Assembly: GCA_025964435.1 (NCBI GenBank)
Contig: JAOPYV010000007.1
Coordinates: 1-55,505 of the forward strand
From: Thermoleophilia bacterium
GTDB lineage: Bacteria; Actinomycetota; Thermoleophilia; Gaiellales; SKUG01
Reading direction: 5' to 3'
DNA length: 55,505 nt
The notes under the pieces: model-generated
The model's database searches: none
What the model was told of the DNA's origin: nothing
The model's input: the letters and a program-made list of their open reading frames with translations, nothing else
Shown: piece by piece, positions 1 through 55,505 of the stretch
How the letters are laid out: each line of letters opens with the position of its first letter
Position numbering within the stretch: position 1 is the stretch's first letter
Program-made: the position numbers and the translations under genes

Positions 1-385
<385 letters not shown>

Positions 386-484
386 AGCTTGATTTGAATA
401 TCAAGGTGTTACAAACGGAATTGAACCAATATGCGGGTTTGAGGGTTCGACTTCGAGACTTCGGTCTCGGTCCCCTTGAAAGTT

Positions 485-600
485 TCCGGTGATCGTAGCG
501 CACGGGTCATACCTCTTCCCATTCCGAACAGAGAAGTCAAGCCGTGAAGCGCCGATGGTACTTGGTGGGCAACTGCCTGGGAGAGTAGGTCGTCGCCGGG
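485..600 (+). rRNA. rrf: 5S rRNA
   Basis: Typical 5S core CCCATTCCGAACAGAGAAGTCAAGCC ... GGTACTTGGTGGG ... CTGGGAGAGTAGGTCG with closing helix CCGGTGATC / GTCGTCGCCGG. Lies ~100 nt after the 23S end. Confidence 0.93.
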
Positions 601-617
601 ATTTATTTCAGTGTGAT

Positions 618-650
618 GGGCCCCCCGCATTTCGATGCGGGGGGTCCATT
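618..650 (+). terminator. rrn operon intrinsic terminator
   Basis: Perfect 10-bp stem CCCCCCGCAT (621-630) / ATGCGGGGGG (635-644) with TTCG tetraloop, directly after the 5S rRNA. Confidence 0.8.
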
Positions 651-779
651 GCCAATTCTGGACCAAAAACGCGCGGTCCAGTGCTTCGATTCCCGTGCAG
701 CCTGCAACAGCGGTGCCGCGCGTCCCGATACGCGGGTGATGGCTGGGGAACGTCCCCGCATCACGGGACAGGGGAAATC

Positions 780-1382
780 ATGAAGCGAAGCATCACCATC
801 GTGGCAGCCGTCGTCGGCCTGCTCGCAGTCGTACCGGCATCCGCACTTGCGACCGGAGCGACTGCCACCGACACGCCTGCGACGACCACCACGACCACCG
901 ACACGGCCGCACCTCCGGTGACGACCACGACGACGACGGACACCGACGCGCCACCGGCTACGACGACCACGGCGACCGACACCACGACGGAGACCACTCC
1001 GGACGTCGGGACGACCGTGACCACGACCGACACCATCACGGACCTGCCGTCGATGGAAGTGCCGCTGATCCCGGAATCGACCGAGATTCCGATTGGCAGC
1101 GGGGCTGCGCCAGCTGGTGTGCCCTCCATCGGTTCGGGCGCATCGCTCCCGTTCACGGGAGTCGGCGATGTCGTCGGACCCATCACGCTCGCGCTCGTTG
1201 CGTTGCTGGGTGGCATCGTGGCCATGCGCTGGGCACAGATGCGCGAATCAGTCGCACGGGATGCAGCGAATCGTCGCAACCTGCTGGGTGCGCCGACCCC
1301 GGCAACGGGCTATGACCGAGCACTGCGTTCGTTCGAGATCGATGCGCGAGCCCGACGCGTCTTCAGCGCGCGCGTCGCCTGA
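780..1382 (+). CDS. Thr-rich secreted protein with LPFTG motif, TM helix and ~50-aa basic C-terminal tail
   Basis: Signal peptide MKRSITIVAAVVGLLAVVPASALA. Repeats TTTTTTDT(A/D)APP. LPFTG at nt 1146-1160, followed by a hydrophobic segment. ATG 780 is in frame within track ORF 489..1382, whose upstream part overlaps the 5S rRNA. Confidence 0.85.
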   Translation: MKRSITIVAAVVGLLAVVPASALATGATATDTPATTTTTTDTAAPPVTTTTTTDTDAPPATTTTATDTTTETTPDVGTTVTTTDTITDLPSMEVPLIPESTEIPIGSGAAPAGVPSIGSGASLPFTGVGDVVGPITLALVALLGGIVAMRWAQMRESVARDAANRRNLLGAPTPATGYDRALRSFEIDARARRVFSARVA

Positions 1383-1495
1383 GCGAACAGCACGGACGGA
1401 AGACATGTACGCGTGATGCCGCCGTGGCGCTCCCAACAGGGGATCGCCGTCGGCGGCATCCTGCGTTACGGAGCCCACGACGGTAGGCTGCGACC

Positions 1496-2635
1496 ATGCG
1501 AATTCGCCTGCCCCACGCACTGCTGCTCGGATTCGTCACGCTCGTCGGCGTCGGGTGTGGGAGCGCGGCACGCGTCACGTATGTCGACCCGAACTCGGAT
1601 GCCGCCTATGCCGGCCTTGGGGGAGCTTCCAGCTCCGCTCCGGTCGAGGAGTTCGGCGTGGATGCGCTGCATCGTTCCAAGGCCGTCATAGCGATCCGAT
1701 CAGCGCTCGCCGCGGCTCGGACCCTGAAGGACACGGCGCCCGCCGCCGCCGCCGACGTGCTCGACGTTGCCGTTGACGTTGAGCTGCCACGCATCGAGGG
1801 GCGGCTTGCGGCGAGCAATCCAGCACTTCGCGTGCGGCTGCGCGACCAGCTGGAGGCACTGCGTGCGGCGACGGGGGGCGGCAGCGCGAGCTACTCGGTG
1901 CTGTCACAGCGCATCGCGGGTGGGTTGCTGGACCAGGTTACGGCTGCCGTGGTCCCGGTCGAAGCGCTCCAGGATCCCGGCTTTCGTGCATCGGTGCTCG
2001 TCGAGACGGTGAACGACGCGGGGATACGCTACGAGGAGGCGTATGCGGGCGGGGACGAGATCGAGCTCGAGCGCTCCTATCGGATGGCGTACGGCCTGCT
2101 GCTCGATGCGCGTACGCGCGGGCTCGATGCCGTGCCGCAGGAGCAACGCTCGAAGCTCCAGGGTGAGTTGACCCGCGTCGCCAACCGGTCGATGCCGGGC
2201 CCGACGCCACCGACTCGTTCGCGCGATGCCGATGACGTCCTGTCCGACCTGACCGACATCGCCGATCTCATTGCCGCCGCTGCGGGCATCGACGTGACGT
2301 GGCCGCCGCCCGCCGACGGTACGCCCGATCAGCTCCGGCAGGTCAAGCGCGCCGTTGCCGCGGCAGCGGAGGCGTGGGAGCGCGACGAGTCGACGAATGC
2401 CCGGTCGCGATTGACCAGCGCACAGCAGCTGGTGCAGGGCGGCGCCGGTGCTGGCGTGGCTGCGGTGGATCCGGACCTGTCGTCGGCGATCGAGCTCGCC
2501 ATCACCGTGACGATTCCGGATGCGATGACGCAGCAGGCCGACGTGGCGGGCGCGGCCGCGGAGCTCGACGTGCAGCTCGACGATGCGATCGGCCTCGTCG
2601 AGACGGAGCTCGAGCAGCTGCGCGAGGCGGGCTGA
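1496..2635 (+). CDS. hypothetical lipoprotein (Ala/Asp-rich, helical)
   Basis: Lipobox LVGVGC-G near the N-terminus, strong G/C third-position bias, 379-aa ORF. Confidence 0.8.
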   Translation: MRIRLPHALLLGFVTLVGVGCGSAARVTYVDPNSDAAYAGLGGASSSAPVEEFGVDALHRSKAVIAIRSALAAARTLKDTAPAAAADVLDVAVDVELPRIEGRLAASNPALRVRLRDQLEALRAATGGGSASYSVLSQRIAGGLLDQVTAAVVPVEALQDPGFRASVLVETVNDAGIRYEEAYAGGDEIELERSYRMAYGLLLDARTRGLDAVPQEQRSKLQGELTRVANRSMPGPTPPTRSRDADDVLSDLTDIADLIAAAAGIDVTWPPPADGTPDQLRQVKRAVAAAAEAWERDESTNARSRLTSAQQLVQGGAGAGVAAVDPDLSSAIELAITVTIPDAMTQQADVAGAAAELDVQLDDAIGLVETELEQLREAG

Positions 2636-2638
2636 ACG

Positions 2639-2962
2639 ATGCGGTACGAGCTCACGGCCGTTGCCTTTATCCAGAGCGTCGGCGGCGAGATCGGCGTGCT
2701 GCTCGCCGTCGACCGGGACGGGGAGCAGCTCTTCGACGGCGAGCCTGCATTGCTGATGCGTCATCGCCCCGGCGCCGACCATGGCGCCCTGCACCTGGAA
2801 GGGGCCGAGGTCGTCCCGGTCGAGCTCGTGGAGGAGCTGCGCGCCGGAGCTGCGGACCTCGCTGGGCTGGTCGAGGGAGCCCATGCACGGGATGGCATGT
2901 TCGATGGGGGCCGCCTCGTCGGCGGTGTGGTGGTCGTGGAGATTTCGAACGATTCGATGTGA
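2639..2962 (+). CDS. hypothetical protein (107 aa)
   Basis: This frame has G/C at nearly all third positions. Competing minus-strand ORFs are Arg/Pro-rich shadows. Starts 4 nt after the upstream stop. No family recognised. Confidence 0.55.
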   Translation: MRYELTAVAFIQSVGGEIGVLLAVDRDGEQLFDGEPALLMRHRPGADHGALHLEGAEVVPVELVEELRAGAADLAGLVEGAHARDGMFDGGRLVGGVVVVEISNDSM

Positions 2963-3022
2963 GCTGCGCTTCGAGCGGGGTAGGGGCCAGATGTCGAACC
3001 ATCGAAGGCAAGGGGTACCACC

Positions 3023-3889
3023 ATGCGCGTTTCGCGCCTCGCCATGCTCATGCTCGTCCTGCTCGCCGCGCTGCTGCTTGCCGCGGGTTGCGGCGGTGAC
3101 GACGACAACGGGGATTCCGGCTCCGACGGCGGATCCAATGGCGACGATTCCGGTATCACCACGCCGGCCCCGCTCGAGTCAGGTGGCGCCTTCCGCGTCT
3201 GCACCGATGTCCCGTACCCGCCCGCCGAGTACCTCGAGGGCACGACGTTCGTCGGGTACGAGATCGACATCATGAACGAGGTCGCCGATCGCCTGAACAC
3301 CAATGCGGAGTACGAGAAGACGCTGTTCGATGCGATCATCCCGTCGCTCCAGGCGAAGAAGTGCGATGCCATCATCTCCTCGATGAACGTCACGCCGGAG
3401 CGGGAGAAGGAGGTCGCCTTCGTTCGCTACATGGAGATCGGCCAGTCGCTCATGGTCGCGACCGACAACGACGACGACATCGCGAACCTCGATGACCTGG
3501 CCGGCAAGACGGTGGCGGTCCAGGTTGGCACGACGCTCAAGGATGCGCTCGACGCCAAGAGCAAGGAGCTCGTCGCTGACGGGGAGGACGCGATCGAGGT
3601 GCAGTCATTCCCCGACGGCGGCTCGGCTGCGGCAGCGCTCAAGTCCGACCGCGTCGACGTCTTCTTCGCAGATTCGCCGGTGGTCGCGGACTACATCAAC
3701 AAGGATGACTCCTTCAAGTTCGCAGGCGAGCCGATCGATCCGCTGCCCGTCGGCATCGCGCTGCGCACCGAGGACACCGAGCTGACGGAGGCCATCCAGG
3801 ACGCCGTCGACGCGATGTACGAGGACGGCGGCATGGATGAGATCCTCGAGAAGTGGAAGGTCGCTGACTTCGGCCTGCCGGACGCGTGA
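3023..3889 (+). CDS. polar amino-acid ABC transporter substrate-binding lipoprotein (family 3)
   Basis: Lipobox LLLAAGC-GG. Family-3 SBP-like sequence (FRVCTDVPYPPAEY, DAIISSMNVTPERE, FFADSPVV). First gene of a three-gene overlapping operon. Confidence 0.9.
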   Translation: MRVSRLAMLMLVLLAALLLAAGCGGDDDNGDSGSDGGSNGDDSGITTPAPLESGGAFRVCTDVPYPPAEYLEGTTFVGYEIDIMNEVADRLNTNAEYEKTLFDAIIPSLQAKKCDAIISSMNVTPEREKEVAFVRYMEIGQSLMVATDNDDDIANLDDLAGKTVAVQVGTTLKDALDAKSKELVADGEDAIEVQSFPDGGSAAAALKSDRVDVFFADSPVVADYINKDDSFKFAGEPIDPLPVGIALRTEDTELTEAIQDAVDAMYEDGGMDEILEKWKVADFGLPDA

Positions 3890-4674
3890 ACCCCCTCCTC
3901 GCAGCATTCGAGACGAGCTACTTCCTCGACCAGCTGCGCCCGGATTCCGCGCTGTGGAATGCGGTCGGCCTGACCGTCGGGATCAGCGTCGTGGCGCAAC
4001 TGGCAGGAACGCTGCTCGGGCTCGTGCTCGCCACGTCCGCGATGAGTAGGCGCCGTATCCTGCGGACCCTCTCCGGGCTGTACGTCTGGATCTTCCGAGG
4101 GACCCCCGTCCTCCTGCAGATCGTCTTCTGGTACCTCGGATCCAACCTGCTGTTCGGCTTCGAGATCATCCCGCGTGACCTCGACCTGGGCATCGCCATC
4201 ATCAGCGGCAACGTGCTGGCCGGCGTGATCGCGCTGAGCCTCAACGAGGCGGCCTACATGAGCGAGATCATTCGCGCCGGCGTGTTGGCGGTCGACGACG
4301 GACAGCTGGAGGCCGGGCTCGTCGTCGGCATGACGGAGGGCGAGGCGATGCGCCGTATCGTGCTGCCGCAGGCCGCGCGCCTGATCGTGCCGGGGCTCGG
4401 CAACGAGTTCAACAACATGCTCAAGACCTCCTCCCTCGTCAGCGTGATCGGGGTCACCGAGCTGTACCAGAATGGACAGGTGGCGCTCAGCCAGGGCTTC
4501 AAGTACGCGGAGGTCTTCGCCGCGGTGGCCTGCTGGTACCTCGCCCTCACGACGATCTGGCTGCTCATCCAGGTCCAGATCGAGCGCCGGCTCGGCCGCA
4601 GCGACCGCAAGGCCGGCGAGCGGTTCTTCGAGCGGCTCTTCGGTGTCGGCGGCGCACGAAGGACGTACTCATGA
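3886..4674 (+). CDS. amino-acid ABC transporter permease (HisM/GlnP type)
   Basis: GTGA start/stop overlap with the SBP gene. Multi-TM protein with the EAA-like loop [25 protein letters not shown]. Confidence 0.9.
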
Positions 4675-5447
4675 GCGGCATCCCGATCGTCGACGCACGA
4701 GATGTCGTCAAGCGCTTCGGCGAGCACGAGGTGCTGTCGGGCGTGTCGCTCGAGGTCGCGCCGAGCGAGACGGTCTGCATCATCGGACCGTCCGGATCCG
4801 GCAAGACGACCTTCCTGCGCTGCCTGAATCGCCTCGAGTCGATCGACGGCGGCACGATCGAGATCGCCGGTGAGCGGATCGGCACGCAGCTCGGCAGCGA
4901 CGGACGGCAGCAACGGATCGGGAAGCAGGAGCTCGCTGCGCAGCGCGCGGAGATCGGCTTCGTCTTCCAGCGGTTCAACCTGTGGCCGCAGCTCTCGGTG
5001 CTCGAGAACATCACGCTCGGTCCGCGGAAGGTTCGCGGTAGATCGCGCGAGGACGCCGAGGCGCAGGCGCGTGAGCTGCTGCGCAAGGTCGGGCTCGAGG
5101 ACAAGGCGCACGCCTATCCGAAGCTGTTGAGCGGTGGACAGCAGCAGCGCGTGGCGATCGCCCGCGCGCTCGCGATGCAGCCGCGACTGATGCTCTTCGA
5201 CGAGCCGACGAGCGCGCTGGATCCCGAGACGATCGGTGAGGTGCTCGACGTGATGCGAACGCTCTCGAGCGAGGGCATGACGATGGTCGTCGTCACCCAC
5301 GAGATGGGATTCGCTCGCCAGGTCGCCAATCGCGTCGTCGTGATGGACCGGGGTGCAGTCGTCGAGGTCGGGCCACCGGACCAGGTCTTCGGAGCGCCGC
5401 GCGAGGAGCGTACGCGCGAGTTCCTCTCCAAGGTACTGGCACACTAG
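4671..5447 (+). CDS. amino-acid ABC transporter ATP-binding protein (GlnQ type)
   Basis: Walker [10 protein letters not shown], signature [15 protein letters not shown], Walker [17 protein letters not shown] overlap with the permease gene. Confidence 0.95.
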
Positions 5448-5451
5448 GACG

Positions 5452-6996
5452 CTAGAAGAGGCTGATCCCGCGGCCAGGCACTGCGGCGCCGTTTGCGCCG
5501 TTCCAGCGCGCGATGTACGCCTTCGAGTCGAACTTGCGCCCCGTCGATGCCAGGGACATGAAGCGCACCTGGCCGAAGATCTCGCGCTCGTGCCACGGAC
5601 GATCGTGGACGCCACCGATCGCCCATGCCACGCCGGTGACGCCGTTCGGGTCGCGTCCGTCGAGGCTCCATCGGTCGTTGAAGCGCAGGGCGAGCTCGAA
5701 TGCGCCTGCCGCGTCGGGCCGCCACTCCAGCAGCTTCTTCGCCCAGTACATGCGCAGGTAGCCATGCATGGATCCGGTCTCGACCATCTGGTGCTGGGCG
5801 GCGTTCCAGAGCGGGTCATGGGTCGTTCCGGCCGCGAGGTCGTCCTCGTTCCAGAGCCACTCGCGCGGGTCTGCGGCATGGGTGGCGAGCGAGCGCCGTG
5901 CCCACTCCGGAGCTCCCTCGAGCTCGTGGGCATGCGGGTTCCAACGGACGAAGTTGTACGCGAGCTCGCGGCGCACGACGAACTCCTCGACGAAGGTATC
6001 GATGTCGACCGCGGGTGCCTCGGCCGCGCGGACCGTGGCCAGCACCTCGTGGGGAGCGACCTGGCCGAAGTGGACGAACGGGGAGATGTGGCTCGTGCCG
6101 TCGAGCTCGGGCCGGTTGCGCCGGGCGGCGTAGCCGTGCAGCTCCTCGTTGACGAATGCCTCGAGCCGAGCGCGCGCAGCGCGCGTGCCACTGGGCGCAG
6201 AGGTCAGGAGGCTCGCCCCGTCGGGCGTGCCTGCAGCGCGTGCGTGTGCGAGCAGGTCATCCAGCGCGGGGATCGCCGGTGCGAGGTGCACGCCCGCCAG
6301 CTGGAGCGCGGCCGCCGGCACCGGGTGTGCGGGTGCGGTGGGGCCATCGAGCCCATGGCCGAGCTCGCCGTCGAACTGCGCGAGCACCCGATGCAGCCGC
6401 GGGCGCAGCGTGCGCGCCGCGTACTCCTGGCGAGGGAAGCAGGCGCCGGGGACCACGACGTCGGCGTCGACGCTGATGAGCGGTGCGCTGATCGAATTGG
6501 CGACGTGCTCGCGGCCACGTCGCGCGCCGGCCATGACGTCGTCATCGGTGATGACGAGCGCGGGACGCAGTGCTCCATCGCGCGCGAGGAGCTCGACGAT
6601 GGGGACGCCGTCCTGCTCGACGAACAGGACGTGTGCGCCGCGGGCGATGCAGTCATCGAAGGTCTCGGGGAGCGCGCGGAGCATGAACTCGACATGGCGC
6701 AGCTCGGTGCCGGCCGGGCCGGCGAATCGTCGGAACACGACGACGAGTGGGAGGTCCAGGGCGCGCGCCGCGGCGACCGCGCAGTCCAGCGCGAGGTTGT
6801 GGCTGCCGCGCTGCGCACGCGCCATCCAGTACACGACGCTGCGGCCGTCCGCCGCGTGGGTAGCTACGTCGTTCCAGGCCAGCAGCCGCTCGGGGGCACA
6901 CGCATCCGCATCGATGCCGGCGAGCACGGCAACGGCACGCTGCTGCCGTGCATGCGTCCAGGGCGTGCACAGGGAAGTGGTCGTCTCGGGATCCAT
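5452..6996 (-). CDS. phr: deoxyribodipyrimidine (CPD) photolyase, class II
   Basis: C-terminal FAD-binding region DPLWNAAQHQMVETGSMHGYLRMYWAKKLLEW is typical of class II photolyases. Start set at MDPETTT (6996); the track ORF extends to 7089. Confidence 0.85.
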   Translation of the reverse strand: MDPETTTSLCTPWTHARQQRAVAVLAGIDADACAPERLLAWNDVATHAADGRSVVYWMARAQRGSHNLALDCAVAAARALDLPLVVVFRRFAGPAGTELRHVEFMLRALPETFDDCIARGAHVLFVEQDGVPIVELLARDGALRPALVITDDDVMAGARRGREHVANSISAPLISVDADVVVPGACFPRQEYAARTLRPRLHRVLAQFDGELGHGLDGPTAPAHPVPAAALQLAGVHLAPAIPALDDLLAHARAAGTPDGASLLTSAPSGTRAARARLEAFVNEELHGYAARRNRPELDGTSHISPFVHFGQVAPHEVLATVRAAEAPAVDIDTFVEEFVVRRELAYNFVRWNPHAHELEGAPEWARRSLATHAADPREWLWNEDDLAAGTTHDPLWNAAQHQMVETGSMHGYLRMYWAKKLLEWRPDAAGAFELALRFNDRWSLDGRDPNGVTGVAWAIGGVHDRPWHEREIFGQVRFMSLASTGRKFDSKAYIARWNGANGAAVPGRGISLF

Positions 6997-7190
6997 CACC
7001 GACAGGTTCGCACGGCCGCCGGATCTGGATGTGTTCGAGCGCTCCGAGCCCCTGATTCGGCCCTGTCCGGCAGTGGCCGCTTTCGGCATGCCCGTGGCCT
7101 ACCGCGGCCCCCGTGGCCTCGGGAGCGATGTCGGGAGCGCTCGGCCAAGCGACAGCAGGATGAAGGCTCTGCGCCACGCAGCGTCCACAT

Positions 7191-7205
7191 GACCTCGGGA
7201 GGGTC
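7191..7205 (+). promoter_or_regulatory. conserved G-rich ribosome-binding box GACCTCGGGAGGGTC (copy 1)
   Basis: 15/15 identical to 30545-30559. The core 13-mer is 12/13 identical to 32583-32595. In each case it ends 5-7 nt before the start codon of a glycine-zipper paralog. Confidence 0.7.
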
Positions 7206-7209
7206 CCAC

Positions 7210-7554
7210 ATGTCCATCGCACAGATCTCCAACGTCCAGCATTCGCTCACCCTCAAGGCTCCGGAGTCCACCCTGAGCCGCACCGTCAAGCACGCAGCCA
7301 TCGGTGGTGTCATCGGCGCAGCGCTGGGCGCCGGCCTGTCCTTCACCGCGCTGCCCTTCATCGGCGCTCTGTCGGCTCCAATCGCCGCAGCCATCGGTGG
7401 CGCCGCCGGTATCGTCGTCGGCTCGATCGTCGGACTGCTGCGCAGCCGCGGCCAGTCGGTCTCACAGGGTGTCGTGGGCGCCGGACAGCTGCCGTCCGCT
7501 CCGCCGCTGCCGGGCACGTCGGGCTCGGGCCTGCCGCCCCGACTGCCGCGCTAG
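7210..7554 (+). CDS. small glycine-zipper membrane protein (paralog 1, 114 aa)
   Basis: MSIAQISNVQ... then KHAAIGGVIGAALGAGLSF and APIAAAIGGAAGIVVGSIVG glycine-zipper helices. GGGAGGG SD. In frame at the end of the spurious 733-aa track ORF. Confidence 0.8.
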   Translation: MSIAQISNVQHSLTLKAPESTLSRTVKHAAIGGVIGAALGAGLSFTALPFIGALSAPIAAAIGGAAGIVVGSIVGLLRSRGQSVSQGVVGAGQLPSAPPLPGTSGSGLPPRLPR

Positions 7555-7577
7555 CCGGCAACGCACGGAAATGACGC

Positions 7578-7612
7578 GAGGGCGGACCCCGGGAATCCGG
7601 TGGTCCGCCCTC
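7578..7612. terminator. bidirectional terminator hairpin between convergent genes
   Basis: 11-bp stem GAGGGCGGACC (7578-7588) / GGTCCGCCCTC (7602-7612). Confidence 0.65.
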
Positions 7613-7679
7613 GTCCTCGTCGTTACTGGTTGGTGCTCCGCCCTCGTCGTCACAGGGTGGTGATCAGCCGTGCGATGGA

Positions 7680-8486
7680 TCAGGCGCGACGTGCCGAGGC
7701 GAAGTCGCTGGCACGGGCCGGCTCCTCGAGCAGGCGGGTCAGGATGTTCGACAGCAGGATGCGCAGCTGCGGCAGGCCCCGCTGCTGGGCAAGGCGCGCG
7801 CAGTCGACCGGGCGGAGAAGGATCCCGCGGCGGTAGAGCAGCGCGGTCATGCCGATCCGGACCGCGTTCACGTGGACGCAGATGCCGAGGCCGAGCAGCA
7901 GGATGCCCAAGGCCGCGGCGATCCAAGTCTCGAGGCCCGTGTAGGGAAGCGCGGCATCGCCGACGGCGCCACCGCCAGAAGCGATCGGCATCGGGGCGGT
8001 CGCTGTCGCTGCCGCAGCCGAGGGAACGACAGCCACGGCTGCCGGAGTGGCGATCGCTGCGGCGCGGGCCGGAACCTTGGCGATCGGCTTCTTCGAGATG
8101 GGCTTCTTGGCAACCGGCTTCTTGGCGATCGGCTTGGCGGCCAGGGGCTTGGTGACGACCTTGGGTGCAGTCACCGTCGGGGCGATGCCAACACCACGTG
8201 TCGGGGCGGGGATGTCCATGCCGTCGCCGCCACCGCCGCTGACGACGCGAGGCGTCGCCTCGGTCTTGATGCCACCGGAGGCGAGCGCCTGCCAGCTGCC
8301 GAAGCCGACCAGTGCGACACCGAACAGCACGACGAGGATGCGGCCCCAGCGCACGCGTGTCGCTTGGGCCGTGCCGCCACCCATCACGGGAGCTTGGGGC
8401 GCCATCGGGGTCAGCGTCGGGAAGTTGAAGCCAGCCGGAGCGGCGTACTGGGGGGCAGTGGGCTGAAAGGCGTTGGCAGTGTGCAT
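7680..8486 (-). CDS. membrane/surface protein with N-terminal TM, KKPxA repeats, LPYTG motif, second TM and ~65-aa tail
   Basis: TM helix ILVVLFGVALVGFGSW, repeats KPLAAKPIAKKPVAKKPISKKPIAK, LPYTG followed by LETWIAAALGILLLGLGICV. Start set at MHTANAF (8486) because 8487-8564 is AT-rich. Alternative start at 8564. Confidence 0.75.
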   Translation of the reverse strand: MHTANAFQPTAPQYAAPAGFNFPTLTPMAPQAPVMGGGTAQATRVRWGRILVVLFGVALVGFGSWQALASGGIKTEATPRVVSGGGGDGMDIPAPTRGVGIAPTVTAPKVVTKPLAAKPIAKKPVAKKPISKKPIAKVPARAAAIATPAAVAVVPSAAAATATAPMPIASGGGAVGDAALPYTGLETWIAAALGILLLGLGICVHVNAVRIGMTALLYRRGILLRPVDCARLAQQRGLPQLRILLSNILTRLLEEPARASDFASARRA

Positions 8487-8584
8487 GTCGCGCGTCCCGT
8501 CTCGGCGTCTGGGGTATGCATTCGATTCATCTTGGAATGGATTTTGCAGATCGTCAACAAGCAATCTGAATATTCGCGAATGTA

Positions 8585-8600
8585 TCGAACGTACGTTCGG
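8585..8600. promoter_or_regulatory. LexA (SOS) box 1, TCGAACgtacGTTCGg
   Basis: Matches the actinobacterial LexA operator consensus TCGAAC-N4-GTTCGA at 11/12 arm positions. CGAACGTACGTTCG is a perfect 14-bp palindrome. Confidence 0.75.
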
Positions 8601-8619
8601 TTCTTGTCGGGGATGGGTA

Positions 8620-8635
8620 TCGAACGTGTGTTCGG
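8620..8635. promoter_or_regulatory. LexA (SOS) box 2, TCGAACgtgtGTTCGg
   Basis: Second copy 35 bp downstream of box 1. Both lie inside the direct repeat GTATCGAACGTnnGTTCGGTT. Confidence 0.75.
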
Positions 8636-8673
8636 TTGGATTGGTGCCGCGGGTGGCGGCAAGAGGAGCTCAG

Positions 8674-8787
8674 ATGGAACTCGTACTCAAGGTGGTCCTC
8701 GTCGGCTACGTCATGTATTCCGTGCTCGGTGCGCCCTTGGTGGCTGCGCGGCGCGACCAGGTTTCCGGGCGGCGGATCGCGCGCTGA
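8674..8787 (+). CDS. 37-aa hydrophobic peptide (candidate SOS-regulated small membrane protein/toxin)
   Basis: AGGAG (8664-8668) lies 5 nt before the ATG. Sequence MELVLKVVLVGYVMYSVLGAPLVAARRDQVSGRRIAR. G/C third positions. Terminator hairpin downstream and LexA boxes upstream. Confidence 0.5.
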   Translation: MELVLKVVLVGYVMYSVLGAPLVAARRDQVSGRRIAR

Positions 8788-8811
8788 CGCGGCGACACGT
8801 TCGGGTGGGAC

Positions 8812-8857
8812 GGGGGCGAGGAGGCGGTCGCGCTGCGCGGGCTGCATCCTCGCCCCC
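8812..8857 (+). terminator. hairpin terminator after the 37-codon ORF
   Basis: 11-bp stem GGGGGCGAGGA (8812-8822) / TCCTCGCCCCC (8847-8857), followed by GCAGTTCTTCG. Confidence 0.6.
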
Positions 8858-8944
8858 GCAGTTCTTCGCGGGTCACGGTGGCCGTTCTTGGTGCTGCCAA
8901 GATGAGAGCTACGTGCAGGTGTTTTCGTCCAAGCGGCCACAGCT

Positions 8945-8999
8945 TGGCCGCATTCGTGAAACACCGAGCTTGGCCGAACCCGATAGTCAGGTACATAGC
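8945..8999 (+). promoter_or_regulatory. conserved promoter-like box, unit A (TGGCCGCaTTCGTGAAACA-N17-CGATAGtcAGGTACATAGC)
   Basis: Aligns block-for-block with 9252-9305. The intervening sequence is not conserved, as expected for -35/-10-type elements. Confidence 0.5.
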
Positions 9000-9205
9000 G
9001 TGTGGCTATCGCCGCCGGGCTTGTCCCCCCTTTCACGCAGCTGGAGTTCCGTCCCCCCTGAAACCCAGCTGCGTTGCCCGGCAGCGTGTCGTCCCCCCGA
9101 AGCCATGCGTACCTGGTCGATACGAGCATCGTGTCCCCCGTCCCCCCTTGGGATGCGGCGCTCCGACCAACGAAAGGCCCCGGCTGTCCCGCCGGGGCCT
9201 TTTCG
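8990..9205 (+). ncRNA. candidate C-rich-loop small RNA 1 (6C-like, expanded)
   Basis: GTCCCCC(C) at 9023, 9051, 9091, 9133 and 9140, plus GTCCC in the terminator loop. 9-bp hairpin CGCAGCTGG (9036-9044) / CCAGCTGCG (9065-9073) and 5-bp hairpin GCATC (9126-9130) / GATGC (9152-9156) place the motifs in loops. Intrinsic terminator GGCCCCGG / CCGGGGCC + TTTTCG (9176-9205). The 5' end is inferred. Confidence 0.5.
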
Positions 9206-9251
9206 AATTCTGGTTCGTACGCGGGGATTTCATCGACGGCCGGCCGGCCAC

Positions 9252-9305
9252 TGGCCGCTTTCGTGAAACAAGTCCGGGCGCTGTCGCGATAGAGAGGTAC
9301 ATAGC
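9252..9305 (+). promoter_or_regulatory. conserved promoter-like box, unit B (TGGCCGCtTTCGTGAAACA-N16-CGATAGagAGGTACATAGC)
   Basis: Second copy of the box at 8945-8999, about 307 nt downstream. Confidence 0.5.
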
Positions 9306-9513
9306 AAGCAACATGCCGCCCCCGGGCGACGTGTCCCCCCTCGTCAGAGCCGATCGCGTTGTCCCCCGTCGATTGGTTTTCGCCCAGGATCCGGCTGCTG
9401 CTTGCGCGCTGCGTCACATCGCTTCCTGAACCACGTTCCCCTCGTCCCGTTTTGGAAGCGGACAGCAGCATTCGAAGCGCCCCGGTCGTCCCCCCGGGGC
9501 GCTTCTGTCTTCC
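9297..9513 (+). ncRNA. candidate C-rich-loop small RNA 2 (6C-like, expanded)
   Basis: GTCCCCC(C) at 9333, 9361 and 9488, plus GTTCCCC/GTCCC at 9435/9444. Nested stems GCTGCTG (9394-9400) / CAGCAGC (9463-9469) and GCTTCC (9421-9426) / GGAAGC (9454-9459). 12-bp terminal hairpin GAAGCGCCCCGG (9474-9485) / CCGGGGCGCTTC (9494-9505) with loop TCGTCCCC. The U-tract is weak. Confidence 0.45.
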
Positions 9514-9642
9514 TACGCGGCCGATCCGGGCCAAGGCAGGCCGGTACGCATTGAGGACGACGGGGGTCAGGCGTAGCGTTGCGACCCTCACGCCTCGGGC
9601 GTGGGGGACACGCAACGAAGCGGCAACGCAGGGGATATCGCC

Positions 9643-10596
9643 ATGCTCAACGCAACGGGCAAGATCATCATCATCATGCCGGAGCCGCGAAATGGCGGGA
9701 GTCGCCATCTTCCGCCGGTCGCCCACGCACCCCACGGAAACCATGGGTCCACGCGCCACGCGCCTCAGCCCGGATCGGTGGATCCCGTCCAGCAGCAGCA
9801 GCTGGCAGAGCATCACATCGCCGACGTGCGCCGCTTCTTCTCCGGCATCGGCGTCACGGAACGCGAAGGAAACGCATCGAACGTGCCCGTCGTGTTCGAC
9901 CCGTCCTTCGAGAACGCGGCGTACGTGCGCCAGATCGATACGCGCACGAACCAGATGGTCGGCGAGTCCCTCCAGATCGGTGTCGACCCCGAGAGTGGGG
10001 AGAGCTATGCCAAGGCGAAGGACGTCATGGCGCACGAATGGACGCATCGCATCACCAACGCGCTCGTGCCCGGGCTGCTCACTGGCGCCCACTTCGGCTC
10101 TGACATGGCGATCGGCGAGTCGCTCGCCGACACGCTCGCCGCGGCGTACGACACTGACGACTGGGACATCGGCGAGGACATCGGCACGCCCGTTCGCAAC
10201 ATGGCTGATCCAGGTCGCTACGGTGATCCGGCCCACATGACCGACCTCAAGAAGATCTACGAATCCGGTGACGAGCGGGTCCAGGTCGTCCGCCGTCCCG
10301 ACGGCCAGCATGCCTTCCGCGTCGAGGGGCACCTGCTCGCCGGCATCCCGAACAAGGCTGCATCACTCATCGGCGATGCGATCGGGCGCGACAAGATGGC
10401 CCAGATCTACCTCGACACCGCGCGCAACAACCTGCAGCCTTGTCGGGGGCTCGACGGCTATGCCGCGGGCGTCATGATGTCGGCGCGCGACCTCTTCGGA
10501 CCGCAGAGCCGCGAGTTCCAGGCGACGACGCAGGCGTTCGACGCCGTCGGCCTCCTCGACCAGGTCAAGGCGCAGCGGGAGCCGTCGCGCCGCTGA
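9643..10596 (+). CDS. M4 (thermolysin-family) zinc metallopeptidase without signal peptide (protealysin-like)
   Basis: HEXXH as AHEWTH, and a downstream Glu motif GESLADT equivalent to thermolysin NEAxSD. No N-terminal signal peptide. ATG 9643 chosen (AGGGGA SD); the track ORF starts at GTG 9601. Confidence 0.85.
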   Translation: MLNATGKIIIIMPEPRNGGSRHLPPVAHAPHGNHGSTRHAPQPGSVDPVQQQQLAEHHIADVRRFFSGIGVTEREGNASNVPVVFDPSFENAAYVRQIDTRTNQMVGESLQIGVDPESGESYAKAKDVMAHEWTHRITNALVPGLLTGAHFGSDMAIGESLADTLAAAYDTDDWDIGEDIGTPVRNMADPGRYGDPAHMTDLKKIYESGDERVQVVRRPDGQHAFRVEGHLLAGIPNKAASLIGDAIGRDKMAQIYLDTARNNLQPCRGLDGYAAGVMMSARDLFGPQSREFQATTQAFDAVGLLDQVKAQREPSRR

Positions 10597-11491
10597 CCTT
10601 CGTGCGCTCCGCGCGTGATCCCAGCCAGACGCCGAGCAGCACGACGAGCATCGCGCCGAAGGTCTCCGGGCCGACGCGCTCCTCGAGCAGCATCCAGCCG
10701 TAGCCCACGGCGAGCGGTGGCAGCAGGTACGTGACCATCGTCGCGCGCGCCGCGCCGACCCGGTTCAGCAGCTCGTAGTAGCCGAGGAAGCCCAGGAACG
10801 TCCCGAGGAAGCCGAGCGCGAAGAGCGAGCCCATCGCCTCGGCGCTCGGCAGCGCATCGGGCAGCACGCGCGCTGCGGGAATCACGAAGAGCAGGGCGGC
10901 GATCGTGACGCTCCATGCGGCGTTCTCGACGCTCGGCAGGCCACCGAGCCGTTCCCGGACGAGGATCGCGCCGGCGGCGTACATCAACCCTGCGCACGCG
11001 ACCGTGAGGATGCCGATCACCTCGGCCGAACCTCCGAGCGCGCCGCGCGCAGCTGCCAGCAGCACGACTCCCGCAAAGCCGACGGCGACGCCGAGCAGGC
11101 GTCGCGGCCCCGTCGGGTGCTCGCGGTCGAAGCGGATCGCGAGCAGCGCTGCCCAGAGCGGCACGCTCGCGTTCACGATGCCGGCAAGACCGGAGTCGAT
11201 GTGCTGCTCGCCGAGCGCGACGAACCAGAGCGGCAGGCCGGTCAGCAGGCCCAGCGCAAGCAGCGACCACGGGCGGCTGCGCACCGCGCTGACGGACTCG
11301 GCGACGATGCGCTCGCCCCGGCGGCGACGCAAAAACCATGCGGTGAGCCAGAGCGGGATCGCGCCGATGATGCAGCGCAGCTCCATCACCAGCATCGGGT
11401 CGAGCTCGTCCACGGCGACCTTGATGAACATGAACGAGCTGCTCCAGCAGATCGCCGTCGCGATGAGGAGGAATATGTCGGGTCGACGCAT
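10565..11491 (-). CDS. EamA/DMT-superfamily transporter
   Basis: About 10 TM helices with a duplicated EamA-like architecture. Start at MRRPDIFLLIATAICW; the rest of the 526-aa track ORF is shadow. Confidence 0.85.
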   Translation of the reverse strand: MRRPDIFLLIATAICWSSSFMFIKVAVDELDPMLVMELRCIIGAIPLWLTAWFLRRRRGERIVAESVSAVRSRPWSLLALGLLTGLPLWFVALGEQHIDSGLAGIVNASVPLWAALLAIRFDREHPTGPRRLLGVAVGFAGVVLLAAARGALGGSAEVIGILTVACAGLMYAAGAILVRERLGGLPSVENAAWSVTIAALLFVIPAARVLPDALPSAEAMGSLFALGFLGTFLGFLGYYELLNRVGAARATMVTYLLPPLAVGYGWMLLEERVGPETFGAMLVVLLGVWLGSRAERTKVSGATAPAAP

Positions 11492-11545
11492 GGTCGACAG
11501 GCTAGCTCGCCCGAGTGCGTCGTGCCGGTGCGTCAGCATTGGTAC

Positions 11546-12238
11546 ATGGATGAACGCATGATTCGCGATGCCCACGGCGCACCCGACCTCGCGGAGCTCG
11601 TCCTCGCGGACGCGCGCGTGCGCGGGAAGCGTGCGCAGGGCGGCACCGCGAGCGGCACTGCGAGCGGCACCGCATGGGCGCCCGCGTCCGTGCCCACGTC
11701 GACCGGGCACGACCCGCGCAGCATCCTCATCCTCGCCATCGTGGTTGCGACGCTCGCGATGGTGATCGCGTGGACCGCATCCTTCGGGGGCGACGATGGT
11801 GGCCCGCTGGAGGCGACAGGCTCCACGCCGAAGCAGGACGTCGCTCCAGCAGGAGCCGGCGCGACGCTGCCGGCCACGCCAGCCGCCGATGCAGCGCCTG
11901 CGCCGATCGTGGGCATCGACCTGCAGGTCGGGCGCGTCACGACGTCGGTATCGGCGGGGCAGGCCACCGTCCGCGTCGGCGTGCGCAACGCGGGCACGCT
12001 GCCGCACGCCGGCGGCACCGGCGCGCAGCTGCTGGTGCTCCTCGACGGTGCGCGCGTCGGCGCTTCCGGGATCGGCGCGATCGCCGCCAATGGCGCGGCA
12101 ACGGTCGTCGACGTCCCGCTCTACTCGTGCAGCTCCGGCGCGCACTCGCTCGTCGTCGTCGCCGACGTCGCCGGGGTCGTGCGCGAGGCCGACGAGCGCA
12201 ACAACGCGCAGGCGCTGCCCACGTCCTTCAGCTGTTGA
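11546..12238 (+). CDS. membrane-anchored CARDB-domain protein
   Basis: TM anchor ILILAIVVATLAMVIAW. C-terminal Ig-like region ending VVREADERNNAQ, typical of CARDB domains. Confidence 0.75.
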   Translation: MDERMIRDAHGAPDLAELVLADARVRGKRAQGGTASGTASGTAWAPASVPTSTGHDPRSILILAIVVATLAMVIAWTASFGGDDGGPLEATGSTPKQDVAPAGAGATLPATPAADAAPAPIVGIDLQVGRVTTSVSAGQATVRVGVRNAGTLPHAGGTGAQLLVLLDGARVGASGIGAIAANGAATVVDVPLYSCSSGAHSLVVVADVAGVVREADERNNAQALPTSFSC

Positions 12239-13184
12239 TCCGCGGGTCGAGGCGCGCAGCCAGTGCGTCGGCGGCCATCGTCGCGATCACGATCGACACC
12301 GCGCCGAGCACGATGATGTCCAAGGTCACCACGACGTCGCGTGCCTGCAGGCTGTCGACGAGCAGGCGACCGAGCCCGGGCAGCGAGAAGACCGTCTCGA
12401 CCACCAGCGTGCCGCCGACCAGCGTGCCGATCTCGAGCGCCACGAGCGTGACGAGCGGCGCGAGCGAGATGCGCAGCGCATGGCCGATCCGCAGCTGTCG
12501 CTCGGGCAGGCCCTGGCCGCGCGCTGCGACGACCATGTCGCTCTCGAGCGCATCGACGAGGTCCGAGCGCAGGAAGCGCATCCATGCGGCGACCTGCACC
12601 ATCGCCAGCACGAGCACCGGGAGCGCGAAGCGCTGGATGAGCTCCAGCAGTCCCGGCTCGCGCGGCATGCCGCCGACATAGACGATCGTCACGCCGAACA
12701 GGTCCTTCGCCTGCACCGCGAGCCACTGCAGCGCGAGGGCCAGCAGGAAGGATGGCAGCGCGCCCATCGCCACCATCAGCCCGGTCACGACCCGGTCGCC
12801 GCGCTGGTTACGGCGCGCCGATGCCCACAGCGCGAGCAGCACCGACGTGGCCAGCGCCACGAGCATCGATGCGCCACCGAGTGCCAGCGTCACGGGCAGC
12901 CGATCCACGATCATGCTGCCGGCGTCCTCGTTGGTGCGGATGCTGGTGCCGAGGTCGCCCCGCAGCGCGTCGCCGAGCCAGTCGAGGTACTGCTCCGGCC
13001 ATGGGCGGTCCCAGCCGTATTCGGCTGCGAGCTGCTTCGTGTCGATGCCGTCGGATTCCTGGGCGATCGTCGCGAGCGGATCGGGCCCGACCATGACCAG
13101 CAGGAAGACGACCGCGCTGGCGGCCAGCAGCGTCGTCGCGGCGCGGACCAGCCGACGGATCACGTGATGGAGGCGTGCGCTCAT
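12228..13184 (-). CDS. peptide/nickel ABC transporter permease (DppB/OppB type)
   Basis: 318 aa, 6 TM, N-terminus MSARLHHVIRRLVRAATTLL typical of DppB. ATGA overlap with the upstream SBP gene. Confidence 0.9.
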   Translation of the reverse strand: MSARLHHVIRRLVRAATTLLAASAVVFLLVMVGPDPLATIAQESDGIDTKQLAAEYGWDRPWPEQYLDWLGDALRGDLGTSIRTNEDAGSMIVDRLPVTLALGGASMLVALATSVLLALWASARRNQRGDRVVTGLMVAMGALPSFLLALALQWLAVQAKDLFGVTIVYVGGMPREPGLLELIQRFALPVLVLAMVQVAAWMRFLRSDLVDALESDMVVAARGQGLPERQLRIGHALRISLAPLVTLVALEIGTLVGGTLVVETVFSLPGLGRLLVDSLQARDVVVTLDIIVLGAVSIVIATMAADALAARLDPRINS

Positions 13185-14881
13185 TCGGCGAGCCACCACT
13201 CGTCGATGTTCCAGTAGTGGCGGCCCATCGCATTGGGCTTGACCCCGCGCAGCCGATGGTTCCAGGCCAGCGTGTCGGGCTGCTGGTAGAGCGGCAGCGC
13301 CGGCATGTCGGTGGCCAGCACCTCGGCGAGGTCGCGGGTCAGCGTCGCACGCCGCTCGACGTCGAGCTCGCGGTCTGCGGCGGCGAGCATCCGGTCGACG
13401 TCGCGTCGGCAGTACTTGAAGTTGTTCTTGCCCGTCCAGTCGGGCGCCCGGGCGATCTCGGAGCAGGAGAAGAGCTTGGCCTGCGACGGATCGACGCCCT
13501 GCGTGAAGGCGTACAGCGCGAGGTCGAACTCGCCCCGGCTCACGACGGCACCGAAGAACACCTCCGGCTTGACCATGAGGATCTCGGTGACGAACCCGGC
13601 CTCGGTGAGCTGCGCGGCGATCAGCTGCACCGTCTTGAGCCGGAGCGGGTTGCCGGTCGTCGTCGTCAGCAGCACCTTGGCCAGCCGGCCATCGCCGAAG
13701 CGCCAGCGGCTCTGGGCGTCGCGGGTCCAGCCCGCTTCGGCCATGCGTCGATCGACCTGCGTGATGTCGCGCCGGTAGCTGGTAAAGGTCGGGTGGTAGT
13801 ACGGCACCTGGTACGGCAGCAGCGTCGAATCCAGGCGCGGGACCTGGCCGCGCAGCACGACGTCGACCAGCGCATCGCGATCGATCGCGTAGGCCGCTGC
13901 CCGCCGCACGCGGACATCGTTGAAGGGGAAGCGCCCGGTGTTGAAGGTCAGGTTCTCCCAGCCGGCTCCGGGGCGGACGTCGAAGCTCGCGGTGGGAATT
14001 GCATCGAGCTCCGCCGGCAGGTTGGTGTCGGGGGAGAGGCCGATCATGTCGGCGTCCTCCATCCGCAGGTCGAGCTTCATCGTGCTCGCGTCCGGGGCGA
14101 AACGGGTGACGAGTCGATCGATGTACGGCTTGCCCTCGGGCCCCGCGCGCCACCAGCGAGGATTGCGCTCGAGCGTGATCCGGTCGCCGCGCTCCCAGCC
14201 GGCGAAGATGAAGGGCCCGCTCGAGACGGTGATGCGGTTGTTCCAGACGGTGTTGAAGTCCGCCTTGGCCAGCGCATGCTTGGGGAGCGGCGCCGTGTTG
14301 AGCAGGTTCACGAGGTACGGCGCGTGGTGTTCGCGCAGCACGATGCGCACGGCATGGGGCGTTGCACACTCGACCTGCTCGACCAGCTGCCAGCCGATCC
14401 GCGAGCCGATCTTCCAGCGGGGATCCATCACGGTCTTCCACGTGAACTGCAGGTCGGCGCAGGTGATCGCCACGCCATCGCTCCATGTCGCCCGCTCGTC
14501 GATGGCGAAGCTGATGTCCATGCCGCCGTCGGGCAGCTCGCGCACGCCGCCGTTGGCCAGCGTCGGCACGGTGGTGGCGAGCAGGGGCTTCCAGGCGCCG
14601 CGGTCATCGAGCACGACCCACGTGCTCTTGAGCGGGGTCGTCAGCACGTCGGTGATCGACATGCCGCCGCTGCCGAGGTACCAGTTGAGCACCGGCGGCT
14701 CCTGCGCCGTCTCCATCCATGCCGTGCCGCCACGGCGTGGGCGGTCGTCCACGGCTGCGTCGGCGCCGTCGACGGTCGAGCCGCAGCCGGTCAACAGCAG
14801 CATGGACAGCACGATGAGCAGCGCTGCGGCCAGCAGTCGATGCGACGGGCGATGCGATGGATGGGGGACGAGGGTGTGCAC
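13181..14881 (-). CDS. peptide ABC transporter substrate-binding lipoprotein (family 5)
   Basis: Lipobox LLLTGC-GS with family-5 SBP-like sequence throughout. GTG 14881 chosen as start; the upstream part of the track ORF is Arg/Pro-rich. Confidence 0.85.
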   Translation of the reverse strand: MHTLVPHPSHRPSHRLLAAALLIVLSMLLLTGCGSTVDGADAAVDDRPRRGGTAWMETAQEPPVLNWYLGSGGMSITDVLTTPLKSTWVVLDDRGAWKPLLATTVPTLANGGVRELPDGGMDISFAIDERATWSDGVAITCADLQFTWKTVMDPRWKIGSRIGWQLVEQVECATPHAVRIVLREHHAPYLVNLLNTAPLPKHALAKADFNTVWNNRITVSSGPFIFAGWERGDRITLERNPRWWRAGPEGKPYIDRLVTRFAPDASTMKLDLRMEDADMIGLSPDTNLPAELDAIPTASFDVRPGAGWENLTFNTGRFPFNDVRVRRAAAYAIDRDALVDVVLRGQVPRLDSTLLPYQVPYYHPTFTSYRRDITQVDRRMAEAGWTRDAQSRWRFGDGRLAKVLLTTTTGNPLRLKTVQLIAAQLTEAGFVTEILMVKPEVFFGAVVSRGEFDLALYAFTQGVDPSQAKLFSCSEIARAPDWTGKNNFKYCRRDVDRMLAAADRELDVERRATLTRDLAEVLATDMPALPLYQQPDTLAWNHRLRGVKPNAMGRHYWNIDEWWLAE

Positions 14882-15114
14882 TGCCCAGTTGTCGCCTCCC
14901 AACTGCCGCGCGAGCTCGCGTATGGGCGCGTGGAAGGGGCCTGCGTGCGGCCGTGTTCGGGGAGCGAACCACCAGGAGCGGCCAGCGGGTGGGCAACGGG
15001 ACCGGAAATGCCTGCACGCTGGGTGGCCGCCCGGGGCCGACCGCGCAGGCGGAGCAGGCACGCGGGCATGCCCGGTGAGACGGGCAACAGGCAGGGAGCG
15101 GGAGGATCGATCCC

Positions 15115-16536
15115 ATGACTGCACCCATCGCCCCGAATTCCCCTGCATCCCTTCCGGCCGCACCGCTCGCCGCCGTGTCGAACCAGCTGATCGCCCGGAT
15201 CGGCGTGCAGGCGGACCTGACCGACGAAGCGCTCCTGCCGCGTGGCCCGCAGCGCAAGCAGGCGGTCTACGACGACCTCGTCAAGACCGCAGCCGCGAGC
15301 CAGCAGCCCGCGATGATGAAGCTGGAGGAGCTGCGGAGGTCCGGTGCCGTGACGGCAGTGGAATCGATGTTCCTGCCGAATGCGCTGGTCGTGACGAGCG
15401 CCCCCGGCAAGGAGCAGGCCGTCGCCGACGCGCTCCGCGGCGTGGCGAACATCACCGAGGTCGCCGAGAACAAGAAGTGGAGCATCCCCGGCGCGCCCGA
15501 CGGTCCGGCGGGTTCCTGGGACGCCGTCACCGGCGGCACCAGCCTCGCGCCCGTCAACGTGGCCTGGGGCGTGGAGAAGATCGGCGCCCCGGCAGCATGG
15601 GCGCGCCACATCGACGGCACCGGAGTGACGATCGGCATCGTCGACACCGGCCTCGACGCAGCTCACCCGGCGATCAAGGGCCACTACCGCGGCACCGCTG
15701 CCGACGGGAGCCAGACGCACGACTACAACTGGTTCGACCCCTTCAACAACCGCGCCGTACCGTTCGATGACGGCGGCCACGGCACGCACGTCGGCGGTAC
15801 GTCTGCAGGCGGCGTCGAGGGTCAGGCGATCGGCGTCGCACCCGGCGCGAAGCTCATCGCAGCCAAGGCGATCGAAGGCGCGGGCAACAACACCTCCGTC
15901 GCCACGATGCGAGCGCTGCAGTGGATGCTCGCGCCGACCAGGACCGACGGGACGTCGCCGGATCCGACGCGTGGCGCCGACGTGGTCAACAACTCGTGGG
16001 GCAACGCCGACCAGAACGACGCCTCCTTCCAGGAGACCTTCGCCGGCCTGCTCGCAGCGGGCATCGAAGTCGTCACCGCTGCAGGCAACGACGGCCCGGG
16101 GGCTGGCACGGTCAGCCCGCCCGGCTCGTACCCCGGCTACATCTCGGTTGCTGCGACGAATCGAGACGACAAGGTCACGAGCTTCTCCTCGCGCGGTCCG
16201 TCCAAGTTCGCGAAGGCCGGCGAGCTCGTGCCGAACATCGCAGGTCCGGGCGCGAGCGTCCCGTCCGCCGTGCCCGGTGGTCGCTACCAGTCGATGAGCG
16301 GCACGTCGATGGCTTCGCCGCACCTCGCGGGCGTCGTCGCCCTGCTGCTGCAGGCGAAGCCCCAGGCCACGCACGCCGAGATCCTCGAGGCGATGAACTC
16401 GACTGCGGTCGACATCGATCGTCCTGGTCCCGACACGGCCGCGGGCAATGGCCGCGTCGACGTGATCGCCGCGATCGACCAGCTCAACACGACCAAGGAA
16501 CCGACTCCCAAGTACCCGCTGGCCCTTCCGGTCTGA
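15115..16536 (+). CDS. S8 subtilisin-family serine protease with N-terminal I9-like propeptide
   Basis: Catalytic triad motifs GIVDTGLD, HGTHVGGT, SGTSMASPHLAG. GGGAGG SD upstream. No obvious signal peptide. Confidence 0.92.
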   Translation: MTAPIAPNSPASLPAAPLAAVSNQLIARIGVQADLTDEALLPRGPQRKQAVYDDLVKTAAASQQPAMMKLEELRRSGAVTAVESMFLPNALVVTSAPGKEQAVADALRGVANITEVAENKKWSIPGAPDGPAGSWDAVTGGTSLAPVNVAWGVEKIGAPAAWARHIDGTGVTIGIVDTGLDAAHPAIKGHYRGTAADGSQTHDYNWFDPFNNRAVPFDDGGHGTHVGGTSAGGVEGQAIGVAPGAKLIAAKAIEGAGNNTSVATMRALQWMLAPTRTDGTSPDPTRGADVVNNSWGNADQNDASFQETFAGLLAAGIEVVTAAGNDGPGAGTVSPPGSYPGYISVAATNRDDKVTSFSSRGPSKFAKAGELVPNIAGPGASVPSAVPGGRYQSMSGTSMASPHLAGVVALLLQAKPQATHAEILEAMNSTAVDIDRPGPDTAAGNGRVDVIAAIDQLNTTKEPTPKYPLALPV

Positions 16537-16547
16537 GGGCAATGGTT

Positions 16548-16568
16548 GCGCGGCGACGCTCGCCGCGC
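16548..16568 (+). terminator. GC hairpin after the S8 protease gene
   Basis: 9-bp stem GCGCGGCGA / TCGCCGCGC with a 3-nt loop. No U-tract. Confidence 0.4.
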
Positions 16569-16581
16569 TACGGTGTACTCC

Positions 16582-16716
16582 ATGACGCATGTCGCACAGC
16601 AGTTCGGCCACTCCAGCGGGAACACCGCTGGCGTTGCCGTGCGTGCAGCGGCAGCGAGCGGTACCTGGCAGTGGCAGTGGACCTGGTCCTCGGCCGACGC
16701 CATGCGTACCCACTGA
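16582..16716 (+). CDS. trpL: tryptophan operon leader peptide (44 aa, WQWQWTW)
   Basis: ATG 16582 to TGA 16714-16716: MTHVAQQFGHSSGNTAGVAVRAAAASGTWQWQWTWSSADAMRTH. Four Trp codons fall within 7 codons (16666-16686), upstream of a terminator and the trp genes. Too short to appear in the ORF track. Confidence 0.8.
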   Translation: MTHVAQQFGHSSGNTAGVAVRAAAASGTWQWQWTWSSADAMRTH

Positions 16717-16748
16717 TCCACGAGCCCCGGCTCACAGACGGATCCTCA

Positions 16749-16785
16749 GGGCGCCTGGCTTCGGCCGGCGCCCGTCGTTCTTCTC
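16749..16785 (+). terminator. trp attenuator (intrinsic terminator)
   Basis: Stem GGGCGCCTGGC (16749-16759) / GCCGGCGCCC (16764-16773) with TTCG loop, followed by GTCGTTCTTCTC. Lies 33 nt after the leader stop and 32 nt before the aroF ATG. Confidence 0.75.
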
Positions 16786-16816
16786 ACCCACCGTCTGCAC
16801 GTCCCAGGAGCTCACC

Positions 16817-17677
16817 ATGTCCACCGACCGCCATCCCTACCGAAATGCCCTCCGCGCCGATCGCCCCGATACCGTCGTCCACGTCGGCCCAGCACGTGTC
16901 GCCATCGGCGGCGACAGCGTCGCCCTGATCGCCGGACCGTGCGCGGTCGAGGACCGTGACCAGCTGCTCGGCATCGCCCGTGGCCTGCGCAGCCAGGGCG
17001 TCCAGCTGCTGCGCGGCGGCGCGTTCAAGCCGCGAACCTCGCCACACTCCTTCCAGGGCCTCGGCCGAGAGGGGCTGGAGATCCTCGCGGAAGCGCGGGA
17101 TCTGACCGGCATGGGCATCGTCACCGAAGTTCTCTCGCCAGAAGAGGTACCGCTCGTGGCCGCGTATGCCGACGTGCTCCAGGTGGGAACCCGCAACATG
17201 GCCAACTACCGACTGCTGCAGGCCGTCGGCGCGACCGACATGCCCGTGCTGCTCAAGCGCGGCATGGCCTCGACGATCGAGGAATTGCTGTGCGCCGCGG
17301 AGTACATCCTCGCGGCCGGCAATCCCAACGTGATCCTCTGCGAGCGCGGTGTGCGCTCCTTCGAGCCGCTCGTGCGCAGCGCCTTCGACCTCAACGTGAT
17401 CCCGCTGCTACGGCACCTCACCCACCTGCCGGTGATCGTCGACCCCTCGCATGCTGCAGGTCGCTCCGATCTCGTGCACGGCGTCTCGCTCGGTGCGGTG
17501 GCTGCCGGAGCCCACGGGCTGATCGTCGAGGTGCACGATGATCCGGCTGCAGCGCTCGTCGACGGCGCCCAGTCGCTCGACCTCGAGCAGGCTGCAGCCC
17601 TGGCCGACGGCGTCGATGCCGTGGCCCGCGCCACGGGCAGGAAGCTCGGTCGGACTCGGAGCACGGTGGCAGCATGA
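16817..17677 (+). CDS. aroF: 3-deoxy-7-phosphoheptulonate (DAHP) synthase, type I-beta
   Basis: Motifs IAGPCAVE, LRGGAFKPRTSP, VDPSH. AGGAG SD at 16806-16810. First gene after the Trp attenuator. Confidence 0.9.
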   Translation: MSTDRHPYRNALRADRPDTVVHVGPARVAIGGDSVALIAGPCAVEDRDQLLGIARGLRSQGVQLLRGGAFKPRTSPHSFQGLGREGLEILAEARDLTGMGIVTEVLSPEEVPLVAAYADVLQVGTRNMANYRLLQAVGATDMPVLLKRGMASTIEELLCAAEYILAAGNPNVILCERGVRSFEPLVRSAFDLNVIPLLRHLTHLPVIVDPSHAAGRSDLVHGVSLGAVAAGAHGLIVEVHDDPAAALVDGAQSLDLEQAAALADGVDAVARATGRKLGRTRSTVAA

Positions 17678-19185
17678 CGGAGCGTTCCTGCATCCCTGAC
17701 GCTGCGGCATTCGCGCGGCTGGCGCTGCCGGGAGTGGCGGTGCCGGTGGTGCTGGAGCTCGACGGTGCGCTCACCGGGCTGGACCCGCTCGCGACGTATG
17801 AGCTGCTGGCTCGAGGCGAGCGCCACGCGGCACTGCTGGAGACGGCCGACGCCGGCGCCGGCAACGCCGAGGTGAGCATCGTCGTGCCGCGCGCGACCCT
17901 CGTGATCGAGGGCGCCGACGTGCTCGACCAGGCGCAGCGGTCGTGTGCCGACGCCGTGGCGGACATCGGTATCGACCTGCCCGGCTTCGTCGGCGGGGCG
18001 GTCGGCATGTTGACGCATGAGCACGTCACGCGCCTGGAGCCGACGGTTCCGGTCGCCGCGGGCGCACATCCCGCCGGTGGCCCCGAGGCGGTGTTCCTGC
18101 TCGTCGACGAGTTCGTGATCTTCGAGCATCGCCACGATCGCGTTCGCGCGATCCACACGGTGCGCGTGCCGGAGGGCGAGCCGGAGTTCGACGTCGCGGC
18201 TGCGTATCGCGCCGCCACCGAGTCGCTGGGCGCGCTTGCCGCGCGGCTGGAGGACGTGCCGAGCCCGGAGCCCACGAGTGACGTGCGCGCGGCTGGCGAG
18301 CCGGTCGTCGCCGAATCGAATGTCACCGAGGAGCGATTCCTCGAGATGGTCCGTGATGCGCGCGAGCAGGTGCGGTCCGGTGAGTGCGTGCAGATCGTCG
18401 TGTCGCAGCGATTCGATCGCCCCTTCGGCGGAACGGCCGAGGATGCCTACCGGGCGCTCCGCGATCGTGGACCTGCCCCGTACCACGTCCTGATGCGACT
18501 GGACGAGCTGTCGATCGTCGGCGCGAGCCCCGAGCAGCTCGTCGGCGTCGATGGAACGCGTGGCGCAGGGCGCATCGTCACGCATCCCATCGCCGGCACG
18601 CGACGCCGCGGCGCGACACCGGCCGAGGACGACCTGCTGGCGACCGACCTTGAGGGGGACCCGAAGGAGCGCGCGGAGCACATGATGCTCGTCGACCTCG
18701 GGCGCAATGACGTGGGTCGGGTCAGCATCCCGGGCAGCGTCGAGGTGACGCAGCTCGCCGACGTCGAGCGCTTCTCCCATGTCATGCACCTGGTCAGTCG
18801 AGTCGAAGGCGACCTGCGCCCGGGCCTGGAGCCCGTCGATGCGCTGCGCTCCTGCTTCCCCGCCGGCACGCTGACGGGAGCGCCGAAGGTGCGCGCCATG
18901 CAGCACATCGCCCGACTCGAGCCCGATCGCCGCGGCCCGTACGGTGGCGTCGTCGGCTACGTCGGACACGGTCGGATGCTCGACATGGCCATCACGATTC
19001 GAACGATCGTCATCGCTGGCGGCATCGCATCGGTCCAGGCCGGCGCAGGCGTCGTCGCCGCGAGCTCCGCGCGTCGCGAGTATGAGGAGACGCGCGAGAA
19101 GGCGGCTGCTGCACTCGAGGCGCTCGCGGCAGCCGATGCACGCATGGCGGCAGCCGCGGGCCAGGACGTCGAGGTGCCCGCATGA
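17674..19185 (+). CDS. trpE: anthranilate synthase component I
   Basis: ATGA overlap with aroF. Conserved TrpE C-terminal chorismate-binding region (GTLTGAPKVRAM, GPYGG). Confidence 0.95.
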   Translation: MTERSCIPDAAAFARLALPGVAVPVVLELDGALTGLDPLATYELLARGERHAALLETADAGAGNAEVSIVVPRATLVIEGADVLDQAQRSCADAVADIGIDLPGFVGGAVGMLTHEHVTRLEPTVPVAAGAHPAGGPEAVFLLVDEFVIFEHRHDRVRAIHTVRVPEGEPEFDVAAAYRAATESLGALAARLEDVPSPEPTSDVRAAGEPVVAESNVTEERFLEMVRDAREQVRSGECVQIVVSQRFDRPFGGTAEDAYRALRDRGPAPYHVLMRLDELSIVGASPEQLVGVDGTRGAGRIVTHPIAGTRRRGATPAEDDLLATDLEGDPKERAEHMMLVDLGRNDVGRVSIPGSVEVTQLADVERFSHVMHLVSRVEGDLRPGLEPVDALRSCFPAGTLTGAPKVRAMQHIARLEPDRRGPYGGVVGYVGHGRMLDMAITIRTIVIAGGIASVQAGAGVVAASSARREYEETREKAAAALEALAAADARMAAAAGQDVEVPA

Positions 19186-19772
19186 TCCTGCTCATCGACA
19201 ACTACGACAGCTTCACCTACAACGTCGCGGACATGCTCGCCGCGCGCGGCGCCGACGTGCAGGTCGTGCGCAACGACGAGGTGACGGTCGACGACGTGCG
19301 TGCGCTCGAGCCCGGCCTGGTGCTGCTGTCACCCGGCCCCGGCCGACCGGATGATTCGGGCGTCTGCCTCGACCTGATCCGTGCCGCCGGCGAGGGTGCC
19401 TTCCCGCTCTTCGGCATCTGTCTCGGGATGCAGGCGATCGGCCTCGCATTCGGTGCGCGCATCGAGCGGCTCGAGCGAGTCGTGCACGGCCAGTCGAGCC
19501 CGATCCGACATGATGGCGCCGGCATGTTCGCCGAGCTGCCACAGGATTTCGCGGGTGGTCGCTACCACTCGCTCGTCGTCGCGGAGGAGACGCTTCCTGA
19601 GCAGCTCGTCGCAACGGCGCACACGGATACCGGCGTGCTGATGGGCATTCGCCATCGGACGCTGCCGATCGAGGGTGTCCAGTTCCACCCGGAGAGCATC
19701 CTGACGCCGGACGGACACGTCCTGCTCGCAAATTGCGTGGCTGCGGCCACGGCCAACCTGGAGGTCGCATGA
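19182..19772 (+). CDS. trpG: anthranilate synthase component II (glutamine amidotransferase)
   Basis: MILLIDNYDSFTYN, catalytic GICLG, HPES. ATGA overlap with trpE. Confidence 0.95.
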   Translation: MILLIDNYDSFTYNVADMLAARGADVQVVRNDEVTVDDVRALEPGLVLLSPGPGRPDDSGVCLDLIRAAGEGAFPLFGICLGMQAIGLAFGARIERLERVVHGQSSPIRHDGAGMFAELPQDFAGGRYHSLVVAEETLPEQLVATAHTDTGVLMGIRHRTLPIEGVQFHPESILTPDGHVLLANCVAAATANLEVA

Positions 19773-20794
19773 TGGACATCGTCCACGAATCACTGCAGCG
19801 ACTGCTGCGCAACGAGACCTTGTCACGCGCCGACGCGCGAGCTCTGATGGACACCGTGATGGTGGGCGAGGTGGCCGACGCACCGTTCGGCGCCATCTTC
19901 GCGCTGCTGCATGCGCGGGGCGAGACGGTCGACGAGCTCGCCGGCCTGGCCGAGGCGATGCGGGAGCATGCCGTGGTCGTCGACGCGCCCGCCGATGCGA
20001 TCGATACCTGCGGAACCGGCGGCGACGGCGCCGACACCTTCAACATCTCCACATGCGCGGCGTTCGTCGCCGCGGGTGCGGGGGCGACGGTTGCGAAGCA
20101 CGGCAACCGCGCCGTCAGCTCACGGTGTGGGTCGGCCGACGTGCTCGAGGCACTCGGCGGGACGCTCGAGCTGGAGCCGACCTCGGTCGTCGCCAGCCTC
20201 GAGGCCAGCGGCTTCGCCTTCATGTTCGCGCCATCGTTCCATCCGGCGATGCGTCACGCCGCTGGCCCGCGCCGCGCGCTCAGCACGCGCACCGCCTTCA
20301 ACTTCCTGGGACCGATCTGCAACCCGGCCGGCGTGACCCGCCAGGTCGTCGGTGTCAGTCATGCCGCAGCAGCCGAGCGCATCGCAGAGGTGCTGCGCGA
20401 GCTGGGTGCCGAGCATGCCCTCGTCGTGCACGGAAGTGATGGGCTCGACGAGCTGAGCATCGCCGCTCCGACCATGGTGCTCGACGTGACACCGCTCGGC
20501 ATCACGCGCTCGGAGGTCACGCCGGAGCAGCTGGGCCTGACACGGGCGCCGATCTCCGCGCTGGTCGGTGGCGACGCCGCACGCAACGCGGACATCCTGC
20601 GCTCGGTCCTCGAGGGATCCGCGGGTCCCGCCCGCGACGCGGTCGTGCTGAATGCCGCTGCCGCCATCCTGGTGGCGGGCATCGCACGTGACCTGCAGGA
20701 CGGCGTCCACATCGCCCAGCGCAGCATCGACGAAGGGGCGGCGCTCGACCGCCTCGAACGATGGGTCGCTCGAACGTCGGAGGTGGCGGCATGA
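19769..20794 (+). CDS. trpD: anthranilate phosphoribosyltransferase
   Basis: DTCGTGGDG and KHGNRAVSS motifs. ATGA overlap with trpG. Confidence 0.95.
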   Translation: MMDIVHESLQRLLRNETLSRADARALMDTVMVGEVADAPFGAIFALLHARGETVDELAGLAEAMREHAVVVDAPADAIDTCGTGGDGADTFNISTCAAFVAAGAGATVAKHGNRAVSSRCGSADVLEALGGTLELEPTSVVASLEASGFAFMFAPSFHPAMRHAAGPRRALSTRTAFNFLGPICNPAGVTRQVVGVSHAAAAERIAEVLRELGAEHALVVHGSDGLDELSIAAPTMVLDVTPLGITRSEVTPEQLGLTRAPISALVGGDAARNADILRSVLEGSAGPARDAVVLNAAAAILVAGIARDLQDGVHIAQRSIDEGAALDRLERWVARTSEVAA

Positions 20795-21600
20795 CCGGCG
20801 CAGCACTGGAGACCGGGACCTACCTGGATCGCATCGTCGCCGACGTGCGGCGACGGCTGGCGGCCGAGGCGCAGGACGGGATCGACCGTTCCGTGCTCGC
20901 GGCAGCGCCGGTCACGCGTTCGCTCGTCGATGCCGTACGCACCGCGGTCGCCGAGGATCGGCTGGCCGTCATCGCGGAGGTCAAGCGGCGCTCGCCGTCG
21001 GTCGGTGACATCGCGATCGACGCGGACCCCTCGACGCAGGGCGCCGCCTATGCCGTCGCGGGCGCGACGGGCATCAGCGTGTTGACCGAGGCCGATCACT
21101 TCGGCGGCAGCCTCGACGACCTGCGCGCCGTGCGTGGCAGCTCCGCCGAGGTGCCGGTGCTGCGCAAGGACTTCATCGTCGAAGGCAGCCAGCTGATGGC
21201 GGCACGGGCCGCAGGGGCCGACGCGGTGCTGCTCATCGCCGCGCTGCACGATGCATCGCGCCTGCGCGACCTGGTCGACATGGCGCATGGACATGGGCTC
21301 GACGTGCTGCTCGAGGTGCACGACGAGGCAGAGCTCGAGCGAGCGCTGACCACCGAGGCCGTGCTGATTGGCATCAACAATCGCGACCTGCGCGACTTCT
21401 CGATCGACCTTGCCGTCACGGAGCGGCTCGCGCCGCTGGTGCCGGCCGATCGCCTCGTGGTCGCCGAGAGTGGCGTGCGTACCGTCGCCGACGCCGCCCG
21501 CCTGCGCCGCGCTGGCGCACATGTCGTGCTCGTGGGGGAGGCGCTGATGCGCGCCGAGGACCCGGCAGCGTTCGTTCGCGAGCTGGGAGCGTGTCGATGA
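20791..21600 (+). CDS. trpC: indole-3-glycerol-phosphate synthase
   Basis: IAEVKRRSPS, LRKDFI and GINNRDL motifs. ATGA overlap with trpD. Confidence 0.95.
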   Translation: MTGAALETGTYLDRIVADVRRRLAAEAQDGIDRSVLAAAPVTRSLVDAVRTAVAEDRLAVIAEVKRRSPSVGDIAIDADPSTQGAAYAVAGATGISVLTEADHFGGSLDDLRAVRGSSAEVPVLRKDFIVEGSQLMAARAAGADAVLLIAALHDASRLRDLVDMAHGHGLDVLLEVHDEAELERALTTEAVLIGINNRDLRDFSIDLAVTERLAPLVPADRLVVAESGVRTVADAARLRRAGAHVVLVGEALMRAEDPAAFVRELGACR

Positions 21601-22279
21601 GTCAGTCGACTGACATCGAAGTGAAGCTGTGCGGGCTGCGCAGCGTCGAGGACGTCCGCGCGGCAGCTGCGGTCGGTGCGAACTTCGCGGGCATCGTGCT
21701 CGTTCCGGGGGCGCGGCGAGCAGTGACGCTCGAGGTCGCAGCGGCCATGGTCCAGGAGCTTGCGAGTGATCCCTGCCGGCCGATCGGCCTCGTCGGGGGC
21801 GCGGTCTCGTCGGCCGACGTGCGCCGCATCGTCGCGACGACCGGGCTGCGATCGCTGCAGCTCGTCGGGAACGAATCCCAGGCGCGCGGGCTGCTGCATG
21901 ACCTCGGTGACCTCGAGCTCGACCTGCATCGCACGCTCACGCTGCCGAGCGAGCTGGATCTGCAGGACGCGGCCGAGGGCTGGGAAGCCCGCGGCGTCCG
22001 CATCGTGTTCGACGCAGCTGGCCGCGTCGGTGAGCTGGGCGGCACGGGTCACCGGATCGACGCTGACGCGGTACGCCCGCTGCTGCATGGCACGCGTGGC
22101 CTGGCCGGTGGCCTCAACCCACGGAACGTGGCGGACATCGTGCGCGACCTGCAGCCCGCGCTGGTGGATGTCTCGAGCGGCATCGAGGATTCCGCAGGCG
22201 TCAACGACCCAGCCCTGATGGCCGCATTCGTGGAGGCCGCGCGGCGCGCGGCCTCCGAACCACACCCGGAGCCAGTCCC

Positions 22280-22283
<4 letters not shown>
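21597..22283 (+). CDS. trpF: phosphoribosylanthranilate isomerase
   Basis: [12 protein letters not shown]-terminus typical of TrpF. ATGA overlap with trpC. Alternative GTG start at 21591. Confidence 0.9.
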
Positions 22284-23531
<1,248 letters not shown>

Positions 23532-23545
<14 letters not shown>

Positions 23546-24338
23546 GATCCGGGCGGCATTCGCTGCCGCAGCGCAGGAAGATCGCGCTGCCCTCATCCCG
23601 TACCTCGTCGCCGGACGACCCGGTGTTGAGGAGCTGCCGCACCTCGTGCGCGACGTCGTCGCAGCGGGCGCCGACATCGTGGAGCTGGGCGTGCCGTTCA
23701 GCGACCCGCTCGCCGACGGGGAGGTGATCCGCAACGCCACGCGTCGTGCGCTCGACGCGGGCGTGACCGTTGCCGGGTGCCTCGACCAGGTCCGCGCCAT
23801 CCGCGCGCTCGGCGTCGAGGTGCCGATCGTGCTCATGGGCTACGTCAATCCACTGCTCGCTTACGGGGTCGAACGGTTCTGCGCCGACGCCCACGCAGCC
23901 GGCGTGGATGGTCTCATCGTGCCCGACGTGCCGCTCGAGTCCGCGGGCCCGCTGCTCGACGCCGCCGCGACCCACGGCCTCGGCATGACCTTCCTCGCGA
24001 CCCCGCTCACCAGCGACGCGCGTATCGCGCAGCTCGCCACAGCTTCGACCGGTTTCCTCTATGCCGTGGCCAGCACGGGCACGACCGGCGCTCGCGCCGA
24101 TGTCGCCGCCTCGACGCACGAGCTCCTCGCGCGCGCACGCGCGAGCGCGAGAGACACCCCGGTTGCCGTCGGCTTCGGCGTCTCGACGCCCGGCCACGTG
24201 ACCGAGCTCGCGCCCCACGCCGATGGCGTGATCGTCGGGAGTGCGCTCGTCGCGCTCGTCGAGCAGGACCCCGTCGCCGCCGTGGCACGCGTGGGGGAGC
24301 TCGCGCGCGCGGCGCACCATGCCGTCACCGCTCCCTGA
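23532..24338 (+). CDS. trpA: tryptophan synthase alpha chain
   Basis: [13 protein letters not shown] and GFGVS motifs. 14-nt overlap with trpB. Confidence 0.95.
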
Positions 24339-24375
24339 CTGGGGCGACGCCCGCTCCGATAGCTAGTCTGTGTTC

Positions 24376-25701
24376 ATGAGCGACGAACCCATCACTGCCA
24401 CGACGATCTTCCCGATGTACACGCGCATGGGGGCGTCGCGACGGCGCTCGGATGATCCGCGCAGCGATGTCGAGGTGGACCGTGACCGGCTCGTCCACTC
24501 CCATGCCTTCCGCCGACTCCAGCGCAAGACGCAGGTCGTGGGCGTCAACTCGATCGACTTCTTCCGCACGCGACTGACGCACACCATCGAGTGCGCACAG
24601 CTCGGGCGCGCCATCACGCGCCGGCTGACCGACGGCTCGTGGGAGGGCGTCGTCGCCGAGGAGTGGCACCTGCCCGACCTCGTCGAGGCAGCCTGCCTCG
24701 CACACGACCTCGGCCATCCGCCGTTCGGCCATACGGGTGAGGAGGCGCTCGACCAGCTGCTCCAGGATCGCTGGGACATGCGCTTCGAGGGCAACGCCCA
24801 GAGCTTCCGCATCGTCACGCTGCTCGAGCCGAAGAAGTACCGCCGCCTCGACTCCGCGCCCGGACGCCCGCTCGGGCTCGACCTGACGCGTGGCACGCTG
24901 CGCGCGATGATGAAGTACCCGTGGAACGAGGCGCAGGCGAAGGCGACCGACACCGCGAAGTTCGGCGTCTACGACGACGTCGAGGATCTCGAGGCGCTCG
25001 ATTGGCTCTGGGACGGTGCGCCGCGCGACGCACATCGCACGCTGGCGACGGAGATCCTCGAGGCGGCCGACGACATCGCCTACGCGGTGCATGACATCGA
25101 GGACGGCACCTGGGCACGGCTCATCCCGATCGACCAGATCGTGCAGCTCGAGTCATGGGCCGTCGAGCGCATCGCGGCGATGGCCGAGATCCGCAACCCG
25201 GGCATGTTCGTGGATCCCGCCGTCGAGGTCGAGGCGGAGCTGCGCGAGCTGTTCGCCCCCTTGGAACGGGCAGCCTGGGCACGTGGTCCGTTCGATCGCT
25301 CGCGGGCGAGCGAGGGCGGCCTGAAGAGCTTCTGCTCCGCGCTGACCGACGACTTCCTGCGCCGCGTCACCGAGGGTGGCTCGCTGCAGTGGACCGACAA
25401 CGTCGTGCTGCAGCGTCGCATCGCGGTGCTCAAGGCGATCATCTGGGTCTGGCTGATCGAGCCGCCGGAGCTCGTGACCAAGCGCCACGGCCAGCGACGG
25501 ATCATTCGCGAGCTCGTCGACGGCTTCTTCATGGAGCCACGCATGCTCCCGTACCAGGACGAGTGGCAGCGCGTCGCCAACGGCGGCATGCGCTCGCGCG
25601 TGCGCTTCGTCACCGACCACGTCGCATCGATGACCGACACGTACGCGATGCGGATCCATGGCGAGATGTACGGCACGGCCCCCGGGAGTGGCTGGGAGTA
25701 G
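24376..25701 (+). CDS. dgt: dGTP triphosphohydrolase-like HD-domain protein
   Basis: HSHAFRRLQRKTQV, RLTHTIECAQLGR, HDLGHPPFGH. Alternative GTG start at 24370. Confidence 0.9.
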   Translation: MSDEPITATTIFPMYTRMGASRRRSDDPRSDVEVDRDRLVHSHAFRRLQRKTQVVGVNSIDFFRTRLTHTIECAQLGRAITRRLTDGSWEGVVAEEWHLPDLVEAACLAHDLGHPPFGHTGEEALDQLLQDRWDMRFEGNAQSFRIVTLLEPKKYRRLDSAPGRPLGLDLTRGTLRAMMKYPWNEAQAKATDTAKFGVYDDVEDLEALDWLWDGAPRDAHRTLATEILEAADDIAYAVHDIEDGTWARLIPIDQIVQLESWAVERIAAMAEIRNPGMFVDPAVEVEAELRELFAPLERAAWARGPFDRSRASEGGLKSFCSALTDDFLRRVTEGGSLQWTDNVVLQRRIAVLKAIIWVWLIEPPELVTKRHGQRRIIRELVDGFFMEPRMLPYQDEWQRVANGGMRSRVRFVTDHVASMTDTYAMRIHGEMYGTAPGSGWE

Positions 25702-25893
25702 CGTGAACGCGGCGGTTGCGGCGATGATGGGCGGCTGGCGGCGATATATGGTCGCGGAGCGCCCATGATCGGAGCAGCGGGGTCTCGGGCCACGCTGCGT
25801 TGACGTGGATCGAGCTGGTCGCTGCCGACGAGGCGGGGGTCGATTCGCTCCGCGGCATCGCTCACCGAGGACCCGACGGCGTAGGATCGGCAC

Positions 25894-26406
25894 GTGGATT
25901 CCCTGCTCCCCCTCGGTCTCGTCGCAGTCGCGCTCGTCGCGCTGCTCGTGCTGCTCGACGGCGTCTGGCGTCGTCGGCGGATCGGTCGTGCGCTCGACCA
26001 GGCGTGGCGGGACGTGCCACGCGATGCGGAGACCGGGCTCTTCGACCGTCGCGTCTGCCTGCAGCGCATCGCCGCCGAGCTGAAGCGTGCGGGACGCAGC
26101 GGGGGCAGCGTCTGGGTCGGCGTCATCACCGTGCTCGAGGGCGACGCCGATCGCTTCGGCCGCCTTTTCCACGACACGATGCGCCTTCCCGAGGTCGGCT
26201 TCCGCATCGGCGAGCGCGTCGTCTGCATCGCGCGGCCCGATCTCGACGCAGCAGCGCGTGACGACCTGCTCGGTCGCGTGCTCGGTGCCGCGCCGCGCGA
26301 GCGCCTCGCGATCGGTGAGGCCACATGGCGCGGCGCAGGTGACGGCGACGCGACGCGCCTGCTACACGCAGCCAGCGAGGCCGTGCGCGAGGTGGATGTC
26401 CCGTGA
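25894..26406 (+). CDS. membrane-anchored degenerate GGDEF-like protein (170 aa)
   Basis: N-terminal TM, then DAETGLFDRRVCLQRIAAELKRA (GGDEF-domain start). RIGERVV stands where R-x-GGDEF is expected, and the central DxD/GH region is shortened. Confidence 0.7.
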   Translation: MDSLLPLGLVAVALVALLVLLDGVWRRRRIGRALDQAWRDVPRDAETGLFDRRVCLQRIAAELKRAGRSGGSVWVGVITVLEGDADRFGRLFHDTMRLPEVGFRIGERVVCIARPDLDAAARDDLLGRVLGAAPRERLAIGEATWRGAGDGDATRLLHAASEAVREVDVP

Positions 26407-27989
26407 CCCAGCTCGTCGCTGCATCGATCCAGGACCAGGCCGCCGACCTGCGACCAGAGGTCGTCGCCATCCTCGGCGCCCTCGCCGCATTCCTCGTCGT
26501 CTGTGCGATCGGCGTCCAGCTCTCGGCCCGTCGCCGCACGATCGAGCTGCGCGCCGCAGAGGAGGAGCTCGTCGATCGCGACACGGGACTGCTCCCGCGC
26601 AGCGCCGTCCGCGTCCGCCTCGGAGCGGAGCTCGCGTGGGCATCGACCAGCCGCACGCCGATCTCCGTCGCCATCTTCCGCGTACGGGGTTCGCGCTTCG
26701 TGCGCGCCGCCCACGTGCTGCGCCAGTCCATGCGCGAGGAGGAGCAGGCGTTCCTGCTGCGCGACCAGCACATCGCGGTCGAGCTCTGGGGTGCGGACGC
26801 CGACGCCGCCGCGGCCGGCGTCGCGCGGATCGGCGCCGACCTCGTGCGCGCGGGACACCCCGTCGTCGACGCTGGCATCGCGTGCTCGCCTCGGGACGGG
26901 AGCGACGTCGACACGCTGCTGGCCGCCGCACGACGCGACCTGCGCCCGATCGATGACCCGCTCGAGGACCACGGCACGCGCCACCGCACTTGGAGCGCGA
27001 CGCGCCACCAGGGGCTGCTCCTGCGCGGCATCCTGCCGTGGTTCGCGCTGCTCGGGCTCGTGCTCTGCACCGCGTGGCGCCTGCTGCCGGCCGCGATCGA
27101 CGCATCGCTGACCAACCAGCTCGACGGCGCCGACCTGCTCATTGCCTTGGTCGCCGCGATCGGCATCCCGATCGGAGCAGCCTTCGTCCACGCCTCGGCC
27201 TGGAACCTCGGGGGCGGTCCGGCGCCGCGCTCGCGTCCCGTCATGCCGGCTGGCTGGCGCGCGCTCGGGCTCATCGCGACGGCGATCGGCATCCCGCTCG
27301 CCTGGGGCATCTTCCTGCCCGACACACCGGGCGGTCTCAGCGAGGGCTTCGGTGCGTCGCTGGCCTTGCTCGCCCTCGTCGTGCTCGTCCTGCTGCAGGC
27401 CCGCCAGCTCGTGCACGTCGCCGTCGTCCCGCTCGTCGCCGTGCTCCTGCTGGGCGCCGGCATCACGTGGGTCAGCATCGAATCGTGGGACCTGCCGGTG
27501 TTGGCCAACGCCGGGCGCCTGCTCGCCGCTGCGGCGCTGGGTGCGTTGTTCGCGCGCTGCATCGAGCGTGCGTCGTGGCTCGTCATGCTCGCCGTGCTCG
27601 TCTCGGCGGTCGACATCTGGAGCGTCACCTCCGAGTCCGGCGTCACCAACGACCTGCTCGAGGGCGACGGGGGCGGTCGCCTGCTGGACCTGCTGCTGTT
27701 CACCGGACCCGTCGTGCAGGCTGTGCCGCTCTTCGAGATCGGAGTCACCGACCTCGTCTTCCTCGCCCTGATCCTGTGCTGGTCGGCTGACTGGCGCGTC
27801 GACCTGCGCCTGGCCGTGCCGCTGCTGGTCGGCGCCACCTGGGTCGCGCTGCTCGCCGTCGAGCTCAGCGATCGCACGCTGCCGTTGCTGCCGTTCCTCG
27901 CCGCCGCGATGCTCGTGGTCACCGGGATCCGCTCACTGCGCCTGCGCGCCCAGTCGCGCCGCTGGCACACCACCAGCGCACCCGCCTGA
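26403..27989 (+). CDS. degenerate GGDEF-like domain fused to a large polytopic membrane domain (528 aa)
   Basis: GTGA overlap with the previous gene. TM, then DRDTGLLPRSAVRVRLGAEL... LLRDQHIAVEL (in place of GGDEF) ... AGIACSPRDGSDVDTLLAAA, then about 9 TM helices. Confidence 0.75.
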   Translation: MTQLVAASIQDQAADLRPEVVAILGALAAFLVVCAIGVQLSARRRTIELRAAEEELVDRDTGLLPRSAVRVRLGAELAWASTSRTPISVAIFRVRGSRFVRAAHVLRQSMREEEQAFLLRDQHIAVELWGADADAAAAGVARIGADLVRAGHPVVDAGIACSPRDGSDVDTLLAAARRDLRPIDDPLEDHGTRHRTWSATRHQGLLLRGILPWFALLGLVLCTAWRLLPAAIDASLTNQLDGADLLIALVAAIGIPIGAAFVHASAWNLGGGPAPRSRPVMPAGWRALGLIATAIGIPLAWGIFLPDTPGGLSEGFGASLALLALVVLVLLQARQLVHVAVVPLVAVLLLGAGITWVSIESWDLPVLANAGRLLAAAALGALFARCIERASWLVMLAVLVSAVDIWSVTSESGVTNDLLEGDGGGRLLDLLLFTGPVVQAVPLFEIGVTDLVFLALILCWSADWRVDLRLAVPLLVGATWVALLAVELSDRTLPLLPFLAAAMLVVTGIRSLRLRAQSRRWHTTSAPA

Positions 27990-28036
27990 CCATGCGCGCG
28001 CTCGCCTGCCACCGCCCGCAGGAATAGGCTGCACGC

Positions 28037-29524
28037 ATGAGCATCGAATCCGCCTCCCACAGCAATGACCGCGCCGGCAACCTCGGAGTGACCGTCACCC
28101 CCGAGGATGACTTCGCGCAGTGGTACCAGGACATCGTCCAGAAGGCGCAGCTCGCCGAGAACGGCCCCGTGCGCGGCACGATGGTCGTGCGCCCCTATGC
28201 GTGGCGCATCTGGGAGCTGATGCAGGGATTCCTCGACGAGATGTTCAAGGAGACCGGTCACGAGAACGCCTACTTCCCGCTGCTCATCCCGCAGAGCTAC
28301 ATCACGCGCGAGGCGGACCACATCGAGGGCTTCGCCCCGGAGCTGTGGACGGTCACGCAGGGCGGTGGCAAGGACCTCGAGGAGCCGGCCGTCATCCGCC
28401 CGACGAGCGAGACCGTCATCGGCGAGATGATGAGCAAGTGGATCCAGACGCACCGCGACCTGCCCCTGCTGCTCAACCAGTGGGCGAACGTGATGCGCTG
28501 GGAGCGCCGACCGCGCCTGTTTCTGCGCACGAGCGAGTTCAACTGGCAGGAGGGCCACACCGCGCACGTCGACAAGGCGGATGCGATGGAGGAGACCCTC
28601 CGCATGCTCGACGTGTACGAGACCTTCGCCGTGCGCGACATGGCGGTGCCCGTGGTCAAGGGCGAGAAGACGCCGAGCGAGCGCTTCCCGGGTGCGGAGA
28701 ACACGTACACGATCGAAGGCATGATGCGCGACGGCAAGGCGTTGCAGAGCGGCACGTCGCACTACCTCGGCACCAAGTTCGCCGAGGCCTTCGACATCAC
28801 GTACCAGAGTCGTGAGAACCAGCGCGAGCTGTGCCACACCACGAGCTGGGGCGTCTCGACGCGACTCATCGGCGCCGTGATCATGGCGCACGGCGATGCT
28901 AAGGGTCTCGTGCTGCCGCCGCGCATCGCCTCGCACCAGGTCGTCTTCGTGCCCGTGATGGCGCACAAGGCGCCCGAGGTCGCGGACGAGGCCGATCGCC
29001 TCGCCAAGGAGCTCAAGGCCGCGGGCGTGCGCGCGCATGTCGACCACCGCGACCAGAAGCCCGGCTTCAAGTTCAACGACTGGGAGCTCAAGGGCGTGCC
29101 GCTGCGCATCGAGATCGGTCCGCGCGACCTCGAGGCGGGTGTCGTCACGATCGCCCAGCGCCTCGGCCACGACGACGAGCAGGGCAATCCGATCAAGGAC
29201 GCCGTGCCGACCGGTGAGCTCGTCGCCCACGTCACCGACCGGCTGGTGGCGTACCACGACTTCCTGCTCCAGCGCGCACTCGACTTCCGCGAGGCGAACA
29301 CGAAGCAGGTCGACAACTGGGATGACTTCGTCGCCCAGGTGAAGACCGGCTGGGCCAGCGTGCTGTACGACGGCACGGAGGAGACCGAGCAGAAGATCAA
29401 GGAAGCGACCAGCGCGACGCCGCGCTGCATCCCGAGTGATTTCCCCGCCGAGGACGGCGCCTGCTTCGTGACCGGGGCGCCGAGCGCGTTCGGTAAGCGC
29501 GTGATCTTCGGTCGCTCCTACTAG
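28037..29524 (+). CDS. proS: prolyl-tRNA synthetase, archaeal/eukaryotic-like type
   Basis: Class II aaRS motifs. N-terminus DFAQWYQDIVQKAQL and C-terminal ...FGRSY ending in Tyr, typical of the archaeal-type ProRS that lacks the bacterial insertion domain. Confidence 0.95.
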   Translation: MSIESASHSNDRAGNLGVTVTPEDDFAQWYQDIVQKAQLAENGPVRGTMVVRPYAWRIWELMQGFLDEMFKETGHENAYFPLLIPQSYITREADHIEGFAPELWTVTQGGGKDLEEPAVIRPTSETVIGEMMSKWIQTHRDLPLLLNQWANVMRWERRPRLFLRTSEFNWQEGHTAHVDKADAMEETLRMLDVYETFAVRDMAVPVVKGEKTPSERFPGAENTYTIEGMMRDGKALQSGTSHYLGTKFAEAFDITYQSRENQRELCHTTSWGVSTRLIGAVIMAHGDAKGLVLPPRIASHQVVFVPVMAHKAPEVADEADRLAKELKAAGVRAHVDHRDQKPGFKFNDWELKGVPLRIEIGPRDLEAGVVTIAQRLGHDDEQGNPIKDAVPTGELVAHVTDRLVAYHDFLLQRALDFREANTKQVDNWDDFVAQVKTGWASVLYDGTEETEQKIKEATSATPRCIPSDFPAEDGACFVTGAPSAFGKRVIFGRSY

Positions 29525-29533
29525 CTGCTGCAT

Positions 29534-30391
29534 ATGCGCATTCGCTCGCTGGGATACGCCACTGACGTCGACGTGCTGCCGACGGGTGCCATCATCGAGG
29601 ACCGCGGTCCCTTCGTAGTGGTTCGCTCGCCGAGCAACCCGACGCACTACTGGGGCAACTTCCTGATCTTCCGGGAGCCGCCGGTCGAGGGGGACCGCGA
29701 GCGCTGGGAAGCGCACTTCGACCATGAGATCTGCGCGCGGTCGCACATCGCCTTCGGCTGGGACGTGATCGACGGCGACGTCGGCGCGGCAGCGGCCGAG
29801 TTCGTCGCAGCAGGCTACGAGCTGCAGGAGGACGTCGTCCTGGTCGCGGAGCCCGAGGAGCTTCGCGCGCACGCGCGCGCGAGTGACGACGTGGTGATCC
29901 GCGCCCTCGACCCGACGCCGGGGGTGGACGAGGCGGGTTGGGACGCTGCGACGCGCGTGCAGGTCGAGAACCGCGATCCCGGCCACACCGAGGCGGACCA
30001 CCGCGCGTTCGTGGACGCGCGCACGGCCGATCGGCGGCGCCGCTTCGTGGCCGGCGACGGCGCGTGGTTCGTCGCCGAGACGGCTGACGGCGAGGTCGTC
30101 GCTGGCTGCGGCGTGGTCGTGACCGAGGGCCGCGGTCGCTTCCAGTCGGTCGACACGCTCGAGGCGTGGCGCAACCGTGGCATCGCCTCGCGCCTGGTGC
30201 ACGATGCCGGCCGCGCGGCGATCGAGCGGTTCGGTGCGGAGCGTCTCGTCATCGTGGCCGATTCGACGTACCACGCGCTCCCGCTCTACGAATCCCTCGG
30301 CTTCGTGCCGCGCGAGCGCACCGCCGGCGTCTGCTGGTGGCCCGGCGCGACCAACGCTTCCCGCCACCCGCAGCGTGGCGCCGTCGCCTGA
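29534..30391 (+). CDS. GNAT-family N-acetyltransferase
   Basis: Acetyl-CoA binding motif WRNRGIASRLV, and C-terminal ALPLYESLGF. Confidence 0.75.
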   Translation: MRIRSLGYATDVDVLPTGAIIEDRGPFVVVRSPSNPTHYWGNFLIFREPPVEGDRERWEAHFDHEICARSHIAFGWDVIDGDVGAAAAEFVAAGYELQEDVVLVAEPEELRAHARASDDVVIRALDPTPGVDEAGWDAATRVQVENRDPGHTEADHRAFVDARTADRRRRFVAGDGAWFVAETADGEVVAGCGVVVTEGRGRFQSVDTLEAWRNRGIASRLVHDAGRAAIERFGAERLVIVADSTYHALPLYESLGFVPRERTAGVCWWPGATNASRHPQRGAVA

Positions 30392-30544
30392 CCGACGCCT
30401 GACCGGCGGCGGCCGCTTTCGGCAGTCCCGTGGCCGTCGGCGGCCAACGGACCCGAAAACCTGCCTGCTGGCGAGCCCCGGGAACGGATGGACAGGTGAC
30501 ACATTGCAGCGGAGCCGCGCCGAGGAGGTAGCGGGGCCGAGGCA

Positions 30545-30559
30545 GACCTCGGGAGGGTC
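30545..30559 (+). promoter_or_regulatory. conserved G-rich ribosome-binding box GACCTCGGGAGGGTC (copy 2)
   Basis: Identical 15-mer to 7191-7205. Ends 6 nt before ATG 30566. Confidence 0.7.
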
Positions 30560-30565
30560 GTCACC

Positions 30566-31684
30566 ATGTCAGTCAACATCATCACGCCGCCCACGCAGAA
30601 CCCCACGCTCCTGCAGCGCATCTTCGGCAGCGAGCCGAAGACGGTGGTTCACGAGACGTCCACGACGACGATCGTCAACGAGCCCGGCGGCACCTTCGAC
30701 TTCAAGGCCGCGCTGCGCAACGGCGGCATCGGTGCCGCAGTGGCCGGCGCGCTCGGCGGCGTCTCGCTGCTCGGCAAGGTCGCGCTCCCCATCATCGGCA
30801 AGATCGGCTCCCTCGGCGGCCTGGTCAAGCTCGCCGGTGTCGGTGGCGCCCTCGGTATCGCGACGGCAGCCATCCCGCTGATCGCACCACACGTCCGTGA
30901 CAGCCCGACGGCGAAGGCTGCCCTGACGGGCGCCGCCATCGGTGGCGTCGCCGGCGCGGTGCTGCCCTTCGTCCCGGTCTGGCTCGGTGCTGGCGTCGGC
31001 GCTGGTGTCGGCCTGCTCGTGAACCACATGCGCAACAACCCGGTGGACGACCACCAGTCGATCCCCGGCTACGCGAGCTACCCCGGATTCGTCGCGGTCG
31101 GTCCCGTCGGCAACCACGGCTATGGCATGCCCGGCTACGGCCAGGCGCCCGGCTACGGCCAGATGCCGGGCTACGGCCAGATGCCGGGCTACGGCGCTCC
31201 GAACATGTACCCGCAGGGCATGCCGCAGGGGATGTACCCGGGCTACCCCGGCATGGCGACGCTGCCGATGTCGGCTCCCGCCGCGACGGCGCAGCAGGCG
31301 CTGGCACCGGTCACGACGACCACCGCCGCTCCCGCCCCGGCCGCCACACGGGCACCCGCAGCGCCGGCTGCACCGATGTACCCGTCGCTGACTGCGGTTC
31401 CCGCCTTCCCCACGTCGCTGGGCGCCACGACCGCAGCTGCCGCCCCCACAGCAGCGGCCGCTTCCGTGGCTCCCATCGCCACGGCCGCCAAGTTCCCCGG
31501 CGCGAAGACCTTCACCGACGGCGCGGGCAACATCCGCCAGGTCGGGACCGGTGCCATCGTGAAGCCGGCCGGCGCCGCGACCGCGGGCGCCCCGACCGTG
31601 ATGACCGCGCTGCCGCTCACGGCAGGCATCGGCAGCGTCGATCCGTCGACCGCACCGCCGCTGTCGACCATGCCCGTCGCCTAG
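30566..31684 (+). CDS. glycine-zipper membrane protein (paralog 2) with PGYGQ repeats and Ala/Pro/Thr-rich tail
   Basis: MSVNIITPPTQ..., RNGGIGAAVAGALGGV and further G/A-rich helices, then GYGMPGYGQAPGYGQMPGYGQMPGYG. Confidence 0.85.
   Translation: MSVNIITPPTQNPTLLQRIFGSEPKTVVHETSTTTIVNEPGGTFDFKAALRNGGIGAAVAGALGGVSLLGKVALPIIGKIGSLGGLVKLAGVGGALGIATAAIPLIAPHVRDSPTAKAALTGAAIGGVAGAVLPFVPVWLGAGVGAGVGLLVNHMRNNPVDDHQSIPGYASYPGFVAVGPVGNHGYGMPGYGQAPGYGQMPGYGQMPGYGAPNMYPQGMPQGMYPGYPGMATLPMSAPAATAQQALAPVTTTTAAPAPAATRAPAAPAAPMYPSLTAVPAFPTSLGATTAAAAPTAAAASVAPIATAAKFPGAKTFTDGAGNIRQVGTGAIVKPAGAATAGAPTVMTALPLTAGIGSVDPSTAPPLSTMPVA
31118..31198 (+). repeat. tandem 15-nt coding repeat (PGYGQ x5)
   Basis: CCnGGCTACGGCCAGnnG is reiterated in frame within the paralog 2 gene. 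Confidence 0.8.
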
Positions 31685-31734
31685 GTCGTCGCCGGGCGCG
31701 ACGCGCCCGATCAAGATCTCCCCTCCCGGGAAGC

Positions 31735-31778
31735 CAGCGGAGGAGCCGTCGATGCGGCTCCTCCGCTGATATCTTCTG
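31735..31778 (+). terminator. strong intrinsic terminator after paralog 2
   Basis: Perfect 14-bp stem CAGCGGAGGAGCCG (31735-31748) / CGGCTCCTCCGCTG (31755-31768), loop TCGATG, tail ATATCTTCTG. Confidence 0.8.
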
Positions 31779-31782
31779 CGGC

Positions 31783-32220
31783 ATGCCCCGGCGTCGCCCA
31801 GTAGTCCTCGCGAGCTTGTTCCTCCTCCTCGCGGCCCTGCTGCTCGCGGGATGCGGCAGCGATGCGCCTCCGCAGCTGTCGAAGCGGGACTACATCGAGC
31901 GCTTCAACACGCTCCAGTCCGATGCATCACAGGTCTTCGCCGACCTGGCTGCCGACGCCAGCACCCCCGCCGCCGCTGCATCCCGCCTCGGTGCGATCGA
32001 CGAGCTCATCACCGGTGTCGAGGAGCTCGACCCGCCGCAGCAGTGGCGTGACGAGCACGGAACGCTCCTGACCTCGCTTCGGACGATGCGCGAGTCGATG
32101 GGCATCATCTCGCGCGCCGGTGCGAGCAAGACGACGATCATCTCGACCCAGGTGCGTCGCTACACTGCCGCGCAGCGCGACTTCGAGCGAGCCGTCAAGG
32201 CGATCAACGCCTCGCGCTGA
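31783..32220 (+). CDS. hypothetical lipoprotein (145 aa)
   Basis: Lipobox LLLAGC-GS. Helical soluble part. Good third-position bias. Confidence 0.8.
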   Translation: MPRRRPVVLASLFLLLAALLLAGCGSDAPPQLSKRDYIERFNTLQSDASQVFADLAADASTPAAAASRLGAIDELITGVEELDPPQQWRDEHGTLLTSLRTMRESMGIISRAGASKTTIISTQVRRYTAAQRDFERAVKAINASR

Positions 32221-32226
32221 CGCGGG

Positions 32227-32286
32227 CCGCCCGAGGTGTGGCGGCTGAGTCGCGCATACGTATACCCAGCCGCCACGGTCGGGCGG
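32227..32286 (+). terminator. long composite hairpin after the lipoprotein gene
   Basis: Outer stem CCGCCCGA (32227-32234) / TCGGGCGG (32279-32286) and inner stem GTGGCGGCT (32238-32246) / AGCCGCCAC (32268-32276), with an AT-rich loop. No U-tract. Confidence 0.55.
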
Positions 32287-32295
32287 CGTAGTCCA

Positions 32296-32522
32296 GCCAC
32301 TGGCCCATTCCGCCGTGGCCAAAAGGGGCCACGCGGGTGCCGAACGTACATGGCCAAGTGCGGCCACATCGCGACGTGTTCGCTGAATCGGATCCGGCCA
32401 CGAATTGCCATGGATCGTCACAAAGTTGCTCTGAGCAGGGAAAACGACGATTTGAAGCAGGCCGCGGGGCGGCCAAAAGAGGCCAACTCGTGTCCCTTTC
32501 TGCAACGGGCAAAGGAGGCCAC
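32296..32522. repeat. array of GGCC-N6-GGCC(AC) sites
   Basis: GGCCaaaaggGGCCAC (32317-32332), GGCCaagtgcGGCCAC (32352-32367), GGCCaaaagaGGCCAA (32471-32486), GGGCaaaggaGGCCAC (32507-32522), plus a degenerate copy at 32396. Confidence 0.6.
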
Positions 32523-32582
32523 GCGATGAGCTGTTGACGTCAGAGTTCGGCACACCGCCGCACCACTGACACCCAGCTAGAC

Positions 32583-32595
32583 ACCTTGGGAGGGT
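32583..32595 (+). promoter_or_regulatory. conserved G-rich ribosome-binding box ACCTTGGGAGGGT (copy 3)
   Basis: 12/13 identical to the core of the boxes at 7192-7204 and 30546-30558. Ends 6 nt before GTG 32602. Confidence 0.65.
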
Positions 32596-32601
32596 GAGCC
32601 A

Positions 32602-33399
32602 GTGACTACGGTCTCGCAGATCATCGGACAGGCACGGATCAACATGGGTACGGTTGCCGCAGCAGGCGGCGGTACTTCAGCAGGATCCGAGGTCAACGAC
32701 GGATACAAGAGCTTCGGCGGGTCGATCCTGCGGAACGCGGCCATCGGCGCCGCGGCCGGCGCAGTGATCGCACTGCCCACGGGCATCGGCATCCCACTGG
32801 GAGCCGGCGTCGGTGCAGCGGTCGGTGCCGGTTCGGCACTCATCCGCCACCCCAAGGTGGCCGATGCAGCCGGTGACGGCCTCAAGGGTGCACTTGCCGG
32901 TGCAGCCGGTGGCGCCCTCGTCGGAACCATCACACCCTTCGGTCCGGTCGGCGGCGCGATCGCCGGCGGTGTCGGCGGCTTCCTCACCGGCACGGTGAGC
33001 AGCCTGCTCAAGGGTGTCGGCGGTGGCCAGTTCTCCATCGAGAAGGAGAAGACGGTCATGGGCCGCATCACCAAGGGCCTCGCCCTGGGTGCCATGAGCG
33101 GCGCGGCGGTCGGTGCAGGTGCCGGCCTCATGTTCGGCGGCATCGGTGCCCTTCCCGGCGCCATCTGGGGAGCAGTCATCGGCGGTGTCGGCGGCGCCTT
33201 CTACGGAGCCAGCACCGGCGTCACCGACGCGGTGACCGGCGCCAAGGGTGTCAGCTTCACGGGCAAGGGCGGCGGCTTCGAGCTGCCGAGCCTCAAGCTC
33301 CCCTGGGGCAGCGGCTCCGACAAGGACGGCGGCAACGTCGACCAGCACCCGAGCCAGGGCAACCCCGGTCAGTCGGTCGAGCAGCGCTCCGCCGCCTGA
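32602..33399 (+). CDS. glycine-zipper membrane protein (paralog 3, 265 aa)
   Basis: MTTVSQIIGQ..., RNAAIGAAAGAVIAL, and repeated GxxxG/A helices (GAGVGAAVGAG, GAIAGGVGGF, GAAVGAGAGLMFGGIG, GAVIGGVGGAF). Confidence 0.85.
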   Translation: MTTVSQIIGQARINMGTVAAAGGGTSAGSEVNDGYKSFGGSILRNAAIGAAAGAVIALPTGIGIPLGAGVGAAVGAGSALIRHPKVADAAGDGLKGALAGAAGGALVGTITPFGPVGGAIAGGVGGFLTGTVSSLLKGVGGGQFSIEKEKTVMGRITKGLALGAMSGAAVGAGAGLMFGGIGALPGAIWGAVIGGVGGAFYGASTGVTDAVTGAKGVSFTGKGGGFELPSLKLPWGSGSDKDGGNVDQHPSQGNPGQSVEQRSAA

Positions 33400-33499
33400 C
33401 CGATCTACCCGGCTGCTGCCCGCTGATTGCGAGCCAGCGTCGCAGCGCCACAACAAGCTGTCGTGCGGAAGCGTCCCAGCTCCCACTGACAATCCCGTA

Positions 33500-33532
33500 C
33501 TCCCCGGTGAGCGCCCCAGGCTCGCCGGGGAG
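33500..33532. terminator. bidirectional terminator hairpin between convergent genes
   Basis: Stem CTCCCCGG (33500-33507) / CCGGGGAG (33525-33532) with additional internal pairing. Confidence 0.6.
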
Positions 33533-33546
33533 TGCTGTCTTCCGGG

Positions 33547-34731
33547 TTAGACGGACGCGGCCAGCGCGGCCCCGATGCCGACACGCGCGCCGGTATCGGC
33601 GTCGAACCAGAGCAGCTTGTCCGGATCCAGCGCCAGCTTCGCGACGCTGCGTCGCTGCACCGTGCTGTCCGATTCCAGCCGCGCGACGACCTGGTTCTCA
33701 CCGGCGGAGATGCGGTTGTCCCCGCCGCGGTCGCGCGAGATCTCGGCGAGCTGTCCGGCATGGACCTCTTCGCCTGCCACGGTGAAGTACGCCACCGTCT
33801 CCGCGCCCATCGGCTCGACCAGGTCGATCTCGACGTCGAAGGTCGGCCAGCCCTTCGTTCCCGGGGCGCCCGCTTCCTCGATCTGCTCGGGACGCACGCC
33901 CACGATGACGCGATCGATCCTGCGCAGCTCCTCGAGCAGCTCCGGCGTCGGTGTCATGTCGAGCATCGGGAGGTGGACATGGTCGCCCTCGACCTTGGCT
34001 GGCAGGAAGTTCATCGACGGCGAGCCGATGAAGCCGGCGACGAAGAGGTTGGTGGGCTCGTTGTAGAGCTCCATCGGCGTCCCGACCTGCTGCAGCTCGC
34101 CAGCACGCATCACGGCCACGCGGTCGCCCAGCGTCATCGCCTCGGTCTGGTCGTGCGTCACGTACACGGTCGTCGTGCCGAGCCGTGCCTGGAGGCGTGA
34201 CAGCTCGGCGCGCGTCTGCACGCGCAGCTTCGCGTCGAGGTTGGAGAGCGGCTCGTCCATCAGGAACGCCGCGGGCTTGCGCACGATCGCGCGACCCATC
34301 GCCACGCGCTGGCGCTGGCCGCCGGAGAGGTTCGCCGGCTTGCGCTCGAGGTGGTCCTCCAGCCCGAGGATCCGGGCCGCCTCCTCGACGCGCTGCGCGA
34401 TCTCCTCCTTCGGTACCTTCGCCAGCTTGAGCGAGAAGCCCATGTTGTCGCGCACCGTCATGTGCGGATACAGCGCGTAGCTCTGGAACACCATCGCGAT
34501 GTCGCGCTCGCCCGGATCGAGGTCGTTGACGATGCGGTCGCCGATCACCAGCTCGCCGTCGGTGATCTCCTCGAGGCCGGCGATCATCCGCAGCGCCGTC
34601 GACTTGCCGCACCCTGATGGGCCGACGAGGATCATGAACTCGCCATCCTCGATGGTGAGCGACATGTTGCGTACGCCCTCGGTTCCGTCGGGGTAGCGCT
34701 TGGTGACGCCGTCGAGCACGATCTGGGCCAT
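33547..34731 (-). CDS. sugar ABC transporter ATP-binding protein (MalK/UgpC/MsiK type)
   Basis: Walker [10 protein letters not shown], signature [14 protein letters not shown], Walker [12 protein letters not shown], and a C-terminal TOBE-like domain. Confidence 0.95.
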
Positions 34732-34742
34732 GGTGACCTTTC

Positions 34743-35666
34743 CTATCCCTTGACCGCACCGGCTGTCAGGCCGGCCACGATTCGCTTCTGGAACACGAGG
34801 ACGAGCACGACGAGCGGGACCATGACGATCACCGATGCCGCGCTGATGGTGCCGAGCGGCGCCTCGAACTTGACGCTGCCCGTGAAGAACGCGATCGCCG
34901 CCGGCACGGTGCGCGCCTCGGGCGTGCTCGTGAGGGTGATCGCGAACAGGAACTCATTCCACGCGGCGAAGAAGACGAGCAGCGCGGCCGTGACCAGGCC
35001 CGGAGCCGCGAGCGGGAGCACGACCTTCGTGAACGACTGCACGCGTGTCGCGCCGTCGACCAGCGCTGCCTCTTCCAGCTCGCGCGGGATCTCGCGGAAG
35101 AAGCTCGTCAGGATGAAGATCGTCAGCGGCAGCGTGAACACGAGGTTGGGGATGATCAGCCCGAGGCCGTACTCGGCGTCGTAGAGGCCGATGTCAGTCC
35201 ACAGCTTGAACAGCGGCGCCGCGATGGCGATCACGGGGAAGGTCGAGATCGAGAGCACGATGCCGAGCAGCAGCGCCTTGCGCGGGAAGCGCAGCCGAGC
35301 CAGCGCGTACGCCGCGAAGGAACCGACGAACAGCGACAGCACCGTCGTCGTCGTCGCCACGATCGCGCTGTTGCGCAGCGCGAGCAGGAAGTCGCCGTCG
35401 TTGAGCACGGAGCGGTAGTTGCGCAGGGTCGGGTTGTCGGGCCAGAGCGCGCCGCGCGAGAGGTCAGCGCCCGCCTTCAGCGACGTATTCACGATCCAGT
35501 AGATCGGGAAGAGGCAGAACAGCACGATCGCCGCGATCGACGTCCACATCAGGACGGACTTCACCCAGGATGGAGTGGCCTTGCGACGTGAGCGCGCCCG
35601 CGTGCGTGCTGCACTCGAGGGGCGAGCGATCGCGCCGGGTCCGGATCCTGCAGAGGTCGCGGTCAT
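34743..35666 (-). CDS. carbohydrate ABC transporter permease (MalG-like)
   Basis: 6 TM. EAA loop [22 protein letters not shown]. Confidence 0.92.
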
Positions 35667-35667
35667 G

Positions 35668-36612
35668 TCAGTCTTCCGCCAAGGTCTTGATGTTGCCGCC
35701 CACGAAGCGGATGTACAGGAACGAGACGACCATCACGATGACGAACGTCAGCACCGACAGCGCGGCGCCGAGCCCGATCAGCCTGTTGTCCGTCAGCTCC
35801 TGGTACGCCAGCAGTGACAGCACGTTCGTGCCATTGGAACCATCGGTCAGGACCTTGGGAAGGTCGAAGATGCGCAGCGCGTCGAGCGTGCGGAAGATGA
35901 GCGCGACGAGGATCGCCGGAATGAGCAGGGGGATGGTGATGCGCAGGAATCGCTGCCACGTCGTCGCGCCATCCACCTTCGCCGCCTCGTAGACGTCCTC
36001 GGGAATGACCTGCAGTCCCGCGAGCAGGAGCAGCGCCATGAACGGTGCGGTCTTCCACACGTCGGCGAGGATGAGCACGGCCATCGCGTAGCCATTCTCG
36101 CCGAGCCAGATCACGTCCTCGGCGATGCCGATCTTCTCCAGCACCTGTGGCGCGAAGCCCAGGCCCGGCTCGAAGATCGATCGCCACGTGATCGCCGTCA
36201 CGGCGGTGATCGTCGCCCATGGCACGAGCACCGTCGCGCGCAGCAGGCCGCGCCCCTTGAACGCGCTGTGCATCGCGACCGCCATGGCCAGGCCGATGAC
36301 GAGCTCCAGGGCGACCGACACGCCGGTGAAGAGCATCGTGTTGCCGAACGCGTCCCAGAAGCTCGGACCGATCGCCTCACGATAGTTGTCCGCACCGGCG
36401 AATCGCTGGAGGCCGGGAACGCGCACGCTGTACTCGTTGAGCGACAGCCAGATCGCGTAGAAGATCGGGTACGCCGCGACGAGCGCGATGAGCGCGAGCG
36501 CGGGTGAGAGCAGGATCCCCGCAAGCCGCCGGTCCGAGCGTCCGAAGCTGCCGCCACCGGACCGCTTCGGACGCGGCGGAACCGTCGCCTGTGTGGGGGT
36601 GATGCTGGTCAT
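35668..36612 (-). CDS. carbohydrate ABC transporter permease (MalF-like)
   Basis: 6 TM. EAA loop IPEDVYEAAKVDGATTWQRF. 1-nt gap to the next permease gene. Confidence 0.92.
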   Translation of the reverse strand: MTSITPTQATVPPRPKRSGGGSFGRSDRRLAGILLSPALALIALVAAYPIFYAIWLSLNEYSVRVPGLQRFAGADNYREAIGPSFWDAFGNTMLFTGVSVALELVIGLAMAVAMHSAFKGRGLLRATVLVPWATITAVTAITWRSIFEPGLGFAPQVLEKIGIAEDVIWLGENGYAMAVLILADVWKTAPFMALLLLAGLQVIPEDVYEAAKVDGATTWQRFLRITIPLLIPAILVALIFRTLDALRIFDLPKVLTDGSNGTNVLSLLAYQELTDNRLIGLGAALSVLTFVIVMVVSFLYIRFVGGNIKTLAED

Positions 36613-36625
36613 CGGGCGGTTCCCA

Positions 36626-37927
36626 TCAGAACGTCGCCAGGGCCTTGGTGATGTCCTCGTCCATCTTCTTCACGGCTGCGTCGACCGTCGCGTCGCCGCT
36701 CAGGGCGCTGTAGACGTTGGTCGAGATCGCCTCGCTGATCTGCGGATACACCGGGCTGACCGGGCGGGAACGACCCTGCTCGATCGAATCGCGCAGCACC
36801 TCGGCGAACGGGAGCGCATCGGTGACGGCCTTGTCGTCATAGGCGGCCGTCAGCACGGGTGGCGTCGCGTTGGCGCCGTAGTTGACCTGGGCCTCCATGG
36901 CCGTCAGGAAGTTGATGAGCGCTGCGGCGCCTTCCTCGTTGTCGGAGTAGGAGGAGACCGCCAGGTTGTAGCCACCGAGCACGCTGGCCGCGTCGCTGTC
37001 GCCGAAGGCCGGGAAGGGTGCGACCTCGAACTTGCCCTTGATCGCCGGCACGTCCTGGCCGAGCGAGTAGGCGTACGGCCAGTTGCGCATGAAGGTCACG
37101 GTGCCCGCCTCAAAGGCGCGACGTGCTTCCTCTTCCTTGTAGGTCAGCGTCGCACGTGGCACGGCGCCGTCCTCGATGCCGTCGACCATGAACTGCAGCA
37201 CCTCGCGAGTGGTGTCGGCGTCGGCGGTCGATTCCGAGCCGTCGTCGTTGAGCACCTCACCGCCCGCGCTGTAGAGCAGCTCGAGGAAGTGGACCGTCAG
37301 GCCCTCATAGCGCGAGCCCTGGTAGGTCAGGCCGTTGTATTCGTTCGCTTCCTCATAGAGCGCTTCCCATGTCTCGGGGACCTCGTCGACCTGGTCGGTT
37401 CGGTAGTAGACGAAGCCGGCGTTCGAGTTGAACGGGACGGCGAAGTACTTGTCCTCGAACTCGCCCGTGGCGAGCGTCGATTCGATGAACTCATCCTTCC
37501 GGTCATCGACCAGCTGCGAGACGTCGGCCAGCCAGTCCTGCGCGGCGAACTCGGCGGTCCAGATCACGTCGAGCGCGAGGACGTCGCACTCGTCGCTCTC
37601 GGCCCGGAGGCGCTGGACCAGCTGCGTGCGCTGCTCATCCGCCGATTCGGGCAGCTCGACGAGCGTGGCGTTCGCGTCGGGATTCGCCGCGTTGAACTTG
37701 GCGAGCGTCGGGCGATGGATGCCGCTCGTGTCCTTGCCCATGCAGAGCACGATGTCGCCGGTGGCGGGCTCGTCGCTCGCGGTGATCTGGCTGGTGTCGT
37801 CCCCGCCCGAGCCCCCGTTGCCCCCGTTGTCGTCATCGTCGTCTCCACCACACCCGACCGCGATGAGCGCGGCGGAGAGGATCGTGGCGAGGCCAAGGGT
37901 TGCGTGGCGAAGGAATGGGCGAATCAT
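36626..37927 (-). CDS. carbohydrate ABC transporter substrate-binding lipoprotein (CUT1 family)
   Basis: Lipobox LIAVGC-GG. Start at MIRPFLRH with GAGGAG SD; the track ORF extends to 37996. Confidence 0.88.
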   Translation of the reverse strand: MIRPFLRHATLGLATILSAALIAVGCGGDDDDDNGGNGGSGGDDTSQITASDEPATGDIVLCMGKDTSGIHRPTLAKFNAANPDANATLVELPESADEQRTQLVQRLRAESDECDVLALDVIWTAEFAAQDWLADVSQLVDDRKDEFIESTLATGEFEDKYFAVPFNSNAGFVYYRTDQVDEVPETWEALYEEANEYNGLTYQGSRYEGLTVHFLELLYSAGGEVLNDDGSESTADADTTREVLQFMVDGIEDGAVPRATLTYKEEEARRAFEAGTVTFMRNWPYAYSLGQDVPAIKGKFEVAPFPAFGDSDAASVLGGYNLAVSSYSDNEEGAAALINFLTAMEAQVNYGANATPPVLTAAYDDKAVTDALPFAEVLRDSIEQGRSRPVSPVYPQISEAISTNVYSALSGDATVDAAVKKMDEDITKALATF

Positions 37928-38064
37928 GTCGGGCTCCTCGAAGTCGTGCCGGGCCAGCGTTCTGCGCGCCGGGCGTGCATCGTTCTGCATCGACACTCCC
38001 CGAAGCTCCGGCGCGTAGACATTCCTGCTCGAATACCGAGGAGCTTCCGTCCGGTTTCAGTACT

Positions 38065-38685
38065 TCATTCGGAGACTCGGAACGCGCTGAGCGGCGCGTT
38101 GTAGGCGCGCAGGCGCCAGCCGCTGGCGTCCCGCGTGAGGTGCGTGATCGACGTGTGCCCGAGGCTGGCGAGTCGCCGCCGATGCGCGTGGTCGATCTCG
38201 AGCAGCGCAAGCACGAGCGCGCGGATCGTGCCGCCGTGCGTGACGACCACGATGCCGCCATCGGAGTCGAGGTTCGCGAGCCGCAGCGCGGCGCGGTCGC
38301 AGCGCGTCTCGTGCTCCGCGTAGGTCTCGCCGCCAGTCCAGCCGCGCTTGCCCTGGAAGTACAGCTCGAGCGCGTCGGCGTCGTCGGCCTGGATCTCGTC
38401 GCGGGTCATGCCGGACCACGAGCCCACGTCGATCTCGCGCACGTCGGGGTCAACGAGCGGCTCGAGCCCGAGGCGCTCGGCAACGGGCTGGGCCGTCTCC
38501 AGCGCGCGCTGGAGGTCGCTCGTCACGACATGGGTGACGCCGTGGTCGGTGAATGCGCCCGCGAGCTGCTGTGCCTGCTCGCGGCCGAGCGACGAGAGCT
38601 CGGGGTCCGCCTGGCCCTGCCAGCGCCCGGCTGCATTCCATTCGCTCTGGCCGTGGCGGACGAGATAGATGTCGGAAGGCGGCAT
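38065..38685 (-). CDS. histidine phosphatase (phosphoglycerate mutase-like) family protein
   Basis: Catalytic RHG motif in IYLVRHGQSEWN, plus a downstream THGG motif. Confidence 0.88.
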   Translation of the reverse strand: MPPSDIYLVRHGQSEWNAAGRWQGQADPELSSLGREQAQQLAGAFTDHGVTHVVTSDLQRALETAQPVAERLGLEPLVDPDVREIDVGSWSGMTRDEIQADDADALELYFQGKRGWTGGETYAEHETRCDRAALRLANLDSDGGIVVVTHGGTIRALVLALLEIDHAHRRRLASLGHTSITHLTRDASGWRLRAYNAPLSAFRVSE

Positions 38686-38788
38686 GCGCGCGACTCTACG
38701 GCGTGGGGCGGGGTCGGTCGGTGGGCTGCACGGGGCGCAGCGCGGCATCGCCGGCGGTCGAAGGGGCGCGACCTCTAGTATCCGCAGC

Positions 38789-39604
38789 ATGGATCTCCAG
38801 CTTTCCGGACAGGTCGTGCTCATCACCGGTGCCAGCAAGGGCATTGGTCTTGCAGCCGCGAAGATGTTCGCCGCAGAAGGTGCCCACGTCGCGATCGTCG
38901 CGCGTGGTCGCGAAGACCTCGAGATTGCCGGCCGGGCAGTGACGGAAGCGGGGCAGCGCGCGCGCACCCCGGGCAAGGTCGCGGCGCTGACGGGCGACAT
39001 GGCGGCGCCGGACGTCCCCGCGCGCGTCGTGCGTGAGGTCGAGGATTCGCTCGGACCGATCGACGTGCTCGTCAACAACGTCGGCCTTGCGTACCAGGCG
39101 ACCTTCGATGAGGTCACCGACGAGCAGTGGGACGAGCTCTGGCAGCTCAACGTGATGAGCTACATCCGTACCTCCCGCGCCGTCATCCCGTCGATGCGTG
39201 CCCGCGGCACGGGTGCGATCGTCAACATCTCCAGCACGGCCGGCAAGCGACCGAGCGTCGGCATGGCGAACTACTCGGTGACGAAAGCCGCCGTGCAGTC
39301 CGTCTCGCGCCTGCTCGCCGACACGTACGCCGCTGATGGCATCCGCTCGATCGCGATCTGCCCGGGGCCGACGACCAGCGACGCCTGGCTCGGCGACGGT
39401 GGCCTGGCCGACCAGGTTGCCGATGCCAAGGGCATCAGCCGTGACGATGCGCTGTCGGCCACCGGCAAGGGGCGACCGATGGGACGCATGGCGTCGCCGG
39501 AGGAGATCGCCGCGTCGATCGTGTTCGCGGCCTCGCCACGCGCCTCCTACGCCACGGGCGCCGCATGGAGCGTCGACGGCGGCAGCGTTCCCGTCATCAT
39601 CTGA
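38789..39604 (+). CDS. short-chain dehydrogenase/reductase (SDR)
   Basis: TGASKGIG cofactor motif, NNVG, and catalytic YSVTK. Confidence 0.9.
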   Translation: MDLQLSGQVVLITGASKGIGLAAAKMFAAEGAHVAIVARGREDLEIAGRAVTEAGQRARTPGKVAALTGDMAAPDVPARVVREVEDSLGPIDVLVNNVGLAYQATFDEVTDEQWDELWQLNVMSYIRTSRAVIPSMRARGTGAIVNISSTAGKRPSVGMANYSVTKAAVQSVSRLLADTYAADGIRSIAICPGPTTSDAWLGDGGLADQVADAKGISRDDALSATGKGRPMGRMASPEEIAASIVFAASPRASYATGAAWSVDGGSVPVII

Positions 39605-39614
39605 TGCACGGACG

Positions 39615-40340
39615 ATGACCGAAACGCTCAGCATCGACCTTGCCGACCCGCGGCTCGTGGAGCCTCGTGACGGTGACCTCGTCGTGCTGGTCGAGCCGCT
39701 CTACGGCGGCGTCGCCGTGGCCGCTGCGCTCGACGCAGGCTGGGGCGAGGTCGAGCTCGCGCCGCTCGCAGGCCCGCCGATCCCGCTCATCTCGTACGAG
39801 CAGTCGCCGCCGCCGGGTCACCGCAATGGGCGTTGCCGCGTGCGCACGGACGACCTCGTGGACTCAGCGTGGTTCGTGCTCGAGCGCTCCGGCGAGGTCG
39901 AGCTGTTGCTGGGCACGCCCGCCAACGCGCGGCCGATCTGTGCGCAGCTCGCGCTTCGTCCCTATGCCCGCGTGCTGTTCGTGCCCGTGCTTGCCGAGGG
40001 CCAGCCGGCGATCGACGCGACCTGGGCCTGCGGCATGCTCATCCGCGTGCTGCTCGACGAGCTCGACGTGCGCGATGCGCGCCTGACCGAGGCCGCTGGC
40101 ATCGCGGTGACGCTCGCGACCGGCACCGAGGACGCGCATCACCAGCTCGCGACCGGCGAGCGGTGGCGCCAGCACGTCGCCGCGGGAGGTGCAGCCGATG
40201 ATGCGCGCATCGCCGCGGCCGTCGATTCGATCGGTGTCGTGCCGTGCCTGCAGGATGCCGACGGCGTGCTCGTGGCGCGGCCATGGATGCCGCCGCTCGT
40301 CGCTACTCCGGCAGCTGGTCTTCCGGCGAATCAAAGGTGA
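39615..40340 (+). CDS. hypothetical protein, weak resemblance to the ComB (2-phosphosulfolactate phosphatase) fold
   Basis: Good coding bias. Only pattern-level similarity (VVLVEPLYGGVAVAAALDAG...; EGQPAIDATWACGMLIRVL). The function call is tentative. Confidence 0.6.
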   Translation: MTETLSIDLADPRLVEPRDGDLVVLVEPLYGGVAVAAALDAGWGEVELAPLAGPPIPLISYEQSPPPGHRNGRCRVRTDDLVDSAWFVLERSGEVELLLGTPANARPICAQLALRPYARVLFVPVLAEGQPAIDATWACGMLIRVLLDELDVRDARLTEAAGIAVTLATGTEDAHHQLATGERWRQHVAAGGAADDARIAAAVDSIGVVPCLQDADGVLVARPWMPPLVATPAAGLPANQR

Positions 40341-40647
40341 GGCGCGGCAGCAGGTCGCCATACGCCGCCTTTGCGCTGCGCGCGAACTCGCGGCGATAGT
40401 CGCGCGCCGCGGTTCCTTCGAGCGTGGAGGAGAAGTTGCGATACATGTCGTCGAGCAGCTCCTCGACCCGCTCGGCCAGCTCGTCGTGCTCGCCGTAGCT
40501 CTCGAGCGAGGCGCGGGCATCACGCTCGTGGTGGTACTCGCCCAGCGCGGCGCGGGCCTCGTCGACGAGCGTGCTGTGGTCCTGCGCGAAGATGGCGAGC
40601 TGTCGCTCTACCACTTCACGGAATCGTCGACGACGGAAAGGCCACAT
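40303..40647 (-). CDS. hypothetical helical protein (114 aa)
   Basis: Start at MWPFRRRRFREV. Charged helical sequence. Convergent 38-nt overlap with the previous gene. Confidence 0.6.
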   Translation of the reverse strand: MWPFRRRRFREVVERQLAIFAQDHSTLVDEARAALGEYHHERDARASLESYGEHDELAERVEELLDDMYRNFSSTLEGTAARDYRREFARSAKAAYGDLLPRLTFDSPEDQLPE

Positions 40648-40826
40648 GCCTCGGCCTGTACCCCGGGCCAGCCGCGCGGAACCTTGCAGGGAACGTACGG
40701 AAAGCCAACGAGAGAAACTAGCACTCAAGGAAGTTTGCAAAGGTTCCGATGCAGGCGGGGCGCTAGACAAAACATCAGGTTGTCGGCGTGGGCAGGATGC
40801 CCAACGTTTCAGGGGGAACTCGCAGG

Positions 40827-41018
40827 ATGCGATACATGCAGATCATTCAGGCGCCGGACGTACACGGCGCGCGCCAGAACTACCTCGAGTTGCTCGAGCG
40901 ACGTGGCGTCTCGCTGATGCCGTCGATGGCGATCTACGTCGAGACGGTCCATCGACCGCGCGGCGCCGAAGGTTCCTGGCTCTGCTACATCGCCCAGGTG
41001 ATGACAGCGGCAGCCTAG
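40827..41018 (+). CDS. hypothetical small protein (63 aa)
   Basis: MRYMQIIQAPDVHGARQNYLELLERRG... G/C third positions. GGGGGA 10 nt upstream. Composite hairpin GGCGGC..CCCTGC / GCAGGG..GCCGCC downstream. Confidence 0.5.
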   Translation: MRYMQIIQAPDVHGARQNYLELLERRGVSLMPSMAIYVETVHRPRGAEGSWLCYIAQVMTAAA

Positions 41019-41117
41019 GTCGGTGCACCCTGGCGGCGCTCCCTGCGTGGGTGCAGGGGGCTGCCGCCGGTCACTCTCTTCCGCGCTCGGCCGCGGTGCG
41101 CTGCTACCATCGCGTGC

Positions 41118-42458
41118 ATGACTTCTTCTGCCGCGACCGCAGCTGCGGGCAACACGACCCGCACCAATGATCGTTTCGTGATCGAGGGCGGCCATCCGAT
41201 CGCCGGCACCATCCGTGCCGCCGCCAACAAGAACGCGGCGCTGCCGATCGTTGCCGCGACGCTCCTGGCCTCCGAGCCGGTCGTCCTGCACGACGTGCCC
41301 GACATCGTCGACGTGCGACTGCTGATCGACCTGCTCGACACCGCCGGCTGCGAGGTCGAGCGCCTCGGCTCCAACTCCTGGCGCATCGACGCATCGGCCG
41401 GAATCGACCCGACCCACCTCGACCCGGTGCTCTGCGAGCGCATCCGCGGCTCGCTGCTCGTCGCAGGCCCGCTCGTCGCGCGTCACGGCGAGGTATGGAT
41501 CCCCGTGCCCGGCGGCGACGTGATCGGTCGACGCCGCGTCGACACGCACATCATCGCGCTGGAGTCGCTCGGCGCGACCTTCACCTGGGATGAGGGCTAC
41601 CGCTTCGAGGCGCCCGAAGGTGGCCTCGTCGGCGGACACATGTTCCTCGACGAGCCAAGCGTGACCGGCACCGAGAACGCGATCATGGCCGCGTCGCTCG
41701 CCAAGGGCACGACGGTGATCGAGAACGCGGCATGTGAGCCGCACGTCCAGGACCTGTGCAACTTCATCGTCTCGATGGGCGGGAAGATCGAGGGCATCGG
41801 CTCCAACATCCTCACCATCCACGGCGTCGACAAGCTCGGTGGCACCGAGTACACGATCCAGCCCGACCACATCGAGGTCGGCTCGTTCGTCGGCCTCGCC
41901 GCCGTCACCGGTGGCGAGCTGATCATCGAGAACGCGGGCGACATCTCGCAGCTGCGCCCGATGCTCATGGGCTTCGAGAAGCTCGGCGTCGAGATGCACC
42001 TCGACGGCACCACGCTGCACGTGCCGCCGGAGCAGCGCCTCCAGATCAAGGACGACCTCGGTGGGCACATCACCAAGCTCGAGGATGGCCCGTGGCCGAA
42101 CTTCCCGGCCGACCTCACGTCGACCGCCGTCGCCATCGCCACGCAGGCGACCGGCACGATCATGATCTTCGAGAAGATGTTCGAGACGCGCCTGGTCTTC
42201 ACCGACAAGCTCGTGACGATGGGCGCGCGCATCGTGCTGTGCGACCCGCATCGCGCGGTCATCTCCGGCCCGGCTCGCCTGCGCGGCATGAAGATGGAGA
42301 GCCCCGACATCCGTGCCGGGATGTCGCTGCTGACCTGCGCGCTCGCGGCCGATGGTCGCAGCGTCATCCAGAACGTCCAGCAGATCGACCGCGGCTACGA
42401 GCGCATCGACGAGCGACTGCGATCGCTCGGCGCGCAGATCGAACGCGTCAGCTCCTGA
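41118..42458 (+). CDS. murA: UDP-N-acetylglucosamine 1-carboxyvinyltransferase
   Basis: MurA-type sequence throughout. Active-site loop VPGGDVIGRRRVDTH has Asp (codon 41517-41519) where E. coli has Cys115. Confidence 0.95.
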   Translation: MTSSAATAAAGNTTRTNDRFVIEGGHPIAGTIRAAANKNAALPIVAATLLASEPVVLHDVPDIVDVRLLIDLLDTAGCEVERLGSNSWRIDASAGIDPTHLDPVLCERIRGSLLVAGPLVARHGEVWIPVPGGDVIGRRRVDTHIIALESLGATFTWDEGYRFEAPEGGLVGGHMFLDEPSVTGTENAIMAASLAKGTTVIENAACEPHVQDLCNFIVSMGGKIEGIGSNILTIHGVDKLGGTEYTIQPDHIEVGSFVGLAAVTGGELIIENAGDISQLRPMLMGFEKLGVEMHLDGTTLHVPPEQRLQIKDDLGGHITKLEDGPWPNFPADLTSTAVAIATQATGTIMIFEKMFETRLVFTDKLVTMGARIVLCDPHRAVISGPARLRGMKMESPDIRAGMSLLTCALAADGRSVIQNVQQIDRGYERIDERLRSLGAQIERVSS

Positions 42459-43145
42459 GTGCTGGTTGTCCCGCAGATCGCGTTCCGCTCCTCGCTCGTC
42501 GCCTCGGGTGATGCGCTGCCACCGGTGAAGCTCGTACGTGAGCTGTCGGCGATGGGCGCGCGTGAGATCGGACTGCTCGACCTCGATGGCCAGCTGGCGA
42601 GCGACGTGCTGCCCGAGTGGGCGCAGACGATCGTCGCCGTGGCCAAGGTGCCGGTGCGCTTCGACGGTCGCCTGCACGACGGGCGCCAGATCGAGCGACT
42701 GACACGGGCCGGATTCGCATCCGTCGTCGTCGACCAGAGCTCGGTGTTCGATCCGATCCTGTTGCGCTGGGCGCTCGACCTCTACGGCTCGCACCTCGTC
42801 GTCGAGGTCCAGGTCGATGGCGACTACGTCTTCGATGCGCCGCCGGCAGCCTTCGGTCGCGAGCTCGTCGACGTGCTCGTCGACCTCCACTTCCAGGGCG
42901 TGCGGCGCCTGCTCTATCGCGACGTCACCGGTGAGCGAGTGCCGACCAAGCAGCTGCTCGAGCTCGGTGACCGCTTGCCGGGCGCGAACTTCGCCTACCA
43001 GGGCGCGGTCGATTCGGTCGCTGACGTCGCAGCATTGGCGGAGCTCGGCGGCCTCGTCGATGCGGTGCTCGTCAACGCCGAGCACATCACCTCGGGTCGC
43101 ATCGACCTGACTGCTGCGAACGCGGCAGCGCTCGGCCACTCCTGA
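42459..43145 (+). CDS. HisA/HisF-like TIM-barrel protein with degenerate catalytic and phosphate-binding motifs
   Basis: Colinear with HisA (VPVRFDGRLHDGRQIERLTRAGFASVVVDQSSV versus VPVQVGGGVRS...). N-terminal VPQIAF replaces IPAIDL, and DGR replaces GGG. Starts immediately after the murA stop. Confidence 0.75.
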   Translation: MLVVPQIAFRSSLVASGDALPPVKLVRELSAMGAREIGLLDLDGQLASDVLPEWAQTIVAVAKVPVRFDGRLHDGRQIERLTRAGFASVVVDQSSVFDPILLRWALDLYGSHLVVEVQVDGDYVFDAPPAAFGRELVDVLVDLHFQGVRRLLYRDVTGERVPTKQLLELGDRLPGANFAYQGAVDSVADVAALAELGGLVDAVLVNAEHITSGRIDLTAANAAALGHS

Positions 43146-43206
43146 ATTCTCTGGGAAGGTCCGGGAACGGGATCGTCTGCGGGTGGGGGATGCCGATGCG
43201 GTGGCC

Positions 43207-43311
43207 ATGCCCGATCACGCACGAAGCAGCGGTACCCGCATCATCCGAGCGACGCTCATCGCGCTCGCCCTCTGCGCGCTGACGATCGTGCTCATGCGCG
43301 TGCTGGGCTAG
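43207..43311 (+). CDS. possible 34-aa tail-anchored membrane peptide
   Basis: MPDHARSSGTRIIRATLIALALCALTIVLMRVLG. G/C third positions. In-frame GTG alternatives at 43183 and 43201. No clear SD. Confidence 0.3.
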   Translation: MPDHARSSGTRIIRATLIALALCALTIVLMRVLG

Positions 43312-43352
43312 GATCCTGCGGACCATCCAGCCCGAGCCCAGGAGCTTTCCGC

Positions 43353-43757
43353 ATGACCCTCGCCAACGAGCGACACGCAGTCGTCACCGACCGCGCCCCG
43401 CGACCCGTCCAGGGCGCCCCGTACTCCCAGGCGATCGCCACCCGTGGCCTCGTCTTCTGCTCGGGCCAGGTGCCCTTGGATCCGCAGAGCGGCACGCTCG
43501 TCGACGGTGGCATCAAGGAGCAGACGACGCGCGTCTTCGAGAACCTCAAGGGTGTGCTCGAGGCAGCTGGCTCGTCGCTCGACGACATCGTCAAGACGAC
43601 CGTCTTCCTGACCGACCTCGCGAACGACTTCGGCGCCATGAACGAGGTCTACGCCACGTACTTCACCGGCGCGCCGCCGGCCCGTTCGACCTTCGAGGTC
43701 TCGGCGCTGCCCGCTGGCGCCAGCGTGGAGATCGAGTGCATCGCCGTCGGTGAATGA
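43353..43757 (+). CDS. RidA/YjgF/L-PSP family enamine/imine deaminase
   Basis: APYSQAIATRGLVFCSGQVPLDP and ARSTFEVSALPAGASVEIECIA are typical of RidA. Confidence 0.92.
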   Translation: MTLANERHAVVTDRAPRPVQGAPYSQAIATRGLVFCSGQVPLDPQSGTLVDGGIKEQTTRVFENLKGVLEAAGSSLDDIVKTTVFLTDLANDFGAMNEVYATYFTGAPPARSTFEVSALPAGASVEIECIAVGE

Positions 43758-45057
43758 CGAACCACGCACAGGTCGCGACCTGATCGAGCGCGCACCGGCG
43801 GCGGCAGCCGTCCTCGCTGGTGCGCGCGCCGCCGGGCTCGCGCTCGATGGGGTCTGGCTCGTCGGTGGCGCAGTCCGTGACGCGGTCATGGCGCGCGCTG
43901 CCGCCGGCCGCGACGTCGACCTCGCCGTCGAGGGTGCAGGCGTTGCCTTCGCGCACCTGCTCGCCGGTGCGCTCGGCGGTGAGGTGATCGCCGAGCACCT
44001 GTTCGGCACCGCCACGGTGCTCGTCGACCTCGGCGCCGAGCTGGGGCTCGTCCACGTCGACGTCGCCACGACGCGCACGGAGACCTACGCCGCGCCGGGC
44101 GCACTGCCGACGGTCACGCTCGACGCGACGATCGAACAGGACCTCGCGCGCCGCGACATCTCGATCAATGCGATCGCCGTGTCTGCCAAGCCCGATGCCG
44201 ATGGCAGCCACCGCATCGTCGATCCCTTCGACGGGCTCGGCGACATCGAGCGACGGCTCGTACGCGTGCTCCACCCGGGCTCCTTCGTCGACGACCCGAC
44301 GCGAATCGTGCGCGTCGCACGCTACTCGGGGCGGCTGGGCCTGCCGGTCGACCCCGAGACGCGTCAGTGGGCCGTCGATGCGGTCGCCGCCGGCGCGCTG
44401 CAGACGATCAGCTCCGACCGCATGCGCGCCGAGCTCGAGCTCGTGCTGCGCGAGGCGGCGTGGGACTCGCTGACGCTGCTCGCGGCCTGGGGCATGCTCG
44501 ACCAGCTCGACCCGCGGCTGGAGGAGTCCTTCCGGCTCCCGTTCCTGATCATGCGCATCGACGAGGTCTGCGGCGACGACGCGCAGCTCCACGATCGCGT
44601 CTGGCGGATGCGGCTCGCCGCGCTCGTGCGCCCGCTCGGCGCCGACCGCGAGGGCTGGCTGCGCTGGCTCGGATTCCCCGGCGACGTGATCGCCGACGTC
44701 GAATCCCACGCGCGGCTGCTCGACTACGTCTTCGAACACGGCGTCGCGCTCGCGCAGGTCGCCAACTCCGACCTCTACCTCGACCTCGGGGAAGTGGAGG
44801 ACGACTCCTTCGCCGTCGCGGCGATCGCCACCGACGACGAGCAGGTCGTCGCACGGCTCGACGCCTACCGCACCGCGATCCGCGGCACGCGCCTCACGGT
44901 GCGCGGCGAGGACGTCATGGCCGCAGGCGTGCCCGCCGGCCCACGAGTGGGTCGGATCCTCGGTACGCTGTTCCTCCAGGCACTCGACGGCGAACTGCCG
45001 GACGAGGCCGCCGAGCGCGCCGAGCTGGCGCGACTCGCCGAAGATGGAGCCGCATGA
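43750..45057 (+). CDS. CCA-adding enzyme / poly(A) polymerase family nucleotidyltransferase
   Basis: LVGGAVRDAVM ... DVDLAV head-domain motifs. RDISINAIA. Confidence 0.85.
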   Translation: MNDEPRTGRDLIERAPAAAAVLAGARAAGLALDGVWLVGGAVRDAVMARAAAGRDVDLAVEGAGVAFAHLLAGALGGEVIAEHLFGTATVLVDLGAELGLVHVDVATTRTETYAAPGALPTVTLDATIEQDLARRDISINAIAVSAKPDADGSHRIVDPFDGLGDIERRLVRVLHPGSFVDDPTRIVRVARYSGRLGLPVDPETRQWAVDAVAAGALQTISSDRMRAELELVLREAAWDSLTLLAAWGMLDQLDPRLEESFRLPFLIMRIDEVCGDDAQLHDRVWRMRLAALVRPLGADREGWLRWLGFPGDVIADVESHARLLDYVFEHGVALAQVANSDLYLDLGEVEDDSFAVAAIATDDEQVVARLDAYRTAIRGTRLTVRGEDVMAAGVPAGPRVGRILGTLFLQALDGELPDEAAERAELARLAEDGAA

Positions 45058-45743
45058 CCGGGTTGGACCTCGCCACGCTGCAGGAGAACATCCGGGTCGG
45101 CACCTTCATGATCCCGCTCATCCTGCTGGCGTTCGCGCTGCACGAGATGGCGCATGCCTACGCCGCGACCTGGTTCGGCGACCCGACGCCGGCACGACAC
45201 GGCCGACGCACGCTCAACCCGATCCGCCACCTCGACCCGGTCGGCACGATCATGATCGTCGCGAGCATGCTGCTGTTCGGCTTCCCGTTCGGCTTCGCCG
45301 TGACCCCGGTCAACGACGAGCTGATGCGCAAGCCACGCCTGCACGGGGCGCTGACGGCGCTCGCCGGCCCGATGGTGAACATCATCATGTGCGGCATCAG
45401 CCTCGTGCTGCTCGTCGTCGCCTATGAGCACTACGGCCCCGTCATGCCGGGCGAGGACGTGCCGTTCCTGCTCGAGGCCGCTGACCGCAGCATGACCTTC
45501 AACGCCTTCCTCGCCGTCTTCAACCTGCTGCCGATCCCACCGCTGGACGGTGGACGCATCGTCGGCTCGTTCATGAACCGCCACATGCAGGCGGAGTGGA
45601 ACAAGATCGGCGAGTACGGCATCTTCATCATCCTCGCGCTGGTGCTCTTCGGTGGCGGCTCGTTCCAGCAGTTCGTCGGTCAGCTCTCGACGTGGCTGCT
45701 GCAGTTCGTGGACCTGTTCGTCGACTCGCCCTTCCTCTTCTGA
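45054..45743 (+). CDS. site-2 protease family (M50) membrane metalloprotease
   Basis: HEMAHA zinc motif and NLLPIPPLDGG motif in a polytopic protein. ATGA overlap upstream. Confidence 0.9.
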   Translation: MTGLDLATLQENIRVGTFMIPLILLAFALHEMAHAYAATWFGDPTPARHGRRTLNPIRHLDPVGTIMIVASMLLFGFPFGFAVTPVNDELMRKPRLHGALTALAGPMVNIIMCGISLVLLVVAYEHYGPVMPGEDVPFLLEAADRSMTFNAFLAVFNLLPIPPLDGGRIVGSFMNRHMQAEWNKIGEYGIFIILALVLFGGGSFQQFVGQLSTWLLQFVDLFVDSPFLF

Positions 45744-46483
45744 TGGCGGGCTGGTCGTGGCAGTCCGGCGACGTGCACGCCCGATTCACGAGCCGCGACC
45801 ACGGCAACATCGGGCTGCATGTCGGTGATGATGCGGAACAGGTCGCGGCGCGGCGCGCGGACATCGCCGCTGCTGCCGGCCTGACGACCGCGGCCGTGGC
45901 GGGCGTCACCCAGGTGCACGGCGCCGACGTCTGGCTCGATCTTGGTGCTGGAACTTCGGTCGCCGCGGACGTGCAGTGGGGGAGCGCGCCATCGCCGATC
46001 GAAGCCGATGCCCTGGTGACGACCCGGGCCGGGATCGGTCTTGCCGTTGGCGTCGCTGACTGCATGCCGATCGCCGTGGCGTGGGGGAGTGCACACGCCG
46101 CGATCCATGCGGGCTGGCGTAGCCTGGAGGCGGGGATCCTCGAGCGCACCTTCGACGTGCTGCGTCGCGCTGCCGGCCCGAGCGTCGCGTTCGCAGGCGT
46201 CGAGCCGCGCGCGGTGATCGGGCCGTGCCTCGGTGCGTGCTGCTTCGAGGTCGGCGAGGAGGTCGCCGAGCGATTCGCGACCTCGAGCATCGTGCGGCGC
46301 GACGGCGCGCCACGGCCGTTCCTCGATGCCCGCGCGGAGGCACGTCGACGGCTGGCGGAGCTTGGCTGCGAGGTTGACGACATCGAGGTCTGCACGTCGG
46401 ATTCGCGGGACTGCTTCTCGCACCGGGGCGACGTTGGGGCGACCGGCCGTCAGGCGCTCGTGGTGTGGCGCGTCGACGCCTGA
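45743..46483 (+). CDS. pgeF: YfiH/PgeF family (laccase-domain) protein
   Basis: QVHGADV, ADALVT, VADCMPI and HAGWRS motifs. TGATG overlap upstream. Confidence 0.88.
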   Translation: MAGWSWQSGDVHARFTSRDHGNIGLHVGDDAEQVAARRADIAAAAGLTTAAVAGVTQVHGADVWLDLGAGTSVAADVQWGSAPSPIEADALVTTRAGIGLAVGVADCMPIAVAWGSAHAAIHAGWRSLEAGILERTFDVLRRAAGPSVAFAGVEPRAVIGPCLGACCFEVGEEVAERFATSSIVRRDGAPRPFLDARAEARRRLAELGCEVDDIEVCTSDSRDCFSHRGDVGATGRQALVVWRVDA

Positions 46484-46523
46484 CGGCGAGGGCGCTTGCG
46501 CCTCGTACGCTAAGGTGCAGCCC

Positions 46524-47207
46524 ATGTCGCACTTTCCTCGACACCTCACGGCGCTCGCACTCGCCTGTCTCGCATTGCTCGCGGTCCCGGCTGCTGCGTC
46601 GGCGGTGGTCGAGCCGGTCACGCCCCGCGATGGGCTCGCGACGACCTCATCGCGACCGATCTTCACCTGGAAGCTGACACCCGGTTCCGTCCCCACCCAG
46701 CTCCAGATCGCAGCCACCACGACTCCAGGTGGCACGTCGCTCGAGGGCGCAGCGATCGAGAAGCGGCTGACGCCGGCGCAGGTGCGCTACCAGCCCGCCC
46801 TCCAACATCAGCTGTACTCCGGGCTGTGGTACTGGCGCGTCATCGGCACGACGGACGCAGGGGCACCGGCCGCCACGGCATTCCGCAGCTTCGTCATCCG
46901 CAAGCGGGTGCTCGCGCCGACGCTGCGCGTCGCCAACACGCAGACCGGGACGACCGGCTCGGTGCGCATCAATACGAACATCCGCGACAGCCGGGTCAAC
47001 GTGAAGATCAAGCAGGGCCAGGCGTGGTGCCTGAACCAGTCCTTCACTGCGCGGCGACCGCGCGCGATCCTGCATCGCTGGAGCGCCTACCGCTTCTTCT
47101 GCAACCCGCGGATCCCGATCGATCCCGGCACGGTGGTCGCCACCGTCGTGACGATCCGCTCCGGTGACATCGTGCGCCGCGTCGTGCACCGATCCACGGT
47201 GCGCTGA
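46524..47207 (+). CDS. secreted hypothetical protein
   Basis: Signal peptide LTALALACLALLAVPAAASA. No family recognised. Confidence 0.75.
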   Translation: MSHFPRHLTALALACLALLAVPAAASAVVEPVTPRDGLATTSSRPIFTWKLTPGSVPTQLQIAATTTPGGTSLEGAAIEKRLTPAQVRYQPALQHQLYSGLWYWRVIGTTDAGAPAATAFRSFVIRKRVLAPTLRVANTQTGTTGSVRINTNIRDSRVNVKIKQGQAWCLNQSFTARRPRAILHRWSAYRFFCNPRIPIDPGTVVATVVTIRSGDIVRRVVHRSTVR

Positions 47208-47211
47208 CCTC

Positions 47212-47967
47212 GTGGCCGAAGGCATCGAGGCAGTCGTGCTGCGAACGCTCCGCTACGGCGAGGCGGACCTGATCGCGCACCTGCTGACCCGACATGGCGG
47301 TCGTCGCGGCGTGATCGCCAAGGGTGCGCGCAAGCCCAAGAGCCGGCTCGGTGCTCGGCTCGAGCCATTCCTCGCCGTCTCGCTGCAGCTCGTCGAGAGC
47401 CGCGGTGACCTCGACATCGTGCGCGGCGTCGAGGTGCTCGCAGCCCACGACGCGCTGCGCTCCAGCTGGCGCTCGCAGCAGCTCGGCGCGGCGGCGCTCG
47501 ACCTGGTCACGCGCCTGAGCGTCGAGCACGAGCCGAACGAGCAGATGTTCCACCTGCTGCGCAACTTCCTTGACCTGCTCGATTCGACCGCGGCACGTAC
47601 GCCGGTCGAGGCCATCGAGGATGAACGTCGCGGCGCGGTGCTGCTCGCGGCCTTCCAGCTCAAGCTGCTGCACGTGGTCGGCATCGCCCCGCAGCTCGGC
47701 GCCTGCGTGCGCTGCGGCGCCGCGTCACCGCTGGCCGCCTACTCGGCGCGCGACGGCGGCGTGATCTGCAGCGGCTGTCGCACCGCGGAGGACCAGACGC
47801 TCGACGCCCCCACCCATGCGGCCGCCGTCACGCTGATGCGTTCGCCACTCGCCGAGCTCGTGACGCGCGCCGCGGAGGACCTGCCCGAGATGCGCGTGCT
47901 GCGCACCGTCGGCTCGGGCATCGTCGCCGCGACGGCGCAGGAGCACGCGGGCATCCGCCCGCGCTAG
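47212..47967 (+). CDS. recO: DNA repair protein RecO
   Basis: N-terminal OB-fold region EAVVLRTLRYGEADLIAHLLT and Cys cluster CVRCG...VICSGC. GTG start inferred. Confidence 0.88.
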   Translation: MAEGIEAVVLRTLRYGEADLIAHLLTRHGGRRGVIAKGARKPKSRLGARLEPFLAVSLQLVESRGDLDIVRGVEVLAAHDALRSSWRSQQLGAAALDLVTRLSVEHEPNEQMFHLLRNFLDLLDSTAARTPVEAIEDERRGAVLLAAFQLKLLHVVGIAPQLGACVRCGAASPLAAYSARDGGVICSGCRTAEDQTLDAPTHAAAVTLMRSPLAELVTRAAEDLPEMRVLRTVGSGIVAATAQEHAGIRPR

Positions 47968-49337
47968 TGGTCTTCCGCGTCCCCCGCGGCGGGAGCGCTG
48001 GCCGGTCCGAAGGACGCCGTCACGATCGCGCCGCCATCGGGTGCATTCGTGGCCGTCACCCAGCCGCCGTGTGCGGCGACCGTCTGCTGCACGATGGAGA
48101 GCCCGAGACCTGACCCCGGCATCGACCGTGCCGATTCAGCGCGCCAGAAACGATCGAAGACGCGATCGAGCTCCTGCTCGGGGAATCCTGGTCCATGGTC
48201 GCGCACGCGAGTGACACCATCGGTGAGCTCGATCTCGATCGTGCCGCCGTCGGGGCTCCACTTACGCGCGTTGTCGACGATGTTCGCGGCGGCGCGTGCG
48301 ATGCGCGCCGGGTCGCCCGTGACGACCGTCGGCTCGAGGTCGAGCTGGACCACGACGGAGCTGTCGCCGCGTCGCTCGGCGCGCTCGGCCGCGGCGCGCA
48401 GCACGTCGTCGAGTCGAACGTCGTCGTGGATGGCCTCGGGGTCGGAGCCGCGCGCCAGCTCGATCACCGCAGTCAGCAGGTCGGTCAGCTCATCGAGCTC
48501 GGTGACGATGTCGCTGCGCAGCGCTGCGAGGTCCTCGGGTGGCAGTCGGTCGATGTCGGCGTCGCCGAGCACCTGGATGTTCGCGCGCACGCTCGCGATC
48601 GGCGTGCGCAGCTCATGGCCGGCGTCCGCGATCAGCTGGCGCTGCATGTCGAGCGACTGCTCGAGCGCGGTCAACGTTGCATTGAAGCTGGCAGCCAGTC
48701 GCGAGATCTCGTCCGTGCCAGTGACATCGAGCCTTCCGTGTCCACTGGGGTCGGCCGCGATGTCCTCGGCCTCCTGCGTGAAGCGGGCGACGGGGCGCAG
48801 CGCCAGCTGCGCGACCAGCAAGCCGAGCCCGATGGCGCCCAGCACGCCGAGTACCACCACGATCACCAGCCGGGTTGCAGTCTGGCGCAGCACCGCGCGC
48901 ACCTCGTCGATCGGCCGCGCCACCTGGAGCGCGCCGCCGCCGGTCAGGCCGGTCGTCAACACCATCAGGTGCGTGCCGTTGACCTCCACGTCGTCGCGAA
49001 GGGCCTCGCCGCCACCGCGGCGAGCGATCAGCAGGTCATCCTCGGTGAGCGGCAGGGCATCGCCGTCGTTGCCGAGCTGGAGCACGTCGCCGTCCTCGTC
49101 CACGACCTGTACGTAACCGCGGGCCCCACCGAAGGGCTGTGCAGGGCCAGCCCCTGGACCGCCGCGCGGTCGATCACCACCGCGACCCGTCGAACGGTCC
49201 GCAATCTGGCGCAGCTGCTGCTCCGTCTCGCCGCGCAGCTCGTTCGCCACGACGCTGTAGATGGTCACGGCGATCAGTGTCGCGACGACGGCGAGGGCGA
49301 GCGCCGACGCGGCCGCGATGCGTGCGCGCAGGCTCAT
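47964..49337 (-). CDS. sensor histidine kinase (two TM, HAMP, HisKA, HATPase_c)
   Basis: H-box HELRTPIASV, N-box DNARKW, G-boxes DHGPGF and GSGLGLSIV. Confidence 0.93.
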   Translation of the reverse strand: MSLRARIAAASALALAVVATLIAVTIYSVVANELRGETEQQLRQIADRSTGRGGDRPRGGPGAGPAQPFGGARGYVQVVDEDGDVLQLGNDGDALPLTEDDLLIARRGGGEALRDDVEVNGTHLMVLTTGLTGGGALQVARPIDEVRAVLRQTATRLVIVVVLGVLGAIGLGLLVAQLALRPVARFTQEAEDIAADPSGHGRLDVTGTDEISRLAASFNATLTALEQSLDMQRQLIADAGHELRTPIASVRANIQVLGDADIDRLPPEDLAALRSDIVTELDELTDLLTAVIELARGSDPEAIHDDVRLDDVLRAAAERAERRGDSSVVVQLDLEPTVVTGDPARIARAAANIVDNARKWSPDGGTIEIELTDGVTRVRDHGPGFPEQELDRVFDRFWRAESARSMPGSGLGLSIVQQTVAAHGGWVTATNAPDGGAIVTASFGPASAPAAGDAEDH

Positions 49338-50038
49338 TCAGTCGGCTCCCGCAGCACGTAGCCCACGCCACGCAGCGTATGGATGAGCGGGCGCGCACCG
49401 GCCTGCTCGAGCTTGCGGCGCAGGTAGCCCACGTACACGCGGAGGGCATTGGATTCGGGGCCGAAGTCATAGCCCCAGACCCGGTCGTAGATGACGTCGT
49501 GTGTCAGCACGTGGCGCGGATTGCGCAGCAGCAGCTCGAGCAGCTGGTATTCGGTGCGTGTCAGCTCGACGAACACCTCGCCCGATACGAGTGCGCCGTG
49601 GCGTGCCGAGTCGAGGCGCAGCTCGGCGAACGTGAGATCGCCTGCCTCGGGCGTCGCGTCGCTGCCCGGATCCATGTCACTCGCGCGACGCAGTAGCGCA
49701 CGCAGGCGCGCCTTCAGCTCGCCCACGTCGAACGGCTTGGCGAGGTAGTCGTCGGCGCCGGCGTCGAGCCCGGCGATCCGATCGCCGACCTCATCGCGCG
49801 CAGTCAGCATGAGCACCGGCGTGCGGTCGCCGGCTGCGCGGAGGCGGCGGCAGACCTCGAGTCCGTCCAGCACCGGCATGCCGATGTCGAGCACGATCGC
49901 ATCGGGTCGCTTCGCCTCGAGGACGTCGAGGCATTCCGCGCCGTCCTCGGCGACGGCGACGTCGTAGCCCGCCAGCACGAGCGCACGTCGGAGTGCATCT
50001 CGGATCGAGCGGTCGTCGTCGGTGACCAGGATCTGCAT
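49334..50038 (-). CDS. OmpR/PhoB-family response regulator
   Basis: Receiver ILVTDDD...VLDIGMP plus winged-helix LTRTEYQLLELL. 4-nt overlap with the kinase gene. Confidence 0.95.
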   Translation of the reverse strand: MQILVTDDDRSIRDALRRALVLAGYDVAVAEDGAECLDVLEAKRPDAIVLDIGMPVLDGLEVCRRLRAAGDRTPVLMLTARDEVGDRIAGLDAGADDYLAKPFDVGELKARLRALLRRASDMDPGSDATPEAGDLTFAELRLDSARHGALVSGEVFVELTRTEYQLLELLLRNPRHVLTHDVIYDRVWGYDFGPESNALRVYVGYLRRKLEQAGARPLIHTLRGVGYVLREPTE

Positions 50039-50219
50039 CGATGGTTCCTTCTGGAGTGGCGGGCGCGGCGCCCTTCGGTGGGGTCGTACCCATCCTGCAC
50101 CCAGAACGTAAGCCCAGCGTGTGACGGGACATTCCGACGTCGTTGTGTCGTAGCTCTTAGGGAGCGCTTATGGCGCCGGCCGAGACTGGAGGTATCGACC
50201 CGAACGAGGAACGCACACC

Positions 50220-50810
50220 ATGCTCGACACGCTCTTCACCTATGGACCACTCATCGGAACTGCAGCCATGCTGCTCGCCACGATCGCCGTGCTCGTCGTC
50301 GGCGCACGACACGGCAGCGCCCGCTCGGCGCGCACGCTGCTGCCGGCCGCCTACCTGGCGCTGCATGCAGCGATCGGTGGCCTGCTGATCGCGGGCCGCC
50401 ACTTCGCCCTGCCGCGCGGCGACGTGCACATGGTGGCGATGGTGCTCGACCTGGTGGGCATCGTGCTGCTCCTGCTGACGATCGTCGGCATGGACCAGGC
50501 CGCCCGCACGGTGCGCCGCGACCTGCGCCGCTCGGATCTGGAGGCGGCGGAGTACGACCGTGCGCGTCGCGACTACGAATCGCTGATGCGCCATCGCATC
50601 GCCAATCCGCTGGCGATCGTCGATGGTGGGATCCGCACGCTCGCCGACCACGGCGATCGCATCGACGCAGCCACCCGAGCGCTGCTGCTGGCCGACATGG
50701 TCGCAGCGCTCGAGCGGCTCGAGCTCGTCGAGACGATGCCCTCCCCGCGCACGCCGGAGGAGCGCGACCTCGATGGCGTCGCCCGTATCCGCGATCTCGC
50801 GGTCGCCTGA
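50220..50810 (+). CDS. membrane protein with a HisKA-like helix but no ATPase domain
   Basis: 3 TM helices, then SLMRHRIANPLAIVDGGIRTLAD (H-box-like), and the protein ends about 70 aa later. GAGGAA SD. Confidence 0.7.
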   Translation: MLDTLFTYGPLIGTAAMLLATIAVLVVGARHGSARSARTLLPAAYLALHAAIGGLLIAGRHFALPRGDVHMVAMVLDLVGIVLLLLTIVGMDQAARTVRRDLRRSDLEAAEYDRARRDYESLMRHRIANPLAIVDGGIRTLADHGDRIDAATRALLLADMVAALERLELVETMPSPRTPEERDLDGVARIRDLAVA

Positions 50811-50985
50811 CACCCCAGCCCGACCACGATGCCCACACCCACGCACCGTCCCGACCAGAAGAAGCCCCCCCCACGAGCCCCAACCCCACGGAGAACGGAC
50901 ACGAACGCCCGAGCTGCCGACGGCCCCGACGCGAAGCACCCCTCGCGTCGGGGCCGTCGCGTGCCGCGAGCGATAGCCTGTCGAC

Positions 50986-51420
50986 ATGGCGCCTGCTCGG
51001 ATTCCATCGGTCGTGCTCATGCTCCTCGTGGCGCTGCTGCTCGTCGGCTGCGGCGACGATGATGCGAGCTCGAGCGATGCGGCCGATCGCGCCGTGTCAC
51101 AGACGCGGGTGGAGACGAAGCCCGAGCCGGAGCCCGAGACCGCCACGTCGATCACCGTCACTGCCGCCACCCATGCGTGCCTCGCCGACGTCCGCTTCGT
51201 GCGACTGGCGGGGCTCACCGGTGCGGCCGAGGCGTGGCAGCGCACCGATGAACATCGTGCGATCCTTGCCATCAGCGACGGCACACCGCTCGCGGGGATG
51301 ATCGACGAGCTCCGAACCCAGGGCGAGCTTGCGCAGCAGGTGCCGAACTTCACCCCGCCAGTCGTGTTCGCCGGTAACGGCGCCAACTCGGCGGAAGCGC
51401 TCGCGTGCCTGACGGAGTGA
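50986..51420 (+). CDS. hypothetical lipoprotein
   Basis: Lipobox LLLVGC-GD. Confidence 0.75.
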   Translation: MAPARIPSVVLMLLVALLLVGCGDDDASSSDAADRAVSQTRVETKPEPEPETATSITVTAATHACLADVRFVRLAGLTGAAEAWQRTDEHRAILAISDGTPLAGMIDELRTQGELAQQVPNFTPPVVFAGNGANSAEALACLTE

Positions 51421-51449
51421 GCGCCCGCGGCTTCGGGTACCGCGTCGGC

Positions 51450-51869
51450 ATGCATCACCTTCGCGCCTTCATCCTGCTCGCCGCCGTTCTCTTCCTTGCC
51501 GGGTGCGGGTCCGGCGACGACTCGAGCGCAGACACGACGCCGAAGCGCGACGCCGGCGCATCGAACGACGTCGACACGACCGAGACGCAGCCCAAGCCCC
51601 GCGTCGCGTCGAGCAGCTTCGTCGAGACCGCCGCGATCCGCACCTGCCTGGAGCGCGCCGAGTTCGTGAAGCGTGCCTCGCCGGCCGGCGGCATCGTCGC
51701 CTGGAGCGGCCCGTCGGGCACGATCGTCATCGCGAATGAACCGCAGCTGGATCGCGTACTCGGTGCGCTCGCCAATGCACGTGTCATCGCCGACACCAAC
51801 ATCGTCGTCTCCGGCGATTCCGCCGAACTCGACGCCGCGGTGGCCTGCCTCCGCACCCCGAAGCAGTAG
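51450..51869 (+). CDS. hypothetical lipoprotein (paralog of 50986..51420)
   Basis: Lipobox LFLAGC-GS. Shares two conserved Cys contexts with its neighbour (..CL..A.F.. and ..A..ACL). Confidence 0.75.
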   Translation: MHHLRAFILLAAVLFLAGCGSGDDSSADTTPKRDAGASNDVDTTETQPKPRVASSSFVETAAIRTCLERAEFVKRASPAGGIVAWSGPSGTIVIANEPQLDRVLGALANARVIADTNIVVSGDSAELDAAVACLRTPKQ

Positions 51870-51929
51870 CTCGCACGGGTAACCGGTAGGATCGGTCCTC
51901 GTTTCCCAACGACACCGAGCGAGGCTTCC

Positions 51930-52835
51930 GTGAGTGATTCGTCCGCAGCCCGACCCCTGTACCTGCAGGAGATGTTGGCGCGACTGCAGCAGTTCTGGTC
52001 CGACTACGGCTGCGTGATCATGCAGCCGTACCACACCGAAGTCGGCGCAGGCACGTTCAACCCGGCCACGCTGCTGCGATCGCTCGGACCGACGCCGTGG
52101 AAGACCGCCTACGTCGAGCCGTCGATCCGACCCTCCGACGGCCGCTACGGCGACAACCCGTACCGCCTCCAGCACTACTTCCAGTTCCAGGTATTGATCA
52201 AGCCCTCGCCCGACGACATCCAGGAGGTCTACCTGGAGAGCCTGCGCGCGATCGGCATCGATCCCGCCCAGCACGACATCCGCTTCGTCGAGGACAACTG
52301 GGAAGGTCCGACGCTCGGCGCATGGGGGACCGGCTGGGAAGTCTGGTGCGACGGCATGGAGATCACGCAGTTCACCTACTTCCAGCAGGCGGGTGGCATC
52401 GACCTCGACCCGATCAGCGTCGAGATCACCTACGGCGTCGAGCGCATCGCCATGTACATGCAGGACAAGGCCTCGGTCTACGACATCGACTGGGCCCCCG
52501 GCTTCACGTACGGCGACGTGTACCAGGAGAACGAGCGCCAGTGGTCGACCCACAACTTCGAGGTCGCGGACGTTGCCCTGCAGCAGCGCCACTTCGAGGA
52601 GTACGAGGTCGAGGGGCAGCGCTGCCTCGAGGCGCGCATCCCGATGGCCGCCTATGACTACGTGCTCAAGTGCAGCCATGCCTTCAACCTGCTGGACGCG
52701 CGCGGCGCGATCAGCGTCACCGACCGCACCAGCTACATCCAGCGCGTGCGCAACCTCGCCCGCGCCACCTGTGAGCTGTACCTCGAAGTCCAGGCCGAGC
52801 GCGTAGGCACCAAGGAGCTGACCACCAATGTCTGA
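51930..52835 (+). CDS. glyQ: glycyl-tRNA synthetase alpha subunit
   Basis: Highly conserved GlyQ sequence ([43 protein letters not shown]). GTG start. Confidence 0.96.
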
Positions 52836-54939
52836 GGATCGCACACTGCTCTGGGAAGTCGGCTGCGAGGAGCTGCCCGCGTGGGCCTGCGACGCGCTGG
52901 AACGACAGCTGCCGGCGCTCGTCCGTGATGCACTCGCCGAAGCGCGGCTGAGCGTCGAAGGTGCCGAGGATGTCGTCGCGTGGGTCGGCCCGCGCCGCTT
53001 CTCGATCCTCGTCGAAGCGCTGCCGACGCAGCCCGCGCTGCGCCAGCGGCTCGATGGCCCGCCCGTGAAGATCGCCTTCGAAGGCGGCGACGCCGCTGGT
53101 GCGCCGACGCGTGCCGCGATCGGCTTCGCCGAGAAGAGCGGCTTCGCCGTGACCGAGCTGCAGGTCGATGCCGACCGTGGCACGGTCTTCCTCGTGCGCG
53201 ACCTGCCGGAGGTGCCGATTGCCGACGTGTGGCCAGCGCTCGCCGATACGATCCTCACCAAGCTGCAGTTCGCCAAGCCGATGCGCTGGGGCACGAGCGC
53301 CTGGCGCTTCGTGCGACCGATCCGATGGATGGTCACGCTGCACGGCGGCCATGCGCTGGAGTACGACTGCTGGGGCGTGACGAGCGGGCGCACGACGCGC
53401 ACGCATCGCTTCCTCGGCGCCGAGCGCACCGTCGACATCGTCGAGGCCGACCGCTACGCCGAGACGCTGCGCGGCGGCTTCGTCGTCGCCAACCAGGAGC
53501 TGCGCCGCACCGCGATCGAGCAGGGGCTGGCGAAGGCCGCCGCCGAGCTCGACGGTGAGTTCTCCGACCCGGGCAACGTGCTCAAGGAGGTCGTGCACCT
53601 CGTCGAGCAGCCGACCGTGATCACCGGCCACTTCGACGAGCGCTACCTCGAGCTGCCCGAGCGCGTGCTCGTCACCGCGATGCAGTCGCACCAGCGCTAC
53701 CTGCCGGTCAAGCGCGGCTCCGAGCTGGCGCCGGCCTTCCTGACCGTGATGAATGCCGACCCTGCTGCCGTCGCGACGATCCTGCCGGGCTACGAGCGCG
53801 TGCTCGCCGGCCGGCTCGACGATGCCGTCTTCAGCTTCGAGCGTGACCGCAGCCGCGGCCTCGACGACATGGCGACCGATGCGTCGCTCGGTGCCGTCGC
53901 CTTCCACGCGAAGGCCGGCTCGCTCGCCGACCGTCGCGACAGGATCGCCGCCGTCGCTGCCGACCTCGCCACGCAGTTCGGCGTCGATGCGACCCAGGTC
54001 GCCGACGCCGCACGGCTCGCCAAGGCCGACCAGGTCTCGACCGTCGTCCAGGAGTTCGCCGAGCTCGAGGGCTACGTCGGCTCGCTCTACGCCGCCGCCG
54101 GCGACTACGCCGCGCCGGTCTGCCAGGCGATCGACCAGCAGTTCCTGCCTCGTGGGCTCGATTCGGAGCTGCCCGCTGCCGGCGTGCCCGCCGTGCTGGC
54201 GCTGGCCGACAAGATCGAGCTGCTCGTCACGATGTTCGCGATCGGCGAGCAGCCGACCGGCAGCCGTGACCCGCACGCGCTGCGTCGCGCCGCGATCGGC
54301 GTGATGCGCATCGCTCTCGAGCACGACCTGCCGCTCGACCTCGACGCCGCGCTGGCCACCGCCGGTGCCGCGATCCACACGCAGGGCTTCGGCGCTGCCG
54401 AGACCGAGCTGCTCGTACAGGTGCGCGACTTCATCCTCGACCGCGTCGAGAAGCGCCTCTCCGATGCAGGCGTGCGCGTCGACGCCGTGCGCGCCGCGCG
54501 CTCGGCCGAGCTGACCCAGCTGCAGCACCTCGACGAGCTCGCTCGCGCGATCGATGTCGAGGTGAAGGGTGGCGACGTCACCTTCACCCAGGTGCTCGAG
54601 GCGCAGGGCCGCTCCCGCAACATCATCGCCAAGGCCGGAGGAGTGCTCGACGGCTCCGTCGACCCGACGAAGTTCGAGGCGGACAGCGAGCGCGAGCTGC
54701 ACCGTGTGCTGCAGGCAACTGCCGAGCCGCTCAAGGTCGCCGTCGCCGAACGACGCTTCGGGGAGGCCGTCACGCTGGCCGCAGGCCTCGGACCGGCCGT
54801 CGACGCCTTCTTCGCGCGCGAGACCGGTGTGATGATCATGACCGACGACGATCTCGTGCAGACCAATCGCCTGCGCCTGCTCGCCGAAGTCATTGACGCG
54901 ACCGCTCCGTTGGGCGACCTTTCGCAGCTCCAGGTGTGA
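52828..54939 (+). CDS. glyS: glycyl-tRNA synthetase beta subunit
   Basis: 8-nt overlap with glyQ. GlyS-like sequence ([28 protein letters not shown]). Confidence 0.94.
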
Positions 54940-55148
54940 ACACCTTGGACGAATGTCAGCGCGAAAACTGACAAAACGTGATGGTTTAGAGGCTCTGGAA
55001 CGGGACACGCGGAGTTGCGGCTTGCCGCAATACCGTAAGGAATACTGCTGGTCGCGCGGTCAATATTCGGTGGCTAGTGTGGCGAACGTCATCCGCTCGA
55101 TCGTTGCAATTCCGAGCGGGTTCCTCGTCGTCCACACAAAGGTGTTCC

Positions 55149-55505
55149 GTGCTCTCACGTTTCCGCTCGCAGCTCAGGTTGCTCACACTTTCCGCCGTCG
55201 CAGTCGCGGCGTTCGCCATTCCGGCGAGCGCGCACGCTGCCGTTCCGGAGTGCGATTCAACATCGAACTTCCCAATCGAGGGTGTCGACACGTACTTCTA
55301 CTATGACGAGATCACGCTGACCCAGGCGAAGGCCGACAGCGAGGACGCATCGGTGACGGTGACGTGCTCAGGTGACACCGCAGCGCCGACCCTGACGATC
55401 ATTCCCGCGCAGACCGAAGGCGCCGGAACCGCAACGGTCTCCGCGCCTGTTCCGGGCGTCAACTCGAATACGTGGACCATCACGTGGAACCCCGACTCAG
55501 CCGAG
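55149..55505 (+). CDS. secreted hypothetical protein (partial; runs off right edge)
   Basis: GTG 55149, VLSRFRSQLRLLTLSAVAVAAFAIPASAHA signal peptide, open to the window end with G/C third positions. Absent from the ORF track because no stop codon is reached. Confidence 0.6.
   Translation, partial: MLSRFRSQLRLLTLSAVAVAAFAIPASAHAAVPECDSTSNFPIEGVDTYFYYDEITLTQAKADSEDASVTVTCSGDTAAPTLTIIPAQTEGAGTATVSAPVPGVNSNTWTITWNPDSAE

Follow-up and report, generated by a model that had tools for sequence, protein, structure and literature searches.

Two tandem palindromes of the LexA operator type and a gene for a 37-residue membrane peptide are conserved together in a clade of Thermoleophilia/Gaiellales. Judged from these sequences, the gene very probably encodes a single-pass membrane peptide that is repressed by LexA. 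The full proposal, in which the peptide would also act as a division inhibitor during the SOS response, is tentative, with somewhat less than an even chance of being correct. Hereafter, "the window" denotes the whole stretch of DNA analyzed, which is 55,505 bp long.

Results

Tandem LexA-type operators

Predicted LexA (SOS) operator 1, TCGAACgtacGTTCGg, is located at 8585-8600 and predicted operator 2, TCGAACgtgtGTTCGg, at 8620-8635, with neither assigned to a strand. Each has one mismatch to TCGAAC-N4-GTTCGA, located at the outermost base, and the GAAC-N4-GTTC core is exact in both. The two operators are embedded in a 21-nt direct repeat, GTATCGAACGTnnGTTCGGTT (8582-8602 and 8617-8637), whose copies are 90% identical, and they start at -89 and -54 relative to the ATG of the peptide gene, giving an offset of 35 nt. 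GC content is 0.45-0.49 across 8500-8649 versus approximately 0.70 in the surroundings. The positions of the operators, the longer repeat around them and the AT-rich tract, all pointed out in a preliminary description of this DNA, were thus confirmed.

Sites with at most one mismatch from TCGAAC-N4-GTTCGA occur twice in the window, only at these two places, compared with a mean of 0.20 in the shuffled window, where two or more sites were found in 1 of 100 shuffles. Likewise, the window contains two exact GAAC-N4-GTTC cores, both at this locus, against an expected number of 0.44, and no further site of the motif is present in the rest of the window. A weak third LexA-like site at 9203-9218 was treated as a chance occurrence because no other locus conserves it. 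The N4 spacer of both operators is R-N-R-Y, as in the Gram-positive LexA consensus CGAACRnRYGTTYC; actinobacterial lexA promoters yield TCGAACacatgtTCGAAC (PMC2248561), and a consensus for the actinobacterial operator is also available from the LexA study of S. venezuelae (PMC9380542).

Both operators are kept in 11 of 11 related loci, with the GAAC-N4-GTTC core of operator 1 present in all of them. The offset between the operators is 35 nt in 10 of the 11 loci and 33 nt in the remaining one (L021), and operator 2 is located 35-61 nt ahead of the ATG. Conservation among the related loci was 95-96% at the half-sites, 65-70% at the N4 spacer and 49-58% at the inter-box spacer and flanks. The sequence GGGTA (8615-8619, + strand), which abuts operator 2 on its 5′ side, is identical in all 10 loci that were aligned without gaps, and it may contribute either to a -10 region, TATCGA, or to an extended contact of the operator. 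In other clusters, moreover, 12 or more gene calls reach too far upstream and translate both operators (for example, as IERVFG, VSNVCS and RTHVRS). The match to the consensus and the conservation of the sites as a pair support the earlier assignment of the palindromes to the actinobacterial LexA operator type.

The extended palindrome TATCGAAC-N4-GTTCGATA was found at 80 GTDB loci, nearly all of Actinomycetota. The genes flanking it at these loci include those of dnaE2-type polymerases (PHP/DNA_pol3_alpha, 12-15), Y-family polymerases (IMS, 9) and DUF222 proteins (7), as well as RecA and UvrA. By this genomic context, the extended palindrome is the SOS operator of Actinomycetota. None of the 120 loci listed with the palindrome was labeled Thermoleophilia, so the comparison with dnaE2-type, IMS, recA and uvrA genes holds at the level of the phylum. 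A lexA gene was sought among 142 loci, as a possible case of autoregulation by the same motif, and none was found. When the sites in other Actinomycetota were searched for a small transmembrane ORF following the LexA boxes, none was detected at 242 site-directions (background rate, 0.001). The arrangement of operator and small transmembrane ORF does not generalize in the sampled Actinomycetota.

A conserved gene for a small membrane peptide

The peptide gene occupies 8674-8787 on the + strand and its product is MELVLKVVLVGYVMYSVLGAPLVAARRDQVSGRRIAR. The Shine-Dalgarno sequence AGGAG (8664-8668, + strand) is located 5 nt ahead of the ATG, and a GGAG, GAGG or GGGAG element precedes the ATG in every related locus. 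GC at the third codon position (GC3) is 0.84, compared with 0.84 and 0.85 for the neighboring genes, and GC at the second position is 0.41. Accordingly, the Shine-Dalgarno sequence, start codon and genome-typical third positions described previously were all found as reported.

Relatives were sought with the peptide query lengthened by four upstream residues. The ORF was found in 11 related loci, all of which are Thermoleophilia/Gaiellales MAGs or unlabeled metagenome contigs. Among the MAGs with the gene are GCA_025964465.1 (RYN_234), RYN_232 (JAOPYQ01), RYN_238 (JAOPYW01), Gaiellales JBBQUY01 and AS-MICRO-OLR.85 (JBDHZF01). A profile search among 1.84 billion representatives gave 26 clusters at 50% identity (E ≤ 1e-3), the family is present in 5 of 185,579 GTDB species genomes, and its members are 27-37 aa long. 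Over codons 2-24, dN/dS was 0.03-0.17, and 14 codons showed only synonymous variation. The gene is single-copy in the window, and the same gene neighborhood surrounds it in every locus long enough to show neighbors. An in-frame stop 7 codons 5′ of the start in L016 fixes the start codon. The comparison with relatives and the synonymous substitutions, which were among the checks of the ORF named in the preliminary description, speak for it, and by its pattern of substitution the 37-codon ORF is a real gene under purifying selection.

The sole match in an exact look-up was a near-identical 998-bp Logan contig; it differs by 3 SNPs, including one within the N4 spacer of operator 1, and is uninformative for selection. 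Two pattern matches, in Fibrobacterota and Chitinivibrionales, lie inside a large unrelated ORF and were regarded as chance. Gene callers mis-start the peptide ORF, and the N-terminus of many database entries is extended by residues translated from the LexA boxes.

No match to the peptide was found in Pfam, NCBIfam gave nothing significant (lowest E values 0.37 and 0.1, well short of the cut-offs), and no description of the family was found in the literature, in agreement with the earlier remark that nothing of this kind was known for the lineage. The peptide appears to represent a new sequence family, restricted to Thermoleophilia/Gaiellales, among small membrane proteins induced by SOS, a class already known.

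AlphaFold2 predicted one helix, with pLDDT of 94 and 88 for residues 1-20, and the best 19-residue Kyte-Doolittle mean was 2.01. The conserved core, ME.x.K.xLVGYVxYAVLGAP, is followed by a basic tail and contains invariant small or aromatic residues (G11, Y12, Y15 and G19-A20-P21). Net charge in the family is approximately 0 in the N-terminal part and averages +2.2 C-terminal to the GAP motif, and at most two to three residues are located outside the membrane. These results support the hydrophobic helix and Arg-rich tail recognized earlier. The size and hydrophobicity are those of type I toxins (hydrophobic membrane peptides of <60 aa), and the ladder of charged and polar residues in TisB has no counterpart in the transmembrane segment.

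Features of the peptide mRNA and the divergent gene

A GC-rich hairpin is located 3′ of the ORF at 8811-8858 (+ strand), as noted before, and has 15-nt arms (8811-8825 and 8844-8858) that are 93% complementary. Folding energy of the 3′ region was -55 kcal/mol (z = -2.9), and the sequence after the hairpin, AGUUCUUCG, is weakly U-rich. Comparable G5...C5 hairpins are present in L008, L011, L016, L018, L020 and L021 and absent from L009 and L015. The hairpin is likely a terminator or stabilizer. Shortly 5′ of it, the 3′ UTR contains a GGGTGGG motif (8803-8809, + strand), and GGGTGGG or GGTGGG is found 16-65 nt past the stop codon in the window and in L008, L009, L011, L016, L018, L020 and L021. 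In the 5′ UTR, no significant fold sequestering the Shine-Dalgarno sequence was detected (z = +0.6).

A sigma-70 scan of 8300-9700 gave no promoter and no convincing -10/-35 for the peptide gene, and these elements could not be placed confidently because the inter-box spacer is unconserved. Since the GGGTA beside operator 2 constitutes the only other conserved bases, TATCGA is a candidate -10 and the right half of operator 1 a candidate -35.

The divergent gene has a promoter-like element on the - strand at 8529-8557 (TTGACG at 8557-8552, 17 nt, CAAGAT at 8534-8529), and the corresponding block TTTGCAGATCGTCAA is conserved in the related loci. TTGACG and CAAGAT may be the sigma-70-like -35 and -10 of this gene. 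Both operators lie outside the promoter-like element, at distances of approximately 70 and 105 bp upstream from the likely start of the divergent gene, with 28 bp between operator 1 and the putative -35. Because this conserved element lies outside the operators, the peptide gene is more likely their target than the divergent gene, and the earlier suggestion that they serve the divergent LPYTG gene instead is disfavored.

The flanking genes encode this LPYTG membrane protein (268 aa, and 222-311 aa across loci; weak DUF1206 match) and, downstream, an M4 peptidase. The neighboring genes possess promoter-like elements of their own and lack LexA boxes, and no LexA domain was found in the flanking genes. 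A GTDB search with the LPYTG protein was dominated by low-complexity AKKP repeats and gave only spurious matches, and the M4 peptidase gave no match when used as a query for relatives.

Neighboring C-loop sRNAs

The adjacent sRNAs are approximately 215 nt long and have 4-5 C-loops, and their promoter resembles the ECF type with no conserved LexA box. Across the window and 8 related loci, Rfam gave no match at the gathering threshold. Identification of the sRNAs as 6C RNA (RF01066) was rejected, as the score was 21.8 bits versus a gathering score of 47, and below-threshold matches to Rhizobiales-2 and microRNAs were likewise rejected as memberships. 6C RNA resembles these sRNAs in being actinobacterial and having C-rich hairpin loops, but it is approximately 75 nt long with 2 loops. 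In C. glutamicum it carries a LexA operator and affects both cell morphology and the SOS response (PMC5014011).

When 5546 windows were compared, the G-rich 5′ arm of the hairpin (8781-8840) was the best non-self predicted target of loops A2 and A4, and it includes a perfect 10-nt match of GGGACGGGGG with CCCCCGUCCC. At the corresponding places in L008, an 11-nt match of GGGGCGGGGGC with GCCCCCGCCCC was found. However, such matches are cheap, because any C-runs and G-runs pair in a genome of 70% GC. The rank of the peptide mRNA as a target of the sRNAs among local windows was 1, 5, 13, 24, 94, 1, 9 and 417 in 8 loci, and pairing was strong in the window and in L016 and elsewhere weak or differently sited, with the predicted site shifting between 5′ UTR, coding region and 3′ UTR. 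Inspection of the sequence in and after the ORF revealed no antisense promoter-like element of the TTGACG or GTGAAAC type. The antisense or neighboring antitoxin RNA considered in the preliminary description is therefore doubtful, as no antisense promoter was seen and sRNA complementarity was not consistent across loci. An antitoxin role of the sRNAs looked promising in the window, but it is kept only as a low-probability reading because the pairing was not reproducible across the 8 loci.

Discussion

SOS-induced small membrane proteins act either in a DNA-damage checkpoint (SidA, YneA, SosA and ChiZ) or in persistence (TisB and DinQ). In the mechanism that we slightly favor, the tandem operators of undamaged cells would be occupied by two LexA dimers, probably overlapping the promoter of the peptide gene. 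Upon DNA damage, RecA-stimulated self-cleavage of LexA would free this promoter, and a short leadered mRNA with the Shine-Dalgarno sequence AGGAG and the 3′ GC hairpin would then be translated. The peptide would insert with its N-terminus out and its Arg-rich tail in the cytoplasm, and act as an SOS checkpoint effector whose invariant helix face (G11, Y12, Y15 and G19-A20-P21) contacts a partner in the membrane. This partner would most plausibly be the septal peptidoglycan synthase complex (FtsW/FtsI), so that division is held until repair is complete, as by SidA in Caulobacter.

SidA of Caulobacter crescentus, an inner-membrane protein of 29 aa that is induced by SOS, works by contacting other proteins inside the membrane, where it binds FtsW (PMC4211646), and the peptide shares with it the single-pass design, the predicted LexA control, the size class and the minimal architecture. 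The two have no sequence similarity, however, and Caulobacter belongs to the Alphaproteobacteria, which have another LexA motif; the divisome target proposed for the peptide is hypothetical. YneA of Bacillus, SosA of Staphylococcus, ChiZ/Rv2719c of Mycobacterium and DivS of Corynebacterium are SOS division inhibitors of Gram-positive bacteria, likewise SOS-induced and membrane-anchored, in hosts with the GAAC-N4-GTTC type of LexA operator. These proteins are approximately 77-165 aa long, have extracellular domains (LysM in YneA and ChiZ) and are typically encoded divergently beside lexA. In contrast, the present peptide is essentially a transmembrane helix with a short tail, and neither a divergent lexA neighbor nor an extracellular LysM domain was found at this locus. 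The placement typical of YneA, SosA and ChiZ counts against a division inhibitor, as the peptide gene is not beside lexA and its product lacks an extracellular domain. YneA, too, is reported to act on FtsW (PMC13396833). The inhibitors of this functional class are characterized by a block of division through binding to late divisome proteins (FtsW, FtsI and FtsN).

The small size, hydrophobicity, basic tail and two operators would suit toxins of the DinQ or TisB type equally well, and a SidA-type SOS division inhibitor seems to fit the facts at least as well as a type I toxin. If it were such a toxin, the peptide would oligomerize and dissipate the proton-motive force or ATP, driving damaged cells into dormancy, and any RNA antitoxin would be trans-acting (for example, the C-loop sRNAs) or encoded elsewhere. 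DinQ/AgrB and TisB/IstR-1 of E. coli, whose LexA-controlled hydrophobic peptides have 27-29 aa, resemble the present system with its predicted LexA control, short ORF and structured mRNA, and the family described here is comparable, its members being 27-37 aa long and consisting of a single hydrophobic helix followed by a basic tail. Furthermore, dinQ also has two LexA operators (PMC3567139), and the pairing of loops A2 and A4 with the hairpin arm in the window and the match in L008 point in the same direction. However, the E. coli systems have two defining features, namely an sRNA antitoxin, antisense or divergent, whose complementarity is extended, and a primary mRNA that is processed and translationally inert. 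Neither was found here, and DinQ and TisB have no sequence homology to the peptide, which also lacks the ladder of TisB. The term Actinobacteria is used in none of the ten papers ranked highest in a literature search on LexA-linked type I toxins. Of the preliminary proposal of an SOS-induced membrane peptide, possibly a type I toxin, the operators, gene and conservation uphold a LexA-repressed membrane micropeptide; a type I toxin is doubtful, considering that no antisense promoter-like element, consistent RNA partner or toxin family match in Pfam or NCBIfam was detected and that the gene is single-copy in the window and syntenic, unlike many type I modules. The single copy in the window, the constant neighborhood, the invariant small and aromatic residues and the lack of a detected RNA antitoxin slightly favor the division inhibitor.

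A fixed protein partner, suggested by the invariant face of the helix, would also be expected if the peptide were an SOS-controlled accessory subunit or modulator of a membrane protein (cf. AcrZ, KdpF and CydX), with a transporter, the LPYTG membrane protein or the M4 peptidase as its partner. The strict synteny with the divergent membrane protein and the downstream M4 peptidase is consistent with this role, and actinobacterial LexA regulons include transporters and proteases according to Table 1 of the S. venezuelae study (PMC9380542). We nevertheless consider it improbable: synteny is little evidence of a functional link because all loci belong to one clade, the neighbors are without LexA boxes and have promoter-like elements of their own, and two high-quality operators in tandem argue for the tight repression of a product that is harmful or that is required only upon damage. 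Least probable is that another dimeric regulator binds the palindromes, or that LexA bound there mainly represses the leftward LPYTG gene. In favor of this, the assignment to LexA is a prediction from sequence, with the motif comparison at SOS genes drawn from the phylum at large, and the intergenic region is shared, with operator 1 close to the divergent putative -35. Against this, the sites match the SOS operator of the phylum almost perfectly, including the R-N-R-Y spacer, and the palindrome is also found beside dnaE2, dinB-like, recA and uvrA genes throughout that phylum; moreover, the operators are upstream of and not over the divergent promoter, operator 2 keeps its short distance to the peptide ATG, and the invariant GGGTA-operator 2 segment is on the peptide side.

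In a further reading, which is improbable, the SOS-induced peptide and the multi-C-loop sRNAs, apparently driven by an ECF sigma factor, would act jointly as a stress-integrating module, in which the sRNAs serve as a trans-acting antitoxin or throttle that targets the peptide mRNA at its G-rich 3′ UTR or its 5′ UTR, or both components tune division and envelope after damage. Such a module would recall Corynebacterium, in which 6C RNA is linked, in a manner not yet explained, to the SOS response and cell morphology. If this is true, the module would provide both the first LexA-controlled peptide/sRNA pair and the first SOS membrane effector to be described from deep-branching Actinomycetota.

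To our knowledge, the SOS membrane effector is not known for most Actinomycetota, and each lineage's effector must be found afresh because effectors are not homologous between lineages. For Streptomyces, the S. venezuelae LexA study states that the division inhibitor of the SOS response has yet to be identified (PMC9380542). The reach of the present finding is limited to one clade, as the small number of GTDB species genomes with the family indicates, and the family is in no domain library. For the largely uncultured Thermoleophilia/Gaiellales, it provides a concrete candidate effector, backed by comparison among relatives, with defined operators, a 37-aa product and invariant residues.

Putative tandem operators in the window

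Two putative LexA (SOS) operators, TCGAACgtacGTTCGg at 8585-8600 (box 1) and TCGAACgtgtGTTCGg at 8620-8635 (box 2), each lie within a 21-nt direct repeat, in a trough where the GC content is 0.45-0.49 compared with about 0.70 in the surroundings; the tandem boxes, the repeat and the AT-rich tract of the preliminary description were all found in place. No other site in the whole 55.5-kb window had at most one mismatch to TCGAAC-N4-GTTCGA, and none had an exact GAAC-N4-GTTC core. Shuffled sequence gave a mean of 0.20 TCGAAC-N4-GTTCGA-like sites, and two or more occurred in 1 of 100 shuffles. The DNA photolyase gene (5452-7089, reverse strand), 1.4 kb upstream of the peptide locus, has no LexA box. 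A weak third LexA-like site, TCGAATtctgGTTCGT (9203-9218, two mismatches), lies between the terminator of one downstream sRNA (type A) and the promoter of the next (type B); no related locus keeps it, and it is probably a chance match.

The peptide gene and its family

Inspection of the forward strand also bore out the Shine-Dalgarno sequence AGGAG (8664-8668), the 37-codon ORF (ATG 8674, end 8787) with genome-typical third positions (GC3 0.84, the same as that of the flanking genes), and the GC hairpin 3′ of the ORF (arms 8811-8825 / 8844-8858, z = -2.9). A padded peptide query returned three relatives, and their contigs together with pattern scans of GTDB raised the total to eleven loci (the window, L008, L009 (= L013), L011, L015, L016, L018, L019, L020, L021 and L142). 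The labelled ones are without exception MAGs of Thermoleophilia, a class of Actinomycetota, or of Gaiellales.

The preliminary description had suggested looking for homologues, synonymous-only change and synteny. Relatives were found, and the ORF is under codon constraint: a comparison of four diverged copies gave dN/dS values of 0.03-0.17 for codons 2-24 at dS of 0.5-1.7, and 14 codons differed synonymously only. The neighbourhood is the same in every sufficiently long locus, in the order SIR2 gene, small ORF, divergent membrane protein, peptide, sRNAs and M4 peptidase. Judged by this conservation, the 37-codon ORF is a real gene, and its ATG is the start because L016 has an in-frame stop seven codons upstream. 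The gene is single-copy within the window, which begins with the 23S rRNA 3′ end and a 5S rRNA gene (1-601, forward strand).

When 1.84 billion cluster representatives were searched with a profile, 26 clusters had E <= 1e-3. All have ME-x-x-K-x-x-LVGYVxYAVLGAP as their core and a variable, basic tail after it; the true family length is 27-37 aa. Neither Pfam nor NCBIfam has a model for the family. Among 185,579 GTDB species genomes the core pattern occurred in five Thermoleophilia MAGs only, two further matches, inside a large unrelated ORF, being attributed to chance. A GGGTGGG motif in the 3′ UTR (8803-8809, forward strand; GGTGGG in L009), shortly 5′ of the hairpin, is found 16-65 nt past the stop codon in most related loci and may belong to the terminator or bind an sRNA or a protein.

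Probable identity of the operators and the gene they serve

Both GAAC-N4-GTTC cores are present in 11/11 loci. The box starts are 35 nt apart in ten of them and 33 nt apart in the eleventh, L021, and the ATG comes 35-61 nt after box 2. In an ungapped alignment of 10 loci, the half-sites were 95-96% conserved, against 65-70% for the N4 spacers, 49% for the first 14 inter-box nt and 53-58% for the flanks, a contrast that amounts, in these aligned loci, to a clean phylogenetic footprint. In at least 12 database entries from other clusters the start is called upstream, so that the false N-terminus is the translated boxes. Because these entries translate both boxes, the pair is a family-wide feature. 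The too-early starts in many public gene calls (P0002, P0005, P0007, P0012, P0014, P0015, P0017-P0019, P0021 and P0023) are a systematic annotation artefact. The box-derived N-termini read IERVFG, VSNVCS, RTHVRS, EHVFD and others.

The box motif equals the published Gram-positive/actinobacterial LexA consensus, CGAACRnRYGTTYC, for which lexA promoters give TCGAACacatgtTCGAAC (PMC2248561), and the Streptomyces venezuelae SOS box is of the same type (PMC9380542). As an independent check, GTDB genomes were scanned for the extended palindrome that these boxes show, TATCGAAC-N4-GTTCGATA. The loci listed, at least 120, were overwhelmingly from Actinomycetota (e.g. Mycobacterium, Acidimicrobiia, Coriobacteriia, Bifidobacterium), none of them labelled Thermoleophilia. 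Next to the first 80, the prevailing ORFs were dnaE2-type polymerases (PHP 15, DNA_pol3_alpha 12), Y-family polymerases (IMS 9) and DUF222 (7), and RecA and UvrA occurred as well. By this gene context, the palindrome is the SOS operator of Actinomycetota at phylum level.

The boxes might instead be non-LexA sites or serve the leftward gene only. The product of the leftward gene (7680-8486, reverse strand) is a membrane protein of 268 aa. From the N-terminus it comprises a transmembrane segment, Ala/Lys/Pro-rich repeats (AKKPVAKKPI...), an LPYTG motif with a hydrophobic segment after it, and a C-terminal tail of unusual length; its only Pfam match is a weak one to DUF1206, and it is syntenic in every sufficiently long related locus (222-311 aa). 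Its promoter-like block (TTGACG 8557-8552, 17 nt, CAAGAT 8534-8529, reverse strand) is conserved in related loci, and the boxes lie upstream of it without overlap, centred near -70 and -105 from the likely start. A generic sigma-70 scan found no peptide promoter at the boxes. On the peptide side, GGGTA immediately 5′ of box 2 is the sole other invariant sequence, and the operators may overlap a peptide promoter, tentatively with a -10 near TATCGA at box 2 and, 16-17 nt further upstream, a -35 near the right half of box 1. We consider a non-LexA or solely leftward role highly improbable.

Neighbouring C-loop sRNAs

In 11/11 loci the peptide gene has one to three sRNA units downstream of it; L009 and L019 show type B alone. 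In the window, type A (8991-9207) and its paralogue type B (9297-9512), both on the forward strand, are about 215 nt, structured, and end in intrinsic terminators; each has 4-5 hairpin loops with the sequence CGUCCCCCC, and compensatory pairs support the stems (A 17/29, B 15/58). One conserved promoter-like block precedes each (8931-8999 and 9241-9305, forward strand), consisting of the palindrome GGCCAC-N4-6-TGGCC, TTTCGTGAAACA, about 18 nt, CGATAGA, 3 nt and GGTACATAG. The block resembles ECF-sigma promoters (sigma-W-like TGAAAC-N16-CGTA). A GGCCA..TGGCC palindrome also stands directly 5′ of box 1 in L008, L009, L011, L015, L016 and L018, and is absent there in the window. Rfam gave no match for the sRNAs at the gathering threshold (weak 6C score, 21.8 vs 47 bits). 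They recall the 6C RNA; in Corynebacterium glutamicum this RNA is influenced by LexA and has effects on both SOS survival and morphology (PMC5014011).

The best predicted non-self target in the window is the G-rich 3′ UTR of the peptide mRNA. For loop B1 it is the 5′ UTR (9561-9581) of the thermolysin-like M4 metallopeptidase gene (9601-10596, forward strand; Peptidase_M4_C, E = 2e-16; HEWTH motif). G-runs in that 5′ UTR are complementary to the C-loops. The peptidase gene is syntenic 3′ of the peptide gene and the sRNAs in sufficiently long related loci.

Predicted structure and function of the peptide

AlphaFold2 predicted one continuous helix (pLDDT 94 and 88 over residues 1-20), and the best 19-residue hydropathy window averaged 2.01. 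Family N-termini are nearly neutral and the tails past the GAP motif average +2.2; the positive-inside rule therefore predicts the N-terminus out and the C-terminus in. Across the family, Y12, A20 and P21 never vary and Y15 and G19 hardly do; at position 11 most members have G, the others A, S or M. Such a pattern suggests a specific helix-helix interface.

The preliminary description proposed an SOS-induced membrane peptide, possibly a type I toxin. The predicted SOS-controlled membrane peptide stood, and the type I label was not supported. Known kinds compatible with the peptide are type I toxins (TisB, DinQ) and SOS division inhibitors (SidA, 29 aa, which binds FtsW; PMC4211646), and dinQ is likewise preceded by two LexA operators (PMC3567139). 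The defining type I feature, an RNA antitoxin, was looked for at the locus: inspection revealed no antisense promoter-like element at the peptide gene, and the 5′ UTR of its mRNA showed no Shine-Dalgarno sequestration. For the adjacent sRNAs, the peptide mRNA is the top-ranking partner in the window and L016; in six further loci it is not, and the pairing site shifts between loci. A checkpoint or division-inhibitor role is tentatively favoured over a depolarising toxin, which appears rather doubtful; some other membrane-accessory role is improbable.

In the 242 other actinobacterial LexA-box contexts that were examined, the arrangement did not recur. Conservation and operator identity make it very probable that the product is a membrane micropeptide that LexA represses and DNA damage induces. 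The family is new in sequence and lineage, and the type of system is already known.

Follow-up and report, generated by a model that had tools for sequence, protein, structure and literature searches.

6C RNA measures about 80 nt and has a pair of stem-loops whose loops each contain six or more conserved C's (PMC5014011); base pairing of the loops with G-rich RBSs needs no chaperone (PMC6486639). In Corynebacterium glutamicum, 6C has been linked to the SOS response and its promoters are of the SigA/SigB types (PMC5014011). RoxS and FsrA also act via C-rich regions, and G-rich sponge RNAs can buffer their activity (PMC8216469). In NfeR1, an alpha-r14 RNA, three hairpins with divergent stems carry an identical anti-SD motif; the seeds are redundant, and sibling genes are often found in tandem (PMC10746234).

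We analyzed a 55,505-nt stretch of DNA from a Thermoleophilia bacterium (hereafter the window) together with related loci (L numbers). [quoted passage not shown] In the literature collection searched, no paper dealt with small RNAs of Thermoleophilia. The first-pass annotation of the window had described two tandem ~307-nt units encoding 6C-like RNAs. Two genes with that spacing are present:

8993..9206, plus strand: sRNA A, ~214 nt, 5' end predicted from the conserved GGTACATAG
9299..9512, plus strand: sRNA B, ~214 nt, 5' end predicted

The two are not copies of one unit. With promoter, motif and terminator excluded, the two units of the window shared just 58% identity, and identities of 67% (A-A), 71% (B-B) and 57% (A-B) define two paralogous families. 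Both are absent from Rfam 15. Each has a promoter and a terminator of its own and is predicted to be transcribed as an independent gene. The elements upstream of the two genes are as follows:

8877..8887, plus strand: distal box GGTGGCCGTTC, upstream of the TGGCCGnTTC box adjoining the -35 element and a degenerate copy of that box; conserved in the alignment of 20 promoters
8925..8929, plus strand: GCAGG box, ~65 nt 5' of the predicted start of sRNA A, in (nearly) invariant alignment columns
8935..8949, plus strand: palindrome GGCCACAGCTTGGCC, 22 nt 5' of the -35 element of A, candidate operator
8957..8985, plus strand: promoter of sRNA A, ECF-like, -35 TGAAAC at 8957-8962 and -10 CGATA at 8981-8985
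9242..9256, plus strand: palindrome GGCCGGCCACTGGCC, 5' of the sRNA B promoter
9264..9291, plus strand: promoter of sRNA B, -35 TGAAAC at 9264-9269 and -10 CGATA at 9287-9291

Both genes possess a conserved non-sigma-70 promoter, TGAAAC-N17/18-CGATA-N4-GGTACATAG. Within the window, TGAAAC-N15-20-CGATA occurs at these two sites only (0.01 expected), and TGAAAC-N17/18-CGATA (equivalent to GAAAC-N18/19-GAT) is invariant across 20 aligned sRNA promoters. The promoter-like blocks pointed out earlier are 95% (8945-8963 versus 9252-9270) and 89% identical (8981-8999 versus 9287-9305) at spacings of 307 and 306 nt. A promoter scan found no sigma-70-type site at the sRNA promoters, and 136 kb of sequence searched for additional copies of this promoter gave chance-like sites only, without flanking conservation. 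Upstream of the -35 element, GGCC(A/G)-N5-6-(T/G)GGCC is positioned 21-22 nt away at 14 sRNA promoters of other loci and is missing from a few.

The first-pass annotation had judged the promoters to be FliA/WhiG-like rather than sigma-70-type, and the second part of this judgment holds. The FliA/WhiG (sigma-28) consensus is TAAA-N15-GCCGATAA; compared with it, the promoters of A and B keep the CGATA core but read GAAAC at -35, and their spacing exceeds that of the consensus by 1-2 nt. Neither flagellar nor whi genes were seen close by. ECF promoters have an AAC-containing -35 element and a -10 element of CGT, CGA or GAT, about 16-20 nt apart (PMC5758882), and the sigma-D promoter of C. glutamicum is GTAAC-N17-20-GAT (PMC11588781). 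With AAC at -35 and CGAT at -10, the promoters of A and B appear to be of the actinobacterial ECF (sigma-D-like) type, which fits at least as well as FliA/WhiG; the cognate factor would then be an ECF sigma factor. A sigma-54 reading of TGGCCG-N5-GTGAA was dropped, as the GC of a -12 element is missing; to our knowledge, sigma-54 is absent from Actinobacteria. A LexA-like box at 9203-9217 was also dismissed (one mismatch, not conserved among relatives).

The architecture of promoter and motifs recurs in about 15 other loci, where the C-rich motifs are kept; all the named ones are from Thermoleophilia or Gaiellales MAGs. Orthologues of A are found in L005, L008, L015, L016, L020 and L030, of which L016 and L030 have two copies each, and L002 and L025 hold divergent A-like units; orthologues of B are found in L005, L008, L015, L018, L019, L020, L021, L022, L024, L027, L029 and L030, and L025 also holds a divergent B-like unit. 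Each locus carries one to three sRNA genes. Relative to shuffled sequences, A folds with z scores of -7.8 to -8.0 and B with -7.2 to -7.6, and all of the units tested (20/20) fold with z scores of -3.7 to -8.3. As predicted by folding, A and B share one layout, a 5' multi-branch domain followed by a long second hairpin and a terminator:

9023..9030, plus strand: motif 1 of A, GUCCCCCC, single-stranded in the multi-branch junction, P(unpaired) 0.99
9035..9074, plus strand: hairpin P3 of A, with GUCCCCCC (9051-9058) in the loop
9089..9100, plus strand: mini-hairpin of A, with GUCCCCCC at 9091-9098, P(unpaired) 0.87
9114..9169, plus strand: domain-2 hairpin of A, with the double motif GUCCCCCGUCCCCCC at 9133-9147
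9171..9205, plus strand: terminator hairpin of A, with a perfect 12-bp core (9173-9184/9191-9202), the loop CUGUCCCG and UUUUCG after it
9328..9345, plus strand: hairpin H1 of B, with GUCCCCCC at 9333-9340, P(unpaired) 0.90
9346..9380, plus strand: hairpin H2 of B, conserved GAUCGCGUUGUCCCCCGUCGAU, loop motif at 9361-9367, helix 88.7% paired in the alignment
9408..9469, plus strand: domain-2 hairpin of B, with GUUCCCCUCGUCCCG (9435-9449) in the loop
9474..9505, plus strand: terminator hairpin of B, with GUCGUCCCCCC in the loop and the motif at 9488-9495, helix 100% paired

The stems noted by eye earlier lie within these minimum-free-energy (MFE) folds (9035-9074, 9114-9169, 9408-9469 and the terminators at 9173-9202 and 9474-9505). 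An intrinsic terminator consists of a GC-rich hairpin and a U-tract. Both terminators here have perfect 12-bp stems, with the tails UUUUCG (A) and UCUGUCUUCC (B); the U-tract is short after A (UUUU) and interrupted after B, and a terminator scan listed that of B only.

Covariation was scored on MAFFT alignments made from sequence alone and fitted to no structure, with slid structures as controls. For family A, 93.2% of cells were paired and 24/48 pairs showed double changes (slid controls, 33-45% and 2-7), and none of 500 shuffles reached the observed values; for family B, the figures were 85.5% and 21/54 (slid controls, 38-45% and 6-13). The divergent A-type units of L002 and L025 were excluded from these counts because MAFFT misaligned them, and the consensus of B was taken as the majority of MFE folds, RNAalifold on the 13 B units having lost helix P1. 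Hairpin P3 of A showed compensatory changes in 11/11 pairs. In the helices, G.U cells outnumbered A.C cells by 26:2 (A) and 23:7 (B). Covarying stems, fixed loops and the large excess of G.U over A.C point to selection at the RNA level and on the plus strand, the strand also indicated by the promoter upstream and the terminator downstream. Conservation in about 15 other loci, covariation and the G.U and A.C counts bore out the earlier proposal of plus-strand non-coding RNA genes that display C-runs in loops. With such unusually clear comparative support, A and B could be submitted as new families.

GTCCCCC occurs 8 times on the plus strand within 9023-9495 (six times as GTCCCCCC and twice as GTCCCCC) and once in the remaining 55 kb of that strand. 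Shuffled sequences contained 9.2 copies per 111 kb (both strands), corresponding to about 0.04 expected in 9023-9495, so that the excess first noted from a rough estimate is real. Each RNA holds four to six copies of (C)GUCCCC(CC) in loops or junctions, and the location of the C-runs in loops, also proposed before, agrees with their predicted P(unpaired) of mostly 0.7-1.0, versus 0.36 overall. In the double motif of A, copy 1 is partly paired with GGGAU (P(unpaired) 0.33) and copy 2 is in the loop (0.92). GU precedes 80/110 C-runs and CGU precedes 64/110. G-runs of at least four occur in each RNA in the terminator arm only. A G-quadruplex or i-motif reading of the C-runs was set aside, given spacers of 20-40 nt and selection on RNA helices.

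Rfam covariance searches, with family membership defined by the gathering score (47 bits for 6C, RF01066; 40 bits for Rhizobiales-2, RF01723), found no family at threshold in the window or in 12 related loci. The top-scoring alignment was to Rhizobiales-2 (27.2 bits versus 40), whose 3' hairpin loop GGUUGUCCCCCCGG is that of the sRNA B terminator; however, this terminator hairpin alone aligned, the rest of the model was unmatched, and the hosts are unrelated. Of the alpha-r families, none reached threshold, and ar7 gave chance-level matches only. A and B resemble alpha-r14 (cuckoo) RNAs, such as NfeR1 of Sinorhizobium, in carrying the same loop motif on diverged stems, as exemplified by P3 of A, whereas the alpha-r14 motif is CCUCCUCCC (a true anti-SD) instead of GUCCCCCC and its hosts are Alphaproteobacteria. 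CcsR1-4 of Rhodobacter also belong to the alpha-r14 (cuckoo) sRNAs. The design is also like that of RoxS/RsaE, FsrA and CsfG of Firmicutes, in which several C-rich regions pair with G-rich or SD regions of many mRNAs, but these differ in phylum, sequence and structure, have shorter C-rich regions (CCCC) and gave no Rfam match.

In the relatives, the order of genes is conserved: a LexA-controlled gene for a hydrophobic peptide of 31-37 aa, one to three sRNA genes and an M4-like peptidase gene. In the window, the neighbouring features are as follows:

8585..8634, unstranded: two LexA boxes, TCGAACGTACGTTCG at 8585-8599 and TCGAACGTGTGTTCG at 8620-8634; context, outside the sRNA genes
8674..8787, plus strand: conserved gene for a hydrophobic 37-aa peptide (MELVLKVVLVGYVMYSVLGAPLVAARRDQVSGRRIAR), 3' of the LexA boxes; context
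9519..9579, plus strand: sigma-A-like peptidase promoter, palindrome GGCCGATCCGGGCC at 9519-9532, -35 TTGAGG at 9551-9556, 17-nt spacer, -10 TAGCGT at 9574-9579
9598..9613, plus strand: candidate target site GGCGUGGGGGACACGC, within the peptidase mRNA 5' UTR
9643..10596, plus strand: M4-like (thermolysin-like) metallopeptidase gene, Pfam PF02868, PDB thermolysin E = 5e-17, syntenic with sRNA B

The arrangement TTGAG-N17-19-TAGCGT recurs at the peptidase genes of relatives. On the P0058 contig, the gap between the peptide and peptidase genes is just 174 nt, so an sRNA is probably absent there. These fixed neighbours, an SOS-controlled micro-peptide and a peptidase with GGGAC(G) in its RBS, lead to testable hypotheses of regulation.

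The RBS region of the peptidase gene contains GGGAC(G), the complement of the repeated motif, in 8/9 relatives, which makes its mRNA a candidate target. The site in the 5' UTR is complementary at 10/10 positions to CGUGUCCCCC of A (9130-9139) and B (9330-9339), and among ~45 probable genes of the window, the adjacent peptidase gene alone carries GGGGGAC close to the start. The complementary stretch in most relatives comprises just GGGAC(G) and a few flanking pairs. Whole-sRNA RNAduplex predictions against the peptidase TIR gave percentiles of 0.15-0.93 with long, unrealistic interior loops and were replaced by a loop-only test. In this test the best duplex at the peptidase site reached -24.8 kcal/mol (top 1.6% of window segments), and duplexes of loops with the peptidase TIR ranked in the top 1.5-25% in 8/8 loci (Fisher p = 4e-4), the background being random local segments and not a large set of TIRs of other genes. 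For the peptide gene, which served as negative control, the corresponding values were 0.44 (TIR) and 0.99 (CDS). On this modest evidence, the M4-like peptidase mRNA is the best candidate target of A and B.

With no Rfam family at threshold, A and B are taken to work like 6C, RoxS or alpha-r14 multi-seed sRNAs without being members of 6C. We consider it probable that they are sibling trans-acting sRNAs with their own alternative-sigma promoters and redundant C-loops that pair with G-rich RBSs, the peptidase being the best candidate target. Each would be transcribed from its ECF-like promoter, with the palindromic operator-like site in front and the GC hairpin ending the transcript, and the scaffold would keep the four to six (C)GUCCCC(CC) copies unpaired in loops and junctions. 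By analogy with 6C, RoxS/FsrA and alpha-r14/NfeR1, the C-rich seeds would pair with GGGG(GG)AC(G) in or near RBSs, and the result would be a stop of translation, decay of the mRNA or both, probably with no need of a chaperone. Transcription, the sigma factor, the target, the regulatory function and base pairing as its mode of action are presumed. A and B would extend the C-rich-loop/G-rich-RBS strategy to a deep actinobacterial branch, where it appears exaggerated: each RNA carries 4-6 seeds, and there are up to three sibling genes.

An invariant motif repeated four to six times per RNA is also a hallmark of protein-titrating RNAs. It is possible, if unlikely, that A and B are CsrB/RsmZ-like decoys for a C-rich-RNA-binding protein (KH, CSD, S1 or Rho) that would be sequestered under stress. 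The near-identical 8-nt motifs always lie in loops, their invariant GU/CGU prefix exceeds the needs of a C-run seed, and a copy number of siblings that varies from 1 to 3 per locus is typical of decoys. However, the locus contains no conserved candidate partner gene, the CGU prefix matches the GGGACG of the peptidase RBS, and 6C, RoxS, FsrA and NfeR1 all act by base pairing (PMC6486639, PMC8216469, PMC10746234). The likeness to CsrB/RsmY/RsmZ, one short motif in many hairpin loops and the presence of sibling genes, is architectural only: A and B show no GGA-loop pattern, and their repeated motif is C-rich. The motif of CsrB/RsmY/RsmZ is GGA, bound by CsrA/RsmA; neither this motif nor such a protein is present here, and CsrA-type systems (GGA motifs) are not known from Actinobacteria.

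On a wider reading, which is speculative and rather unlikely, A and B may form the RNA arm of a conserved, hitherto unrecognised Thermoleophilia stress module with roles beyond 6C-like silencing, in which a LexA-controlled small membrane peptide, one to three multivalent ECF-driven C-loop RNAs and a cytoplasmic M4-like peptidase would be tied together by a common GGCC-N-GGCC operator in front of many of the promoters. The RNAs could then, for example, act as multivalent decoys that draw off a C-rich-RNA-binding protein or G-rich RNAs, or they could link SOS and envelope-stress signals with regulation of the toxin-like peptide and the peptidase.

That A and B are true but highly diverged 6C homologues, of the same family and enlarged by internal duplication of the C-loop hairpin, is quite unlikely. 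A and B share with 6C (B11 of Mycobacterium, cgb_03605 of C. glutamicum) an actinobacterial host and loops with six C's; the best weak alignment sets UCCCCCCUUGG of hairpin P6 against the loop consensus of 6C, UCCCCCCcugG; and their surroundings are related to SOS, to which C. glutamicum 6C is also linked (PMC5014011). The Rfam 6C model, suggested in the first-pass annotation as a check of 6C-likeness, gave a best match of 21.8 bits versus 47 (E = 3.1 in a 1.2-kb search; window 9084-9166, falling on the domain-2 hairpin of A), no match with E <= 10 in 8 homologous loci and none at the gathering score in 12, which places A and B outside 6C. They are also longer (~215 nt versus ~80), have four to six motif sites instead of two, a multi-branch 5' domain, a fixed (C)GU prefix on the motif and an ECF-like instead of a SigA/SigB promoter, and occur as 1-3 sibling genes at one locus where the LexA boxes belong to a neighbouring gene. 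Of the earlier idea of a multi-seed 6C variant, the multi-seed part stands as the best mechanistic reading and membership of 6C does not.

The LexA boxes, 34-35 nt apart in 10/13 of the first loci and also found in L027, L029 and L030, appear to control the upstream small-peptide gene rather than the sRNA promoters, 370-410 nt away. The earlier inference of an SOS link from these boxes was correct in that they are real and conserved and that 6C of C. glutamicum is SOS-linked (PMC5014011); here the link is by neighbourhood only. It is very unlikely that A and B regulate the peptide in an antitoxin-like or 3'-UTR-directed manner, as parts of an SOS module resembling type-I toxin-antitoxin systems. 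With its hydrophobic helix and basic tail, the peptide, which matched no Pfam or NCBIfam family, does look like an SOS-induced membrane toxin, and its gene, with a double LexA box, lies directly 5' of the sRNA genes in 13 loci. No terminator hairpin lies between the peptide gene and the sRNA in four loci. The 3' region of the peptide mRNA is strongly complementary to the C-loops in 4/10 loci (-28.2 kcal/mol in the window, p = 0.001) but not in the other 6/10, no excess complementarity to the TIR or CDS was found (Fisher p = 0.44 and 0.99), for which the peptide gene was rejected as a target, and L002 and L016 hold A-type genes at a distance from the peptide gene.

As noted previously, the motif falls in all three codon phases of ORF 8878-9429. 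The B units have stops in every frame, and the indels among homologues are not multiples of three; by phases, stops and indels, the region is non-coding, and a Pfam search gave no match there. That there are no RNA genes, and that the region is instead a coding sequence (ORF 8878-9429 spans it in the window, and public annotation puts a 268-aa gene over the three units of L030), a DNA repeat or iteron array, or a long cis-acting peptidase leader (the B terminator lies ~45 nt 5' of the peptidase promoter), is extremely improbable in view of the frame-breaking changes, the covarying stems with fixed loops and G.U excess, the promoter and terminator of each unit, the separate conserved TTGAG-N17-19-TAGCGT promoter of the peptidase gene, and the A-type units in L002 and L016 without a nearby peptidase gene. 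Spurious ORFs are called over the sRNA genes, one of 183 aa in the window and the annotated 268-aa 'protein' in L030.

The first-pass annotation described two tandem 6C-like small-RNA (sRNA) units of ~307 nt. All of the sequence features that it listed were present when we read positions 8400-10100, where we recognize the following:

8585-8599 and 8620-8634: a pair of perfect LexA boxes at a distance of 35 nt, box 2 overlapping a GGGTAT -10-like element
8674-8787: peptide gene, 3' of the LexA boxes
8993-9206, + strand: sRNA A (predicted, type A), with a 5' helix (P1) closing a junction, a long second hairpin with a double motif, and a terminator
9299-9512, + strand: sRNA B (predicted, type B), of the same general plan, with the hallmarks GAUCGCGUUGUCCCCCGUCGAUC and GUCCCCUCGUCCCG and the terminator loop GUCGUCCCCCC
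9643-10596: M4-like peptidase gene

The blocks TGGCCGC(a/t)TTCGTGAAACA and CGATAGnnAGGTACATAGC were repeated at distances of 307 and 306 nt (repeat families D4 and D5). The motif of both sRNAs, (C)GUCCCC(CC) in RNA, is found as GTCCCCC eight times on the + strand of 9023-9495, six of these being GTCCCCCC, and only once more on the + strand of the 55.5-kb window; shuffles gave ~9 in 111 kb (both strands counted), corresponding to ~0.04 for 9023-9495. TGAAAC-N15-20-CGATA had two sites in the window, both of them here (expected, 0.01). Relative to dinucleotide shuffles, both ~212-nt stretches folded much more stably (z of -8.0 and -7.6), and the stems named in the annotation were recovered within these folds.

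With a DNA pattern built from the promoters, a search of 185,579 species genomes yielded three Thermoleophilia/Gaiellales MAGs that have this arrangement, plus 9 unrelated chance matches, all 9 without the C-motif cluster. The same pattern identified five further loci in JGI metagenome contigs, and homologues of the peptidase and the upstream membrane protein led to eight more. In the resulting comparison set (25 units from 16 loci), mean identity was 0.67 between A units, 0.71 between B units and 0.57 between A and B; therefore, the window carries two paralogous genes rather than one unit duplicated in tandem, as had been proposed. The junction of type A contains one motif in single-stranded form, hairpin P3 with a further motif in its loop, and a motif-bearing mini-hairpin. 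The number of sRNA genes per locus is one (B only), two (A+B) or three (A+A'+B); in L030, the locus with three, A, A' and B lie in tandem (1711-2577, - strand) and fill the space that separates the peptide gene from the peptidase gene. Further A-type genes lie at other genome sites (L002 and L016). On another relative contig, P0058 (JGI 3300048101), the peptide-to-peptidase gap is just 174 nt, too short for an sRNA gene, so some members of the syntenic locus may lack the sRNA.

The annotation had proposed folding and covariation as a check. Counting covariation on MAFFT alignments made from sequence alone, and so not fitted to any structure, we found compensatory changes in both families.

Covariation in the two sRNA families
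Family A: 9 sequences; 48 pairs; 93.2% of cells paired; 24 pairs changed on both sides; controls, 0/500 shuffles reaching the observed value, slid alignments 33-45% paired with 2-7 double changes
Family B: 13 sequences; 54 pairs; 85.5% of cells paired; 21 pairs changed on both sides; controls, 0/500 shuffles reaching the observed value, slid alignments 38-45% paired with 6-13 double changes

In the family A hairpin displaying GUCCCCCC, 11/11 pairs covaried, and smaller alignments agreed. G.U outnumbered A.C in helix cells (26:2 in A, 23:7 in B), which identifies the C-rich strand as the RNA. All 20 units tested folded more stably than their shuffles (z from -3.7 to -8.3). In these units the C-runs had a mean unpaired probability of 0.7-1.0, versus ~0.36 across the RNA as a whole; only the first half of A's double motif deviates, being paired with GGGAY further 3'. 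C-runs were preceded by GU in 80/110 cases and by CGU in 64/110, while G-runs of at least four were confined to the terminator arm of each RNA. The most economical reading is that A and B would act as a pair of multi-seed base-pairing sRNAs aimed at GGGG(GG)AC(G). An invariant 8-nt motif in multiple copies, together with a variable gene copy number, is also how a protein decoy would be expected to look, but we consider that role unlikely.

For the base-pairing reading, a candidate target lies next to the sRNA genes. Among ~45 probable genes of the window, only the adjacent peptidase gene has GGGGGAC near its start (9603-9609), and this site is complementary at 10/10 positions to CGUGUCCCCC of both sRNAs. 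In relatives the ribosome-binding region of the peptidase gene reads GGGAAGGGAC(G), and that of the peptide gene is an ordinary GGAGG. Ranked against local segments as background, the loop-only duplex with the peptidase initiation region was in the top 1.5-25% in 8/8 loci (Fisher p = 4e-4); the comparison for the peptide gene gave 0.44 for the initiation region and 0.99 for the coding sequence. These results are suggestive, though not proof, of the peptidase mRNA as a first target. The peptidase itself matches Pfam PF02868 and thermolysin (E = 5e-17); its closest match is 49% identical, hence no close relative, and all named matches are Thermoleophilia MAGs. Read from ATG 9643, it has 317 aa and an HEWTH zinc motif, with the Pfam match limited to the C-terminal domain. 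Inspection of its N-terminus by eye revealed no obvious signal peptide or propeptide, which would be unusual, as thermolysin-like enzymes are normally secreted.

Assignment to the 6C family did not hold. Neither the window nor 12 related loci contained a match at or above the gathering score of any Rfam 15 family; at permissive thresholds 6C scored 21.8 bits (cut-off 47, E = 3.1), and eight homologous loci gave no 6C match with E <= 10. 6C is an RNA of ~80 nt with two stem-loops and at least six C's per loop (PMC5014011), whereas A and B are ~215 nt long with another fold. Deep homology to 6C, supported by no test, is very unlikely. By analogy, the functional likeness to known sRNAs is strong: in 6C, the loops bind G-rich ribosome-binding sites by pairing, without a chaperone (PMC6486639), NfeR1/alpha-r14 carries an identical anti-SD motif in three hairpins with divergent stems (PMC10746234), and RoxS and FsrA use multiple C-rich regions (PMC8216469). 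The annotation was right about the kind of element, predicted sRNA genes with C-rich seed loops. Comparative analysis gives good support to A and B as two new predicted sRNA families, of known functional kind, from an unexplored lineage; a literature search for Thermoleophilia small RNAs found no such report. For the region as a whole, the best Rfam alignment was to Rhizobiales-2, an unrelated alphaproteobacterial motif without an assigned function (27.2 bits, cut-off 40); it came through the loop of the B terminator hairpin (9474-9505) alone, GUCCCCCC in both, and the likeness could reflect convergence on one C-rich terminator loop.

The conserved genomic setting of A and B is of interest in itself. 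Gene order is maintained: a membrane protein gene (245-299 aa, opposite strand), two LexA boxes, the peptide gene, the sRNA gene(s) and the peptidase gene, often with a CARDB protein gene 3' of it. Of the first 13 loci, 10 have the pair of LexA boxes, 34-35 nt apart, as do L027, L029 and L030; the boxes are therefore real and conserved. The direct link that the annotation drew between them and the sRNAs was mistaken: they lie 370-410 nt 5' of the start of sRNA A and serve the peptide gene. Another LexA-like site (9203-9217, TCGAATTCTGGTTCG, one mismatch), between the A terminator and the B promoter, was rejected, not being conserved elsewhere. The peptide is conserved, hydrophobic and 31-37 aa long (MELVLKVxLVGYVxYxVLGAP...), and falls into no Pfam or NCBIfam family; it resembles an SOS-induced membrane micro-protein and may be toxin-like. 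The case for an antitoxin-like role of the sRNAs towards it is weakened because the peptide initiation region lacks complementarity, although the 3' region of the peptide mRNA is strongly complementary in 4/10 loci. In the window, a G-rich stretch 3' of the peptide ORF is 77% complementary over 22 nt to sRNA A at its double C-motif (-28.2 kcal/mol). This stretch, UUCGGG(G)UGGG(AC)G, is conserved at the nucleotide level together with a strong hairpin (the two at 8798-8858), with counterparts in L005 (3740-3810), L008, L015 and L024 (5515-5590); both are kept even where the peptide ORF stops earlier (L005, L008 and L015). DNA-damage-related genes are abundant nearby, with a photolyase gene in the window (5452-7089, - strand) and SIR2-family, photolyase and RmuC genes adjoining the membrane protein gene in L027, L029 and L030. 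The window opens with the 3' end of 23S rRNA (1-395), followed by 5S rRNA (485-601).

Alignment of 20 upstream regions gave the common core TGGCC(G/C)nTTyCG-TGAAAC-A-N15/16-(G/C)CGATA-N4-GGTACATAG, with a GCAGG box and a distal TGGCCGnTTC box also in common. In 136 kb of sequence examined, this promoter motif was confined to these sRNA genes, for which no sigma-70-type site was found. The annotation had likened the promoters to the FliA/WhiG type; they share its CGATA core and, as it noted, differ in spacing by 1-2 nt, but that sigma type is probably wrong. ECF promoters are marked by AAC within the -35 and CGAT as the -10 (PMC5758882), and GAAAC-N18/19-GAT here is similar to the Corynebacterium glutamicum sigma-D consensus, GTAAC-N17-20-GAT (PMC11588781); an ECF sigma is therefore favoured on promoter sequence. 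The peptidase gene has a separate promoter, TTGAG-N17-19-TAGCGT. At most sRNA promoters a palindrome, GGCC(A/G)-N5-6-(T/G)GGCC, lies 21-22 nt 5' of the -35 (8935-8949 and 9242-9256 in the window). Five loci have the palindrome 21-22 nt 5' of LexA box 1 as well, and five have it ~31 nt 5' of the -35 of the peptidase gene (9519-9532 in the window); the element is present in L005, L008, L015, L018, L019, L021, L024 and others. Its presence at the peptide, sRNA and peptidase promoters suggests a single common DNA-binding factor.

A coding, DNA-repeat or cis-leader region in place of sRNA genes is contradicted by covariation, strand asymmetry and separate promoters; coding is excluded because every frame of the B units contains stops, gap lengths are not multiples of three and the protein-family search of the region gave no match. 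The 268-aa protein that public annotation places over the L030 sRNA genes (1961-2767, + strand) is in all likelihood spurious. The 183-aa window ORF 8878-9429, in which the motif falls in all three codon phases as first reported, is a like artefact.
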